Below are positions 1-64,000 of a DNA stretch of 64,000 nucleotides, piece by piece. This stretch comes from Diadema antillarum. Its lineage: Eukaryota. The number at the start of each line of letters is the position of its first letter. The first letter of the stretch is position 1. The notes beneath the pieces were generated by a model. The model did not search any database. It was not told the origin of the DNA and saw only the letters and a program-made list of their open reading frames with translations. Where the stretch lies: the NCBI RefSeq assembly GCF_040938485.1, contig NW_027271592.1, positions 434,001 through 498,000 on the forward strand. The letters are read 5' to 3'. A program made the position numbers and the translations under genes.

Positions 1-37600: not shown

Positions 37601-40600
37601 TTTACCTTCTTTTGTTTTGTTTGCTTTTTGTCACAATGATGCAGTCTTATCCTGCGATATTTGTTCTTCAATCCAGGTTATATTTTCACTTTTACTTTGA
37701 TGATTGTAACGTGTAGGTATTTTTGCTGTAGATATTTGAGAAGAACCAAGAATTAGTTGGTTGTCCGATTCATTTAAGGAAAATGCGCACTTCTGAATCT
37801 GTTCTGGTGAAAAACCAAATTCCTTATATCACATTTAAAATCTACTTAATTCCTAGATATCTCCTGCTTATTATTGAATCAAAGAACTGAAAAATATCTA
37901 ATGTATTTTTGCTCATTCACTTGCTTGAAATCAGTCTTGCATATTGAACTCAACAAGAAGACAACCTCAATGTGTGCAAAGACTTATGAATGGTCTGAGC
38001 AAAGAGATAGAGAAGTCAGGCAAATTTGAAATTTTGTTTGTATTTTGTCCCTTCTGTGAATACTGTGCAGACATTATTTTTTCTTTCCATTTGTTCTCGA
38101 TTTTGCAGAACTTTCAAGTTGGCATGTACTCTTTGTACAGAATATATGAGCAGTGATCCATCAAATTAATCACATCAATCAAATTGCTAAAGTGCACTCC
38201 AATTGTAACGACACAGTTATAACAAAATTCTTGTTACAACAAAGTAAAATTTCAGGCCCTGAAAAATATCTATATATCCTTACGCGCTATACTGTTTGGC
38301 TATACCAATATTTTGATATCATGAAAGAAATCGACCATTCCCAAGAACTTTGTTGTAACAGAAGTGCACTGTATTGCAAAAACCGTGACTGTGAAATTTG
38401 TGTATCATTCATCTGTCCCATGTCCTCCTGACAAATTTGTTTCACACTTCACTTTTCAGATGGAAAGAAGTGTCAGACAAAGTCGCTGGTTGGCAGGGGA
38501 AGGCTTGGTGAGAAGAGTCCCAGGAGGGCACAGAATGGCTTCGTTCATACCAGACCACTAGCCTCTGACAAGATTGCCAGGACTCCCCTCAAGCATGTGG
38601 ATGGTCCCTTGAGAGAAATTGGAGATGCCATCGAGGTCTTGACAGAGGGACCTTGCAATGGGGCGGTGTCCAAAGAATCGGCATCCAGGACCAAAGGCAG
38701 CAGGCAGAACAGCACTACAAGAAGTCCGAAGACCACGATGAATGGTAGTCACAGGGGTGTGTCAACCAACCTTGGAGAGTCTGGGAGGAGGCCCAGGCGA
38801 TCGAGTGGTGTTAACTCAAAGTCTCCCAAGGGCAGGGGGAAGCAGTCCCCTAGTTTGAAGGGAAAGAGGAAGAAGATGGCAAAATTCTCAAAACGGGCCT
38901 CAACTCTTCAGATTACGATTCCTGTAGGAAAGGGAATGGGAGGAATTAAAAGTCCTCGAACCTTACAAAAGCAGGTAGACAAGCCATTCTTCACAGAAAA
39001 GATGGCCAGAAGTCCCCACAAAGAACTCACGGGCCCGCTAGAGAGATATGCCAATGCTATTGAGTACAATATAGCTCCCAGCTTTCAGTATGCCGAGGCA
39101 ATAAAACCCAAAAAGCGTCTACCTCTGGCAACAACTGCTTCATCAAGGACGGCCTCTATGGATGGTGGAAGGTCGTCACCCGAAAATGTGAAGAGAGATT
39201 TGTTTAGGCACAATTCAGTGAACCAAAGCTGTGATGTTCACGAGCAAAGTGATTCTCCGAGTATGGCGAGGTCAAGGAGGAACAGTGCCAGGTCAGTTGA
39301 AGATGGTGTCAGCAAACCCAGGAGACGAAGTAGTCAAAGGGATGAGAGCACTGCTTTGAAAGGCACAAATGTTTCGGATAGTCCAGGAAGACTTCGGAGG
39401 AGCAAGTCTCTGACGGCATCTGACGTATCACCACAAGGAGAGCCTTCAGCTTCAGACAAGTCCGTGAAGTTTGCAAGGCAGAGTTCATTATCAGCTGAAT
39501 CACCTGTAGCAAAGGCCTTGAGTGCAAGAAAACCATCTGATGATGACTTCAAGGTCATCCAATCTCCAGTGTCTTCAAGGAGAGGGTCAAAGTGTGGACA
39601 AGCAAATGTTAAGAAGAAACCAGCAACTGGAAAAGCTGCAAGGAAAATGTCGCAAGGTAAGAGATCGAGGAGAAGCTACTGCCAACATGAGGAGCAAAAG
39701 GAAGGAAGTGATCCCATGGAAAAACAGCTCAAAGCTCAAACCTCACCTCATTTTGCTGGCTGTGGCAGGAGTGGAAAGAAAAGCCCGAGGGGATCAGAAG
39801 CCAAAGATCGTGGAAAGCCGTTTGTGTCAGACAATATTATTCGCAGTCCTCACAAGCCCATGGAGGGACCCATAGCTGTTTACAATGATGCAATAGGATT
39901 TAAGATGGCCCCTAGATTTCAGTATGCAGAGTCTGTCAAACCAAAGCCCAAAGTGATCCTTTCTCCCATAGACATTTCAGCAATTGCATCAGTCAGCGTG
40001 TTGAAGAGCCCCAAGACCCGTGTAAGAAGTACGAGTACAGTTGCCAGCGGCTCAGCAGAGTCCAATACGTCCCCTGCCAAAGTTCCAGTGAGAAGAAGCT
40101 TGTCGGTGCCAAACAAAAATAATCCAAAACCCGGGAAAACCACAAGAGTCCGAACAAATACCAAGCGCTCATCTAAAGATTGCAAGTCAAGTCATGACCC
40201 TACTCTCATCATGGAGCAATCTTTTGTTTTCGATGCGGTTCCTCCTGCCAACTGTACACTGGGTAGAGGGCACATGGGCTCTAGGAGTCCAAAGGATTTG
40301 ACAAAGTCAGAGCCCATAAAGGACATACTGAGCTCATCAAAGTTGGCCAGGAGCCCTCTCAAAAATGTGCATATTCCTGATCACCAAGTTAGTCCTTGCC
40401 ATGACAAAGCAGCTGGGGAACTCTCAGAGTTCAAACACGGAAAGAAAAGAAGTGCCCAATCCCTAAGCAAGTCCAAAGCTCGCAAGAATATTCCTCAGTG
40501 GCTTGAAGCAGAATTCCCTGACAGAGCCAAAGTGAAAAGTGTTTCAACAAAGAGATCTAACAAAGTGGCAGGAGAGACTTCTGGTGGGACCAGGAATCAG

Positions 40601-43600
40601 AAAGAAGGAGTTGCACATGGGAGTGAGAAGGGGAGCAAGTCAAAAGTTAAACATGAGAAAGGGCTTGAAAAGAAAGGTAGGCAACAAGCACGAAGCAACG
40701 GAAAAACCAGCCAGAAGGATAAAGTGAGCAAAGCAGTCACAAACAAGAAGGGTAAGACTGAGGACAAAGTTGAGATTAAGCCCAAGAAAGGAAAAAAGCC
40801 ATCTCCTCTGCAGTTTGATCCTGTCTCAATGCCTTACGTGAAGCTCAATGCATCCAATCTGGTTAAGCTCAAGCTGTGCAAGGAGTTGAATCCTCAGCTT
40901 GTTCTCAGAAAGTTGTGTCTGGATGAAGAGAGCTGGGGTGAGGTCATCAGGAACGCCCTGTACCGAGACCTTGATCGGCAGGTGAAGAGGAAGCTCAGTG
41001 AGGAGAATGATCAGACGGATGCCAAGAGGGCACGCATGGATGACACACCCCCAGGATTAAGAGGAGTTCAGAGGGTGTCTCCACGAAAAGAACAACTTAA
41101 ATCTCGGATGGCGGCAAAAGAAGCCAAATACAAGGGGGCATTGCAGCCTTTCAGAAGATTTGATGTGCAACAGAAGAGGAGAACCAAAATTGTAGATGTG
41201 TTTGGTGGAGGTCCAGATAATAAAACTTGGAACTACGTTCCCCCAATTAAACCCCCTATCGAAGAAACAGCGCAGAATCCCATTATTGAAATCTGTGAGC
41301 CCGGCAAGGATGAGTCAAGAGATGTGATGTGGAGACTTGCCTGCTACTCCCCTCAACGTCCAGAACAGATAAGCTCTCCTCCAAGATGTTGGTCCCCACT
41401 TGGCAAAATTTCTGATGCAGAAGAGGAAGAGGTGGAGGAGGAACAGGAGCAGGAGGAGGATGACAAGAGGGAAGAAGAAGGCAAGCTAGCTGTTGAGACT
41501 ATTCCTGAAGAGGATATTGAAGAGGATATTGAAGAAGAGGTGAAGGGAGAGATAATGGAAGAAGTGGCCACTGATTCCACCAAGAAGGAGGAGACTGCTG
41601 CTCCTGGCCCTATTTCAGATAATGAAATGGACATCATTGAGAGAAATCTGGGACAAATATCAGACTTCAGCGTGTATGAGAAGATGCTCCAGGTGACCTC
41701 CGATGGCAAGGCCAACCAGCAAGAACCAAAGTCGAGACACGAAGAGTTCACGTTGGAGCACTTTCCCGAAGATGTCTCTGGGATCGATGACCACTTGCAT
41801 GGAAACTCAGATCTTGATGCAATATCCAATGAGTTTGCTAAACTGGATAAAACTGACCAGGTCCCTGGGAATCATGGCCACGTCATTGAGAGGTGTGGTA
41901 AGGAAAACCAGGAGCCGAACTTGCAAGGGCAGCTTAGGGAGCAGCCAAAGATTGCTCATGACTGGAGTCAAAGTGACACACACACCAGTGTGGACCTTCC
42001 TCCTCATCCTGTCCCTAGCAATGATGTACATCCACAGGGTCAGCACCAGCTCAATCACACAGGGATACCCCCAGTTCCTGGCAATGGTCCTCTTGTGGCG
42101 CAGAATGCTGTTCCTCAGGGGACATCTCACTCAAACACAAGTTCCCAGGTTGACAGTAATAGCTCACCTGGAATTGCTCCAGGACAGGGGAACCAGGCAT
42201 ACTTATCCGAGGTACAAATATCAAGATCTTCCTCATATGGCTCACACTCACAAGTCAAATCTCACTCTTACACAAATTCTCCAGAAGAAAGCAGCAACTC
42301 ACCCCAAATTACACCAGGGCAAAAGGCCCAGTCTTACTTCTCTGATGTGCAGATTTCAGCACCTTCCTCCTACAGCTCACACTCTCCTCAGTACCAGAGA
42401 ACAGACAGCAGCAACTCTGGCACATCTTCCAGCCAGTACCCTAGCCAGAGGCAAGATGCAGGATCTCAGGGAGCTCAGGAACCGACTTGTATACCAGAGA
42501 CAGATTCTGAGCACAGCAGTGACTGCAGTCCACCTCAGGTCCAGTACAGCATGAACCACTCAACACCACCTTACCAGAATGACCCTGTTAAAGAATCTGT
42601 CATGCCAACTGGAACCAGCAGGCAGAATGAGTCACTGTACTACCACAGCAATCTGCAGGCCAGCCAAAGCATGTATGAAATGTCTAATCATTCCTTCAAT
42701 CAGTCATCAGTCTATGGAGGGGAGAGACTAGTTGATCAGAGCCAAGGGTACAATCAGTCTGCCAACCATCTTCCGTATCCGTCCCCTGGAAGCAACCAGC
42801 GTCAGGGATATCCTCCCCCATACCCCTCCCCTCAACCCCCTTACCCCTCACCAAATCATCACCATCCTTCCACCCCGAATCAACACCACCCGCCAACTCC
42901 GAATCAGCACCACCCATCAACTCCAAATCAGCACCACCCATCCAACCATGAGCACCCTTCGCCATCTGGGCAGCCCCCCTACAGGGTGTCCTATCCACAG
43001 GCACCACACCCATACCCTGACAGTGGCACCACCGCCCCAGCAGCGAAACCAAAGATTTGGAGACCAGTTGCCATGCCTCCGACTGATTCCATGGTGCGGA
43101 GCAGTCTCCAGGAGTATGGCCTTCCAGAAGTTCACCATCAGTGTGCATACTGGGGAAATCCACAAGATCATGCAGGAAGGCAAAGGTATAACCAGGAAAA
43201 TGAGTTCCTAATATCATGTGCTATTAAAGGATAAAGTTTGAAGTGTTTGTTTAATATGTTGTACTTACACGAATTTTGCATGGAATTAGAAGTACTTCTA
43301 CAAGTATAATACTCGGTGTGTGTGATGTTCTCTGGGGTTGCAGCTAGGAAAACATGACTCTGTTCCCAGGCGTAGTCTCGGGGTTCAGAAATGAAATTCT
43401 CTTATATTGAAGTTTTATATAGCAGCTGCTTGATTCATACAATTAGGCCTTTATGTACATTTTTTTAATGTGTGTGTATATGTGGTTTTGTTTTGTTTGT
43501 TTTTTTGCAGGCATAGTCTGTTCTCAGTTTTCTGCAAAATGTCCTTTACGATAAGATATTCCAATCCAAAAGGATGCCAAGTCTCAAGAGAATATACTGT

Positions 43601-46600
43601 CGTATGTAATGTTCAGTACTCTCTGTGGCAACATCATACCTGTGGAGGAAAATAATGAAGAGCTTTCCTCTCTTTCACCTCAGGGAGGGACCCAGTCAAA
43701 CCCATGTGCAGAGCATGCTCCCGTCCACCTTGCAGCATGCAGAAACCCCTTGTGGCAACATGGGCCTGTCCCACTGGCAAACAGTTGTCCAGTCACAGGG
43801 GGATACTCCCACCTCTCAGGGTTATTCCACTGTGCACCAGGGGTACAACAGGGATGCTGTGTGGATGCCGTCCAGATATCCCCCTCCAAGGGATGCAGTG
43901 ACCAACTGGATGAATGAAAAGCAGCAGTGTGGGCAGAGGCACCACTTTGGTCATGAAGGGCCATCCTTGCCACAATACCAGCAACCTCAGCAACCTGATC
44001 AACACATTGTACAACCACCTCACCAGTCGCCAGGGCGGAGCATGCCACTTCTGCCATCTCATCACAATGGAAACTCACTGGGCGTTCCTACCAGCCCGTA
44101 TCCTGCTACTCCCAGCCAATCAAATACAAACAGTAATCTGAGGTATGCTGGGGAGAAAGGGATCTGTGGAACTGCCCAGGTAGGCAGAGCTGGTGGCAGC
44201 AATGCGCTGCAACCGCTGCCGCACAGTGACCAGCGGGTCTTGCAGTGCCAGCAGGAGTTGGCATCGCCAATTCAGCGTGTGCTAAATCCTGCCCACCAGC
44301 CCTCGTATCAAGTGCAGCAACATCCAGGGGACACTCCCAATCAGCAGTCCATCCCCGCAACTCAACAGCTGCAGCCACCTGCCCTCAAGGGTCCAGGGCA
44401 GGACAATAGCCAGGGCACTGCATCGCCTCATAGCAGTGATGCAAACAGTCACCCAACAGCAGGACAGGTGAATTGCACCGAGCCAACAGCTGCTATACAA
44501 TCTAACCCCAGCAGCAATCCCTCCACACCAACAACCGGACATCACTTAACCGCTCTGATGGCCGCTCCTCTTCAGGCAAGCGGGAGCACACCAAAGTCCA
44601 GCAGGCTGGCAGAGAGACCAGGGGATGGCAACACCCCTCCACTGTCGAGCACACCACTTCGTCCACTGACCAGTTTCCCACTGGCAGCCCCTCAGCCAGG
44701 CGTGACCCCAATAGCTTCGCAGAAACCTGGACCTTTTTCGGATGTGGCAAGACTGAAGAAAAATCCTAACCTTCCCAACACTCCAGCACAGGTAACAAAA
44801 AAAAAAAAATCTTCCCACTCCATGCTATAAAAGTCCAAAGATATTGGCGCAGCTCTAAAACTGAAATCCTGATCCTAAAGTGGTTGAATGTAATGTAAAT
44901 CTTCCACTGTGGGATGTGCTTTCCATTCCTTCTCTTTATTTTCCTGCACTCTGTGTCATTTTATTCTTTGACAGAATGAAATTGATTTGTGCATTCAAAA
45001 GAAAGTAGAAATATGTATTCCACCACTTCCTTACTCTGTTCATCATGGTTAAAGTTCTTTGAGTAAAGTGTCGTTGTAGGGCTTGTGGTGAAAGGTGCAG
45101 CAAAGTTCAGGGAATAGTATTCTTGGGAATGTTACAAACTCATCCTTCTAAAAACTGACAAATACATGCATCTTGTGTAGGCTCGTGTTTTCCTATATGA
45201 CTGTTCCAGCATTTGTTGTGATGCAAACATTTTGTTATTTTCTGTTTTCAGTGGGATAACATCACCTTGGGATGACTGTATTTTCACTTGTTAGTTGTTC
45301 TCTTTTGTACTTGCATTTCCTGGAATTATGTTGGTTTCAAAAAAGTAAGAATAAAAAAAAAACCAGCATAGATAAAGTCATATTGGGCTTATTTCAATGT
45401 AATATTTCTATTCAAAGAATTCAAAACATGTGCTTTATGTAAAATCTGAAAATTCCTATCTGTAGAAGATAGCAGGGAACCAAATTTTATGTCTGAATTG
45501 TCATCAGAAGTTACACAAATTCATTTTCCTGACTCCCATGTTTTCATCTCTCTCAGTCTTCACCCGTCACCCCTCTTCCGAAGAGGAAAGCACTCACCTC
45601 TCAGATCGAGGGCCCAACACCAAAGAACACGTACGGCTTCAAGGTCAGCCAGGGCAATGTCCAGGATGCAAAGGCCCTTCATGTGGTGAGTACAAGATGT
45701 CCAAGGTACAGTAGTCAGCACCATGGTAGCATTGCTTCAGTACACCAGCACTAGATGATATGTGTGGGACTGAGTGTGCTCTACCACATCTCCCTGAACA
45801 TGTCCATGTCTGACCATAATATTATGAAAATCACACTGATTTTATTTGATTTTAAAGTGATATGATGACCATGATCATCAGCGCTTCTCTTGTGTCTCAT
45901 TGATTAAAAAACAAAACAAAACGAGTATGATTGTGTGACTGACCTAAATTGTAGTTCAAGTTTGTATTAGGATTTGTCTCTTCCAAACAGTCTTGTTGTT
46001 ATTTAAATTGTCTTCTTGTAAAGGGAGTAACAACTTTTACCACCATGTGTTTCGTGCAGTCTTTGGGCTTTGTGGATACTCCAGTGGGGATTGATTTGTC
46101 AGTTGCAAGTTTTGTGACACTCTAGCTTTGGCTCTGAAATGCTTCAAAGGAATGCTACAGTGAAATGCATGCAATGATAAAAACATGCTTGTTCAGCATA
46201 CATTCCAATGATGAAGTGCCATGTTTATGTGTATTGTATTGCATGATTATCATTGCTGGTCTGTAACCTGTTGAGGACGAGTCCCAAGTATACTCGGGCA
46301 GGGGTCTATGGGAAATGTGTGTTGTAGCAAAATTAGCCTGTCCTCAACAGGTTCAGTAATATGGGATGAGTTGTATTGCAACAACATTTTATAGTAGCCA
46401 GCATCTGTTTTAACCTGGACTTGATTAAACACCAGGACCACACCCTTTTTGATCCCTAAATCTTCCATAAGGTACAACACGTGACCACTATGAGTCTCGA
46501 GATCCACACGCGCACCAGGAGGGACTACCACCCCGACCCTGACTTTGACCCCATCCGTGCCATCTTCTACTGCATCCACAAGGATGACCCCGGCGGTGGG

Positions 46601-49600
46601 AGCCCCCACAGCCCGGCCAAGGGTCATCACCACGGCAACCATCAAGGGGGCGACCAAAACGGGGACCACGGGGCCGGGGAAGATGGAAAGGGACAGGGAC
46701 GCCACCAGGTCGGCATGATCATGGTAGACCTCTCCAGACCGGGGTCGAAGGTCAACAATCCAGGCACAGCAGCAGCGACGGGGAACCCGACGGACTCGAC
46801 TGTTGTGACCCAGCGAGACTGGCTGGCAAGGTCAGGGGTGAGCGGGCTGGAGGTCACCTACGTTCAAGATGAGAAGGCCATGTTTGAGGAGTTTGTCAAG
46901 CTGGTCAGAAGGTTAGTTTCAAAAAAATGAGAGGGCTTAAAGTAAACACAAAACATTGGTACAATGCTCATGATCAATCAAGAGAACTCAGACACTGCTT
47001 CTTTTTAATCTCACTTCAAAATTTACATACAAGGTACATGGATGCAGAAATGAGCCACTTTTTCAAAATCTTGAAATTGCTGTTTCTTGAAATGTGTCCG
47101 TTGTTCCATACTCATCTTCATCTGCATATTTTTCTCAATTGCTATAATTATTTCTTTGTTTTTAGGTGCAGTTTCAGGGCAGCAAAGATTTGATTGATAA
47201 ATAGATATGTGTAAATCTGTAGACCTCACAACCCGAGTATATCAATCATTTTGTGTGCGTGTGTGTGACTACTTCACAAGAATGACCTACTATCTACGAG
47301 AGAATTACAGTGAGTTCAGTTACGTGTCTGGGGTCTGACTCTCCCAGACACAGAACCGATGGCTGTAAGTCTCCTCCAGTGATCCAGCAGTGTTTATTAA
47401 AGATACTACTGTGAGTCAAGAAGAGGAAATGACTGTAAGAGGAAGATTGTGGAGCAATGTTTATGCTGTTTATTTTCTGGAGGATTTTTTATCTTTTCTT
47501 CTTCTTTTTTTTTTGTAGGCATGATCCTGATATTTTGGCAGGATTTGAAATCCAGCAGCTGTCCTGGGGTTACCTCTTCCAGCGAGCCGCTTTCCTGGAG
47601 GTTCAGCTCTGTCAGCAGATATCAAGATTACCAGGTATGATATCACTGTCTTAAAGGGATAGTGGGGCCTATGGTTTTGGTTCAGATTAGGCTTCAGGTT
47701 TCCAACATTTTTTTAATGATAATTCTTTGATATAATGAAAAACCTCTTATGAAATATGAAAAAGCATGTAAATCCAAGAGGAATTCAAATTTTTTTTTGA
47801 TGAAAATTGGTTGTGTAATGGCTGAGATATCCAAAACAAAGTGATCCTAATAAAGGTGTTACCCATCTTTTATTAGGATTGCTTAATTCTTGGTTTTTGG
47901 ATATCTCAGCCATTTCAAAACCGATTTTCATCAGATAAGCTTTGAATTCCTCTTCTGGAATTGTATACTCTGTAACACTTCATAAAGTTGCTTCTAAGTA
48001 TCTCACAAAAAAATCAAAAGCTGAATCCTCACCTCATCCAGTACTACATATGTTTACCATCCCTTTAACCTCAATGATTGCAGCGAGAGTGTCATGTCCA
48101 CCCCCAAACTGATGCCGCTATTTTCTGATTTACACCTTAAACAAAGGGGTATTGCGAGCACAGTTGCTGCAAAACAATTCATGTACTCCCGCCCAGATTG
48201 GTCCAACTTTTGTGATGTTGCAGTAGGACAGTGTCTTCTTCACCTCAATGACTGCAACAAGGGTGTCATGTCAACCCTCAAACTGGTGCCGCTATTTTCT
48301 GATACGCACTTGAAACAAAGGAGTTTCAAATCAGCCATTGCAAGCAAAAATCTCAGCAGAGCAATTCATCTGCTTGTTCCGCCCAGATTGGTCCAACTTT
48401 CATGATGTTGCATTAGAACTTGAATTACTGATTAATCCGTATGCATGCACTGGACTTGTATTATAAAATGGGCTTTAGAATCTCTGCAATCTGATTGGTC
48501 AATTGTCATGCATTGATTTTTACTGATCCACACTGAGCCATGCGTCCGGTAGAATCCGAACGCATGGCCATGCGTCCGGTAAAATCCAAATGCATGGCTC
48601 AAGTCTTGTACAGTGTTGTAGGTGTAGCGCACGCATGATGGGGAAAATGGTCGTATTTCATGAATTTACGGACCCATTTTATAATACAAATGATGCACAG
48701 GCCTATTTCGTAGATCAGTGAGAATTGGATGCTCTCTTTTAACTTTGGAACAGTCTAAAACCCACTCGCTGCACTCGTGGGTTTAAACAGTTTCAAAGTT
48801 AAACTCACGCATCCAATTCTCACCGATCCACTCTGTCCTGTGCATCATTTGTATACTGTCACTGCCTGGCTATTTGTATATATTTCATCTCCTATAGTGA
48901 CCAGGGATGACATCTTATCGCACTTTGTATATAGTGAAAAAAGCGCTATAGAAATAACAAATCATTATTATTAATTGCAGGTATGATTTGAAAATAGCCA
49001 TTAGTTCAATAATAGGATAAGGTGTGTGTATGGTTCTCAAGCCAAAATTTTGGTTTCAAGCTGTGTTTCCAATCTACAAACCTTTTATGTGATAATCAAC
49101 CGATTGACCGTGGTGACTGGATGGGTCCTGTATATAGTCTATGGGAATTTCAGGGGCTTGGGGAAAATGTGTTCGACTAGAATTATCTGGTGAGTTATGT
49201 GGACAACACAATGGAAAGGACCAAAATCCAGCAATCTCAGCCACACCCAACCCCTTTTCTTCCCAAGGGGCCATTGCACCACCATCTACAACAGCCTCGT
49301 GCTGATGAAGGATGGTCTTGGTGCTCGAAAGTAGGCCCTATCCCTGTCGAGAGATACCAAACTTTTCATTGTGATCATGTGAACTCACAAATTTCATTGG
49401 TTCTCATGGCAGATGATCCTAGGGAGAGTCATTTTTCTGCCGACAAGGATGCGTATGGCGCCGATCACATGTCTGAGATAACCATCGCTGGGAGGATTGT
49501 TCTGAACCTGTGGAGGATTATCCGACACGAGGTGACCATTCAGAGCATGGACGCTTCTCTTTTCGAAATAGACTACGAATGNNNNNNNNNNNNNNNNNNN

Positions 49601-52600
49601 NNNNNNNNNNNNNNNNNNNNNNNNNNNNNNNNNNNNNNNNNNNNNNNNNNNNNNNNNNNNNNNNNNNNNNNNNNNNNNNNNNNNNNNNNNNNNNNNNNNN
49701 NNNNNNNNNNNNNNNNNNNNNNNNNNNNNNNNNNNNNNNNNNNNNNNNNNNNNNNNNNNNNNNNNNNNNNNNNNNNNNNNNNNNNNNNNNNNNNNNNNNN
49801 NNNNNNNNGATGCTGATGAAGATGATGCTGATAATGACAGTCGTGATCATGAGTTACAGTAAGATTTGTTGATACACTGTACGTACAGGGAGTAAAGATT
49901 TTTTAGTCATACTAGATCGATTTTGACAGTAATATTCACTGGGTAGTTCTTTTGTTTTACTTCAAGTTTCAATTGTTGGGGATAGCTTTTAATGAGAATT
50001 TTATTAGCCAAGGAGAGAGAAAAAAGAAAATCAAACACAAAACGTGACATGGGTCAAAATGTAGTGAATTGATATGGAGAGGAATTGGTAAACTTATTAA
50101 CCCTTTTTCTACTGGAACCCAGTGAGCTTTATACAAAGTCTTTGGGATTATCCAGTTCTCATGAGGAAAGGGTTAATGTTTGCAGCTATGCAAAAGAAAG
50201 GCCAGAGATTCATTTCATGATCAGGTGTAGGGAGATTGGTTTTCCAACAGGTGGCTGTAGTAGATGGTATTTCCAGTAGAGGCGACTATTGCCTGCCACT
50301 TTACAGTTTTGAAATTGAATATGATGTGAATGAATACTGTGTTTTTGTTCCAAATAGTAGTCAAGCATCTCTGCAACACTGTCGGTGAATCTTGACATCT
50401 TCTCGTTTTAGGGTGTGGTATGCCAGAAATGTGTTTTTTTGTGTGCATCTGTTTTTGTTGTTGTTGTTGTTGTTTGTTTGTTTGTTTGTTTGTTTGTTTG
50501 TTTTTTAAAGTTATACCCTCAAACATTTCTTCACCTCTTACAGGTAAATCTCAACATCTACACATTTGAGAATGTGGCTTACCACGTACTGCACCAAAGA
50601 CTTCCCCTCTACACATTCCGTGCTCTGACCGACTGGTTCGACCACAACACGGCTTGCTACAGGTATCTGCTTCAATTTTCTTGTGTGCTTGCAGTGCTAT
50701 AGACATCATGATGTGTTATGCTTTTTGTTTTCACTTTTCATTTCTTGTTTGAAATAAAAACAACACTGAAACCTGCCCCTATCCAGATGTAGAATGTCCA
50801 ACCTACAACTGCTACAGTATATACATCTTGAATATCTGTTTAATGCTAAGTACGTTAAAAAAACAATGATTAATGTTTTATGACAAATTTTGACAGTGCC
50901 ATTGCTTTTTACTGGTGAACACAATCCAAAATTATATAACAATCAAGTATCTTAGAACACAATTCAGATAATTTCTTCTCAAAACGCTATCCCATATATG
51001 ATGCAGTATTTGGTACCCTGGGGTACCCAGGGTACCAAATTTCGTTGAATTTTTTTTTTCCATCACTGTACTCTGGGTTACCAAAAATGTGCATTAAATG
51101 GTTTTTAGAATTATTATACTCACAAATGTTTTCTTGTTTGTGATTATGCAACAGTTAATGCATGCAAATAATAACTTTTTTCTCTCATTTACAAATTGTA
51201 CATCCTGTTTGTAATCTTCACTATGTAAAAGTTGAAATGGAAGGAAAATCGGCATTGGGATCGTTATTGCCGTGCCGATTTATGTCAGTGCTGATGATGA
51301 GAAAAAAGTTGCCATGACAATATTGCACAAGTGTGTGATAATGGACATGAGATGGCACTACACAACGCTATACCCCGGGTTACAACGGTACCCCAGTGTA
51401 CGGCGTGCCGAATCATATAACCAAAAGCAGTGTAAAGGCTTAAACTTTGTTCTGTGTGAAATACATCTCCATCTAACCACCAGGTGGAGAACAATCGAGT
51501 ACTATGCAACCAGGGTCCGGGGGAACATGAGACTGATTCAGCAGCTTGACCTGATCGGAAGGACCAGTGAGCTGGCCAGGCTCTTTGGGATCGAATTCTA
51601 TTCAGTACTCTCCAGGGGATCTCAGGTATGTCAACAGTTTTCACTTGCTCACAGGTCCAGTTTAGTTTGCAGGCACAAACTCTTGTTGACTCCTTAATGA
51701 CTAACAAGGGTTTGTGCCTGCAAACTAAGTCTAGTTTGTGTTTTGTGTTCCAAACTTCTACATGCTTTACCTTTTTCGTAATTGCTGTATTTTGAAAACA
51801 AACATGTAAAACCTTGTTAGGTTTATAAAACCTCCCCCCCCCCTTACACCATGAGGTCCATTTTGAAGTGAGTATTGCAAATTTGTAAAGAGTGGCAAAT
51901 CTATACCAATTTTCCTTTTTAGAAGTGCTCTGACTAAGCCAGTTTACTTCACATTTGTACACAGGCAGAACTTGGAGGCATTTCACGAAGCATTTTGTCA
52001 GATATATTTTATGACAAACTGTTATAAGCTACTGAAATCCTTGCATCTGATTGGCTGAGATCAGTTTTGTCTGACAAATTTGTTATCTCTCTGTCTGCAA
52101 CAGTACCGAGTTGAGTCTATGATGCTCCGACAAGCCAAGTGCGCCAACTATATCGCTGTCTCGCCCAGCGTCCACCAGCGCTCGCGGTCCAAGGCGCCCG
52201 AATGCATCCCCCTGGTCATGGAGCCAGAGTCGCGCTTCTACGAGGACCCCGTCATCGTGCTGGACTTCCAGTCCCTCTACCCGTCCATGATGATCGCTTA
52301 CAACTACTGCTTCTCGACCTGCCTCGGAAGGGTGGAGCACATAGCCCAGTGAGTTGGCAGTGAAGGGTTTAGCCTCATCCATCACCATGGGCCACCTGCT
52401 TTGTGTGCAAAGTTACTAGCATTTTGAGAAAGTAATCTTTGGTAGGCTAAGGTTGAATGATGGATATATGTGCATTGATTGTGTATGATGTGTGAAACAG
52501 TCACAAAATATCTTTGCAGCATGAGAAGATGTGCAAAATGGCAGACATACACTCATATGACTTTTTTATCCTGTCATGCCATGACAATGATTGAGTGGCA

Positions 52601-55600
52601 ATGGTTGTCCTTGAGAACTCTGTGTGTCACAAACTTTGCTTATGACTCTCTGTTTTTATATTTCTAAGAGTATATTTATTGATGTAGCTCTGCTAGTTCG
52701 GTCAGGATGACAAACATATTCTTGCCATTAATCTTAGGAATTGCAGTTTACTCTGTGGTTAGAAATTTGTCATAAACTTGTTACTTCTCGTGAACATGAG
52801 ACCATAATGCTTTTCAACCAATAGTGTAGTCTTGCTGTGTTTCTCATATCCCCCTTTTCCTATCTTTCATATTTATTTCCCTTTTGATTTTCTCCGTCTT
52901 GTGGAAGGAAGACAAATTCTAACACAAGGAAAGAAAAATGCCCCTGTCATGAAAAGGAAGTAGTATAACCTGTCTCTTTCAGAATTTCCTTGTCCTTGTA
53001 CCATTCAATGATTTATAATGTCAAGTTGCCCATATGCATTCTTTTCATAGCCACCATCATAGTCTGGCTTACCCTTAAGATGGTGATCTCCTGCATTTCT
53101 TTGTACTAATTTGATTTAATTTTGATTGATTTACAATGATTTACATTTTAATTGTTTCTGTCTATTTGTATATTGTATTATTATTTTCCAATGAATGAGT
53201 GCACTTGAATGGACTATTTCTAATGTTATGTTTAATTTGTGAAATGCAGAAATCAAAATCAAATCAAATCAAAATTAAACCAACCTAAAACCCAAACCAA
53301 ATCCAAAACCAAAAAGCAAAACTAAAACTCCGCAATGTAAATAATACTCCTCACTTTTGTGACTCTTTACTCTATCTCAGGGGAGGGGAATACACCCTGG
53401 GCTGCACCAGCCTCTCCTCTCCCCCCAGACAGCTGGAGCAGCTCCTCGCCTCCGATGGTCTCCACATCTCCCCCAACGGTATCGTCTTTGTCAAGCACAG
53501 CGTCAGGCATGGAGTCCTGCCAAGGTAAGAGGAGCCAGGATCAAAAGTGACTTCCAAAGATGCAGGAGCTTTAGATTCTCTTTTCTTTTCTTATTTTATT
53601 AGGTGACATCATGTTGAAGGGAATGTATAGTACTGGTTGATGTGGGGATTCATGTTTTGAACATTTCTAAGTGAGATAATGAGAAACTTCTTATGAAATA
53701 TGAAAGAGCATGTAATTTTAAGAAGGATTCAACATTTATTTGATGAAAGTTGGTTTTCAAATGGCTGAGATATCCAAAACAGTGATAATAATAAAAGGCG
53801 ACAGGCCACGCCTTTTATTAGGATCTCTTTGTTTCACCTTGTTTTTGGATATCTCAGCCATTTCAAAACCGATTTTCATCAAATAAAGTTTTGATACCCC
53901 TTAGAATTGCATGCTCTTTGACATCTCATAGAGCGCTTTTTGAATATCTCGCAAAACGTTAAAAGCTAAATCCTCACCTCAACCAGAACTGTACACACCC
54001 TTTAAGCTGAGTAACTGAAGTGCTCATTTCAAAATGTGATAAATCCACTTTTCGTCATTTTTCACTTTTTTTTCCCCTTTCCCACAGATTTATGCTTTGT
54101 CACCGTGCATGCAATCATTTACTTCAAGTTGAATAAATTTCAAATTAGAAATACAAAAATTTAAAGGCATTACAGGCTTAATTCACCTTTTGCAATGAAA
54201 CAAAAATGCAGCATTAGTGCTTTAAAATAGTTCTTAAATGTGATTTAGGGATAGAAACAACCAATGTGAAAATTTGAACCAGTATAATCAATGCTAAGTA
54301 TTGTTTAATATGCAAAATGTGCACAATAGTTATAATAAATTAATGTTTCCAGACTAAACCGTCTGCAGTTATGGTTTAATGAGAAAAATTGTAATATCTC
54401 CTCATATTTTAGGCTTTATTGCAAAAATTTCATATGGTAGGATGTTTTGTGATACAGCTGACCTACACATATGCATCAAAAGTGATATCTTGAAAATCTT
54501 TTAAATCTCTGCTCCCAAAAGTAAACAGGACCTTTAAGCTGAGTAATTGAAGTGCTCATTTCCAAATGTGATAAATCCTCTTTTCATCATTTCTCACTTT
54601 TTTTTTGTCCCCCACAGAGCTATACTTTGTCACCATGCACACATTTATTTTCTTCCAGTTGAATAAATTTCAAATTAGAAACCTGATAATTGAAGGGCAT
54701 TAAAAGAAAAGAGTTTATGTCCAAATTGTGATGAATCTGTTTTTATTTTTTCTTTCCAGAACATGATGAATCCATATTCATTTTCAAAATAAGATTATGT
54801 ACAAAATATGAAAATTGAAATCAATATTTAAAGAAAAAAGGAAAAAAGTTGTGGAATCTAGATTTCTTTTGAAGAGTCGTTTTGTGATCTCATGAGGCAG
54901 ATGTATCTTGTGCTGCAATAAATCTTCATTAGGTAATTTGCAAATGTATGAGAAGTGAAAAACTCCTCTTTTTCTCTATTTTGTCTCAAATGGATTTAAC
55001 ATGTTTTTGACATAAACTCCTAAAATTTTAGTCCAGCTCACATCAAGTGAGTAATGTATTGTATTATTATTGTGATGTAACAGTCTGCTTATTGTGTTTC
55101 ATTCCTCATGTGTGCTTGTGTGATTTAATAGGATGCTGGATCAGATTTTGAACACTCGCATCATGGTGAAGAAAGCTCTCAAAGATCACAAGGGAGATAA
55201 GGTAACCAGCCATCCTCTACTTCTCCTTTTAACCTTTAATATCTCACTCTTTCCTTATTTTATCCTCATTTGGGATGTTATTTTGTCCTTTTCTTATGTA
55301 CCAATGATTCAAACTTGTATGTCTTTTTCATTTGTTTGCTGCTTATGCTGCTTTCATTTCCATTTCTTTCGTGTTGTCGTTACTGTTGTTTTATCACAAT
55401 CTTTGTCTGGTCCGGAGGTGGTATCATAAACCCACAATTGAACCCACAATTGTCTGCTCATCTTTACCCAGTGTTTTGATTGATTCCACTTGTTCTACCT
55501 TTATGCATACATACATACATACCAGAAAACAGACATATAAACACACACTCTCTTTCTCTTTTTTCTCTACCTATCTCTCAACAGTTTGCTTTTATGGTAG

Positions 55601-56831
55601 TATTTTACTTGGAATGCTTTGGATATAAATAATGCCCCTTCTGATAGCATAATCCTTTCCATATATTTAAGAAAACAATCCTTCAATAGAAAAAAAAAAA
55701 CACTTATCATCTATGCAGAGTAATCTACTCATATGCTTATAACGGTGCAAATTTATAGCCATGTAGTAAAGGGAGTACACCTCCGATGTCTGCTGTGGTG
55801 CTTTGACAAGTTTTGTAAAGACGCCATCATCCCATGGTGTTTGTTTCTGCGTGTGATATTTTTCCAGGTGCTGGAGAGGATGCTAGACAACAGGCAGCTA
55901 GGTCTGAAGCTGATTGCTAATGTGACATACGGCTACACGTCGGCAAACTTCTCTGGCAGGATGCCCTGCATTGAGGTGAGTCTTAGGGTGTGAGGCGACG
56001 TTGGGTGGTCCAGGTCTGTGCTTATGATCGTCCCATGCTATAGGTTGAATGATGATGTCATCATGCGTATTGCGGACACCACGAATGACAGTAATGTTTG
56101 CTCAATTAACCTGTTTTGCAAGTTAAATTGTGTTTCTCATTGTGTTAAATTTGTCTTTTGTTCTCATTGTTATAAGGAACAGCACATATGCATGAATTAC
56201 AACTTGTCTTTTTTTTCCAATTTTTACTTTTGTGCCTCAGAAGAATAAAAGAATGTGTTCACTCTGGCATAAAATAATTATTTTTATTGACCAGCTGTGT
56301 TGATATCCAATTAAATTTCTTTTAACATGGTATATAAAACATTAATATTTAGCCAAATATTCTATGAGAAATATGAACTTGAAAAGTGCTTACTTTCTTT
56401 TTTTGCTGAGTGTATATTCCTGAAATATCAGATATCCATTCCAGAAAATCAGAGTCTCAAATGGTTGCAAGTCGCAAGTTTTCATTGGCTGGATGCTGAA
56501 AAGTTTGATGTCATCGACTTTGTATAGAGATGGAAATGATTTGTCAACCGTGTAAAGAGGCATAACATCATTCTGGTTGAAAAACATATGATTTCATATG
56601 TATTTGTGATCGATGAACCCCTACCCTCCCAGGTCGGTGACAGTGTAGTGAGGAAGGGTCGGGAGACACTGGAAAGGGCCATCAAAATGGTCAACACCAC
56701 CCCTAAGTGGGGGGCTAGAGTGGTCTATGGTGACACAGACAGGTTAGTTCTTGGTCCATTTCTCTTACCTTCTCTTTTTTTCGTCATGTGCCATAGTAGT
56801 AAAGAGAGAAAAAGGATTACAAAATGATAGC

Positions 56832-56880
<49 letters not shown>

Positions 56881-59800
56881 TGATTGATTGATTAAATGGA
56901 TGGACAGAAGGTTACATTTATAGGGGAAATACATAATGTATAGATAGATAGGTAGGTGCTTTAGGTATGTAGATACATCAGTAGATAAATAGATAGATGG
57001 ATATACAGCATTGATGAATATAGAAATTGATAAGTAGATGAATAAATGGATAGATAGAAGGCAGAAAATTGTTCTTGGTACAGATTTGAATAAGATGACA
57101 TATGCATACATTTTAACAATTAGATGAGAACAAAAATGACTTTGCTTATTTGAGAGTGTAGTTAACACTAATGAAGAAAAAGCACCTATGCCTTAGCAAA
57201 AATTGTTAATTAGGGGCTTCACTTTCTCAGAAATGAATGCTATTGTATGGAGACAACTTGCATGTTCTGTAGAGTTGTTCATGCAGGATCCTTACACTTG
57301 ATACTTTATCATCCTACTTCATTCTTGTCTTCCTCCTCCCAGCCTGTTTGTATTAGTGAAAGGTGTCACAAAGTCGAGAGCCTTCGAGATCGGCCGGGAG
57401 ATTGTTGCCACGGTAACAGCTGAGAATCCCAAACCAGTGAAGCTCAAACTGGAAAAGGTAACTGCAATTTCCTTGTGCTCTTATTCTGTCTCATAGATAA
57501 TTTGTGTCGGGTTTTTTTTTAGCTGTAAAGTACCTTTCTGCATCATAACAAGACAGAAAAATGTGCGTCATTTTTTTTTTCCAGATAGATCAGGTTAACT
57601 GAAGTGTTATACAATTTCCAGAAGCATTGGAATGAAATGAATAAGTTACTAGAACAGTGATTACTGTGACTGTTGCATGCATTGGTCTACATAAATGATG
57701 TCGAAAAGTGTTTTGCAGGAAGAGTATTACACAAGACTCCCCTGGTTTGACAGACCAACTCAAGCCGAATTTACCATTAACCCCTTCAGGACGCGTCCCG
57801 AGTATACTTGGGCAGGTGTCTATGGGAAATGTGTGTTGTAGCAAAATCAGTCTGTCAACAGGTTAAAGAGGGCTATGCATATGTTGTTCTCTGCCTAGAC
57901 CTAATATGTCGTTGTGTTTTCTGGTAGAAATGACTGCTTAGATGAATTAGATTCATTGTATCTGCCTTTATTTTGGCTGGTGATTATCTGTTTTTGCCAC
58001 ATGTGTGCGCAGTTTGAGTGGGACTGATGGGGTGGTGATTGGCTTTTACTAGGCTGTAAAAATTAGACCAATTTGTCTGGGATTGAAATAAAATATGAGT
58101 GAGGTGGTTTTCCTATAGATTCTTTATACATGCTTGGCCTTTTTCTTTTTTTTTTTTGCTTTTTCAAATTTGTGTTCTACTTGTAGAAGGATTTGCTGAA
58201 AGTCATATTGAATTCAAAATTTGCTGCAGGTCACTTCAATTTCATTAAATCAATTTTATCAATTTGATAGGATAGAATCATATCAGGGCTAGATTCTCCC
58301 CCAATTACTTCACTGTCATTGTGATTGTCTGGTAGTCCTCTGCATGCCACTTATTGCTAGTCCATTAGAGGTGAAATAGGTGCACATTTGATCCAATGGC
58401 ACAGGGAGGGTTAAGAATGACTCGGCAGAGATTTTTTTACTAGATTGACATTATAGAAATACTCTCCCTTCATTTATGGACGTAGCACAAAGCTCTAACC
58501 TACCCCCTCCCCCATTTCTGCTCTTCCTTTCACCCTTGTCAAAGGTGTACAAACCGTGTGTACTCCAGGCCAAGAAGAGGTACGTTGGCTACAAGTATGA
58601 GTCACCTGATCAGGCTGAGCCAGACTTTGATGCAAAGGGCATTGAGACAGTCCGTAGAGACTCCTGTCCAGCCGTTGCCAAGGTAAGCAGGATAAATGCC
58701 TTCTCCACTCAGATGTGTGCTGTTGCTGAATGCATACCACTGTTTCATCTCTCTTTTTTTTTTAATTACTCACAGAAGGTATTGAATATTATGTAAAATT
58801 ATAAGAGATCATAGGCAAATTAGTAGAAAGTTTTTGATCTATTCAGCACATATGAGTCTCAAAGAAATAAATTTTTGATAGATGAATTCTGAAAGGCTCT
58901 AGGACATATGCATGTCAAATGAATTTGGATGGTGAGGAATCTTTTGGGTGTATGAACTGAATATAATGATAGTTGATATTGCTCCAAAGACATTTCATTG
59001 GATGTGGATTGCTTGTATTCGTGATAGCTTGTCTCATAAAACCTACGGAGGCTAAGGGTTACCAGCGATGTATGTATGAACATTTCAGGTAAAAAAAAAA
59101 AAGAATAAATACGAAAGGACAGGCCAAATATGCTTAGACCAGATAAGCTTTTGTCCTGCACGAAATGGATTTGAAAACTAATGGGAGGTTGAACCACTCT
59201 GCGCTCTACACCCTCTACAGATGTTGGAACGCTCCCTTAAGATCCTCTTTGAGACCAAGGACGTGTCAAAGGTCAAGCGATACGTTCAGCAGCAGTTCCA
59301 GAAGCTGAGCGAGGGTCGTATCGGTCTCCAGGATCTGATGTTTGCCAAGGAGTATAGGGGCCGTCAGTACTACCGGCCCGGTGCCTGTGTGCCTGCCCTG
59401 GAGATAGCCAAGTGAGTCATGCCAAAGCTTACTGTAAATGTCTTCATTTCCCCACGATTAGATGTGCACACTGAGCAGCTCAAAAGCATATTCACAGCCT
59501 CTTAAGTTTGTTCACCTTGCTCAATATTGCTTACTCATATATTTTCATACAATTCACATTTCACAAAGAAAATTCACAAAGAATGCAGAATTTTATTTGA
59601 CATTTCCATGTATAGAAATAGATCGACTGCTTGATTGCCCTGAAATTTAAACATTTTAATGTACAAGAACTGTTTGTAGAGGGAACAGACTCGCTAAAAC
59701 CAATGTCTGTTCTTCCCTTTCCAATTCAGGCGAAAGCTGTCCGTTGATCGTCGTTCCGAGCCCCGCGTCAGCGAGCGCGTCCCCTACGTCGTGGTGCACG

Positions 59801-62800
59801 GCAGCCCCGGCCTTCCCCTCATCCAGCTGGTCCGCACCCCTCAGGAGTACCTGAGGGACCCCTCCTACAACCTCAACACCCCCTACTACATCACCAGACA
59901 GATTGTCCCGGCCCTCAACCGTGTGTTTGGGATGATGGGCGTGGACACTCTAGGATGGTACCAGGAGCTGCCCAGGGTGATGCACGTCAACACCGCCCCC
60001 ACTAAGGCCAAGTGCTCCGGCAATACCAGGAAGGTGAGAAAGCCCTGTGCCACACCCCTCGCTTTGCCACACCCTTCTCTGTGCCACGCCCCTCGTTGTG
60101 CTTCCACCCCCACATCCCTCTTGCTTGAGAGACATAGAATTTCCTGCACCCGCTCAGTATCATTTCATTAACATATTTGATAGAGTTGTGGTCCTGTTGT
60201 GATCCATCACTGACAAATGCTCAGGACCTCTGTGAAGACCATAGTTCTTTGAATGTGATATGCTCATTCCTAACGATACCAGACCTAGAAGATATGACAG
60301 AGATGTTTTAGATTTCATTTGGCTTGTGTATTGATTAAGTATCAATATAGAATTTTTTTTAAGATAACAAGACAGAATTCATATTCATTTGTCTTTGTTT
60401 TTATGCTGTCAGGGAACCATATCCCAGTATTTCTCCAGTCTGAACTGTGCTGGCTGCGATCGCCTGACCAAGTCCGGTCTGTGTGAGTCCTGCAAGGCAA
60501 GTCCCCAGACCACAGTGACCTCGCTGATGAGGAGAGTCCAGCAGTGGGACCGGGCCAGGGTGCAGATCAACAAGGTGGGTGTGTCCCTTTGTCCTTGGAG
60601 GAATTTAACTCTTTATGCACCACATTGTAAACCCCCTGTGTGCCACATTATTCTAAGACAGCAATGCAGGCATGCTTAACCCTAAAAAGACTGGGCTATT
60701 TTGGTAGCTCGAAAGACTGGGGGGGGGGGCCTAAAGGGCCCCCCCTTAAGATTTCGGCGGTGGATCGCGCGATCGCCGCGAAAATTTGCACAATGGTAGT
60801 GTGCGATGTAATCTACAAGATAGTATATTCACATTTTCCAAAATAGTCTTCTTTTATTTTATTTTGATTAATTATGCTAATTTATGCGAGAAATCAGACT
60901 CTTTGATCTAAATCAGTAAATAAAGCTCCAAAAGTGCTCATTTTTGGTCTAATTATTCTTTGTGGCATTCTTAGCAAATGCACTTGAAAAAAAATTCGGT
61001 ATCAAAATTAATTTCTTATTTATTTTATTGTTTCATGAATTTCTTATGTATTTCCTTGTTTTTTTGACCTTTTGTTTTTGTTGTTTTTTTAAACAAAATT
61101 TGTGGCAGACACTTTTTGAAGCATAATACTCCTAAAACAAATTGATTTTAGCCATTGAGAGTAAAAATAAGCATATTTATATGAACCATGTGAAAAAACT
61201 GAATTTGCATTTACTTTGTACGCAAAATCACATTTTTGAGCCATTTTCGGCCTCACATGCATGTTCAAAATGTTATGTAACTTCAGAATCGTACCCCCGG
61301 GCGTCACAAATTTGGTGTCAAAATGTGCGGGAAACTTGAAAGAAAAAAGTCATAAAGCATCGCGGCGAGAGCATTGCGTGTTGCAGAGTAATCGCGCGAA
61401 ATGTCGAGGGGGGGCCTTTTAGGCCCCCCCCAGTCTTTTTAGGGTTAACAGGCTTGTAGTGAGCAAAGTTGTAGAAAAAATGTCACGCTTTCCTTTGATG
61501 CGTATTTTATGACAAATCTATGATTATTTGTCTTTCAAATGAAGAGTAGCTACATTATTGTAGAAGCATGATTTCTGCACACAAATCAGTGATAGCAACT
61601 TAGAATGTACTAGAAGCTCAAGCAGGAAACACCGTTTGATAGCTCATTACCACATATAATGCCAGCTACATGTTACAGGAATGAAATTGCGAGAGACGCT
61701 TTAATTGTACTTTGACATTTGGTGATTTATGGATCGGTTTGGGCAGGTTTGTTCATTTGAGCATAATATGCAAACTCGGCATGCAGTCTGGCAGGCTAAC
61801 ATGGTACATCAAGAGTTTGTCCATTTGAGCATGATATGCGAACTTGGCATGCCATCGACTGAGTCGGGCATGTGAACATGGCACATGAAGAGTTAAAGGG
61901 TGGTTGACATGGTATCGCCTCTGGCTCTGTCAAAGAATATAGTGATTGTCATGGTGATGATGGTAGCGATTCATTTGATGCTTCCTTAGAAGATGATGAA
62001 TGTGATGATAGGAACTATCTTAGTGATAGTGAAGTGGAAGAGGCGTGCAAGGAGAATGATTACCATGATGATAAAGATACAGGTGCTCAGTTGGATGGTT
62101 TTATTTACCCTGCTGCCATGCCGCTGGAGAAGATGATGATGACACCAGTGGTGATATGGTGATGATGATGAGGAGGAGGAGGAGGAAGAGGATGTGATGA
62201 TATTTTGTGATGAAAGTGATGAATACAAAGATGGGCATAAGGCTGCAATTAACCCATTGAGGACGGGCTGATTTTGCTACAGCATGCATTTCCCTTGGAC
62301 ACTTGCCCGAGTATAGTAGGGACTCGTCCTCAACAGTTTAATGTTTATATATTTACCATCCTGATGAGTGCCACAAAAATATTTATGACAAGAATGATGC
62401 TACTGATGGTGTAAGACTGTGACAGATATGATATGAATGATCATAATGGTCAAGCATTTAGAAGTTTAAGTAGCGAAAATTAATTTGAAAAAAGCTATCA
62501 CTGTAGCCCATTGAAGACTAGTACCTAGTATACTAGGGGCAGGTCTCTAGGGGAAATGCATGTTGTAGCAAAATCAGCACGTCCGTAGTAGGTTAAGGGG
62601 AATACAGTTGAGTAATTTTTGTCTGATATCTATACTTGACTGTCAGAATTGTAATCGTCTTTTTGTATCTCACTGTTGATGCCCCTTTTATTTGCAGGTG
62701 TGCTCTTCCTGTTGCGGTTTCCGTGACACCAAGCAGCACTGTGCCACCATGGACTGCCCCGTCAGGTTCGAGCTCGTCAAGGCCGAGCGCAAGATGGACC

Positions 62801-62856
62801 GGGTGGAGCACTTCATTTCCCTGGTCCAGTCCATGACGGCCCAGGCGGCTACGTAG
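21841..62856 (+). CDS. REV3L: DNA polymerase zeta catalytic subunit, 32 coding exons, 3451 aa in my model
   Basis: Exons: 21841-21979, 22386-22572, 24013-24087, 24626-24707, 25123-25243, 27436-27642, 28388-28492, 29154-29247, 29910-30049, 31888-32007, 34261-34392, 36353-36542, 37369-37487, 38460-43185, 43684-44791, 45557-45685, 46472-46911, 47519-47634, 49413-49531, 50544-50662, 51484-51625, 52104-52348, 53381-53524, 55132-55201, 55868-55975, 56633-56742, 57343-57457, 58545-58682, 59221-59411, 59730-60033, 60413-60574, 62698-62856. Phases sum to 10,356 nt. Hallmarks: N-terminus [55 protein letters not shown], B-family motifs DFQSLYPS, KLIANVTYGYT and YGDTDS, and C-terminal CysA/CysB clusters. 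Confidence 0.96.
22151..22235. mobile_element. 85-bp piggyBac-like MITE, copy 1 of 8 (forward)
   Basis: ttca|cccgttgaggac ... atcctcaacggg|ttaa. Confidence 0.85.
22637..22721. mobile_element. 85-bp MITE copy 2 (reverse, right end decayed)
   Basis: ttaa|cccgttgaggac..catttctcatagac..gagtata..gtcttcaacacg. Confidence 0.75.
22905..23742. mobile_element. ~840-bp MITE in REV3L intron 2
   Basis: Ends gggccgaaagcataaa / tttatgcatccggccc, with repeated caagcaattgcttg internal palindromes. Confidence 0.65.
25262..26039. repeat. (CAT/CAC/CAG)n-based compound minisatellite in REV3L intron 5
   Basis: Trinucleotide runs punctuated by recurring agcaccctc..ataacaccatcagcagcagca. It runs into an N-gap and explains the poly-Met/Asp/Ile ORFs. 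Confidence 0.95.
26962..27318. mobile_element. TTAA-flanked AGG-ended (Kolobok-like) MITE, family shared with 54174-54533
   Basis: ttga|aggaattatttac ... gtaaacaatacct|ttaa. The interior (tagggatagaaacaaccaatgtgaa, tattttaggctttattgcaaaa) matches 54174-54533. Confidence 0.7.
28588..28646. repeat. (TA)n microsatellite
   Basis: Direct. Confidence 0.95.
29335..29543. mobile_element. Tc1/mariner-type MITE (209 bp)
   Basis: ta|ctgtaaaagtgga ... tccacttttacag|ta, perfect TIR. Confidence 0.85.
29733..29817. mobile_element. 85-bp MITE copy 3 (forward)
   Basis: ttaa|cccgttgaagac ... gtcctcaacggg|ttaa. Confidence 0.85.
30144..31470 (+). mobile_element. Helentron-associated (HINE/DINE-1-like) non-autonomous element, ~1.3 kb
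   Basis: T-run, subterminal IR atgcctccgcc (30150) with nearby partial IR ccggaggcat, (GTCC)n microsatellite, GGTCAA-rich core, 3' IR ggcggaggcat (31432), short hairpin gccg-tag-cggc, and terminal ctag followed by Ts. Confidence 0.75.
32330..34118. mobile_element. TTAA-flanked Kolobok-like non-autonomous element (1789 bp)
   Basis: ttaa|agggaagcagtcct ... aggactgtgtccct|ttaa. CpG-rich interior; no recognisable transposase ORF. Confidence 0.75.
34622..34706. mobile_element. 85-bp MITE copy 4 (reverse)
   Basis: ttaa|cccattgaggat ... gtcctcaaaggg|ttaa. Confidence 0.85.
36701..36890. mobile_element. MITE with CCTAAC/telomere-like core
   Basis: Imperfect IRs (ccagttaccccctggacaatta / taattgttctcagggggtaattgcc) around degenerate cctaaccct repeats. 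Confidence 0.6.
38190..38371. mobile_element. Tc1/mariner-type MITE
   Basis: ta|aagtgcactcc ... gaagtgcactg|ta. Confidence 0.6.
38460..43185 (+). CDS. REV3L: REV3L giant exon 14 (4726 nt), low-complexity middle region
   Basis: Acceptor ttttcag|A at 38460 is in frame with the 1545-aa ORF (38597-43234). Donor AAG|gtataa at 43185/6. Ends in KIWRPVAMPPTDSMVRSSLQEYGLPEVHHQCAYWGNPQD, alignable by eye to the end of the vertebrate REV3L large exon. Confidence 0.9.
43684..44791 (+). CDS. REV3L: REV3L exon 15 (1108 nt), Q/P-rich
   Basis: Phase-2 acceptor cacctcag|G joins the 401-aa ORF frame (REGPSQTHVQSMLPSTLQ..GLSHWQT..VWMPSRYPPPRDAVTNWM). Donor CAG|gtaaca. Confidence 0.85.
46267..46351. mobile_element. 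85-bp MITE copy 5 (forward)
   Basis: gtaa|cctgttgaggac ... gtcctcaacagg|ttca. Confidence 0.85.
47655..48064. mobile_element. TTAA-flanked palindromic Kolobok-like MITE (410 bp)
   Basis: ttaa|agggatagtgg ... taccatccct|ttaa, with a long internal inverted repeat (ggctgagatatccaaaac / gtttttggatatctcagcc). Confidence 0.8.
48069..48420. repeat. Two tandem copies of a ~170-bp unit
   Basis: cctcaatga.tgca...gtgtcatgtc.accc.caaactg.tgccgctattttctgat ... ccgcccagattggtccaacttt..tgatgttgca, starting at 48069 and 48243. Confidence 0.85.
48456..48689. mobile_element. Small inverted-repeat element
   Basis: Perfect IR ttgtattataaaatggg (48456-48472) / cccattttataatacaa (48673-48689). Confidence 0.6.
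50101..50172. mobile_element. 72-bp piggyBac-like MITE (second family)
   Basis: ttaa|ccctttc ... gaaaggg|ttaa. Confidence 0.6.
52263..52286 (+). other. REV3L: Family-B polymerase motif A, DFQSLYPS (REV3L exon 22)
   Basis: Direct translation. Confidence 0.95.
53618..54001. mobile_element. Kolobok-like palindromic MITE (same family as 47655)
   Basis: ttga|agggaatgtatagtactgg ... ccagaactgtacacaccct|ttaa, same internal palindrome. Confidence 0.8.
54174..54533. mobile_element. Kolobok-like MITE (same family as 26962)
   Basis: Interior homologous to 26962-27318; right end gtaaacaggacct|ttaa. Confidence 0.7.
56726..56742 (+). other. REV3L: Family-B polymerase motif C, YGDTD(S) (exon 26; the Ser codon is completed by exon 27)
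   Basis: Direct translation. Confidence 0.95.
56835..56880. repeat. (GATA)n microsatellite
   Basis: Direct. Confidence 0.95.
57781..57862. mobile_element. 85-bp MITE copy 6 (forward)
   Basis: ttaa|ccccttcaggac ... gtcaacagg|ttaa. Confidence 0.8.
60680..61444. mobile_element. piggyBac-like non-autonomous element (765 bp)
   Basis: ttaa|ccctaaaaagactggg ... cccagtctttttaggg|ttaa: perfect 16-bp TIR plus inner subterminal IR; CpG-rich near the ends. Confidence 0.9.
62253..62337. mobile_element. 85-bp MITE copy 7 (reverse)
   Basis: ttaa|cccattgaggac ... gtcctcaacagt|ttaa. Confidence 0.85.
62507..62592. mobile_element. 85-bp MITE copy 8 (forward, diverged)
   Basis: cccattgaagac..agtatact..gcagg..gggaaatgcatgttgtagcaaaatcag..agg|ttaa. 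Confidence 0.75.
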
Positions 62857-64000
62857 GCATCTTCACCATCACCATCATCCATGCCATCGTCATGGCAACA
62901 CAATCATCTCTAGTGTGCCAAATTCAGTTGAGTCCTCCAGTGTTTCTCCCCCTCCTTTCTTCTCTCTAACATCTCAAAGATTATTCCAAGTATTAGCGAG
63001 CTTTAGGTCTTAGGCGCAAATGCTAAGACGACGCCTCCTCCCGGGTTGGACAATGGAAACAACTGCCATGCGCAAGTGCAGAACACTAATTTTTTGTCTA
63101 ATAATGTCGCAGATTTAAGCTCGCTGTTTTTGTCACGTGCAGGACTCTTGCGGAAAAAGTGAAATCAGTGCAGAGTCTTTAAGATTGCTGTGATGCAAGT
63201 GGATGACAACCCAGCGTGTCAAGCATTTTTTTTCAACAGCTTCAGTGCTGTTTGTGCTCTTGAGCCTTGACAGTTTGAATTAGATGTCAGACATTCATAA
63301 TACAGAAATTTTAGCAACACAATGTACATTTTTGTATTGAAGAATTGCACAGTCGATGTAAAATTTTTTGTACAGGGTGGATCATGTGATTTTCATGTGG
63401 AAACTCAAGTGACATGAATCTTGTTTGATTTTTTTTAAAACTGTAAATAGTTTTTGTAATAACTGAGCACATTTGAATATAGTATGCTTGTGTAAAGAGT
63501 ATGTTTGTGTTTGCATTGATGGAGAGTTTTGATAATCCATGTGGGAACATATCAAAACATCACCATTGGCCCATAACAGTTTCAACCAGATTGAAAATGT
63601 TGAGGTACAAGAAGTGGTATCTTCTTTAAATACTCAAATCAGTGGTTCGCCTTTGTGCATTTGTGCAGGTGTTACGATGGATTTGTGTTTTCCATGTAAT
63701 GGTTTCAGTATTGCATAGGTTGAGATTAGTCAATTATGGTTGAATTTAATTACAGTGAAAAGGAGGCCATGGCTTTGCAGTAACAGTGAATAGTGTGAGA
63801 GATGGTAACTGCCTGAATTTGCTTTCTGGTTGAATTTGTGACCACGATAAAAGCAGTAAGTTGTCTTGCCTGACCAAATACTTAGTACTTTGCTTGCCAA
63901 TCAGACAGTGATGGGCTGCTTTCTTTCTTTTCTTTCCTGTTTTCATGTCTGAAAAAATTTCATGGCATTCATCAAAGTTTGGGGGTTTTTTTCCTCTCCC

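What the first reader, a model, noticed from the sequence alone, without database searches (positions are those of the whole stretch)
38495..40375. Four-copy repeat module with paired CDK-type sites in the REV3L disordered region
Seen: the giant exon encodes a module G-x-[KR]-SP-[KR] ... ~17-20 aa ... [KN]-[IML]-[AI]-R-[ST]P-[HL]-K four times. Two copies are full 44-aa units with 23/44 identities by my count: KPFFTEKMARSPHKELTGPLERYANAIEYNIAPSFQYAEAIKPK (38981-39112) and KPFVSDNIIRSPHKPMEGPIAVYNDAIGFKMAPRFQYAESVKPK (39815-39946). Two are partial: RPLASDKIARTPLKHVDGPLREIGDAIE (38552-38635) and KLARSPLK (40340-40363). Known: [ST]-P-x-K is the full CDK consensus. Inference: aromatic and hydrophobic residues are retained while the surrounding linkers have diverged, suggesting a selected, phospho-switchable binding motif or mini-domain. 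I do not recall it from vertebrate REV3L, so it may be an undescribed, lineage-specific regulatory module of Pol zeta.
Basis: partly seen in the sequence, partly recalled or inferred. Interest (0 to 1): 0.72.

Follow-up and report, generated by a model that had tools for sequence, protein, structure and literature searches.

The report
Conserved four-copy motif in REV3L
The disordered middle of a sea-urchin-type DNA polymerase zeta (REV3L) carries four old copies of a 40-65-residue motif with two invariant Ser/Thr-Pro sites; a distant relative keeps them far better than the surrounding sequence, but their function is only inferred.

Summary
The 4.7-kb giant exon of a REV3L gene (38460-43185, + strand) encodes four copies of one composite motif, G-x-G-x-x-G-x-[KR]-S-P-[KR], then 8-10 residues, then [KR]-P-[FL]-x-[ST]-[DE]-K-[IM]-[AS]-R-[ST]-P-x-K..G-P-[LI]. 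R2 and R3 add an aromatic tail (AP-x-FQYAE-x-x-KPK).

- **More than chance:** R2 against R3 scores z = 26 over shuffles. A profile built from R2 and R3 alone finds R1 and R4 and nothing else in the window.
- **Old duplication:** synonymous sites between R2 and R3 are saturated.
- **Conserved:** the only relative I could retrieve (P0001, 47% identical overall) has the same four units in the same order. Units are 62% identical and linkers 32% (0 of 20000 permutations). All 8 unit Ser/Thr-Pro sites are kept, against 6 of 14 in linkers.
- **No known match:** Pfam, PDB and the ESM Atlas give nothing.
- **No fold:** AlphaFold predicts disorder with at most a weak helix, so this is a linear motif, not a mini-domain.

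Phosphorylation, the binding partner and absence from vertebrates could not be tested, because the protein databases returned no annotated animal REV3L. This is a new but unremarkable kind of feature, of moderate to low interest. In passing: a TASP1-type site (QLDGSSD) sits in the exon just upstream.

The parts
38460..43185 (+). Giant central exon of REV3L (4726 nt, about 1575 codons). Acceptor ttttcag|at at 38459/38460, donor CAAAG|GTATAA at 43185/43186. Reading frame 38462+3n.
   Evidence: Open frame; splice sites read. The orthologous ORF P0001 is open over the same span.
38489..38641 (+). Unit R1 (51 aa): VGRGRLGEKSPRR ... RPLASDKIARTPLK..GPL..IGDAIE. It has no aromatic tail and starts about 19 residues after the TASP1-like site.
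   Evidence: HMM from R2/R3 only finds it at i-E 9e-10. 51% identical to P0001 R1.
38924..39118 (+). Unit R2 (65 aa, full): VGKGMGGIKSPR ... KPFFTEKMARSPHK..GPLERY..AIEYNIAPSFQYAEAIKPKKR.
   Evidence: 65% identical to P0001 R2.
39758..39955 (+). Unit R3 (66 aa, full): GCGRSGKKSPR ... KPFVSDNIIRSPHK..GPIAVY..AIGFKMAPRFQYAESVKPKPKV, followed by a PxVxL-like PKVIL.
   Evidence: 70% identical to P0001 R3.
40259..40384 (+). Unit R4 (42 aa, truncated): LGRGHMGSRSPKDLTK ... SSKLARSPLKNV. The first 17 residues (TLGRGHMGSRSPKDLTK) are identical in P0001.
   Evidence: i-E 0.004 here, 2.7e-5 in P0001.

Best explanation
Shown: the N-terminal 640 residues of the giant exon of this REV3L are a strongly basic (net +74), Ser/Pro-rich, disordered segment. 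It contains four ancient copies of one composite linear motif. Each copy has a Gly-x-Gly-x-x-Gly-x-[KR]-Ser-Pro-[KR] element, then, 20-23 residues after the first Ser, an [AS]-Arg-[Ser/Thr]-Pro-x-Lys element followed by Gly-Pro-[Leu/Ile]. R1-R3 add a short amphipathic stretch, and R2 and R3 extend it with AP-x-FQYAE-x-x-KPK. The copies are kept by selection on the protein. Inferred: the units act as multivalent docking sites in a flexible tether. The hydrophobic/aromatic segment contacts a partner, folding only on binding. The two invariant proline-directed sites (CDK/MAPK-type consensus) set the charge next to it and so switch binding on or off with the cell cycle or with stress. If the upstream QLD|G site is cut by taspase as in mammals, R1 would lie at the very N-terminus of the polymerase-bearing fragment. 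The partner is unknown.
For: The repeat is far beyond chance. The duplication is old: only 8 of 23 third codon positions match at identical residues of R2/R3. R2 of the window is closer to R2 of P0001 (65%) than to its own R3 (47%). There are four units in the same order, with similar spacing, in P0001. Units are 62% and linkers 32% identical, 0/20000 permutations. Invariant in all 8 copies: G2 G4 G7 S10 P11 R29 P31 P38. S/T-P sites are kept 8/8 in units against 6/14 in linkers. [ST]P is enriched 22 vs 10.4 expected. Site 2 fits [ST]-P-x-K in 4/4 units here and 3/4 in P0001. The region is predicted disordered, with only a weak helix over residues 38-59 of the unit. Read depth is flat over the exon in two runs of a related species (organism B), so the unit is not a dispersed genomic repeat.
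Against: There is no direct evidence of phosphorylation, of any partner, or even of transcription: no RNA run was found. Conservation rests on a single orthologue of unknown species. The full CDK consensus holds at site 1 in only 1/4 units here. Seven of the eight acceptors here, and all eight in P0001, are Ser, so Cks1-type priming is unlikely. The invariant residues are mostly Gly/Pro/Ser/Arg, which fits a nucleic-acid-binding turn motif as well as a kinase site. The AlphaFold helix has low confidence (pLDDT about 60-70, alignment of 8).
Confidence: 0.45

Rival explanations
1. The units are DNA- or chromatin-binding elements of the SPKK / AT-hook-like kind. Gly-rich basic turns (GRG..G.KSPRR, ARSPxK) would lie in the minor groove and extend the 'positively charged domain' that helps Pol zeta hold DNA. 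In this reading Ser-Pro is structural first and regulatory second.
For: Net charge is +4 to +8 per unit and +74 over 660 residues. [KR][ST]P[KR] occurs 7 times against 0.41 expected. SPK(K/R) motifs are a known chromatin-binding device of echinoid sperm histones (PMC9903204). Human REV3L has a positively charged domain needed for efficient polymerase function (PMC4699697; PMC6895278). The invariant residues are Gly, Ser, Pro and Arg.
Against: Strict S-P-[KR]-[KR] holds at site 1 in only 1/4 units here and 2/4 in P0001. There is no G-R-P AT-hook core anywhere. The conserved aromatic/hydrophobic part (Y..AI.[YF]K.AP.FQYAE) and a conserved acidic position are not explained by groove binding.
Confidence: 0.25
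2. The units are phospho-regulated nuclear import signals: basic clusters (KSPRR, KPKKR, KPKPK) flanked by proline-directed sites, as in CDK-gated NLSs.
For: Basic clusters sit next to S-P sites in each unit. The protein is very large and nuclear.
Against: Four copies with conserved aromatic segments are far more than an NLS needs. R1 and R4 lack the KPK tail.
Confidence: 0.1
3. The unit is a small autonomously folded domain.
For: Conserved hydrophobic periodicity; a helix predicted for residues 38-59 of R2.
Against: Mean pLDDT is 60.4 and pTM 0.23 for the unit, and 39.4 for residues 1-660 with almost no secondary structure. R1 and R4 lack half of the unit. These are shallow alignments, so the test is weak.
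Confidence: 0.05
4. The units have no function of their own. They are either a relic of old internal duplications, or conserved because of a constraint on the RNA (for example signals that protect an ultra-long exon from cryptic splicing).
For: Ultra-long exons, REV3L's among them, need protection from cryptic splicing (PMC11446547, listed; abstract only, not read). Internal duplications are common in disordered regions.
Against: The units have twice the amino-acid identity of the linkers in the orthologue. The same residues are kept among paralogous copies whose synonymous sites are randomised. That points to selection on the peptide, not on the RNA.
Confidence: 0.07

Closest known systems
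Central insert of vertebrate REV3L (exon 14: disordered stretches, positively charged domain, DUF4683/NEXMIF homology, REV7-binding motif)
   Same: Same gene and the same position between the N-terminal and polymerase domains. A single giant exon (4.7 kb here, 4.2 kb in human) is preceded by a small exon with a QLDG taspase-type site. It ends with a hydrophobic-hydrophobic-x-P-x-x-x-P-P motif like the REV7-binding site. It is basic and predicted disordered.
   Different: No Pfam DUF4683 match even at E<=10. The four-copy unit is not described in the REV3L papers I consulted (keyword look-ups in three). I could not obtain a vertebrate sequence to check directly.
SPKK / SPK(K/R) minor-groove motifs of echinoid and hydrozoan sperm histones
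   Same: Ser-Pro followed by basic residues, repeated, in a basic disordered context. In histones, phosphorylation of the Ser weakens DNA binding (my own knowledge; the motif itself is in PMC9903204).
   Different: Here the S-P sites are embedded in a much longer conserved unit with Gly-x-Gly-x-x-Gly and aromatic segments. The strict SP[KR][KR] form is present in a minority of copies. The copies lie 90-210 residues apart, not in tandem.
Multisite CDK-substrate clusters in disordered regions (for example Sic1, Cdc6, Rb linker)
   Same: Enrichment of [ST]-P and [ST]-P-x-[KR] in a disordered basic region, with site conservation above background.
   Different: Such clusters usually conserve site number rather than flanking sequence. 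Here about 40-65 residues around a pair of sites are conserved as a unit and repeated four times. No canonical RxL or Cks1 (pThr) docking feature was found.

Membership tests
REV3L / DNA polymerase zeta catalytic subunit (identity of the gene) | B-family polymerase motifs closer to Rev3 than to Pol delta or Pol alpha | tested here: met
   The exon at 52080-52349 matches yeast Rev3 at 7.5e-27 (96 bits) and Pol delta at 1.7e-8. The DxxSLYPS, YGDTD and KRY motifs can be read in the exon ORFs.
REV3L / DNA polymerase zeta catalytic subunit (identity of the gene) | REV7-binding motif, consensus hydrophobic-hydrophobic-x-P-x-x-x-x-P-S-R | tested here: inconclusive
   KIWRPVAMPPTDS at 43052 fits the hydrophobic-hydrophobic-x-P-x-x-x-P-P part but has TD in place of SR. 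It is conserved in P0001. Binding was not tested.
Pfam DUF4683 (REV3L / NEXMIF / AHDC1 homology region) | Match to the Pfam model | tested here: not met
   0 families at E<=1 for the exon and at E<=10 for residues about 772-989 and for P0001.
CDK (proline-directed kinase) substrate site | [ST]-P-x-[KR] full consensus, in an accessible disordered region | tested here: met
   Site 2 fits in 4/4 units here and 3/4 in P0001; site 1 fits in 1/4 and 2/4. The region is disordered by AlphaFold. This is a sequence consensus only.
CDK (proline-directed kinase) substrate site | The site is actually phosphorylated by a CDK | not testable with these tools
   No phosphoproteome covering this protein was found.
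Cks1-dependent multisite CDK priming | Priming phospho-Thr-Pro with a hydrophobic or Pro residue at -2 | tested here: not met
   15 of the 16 acceptor residues in the two species are Ser. The single Thr (R1, IARTP) has Ala at -2.
SPKK minor-groove motif | S-P-[KR]-[KR], usually in close tandem copies | tested here: inconclusive
   Site 1 reads SPRR, SPRT, SPRG, SPKD here and SPKK, SPKA, SPRR, SPKD in P0001. The copies are not tandem.
AT-hook | G-R-P core flanked by basic residues | tested here: not met
   The units read GRGRLG, GKGMGG, GCGRSG and GRGHMG; none has a G-R-P core.
Autonomously folded protein domain | Confident predicted or solved fold | tested here: not met
   pLDDT 60.4 and pTM 0.23 for the unit; 39.4 for residues 1-660. 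No PDB sequence match. The alignments were shallow.
HP1 chromoshadow-binding PxVxL motif | P-x-V-x-[LMV] conserved in orthologues | tested here: inconclusive
   PKVIL directly follows R3 here and is PKVVI in P0001. It is found in one unit only and is short enough to arise by chance.

The most novel reading that the evidence does not exclude
The four units are a cell-cycle-gated, multivalent docking platform of Pol zeta that predates vertebrates. They would belong to an ancestral deuterostome architecture: taspase site, then giant disordered exon, then REV7 motif. That would mean the 'vertebrate-specific' insert of REV3L and its proteolytic maturation are much older than currently written. R1 would then form the new N-terminus of the catalytic fragment after cleavage.
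Probability: 0.2. Interest if true: 0.55.

Novelty: new member of a known kind. Interest (0 to 1): 0.35.

Why it matters
The large insert of REV3L is mostly treated as dispensable disorder, and recombinant human Pol zeta constructs delete much of it. A motif that has been kept four times over, in two distant species, marks residues that selection cares about. It gives a concrete handle (eight Ser/Thr-Pro sites, one aromatic segment) for asking how Pol zeta is tied to the cell cycle, to chromatin or to partners. In itself this is an ordinary class of feature: a conserved linear-motif cluster in a disordered region, in a non-model animal, with no functional data. The side observation may interest the field more. 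A giant exon and a QLDG taspase-type site exist in a non-vertebrate REV3L, whereas a 2026 paper calls both vertebrate innovations.

Tried and rejected
1. Known domain: Pfam on the whole exon, on each unit, on P0001 and on the conserved 772-989 region gave nothing even at E<=10. PDB sequences gave nothing. ESM Atlas features gave no usable hit.
2. Relatives:
   - The exhaustive HMMER scan of 1.84 billion representatives returned one protein, P0001.
   - Word searches on residues 1-660 and 775-980 returned the same one.
   - A word search on R3 alone failed even to return P0001, a failed positive control, so that blank means nothing.
   - Full-length animal REV3L (over about 2800 aa) lies outside the length range that the word search allows for this query.
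   - No echinoderm or vertebrate proteome entry appeared in any search, so I draw no conclusion about absence elsewhere.
3. Two metagenome scans (alignments A3 and A5) found no relative.
4. P0001's contig could not be fetched as DNA, so no codon-level dN/dS was possible.
5. Reads: contigs of a related species (organism B) cover the whole exon at about 94% DNA identity. The table of differences was cut after the first 40 places, all upstream of the units, so no unit-versus-linker comparison could be made. No run was RNA. One small contig of run X11 crosses the intron/exon border at 37370, so X11 looks genomic.
6. Mini-domain: rejected on the AlphaFold results. I did not run a fold search because the models are too poor for it to mean anything.
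7. Motif look-alikes considered by eye and not adopted: PIP box and REV1-interacting FF motif (FF in R2 only), cyclin RxL, PP2A-B56 LxxIxE (ends in D, not E), PP1 RVxF, 14-3-3.

Full report
**What is there.** The window holds a complete REV3L gene on the + strand.
- The first coding exon lies near 21.75 kb and begins MFSVRVVTVNHY.
- B-family polymerase exons lie between about 46 and 62 kb. One of them matches yeast Rev3 at 7.5e-27 but Pol delta only at 1.7e-8.
- A CxxC...CxxC exon lies near 60.4 kb.
- The finding lies in the giant central exon, 38460-43185. Its acceptor is ttttcag|at and its donor CAAAG|GTATAA.

**Check of the observation.** Aligning the four copies with the four of an orthologue gives this pattern:
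- [VL]-G-x-G-[RHM]-x-G-x-[KR]-S-P-[KR], then 8-10 residues;
- then [KR]-P-[FL]-x-[ST]-[DE]-K-[IM]-[AS]-R-[ST]-P-x-K-x-hydrophobic-x-G-P-[LI]-x-x-[YI]-x-x-A-I;
- in R2 and R3 only, also [EG]-[YF]-[KN]-[IML]-A-P-x-F-Q-Y-A-E-[AS]-[VIL]-K-P-K.

Eight columns are invariant in all eight copies: G2, G4, G7, S10, P11, R29, P31 and P38. The two Ser/Thr-Pro sites are 20-23 residues apart. Unit coordinates are R1 38489-38641, R2 38924-39118, R3 39758-39955 and R4 40259-40384.

**Is it more than chance?** Yes.
- R2 against R3 scores 139 against 22.6+-4.4 for shuffles. R1 against R2 or R3 gives z 10-12, and R1 against R4 z 7.8.
- R4 is not significant against R2 or R3 pairwise. But a profile built only from R2 and R3 of the two species finds R1 (9e-10) and R4 (0.004 here, 2.7e-5 in the orthologue). 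It finds nothing else in any frame of the 64-kb window.
- G.G..G.[KR]SP[KR] occurs four times where shuffles give 0.00. G.G..G occurs only at these four places.

**Age.** At the 23 identical residues of R2 and R3, only 8 third codon positions agree, and DNA identity is 60%. The copies are therefore old and are not homogenised by conversion. Read depth of a related species is flat across the exon, so the unit is not a dispersed genomic repeat.

**Conservation.** The only relative I could retrieve is P0001. It is a 1460-residue ORF on a 19.6-kb contig of an ENA metagenome assembly, with a DNA_pol_B ORF further along the same contig. It is the orthologous giant exon of another animal.
- It is 47% identical over the first 989 residues.
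- It has the same four units in the same order, with similar spacing: linkers of 90/207/135 residues against 94/213/101 here.
- Each unit is closest to its positional counterpart. So all the duplications predate the split of the two species.
- Units are 62% identical and the linkers between them 32%. None of 20000 random placements of four segments of the same lengths reached 62% (maximum 58%). That level equals the best-conserved part of the exon (residues 775-980, 61%).
- All 8 unit Ser/Thr-Pro sites are retained, against 6 of 14 in the linkers.

The caveat is that this rests on one orthologue of unknown species.

**Known domain?** No. Pfam gives nothing for the exon, the single units or P0001, even at E<=10. 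PDB sequences give nothing, and the ESM Atlas gives nothing usable. The first refutation criterion is not met either.

**Fold.** AlphaFold2 on R2 with the eight-copy alignment gives mean pLDDT 60 and pTM 0.23. It shows a helix over residues 38-59 (from the G-P to the FQYAE) and a turn at 25-28. On residues 1-660 with the orthologue it gives mean pLDDT 39 and essentially no secondary structure. The alignments are shallow. As far as the test goes, the unit is a linear motif with perhaps a conditionally formed amphipathic helix, not a mini-domain.

**How it probably works.** This part is inferred. The segment is very basic (net +74 in 660 residues) and enriched in [ST]P (22 against 10.4 expected) and in [KR][ST]P[KR] (7 against 0.41). 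Site 2 fits the full CDK consensus [ST]-P-x-K in 4/4 units here and 3/4 in P0001. Site 1 fits in only 1/4 and 2/4.
- **Best reading (about 0.45):** a multivalent docking motif. Its hydrophobic/aromatic part binds a partner, and its two invariant proline-directed sites gate that binding.
- **Main rival (about 0.25):** the units are SPKK-like, Gly-rich basic turns that bind DNA or chromatin and extend the positively charged region. SPK(K/R) motifs are a known device of echinoid sperm histones (PMC9903204). But the strict motif is present in a minority of copies, and the aromatic part is left unexplained.
- **Less likely:** phospho-regulated import signals, a small folded domain, and a functionless relic or RNA-level constraint.

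AT-hook (no G-R-P core) and Cks1 priming (15 of 16 acceptors are Ser) fail their defining features.

**What could not be done.** I could not compare with vertebrate REV3L, NEXMIF or AHDC1.
- The exhaustive representative search and two word searches returned only P0001. No echinoderm or vertebrate proteome entry appeared.
- The word search on R3 alone did not even recover P0001.
- Full-length REV3L proteins exceed the length range allowed for my query.
- Two metagenome scans were blank.

These blanks say nothing about absence, so 'lineage-specific' remains untested. No RNA run was found, so transcription and the splice sites are inferred from sequence and from the conserved open frame. Keyword look-ups in three REV3L papers (PMC4699697, PMC6895278, PMC13408197) turned up the positively charged domain, DUF4683/NEXMIF homology, REV7 sites and a taspase site, but no such repeat. 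A search for REV3L together with sea urchin found nothing relevant.

**Organism.** Another note of this scan on the same genome calls it a sea urchin. I did not verify this. Runs labelled 'organism B' hold the exon at about 94% DNA identity.

**Side observation.** The small exon 37370-37486 directly upstream of the giant exon encodes ...EEEDYLPQLDGSSDVPPKE. QLDGSSD closely resembles the validated human taspase-1 site QLDGTAD, which in mouse lies in exon 13, just before the giant exon 14 (PMC13408197). That paper describes both the giant exon and the site as vertebrate acquisitions. This window suggests the arrangement is older. R1 begins about 19 residues after the putative cut.

**Verdict.** This is a real, ancient, selectively maintained four-copy linear motif in the disordered insert of a non-vertebrate REV3L. 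It is not in Pfam or PDB, and its function is unproven. It is a new member of a common kind of feature. Interest is moderate to low (0.35).

Noticed in passing
window 37370-37486 (+): The small exon directly upstream of the giant exon encodes ...EEEDYLPQLDGSSDVPPKE. QLDGSSD resembles the validated human REV3L taspase-1 site QLDGTAD, which in mouse also lies in the exon before the giant exon (PMC13408197). That paper calls the site and the giant exon vertebrate-specific, and this non-vertebrate gene has both. The exon appears to end in a GC donor (GAAG|GCAAGT) that joins in frame to 38460.
   Followed up: partly
window 43052-43090 (+): The end of the giant exon reads KIWRPVAMPPTDS, a hydrophobic-hydrophobic-x-P-x-x-x-P-P pattern like the first REV7-binding motif of mammalian REV3L. 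It is identical in P0001. It has TD where the mammalian consensus has SR.
   Followed up: partly
window 40775-41400 (+), exon residues about 775-980: This is the best-conserved block of the exon (61% identity to P0001; QLVLRKLCLDE, FGGGPDNKTWNYVPP, CYSPQRP...SPPRCWSP). It sits after a Lys-rich stretch, where vertebrate REV3L has the PCD/DUF4683 region, yet it gives no Pfam DUF4683 hit even at E<=10.
   Followed up: partly
window 43625-44830 (+): A 401-codon open frame rich in Pro, Gln and Ser lies 440 bases downstream of the giant exon's donor. It contains PLRPLTSFP, a possible second REV7-type motif. I did not determine whether it is a further coding exon of REV3L.
   Followed up: no
window 38188-38260 (intron just upstream of the giant exon): A short interspersed repeat. 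Summed contig depth rises to 8,000-15,000 in two runs of organism B and is also raised in organisms A and C, with hundreds of loose ends. It is probably a SINE- or MITE-like element shared by related species.
   Followed up: no
window 42872-42943 (+): Three tandem copies of an 8-residue unit (STPNQHHP / PTPNQHHP) lie within a Pro/His/Gln-rich low-complexity tail of the giant exon.
   Followed up: no
window 41300-41520 (+): In the acidic Glu/Asp tract of the exon, organism B has an in-frame 12-base deletion at 41506. Many unrelated GAG-rich contigs pile up here.
   Followed up: no
tool behaviour: The word search restricted to unit R3 (residues 433-498) did not return P0001, although P0001 shares several exact 5-residue words with it (FQYAE, KPFVS, GPIAV, VKPKP). 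Blanks from that tool on short regions should not be read as absence.
   Followed up: no
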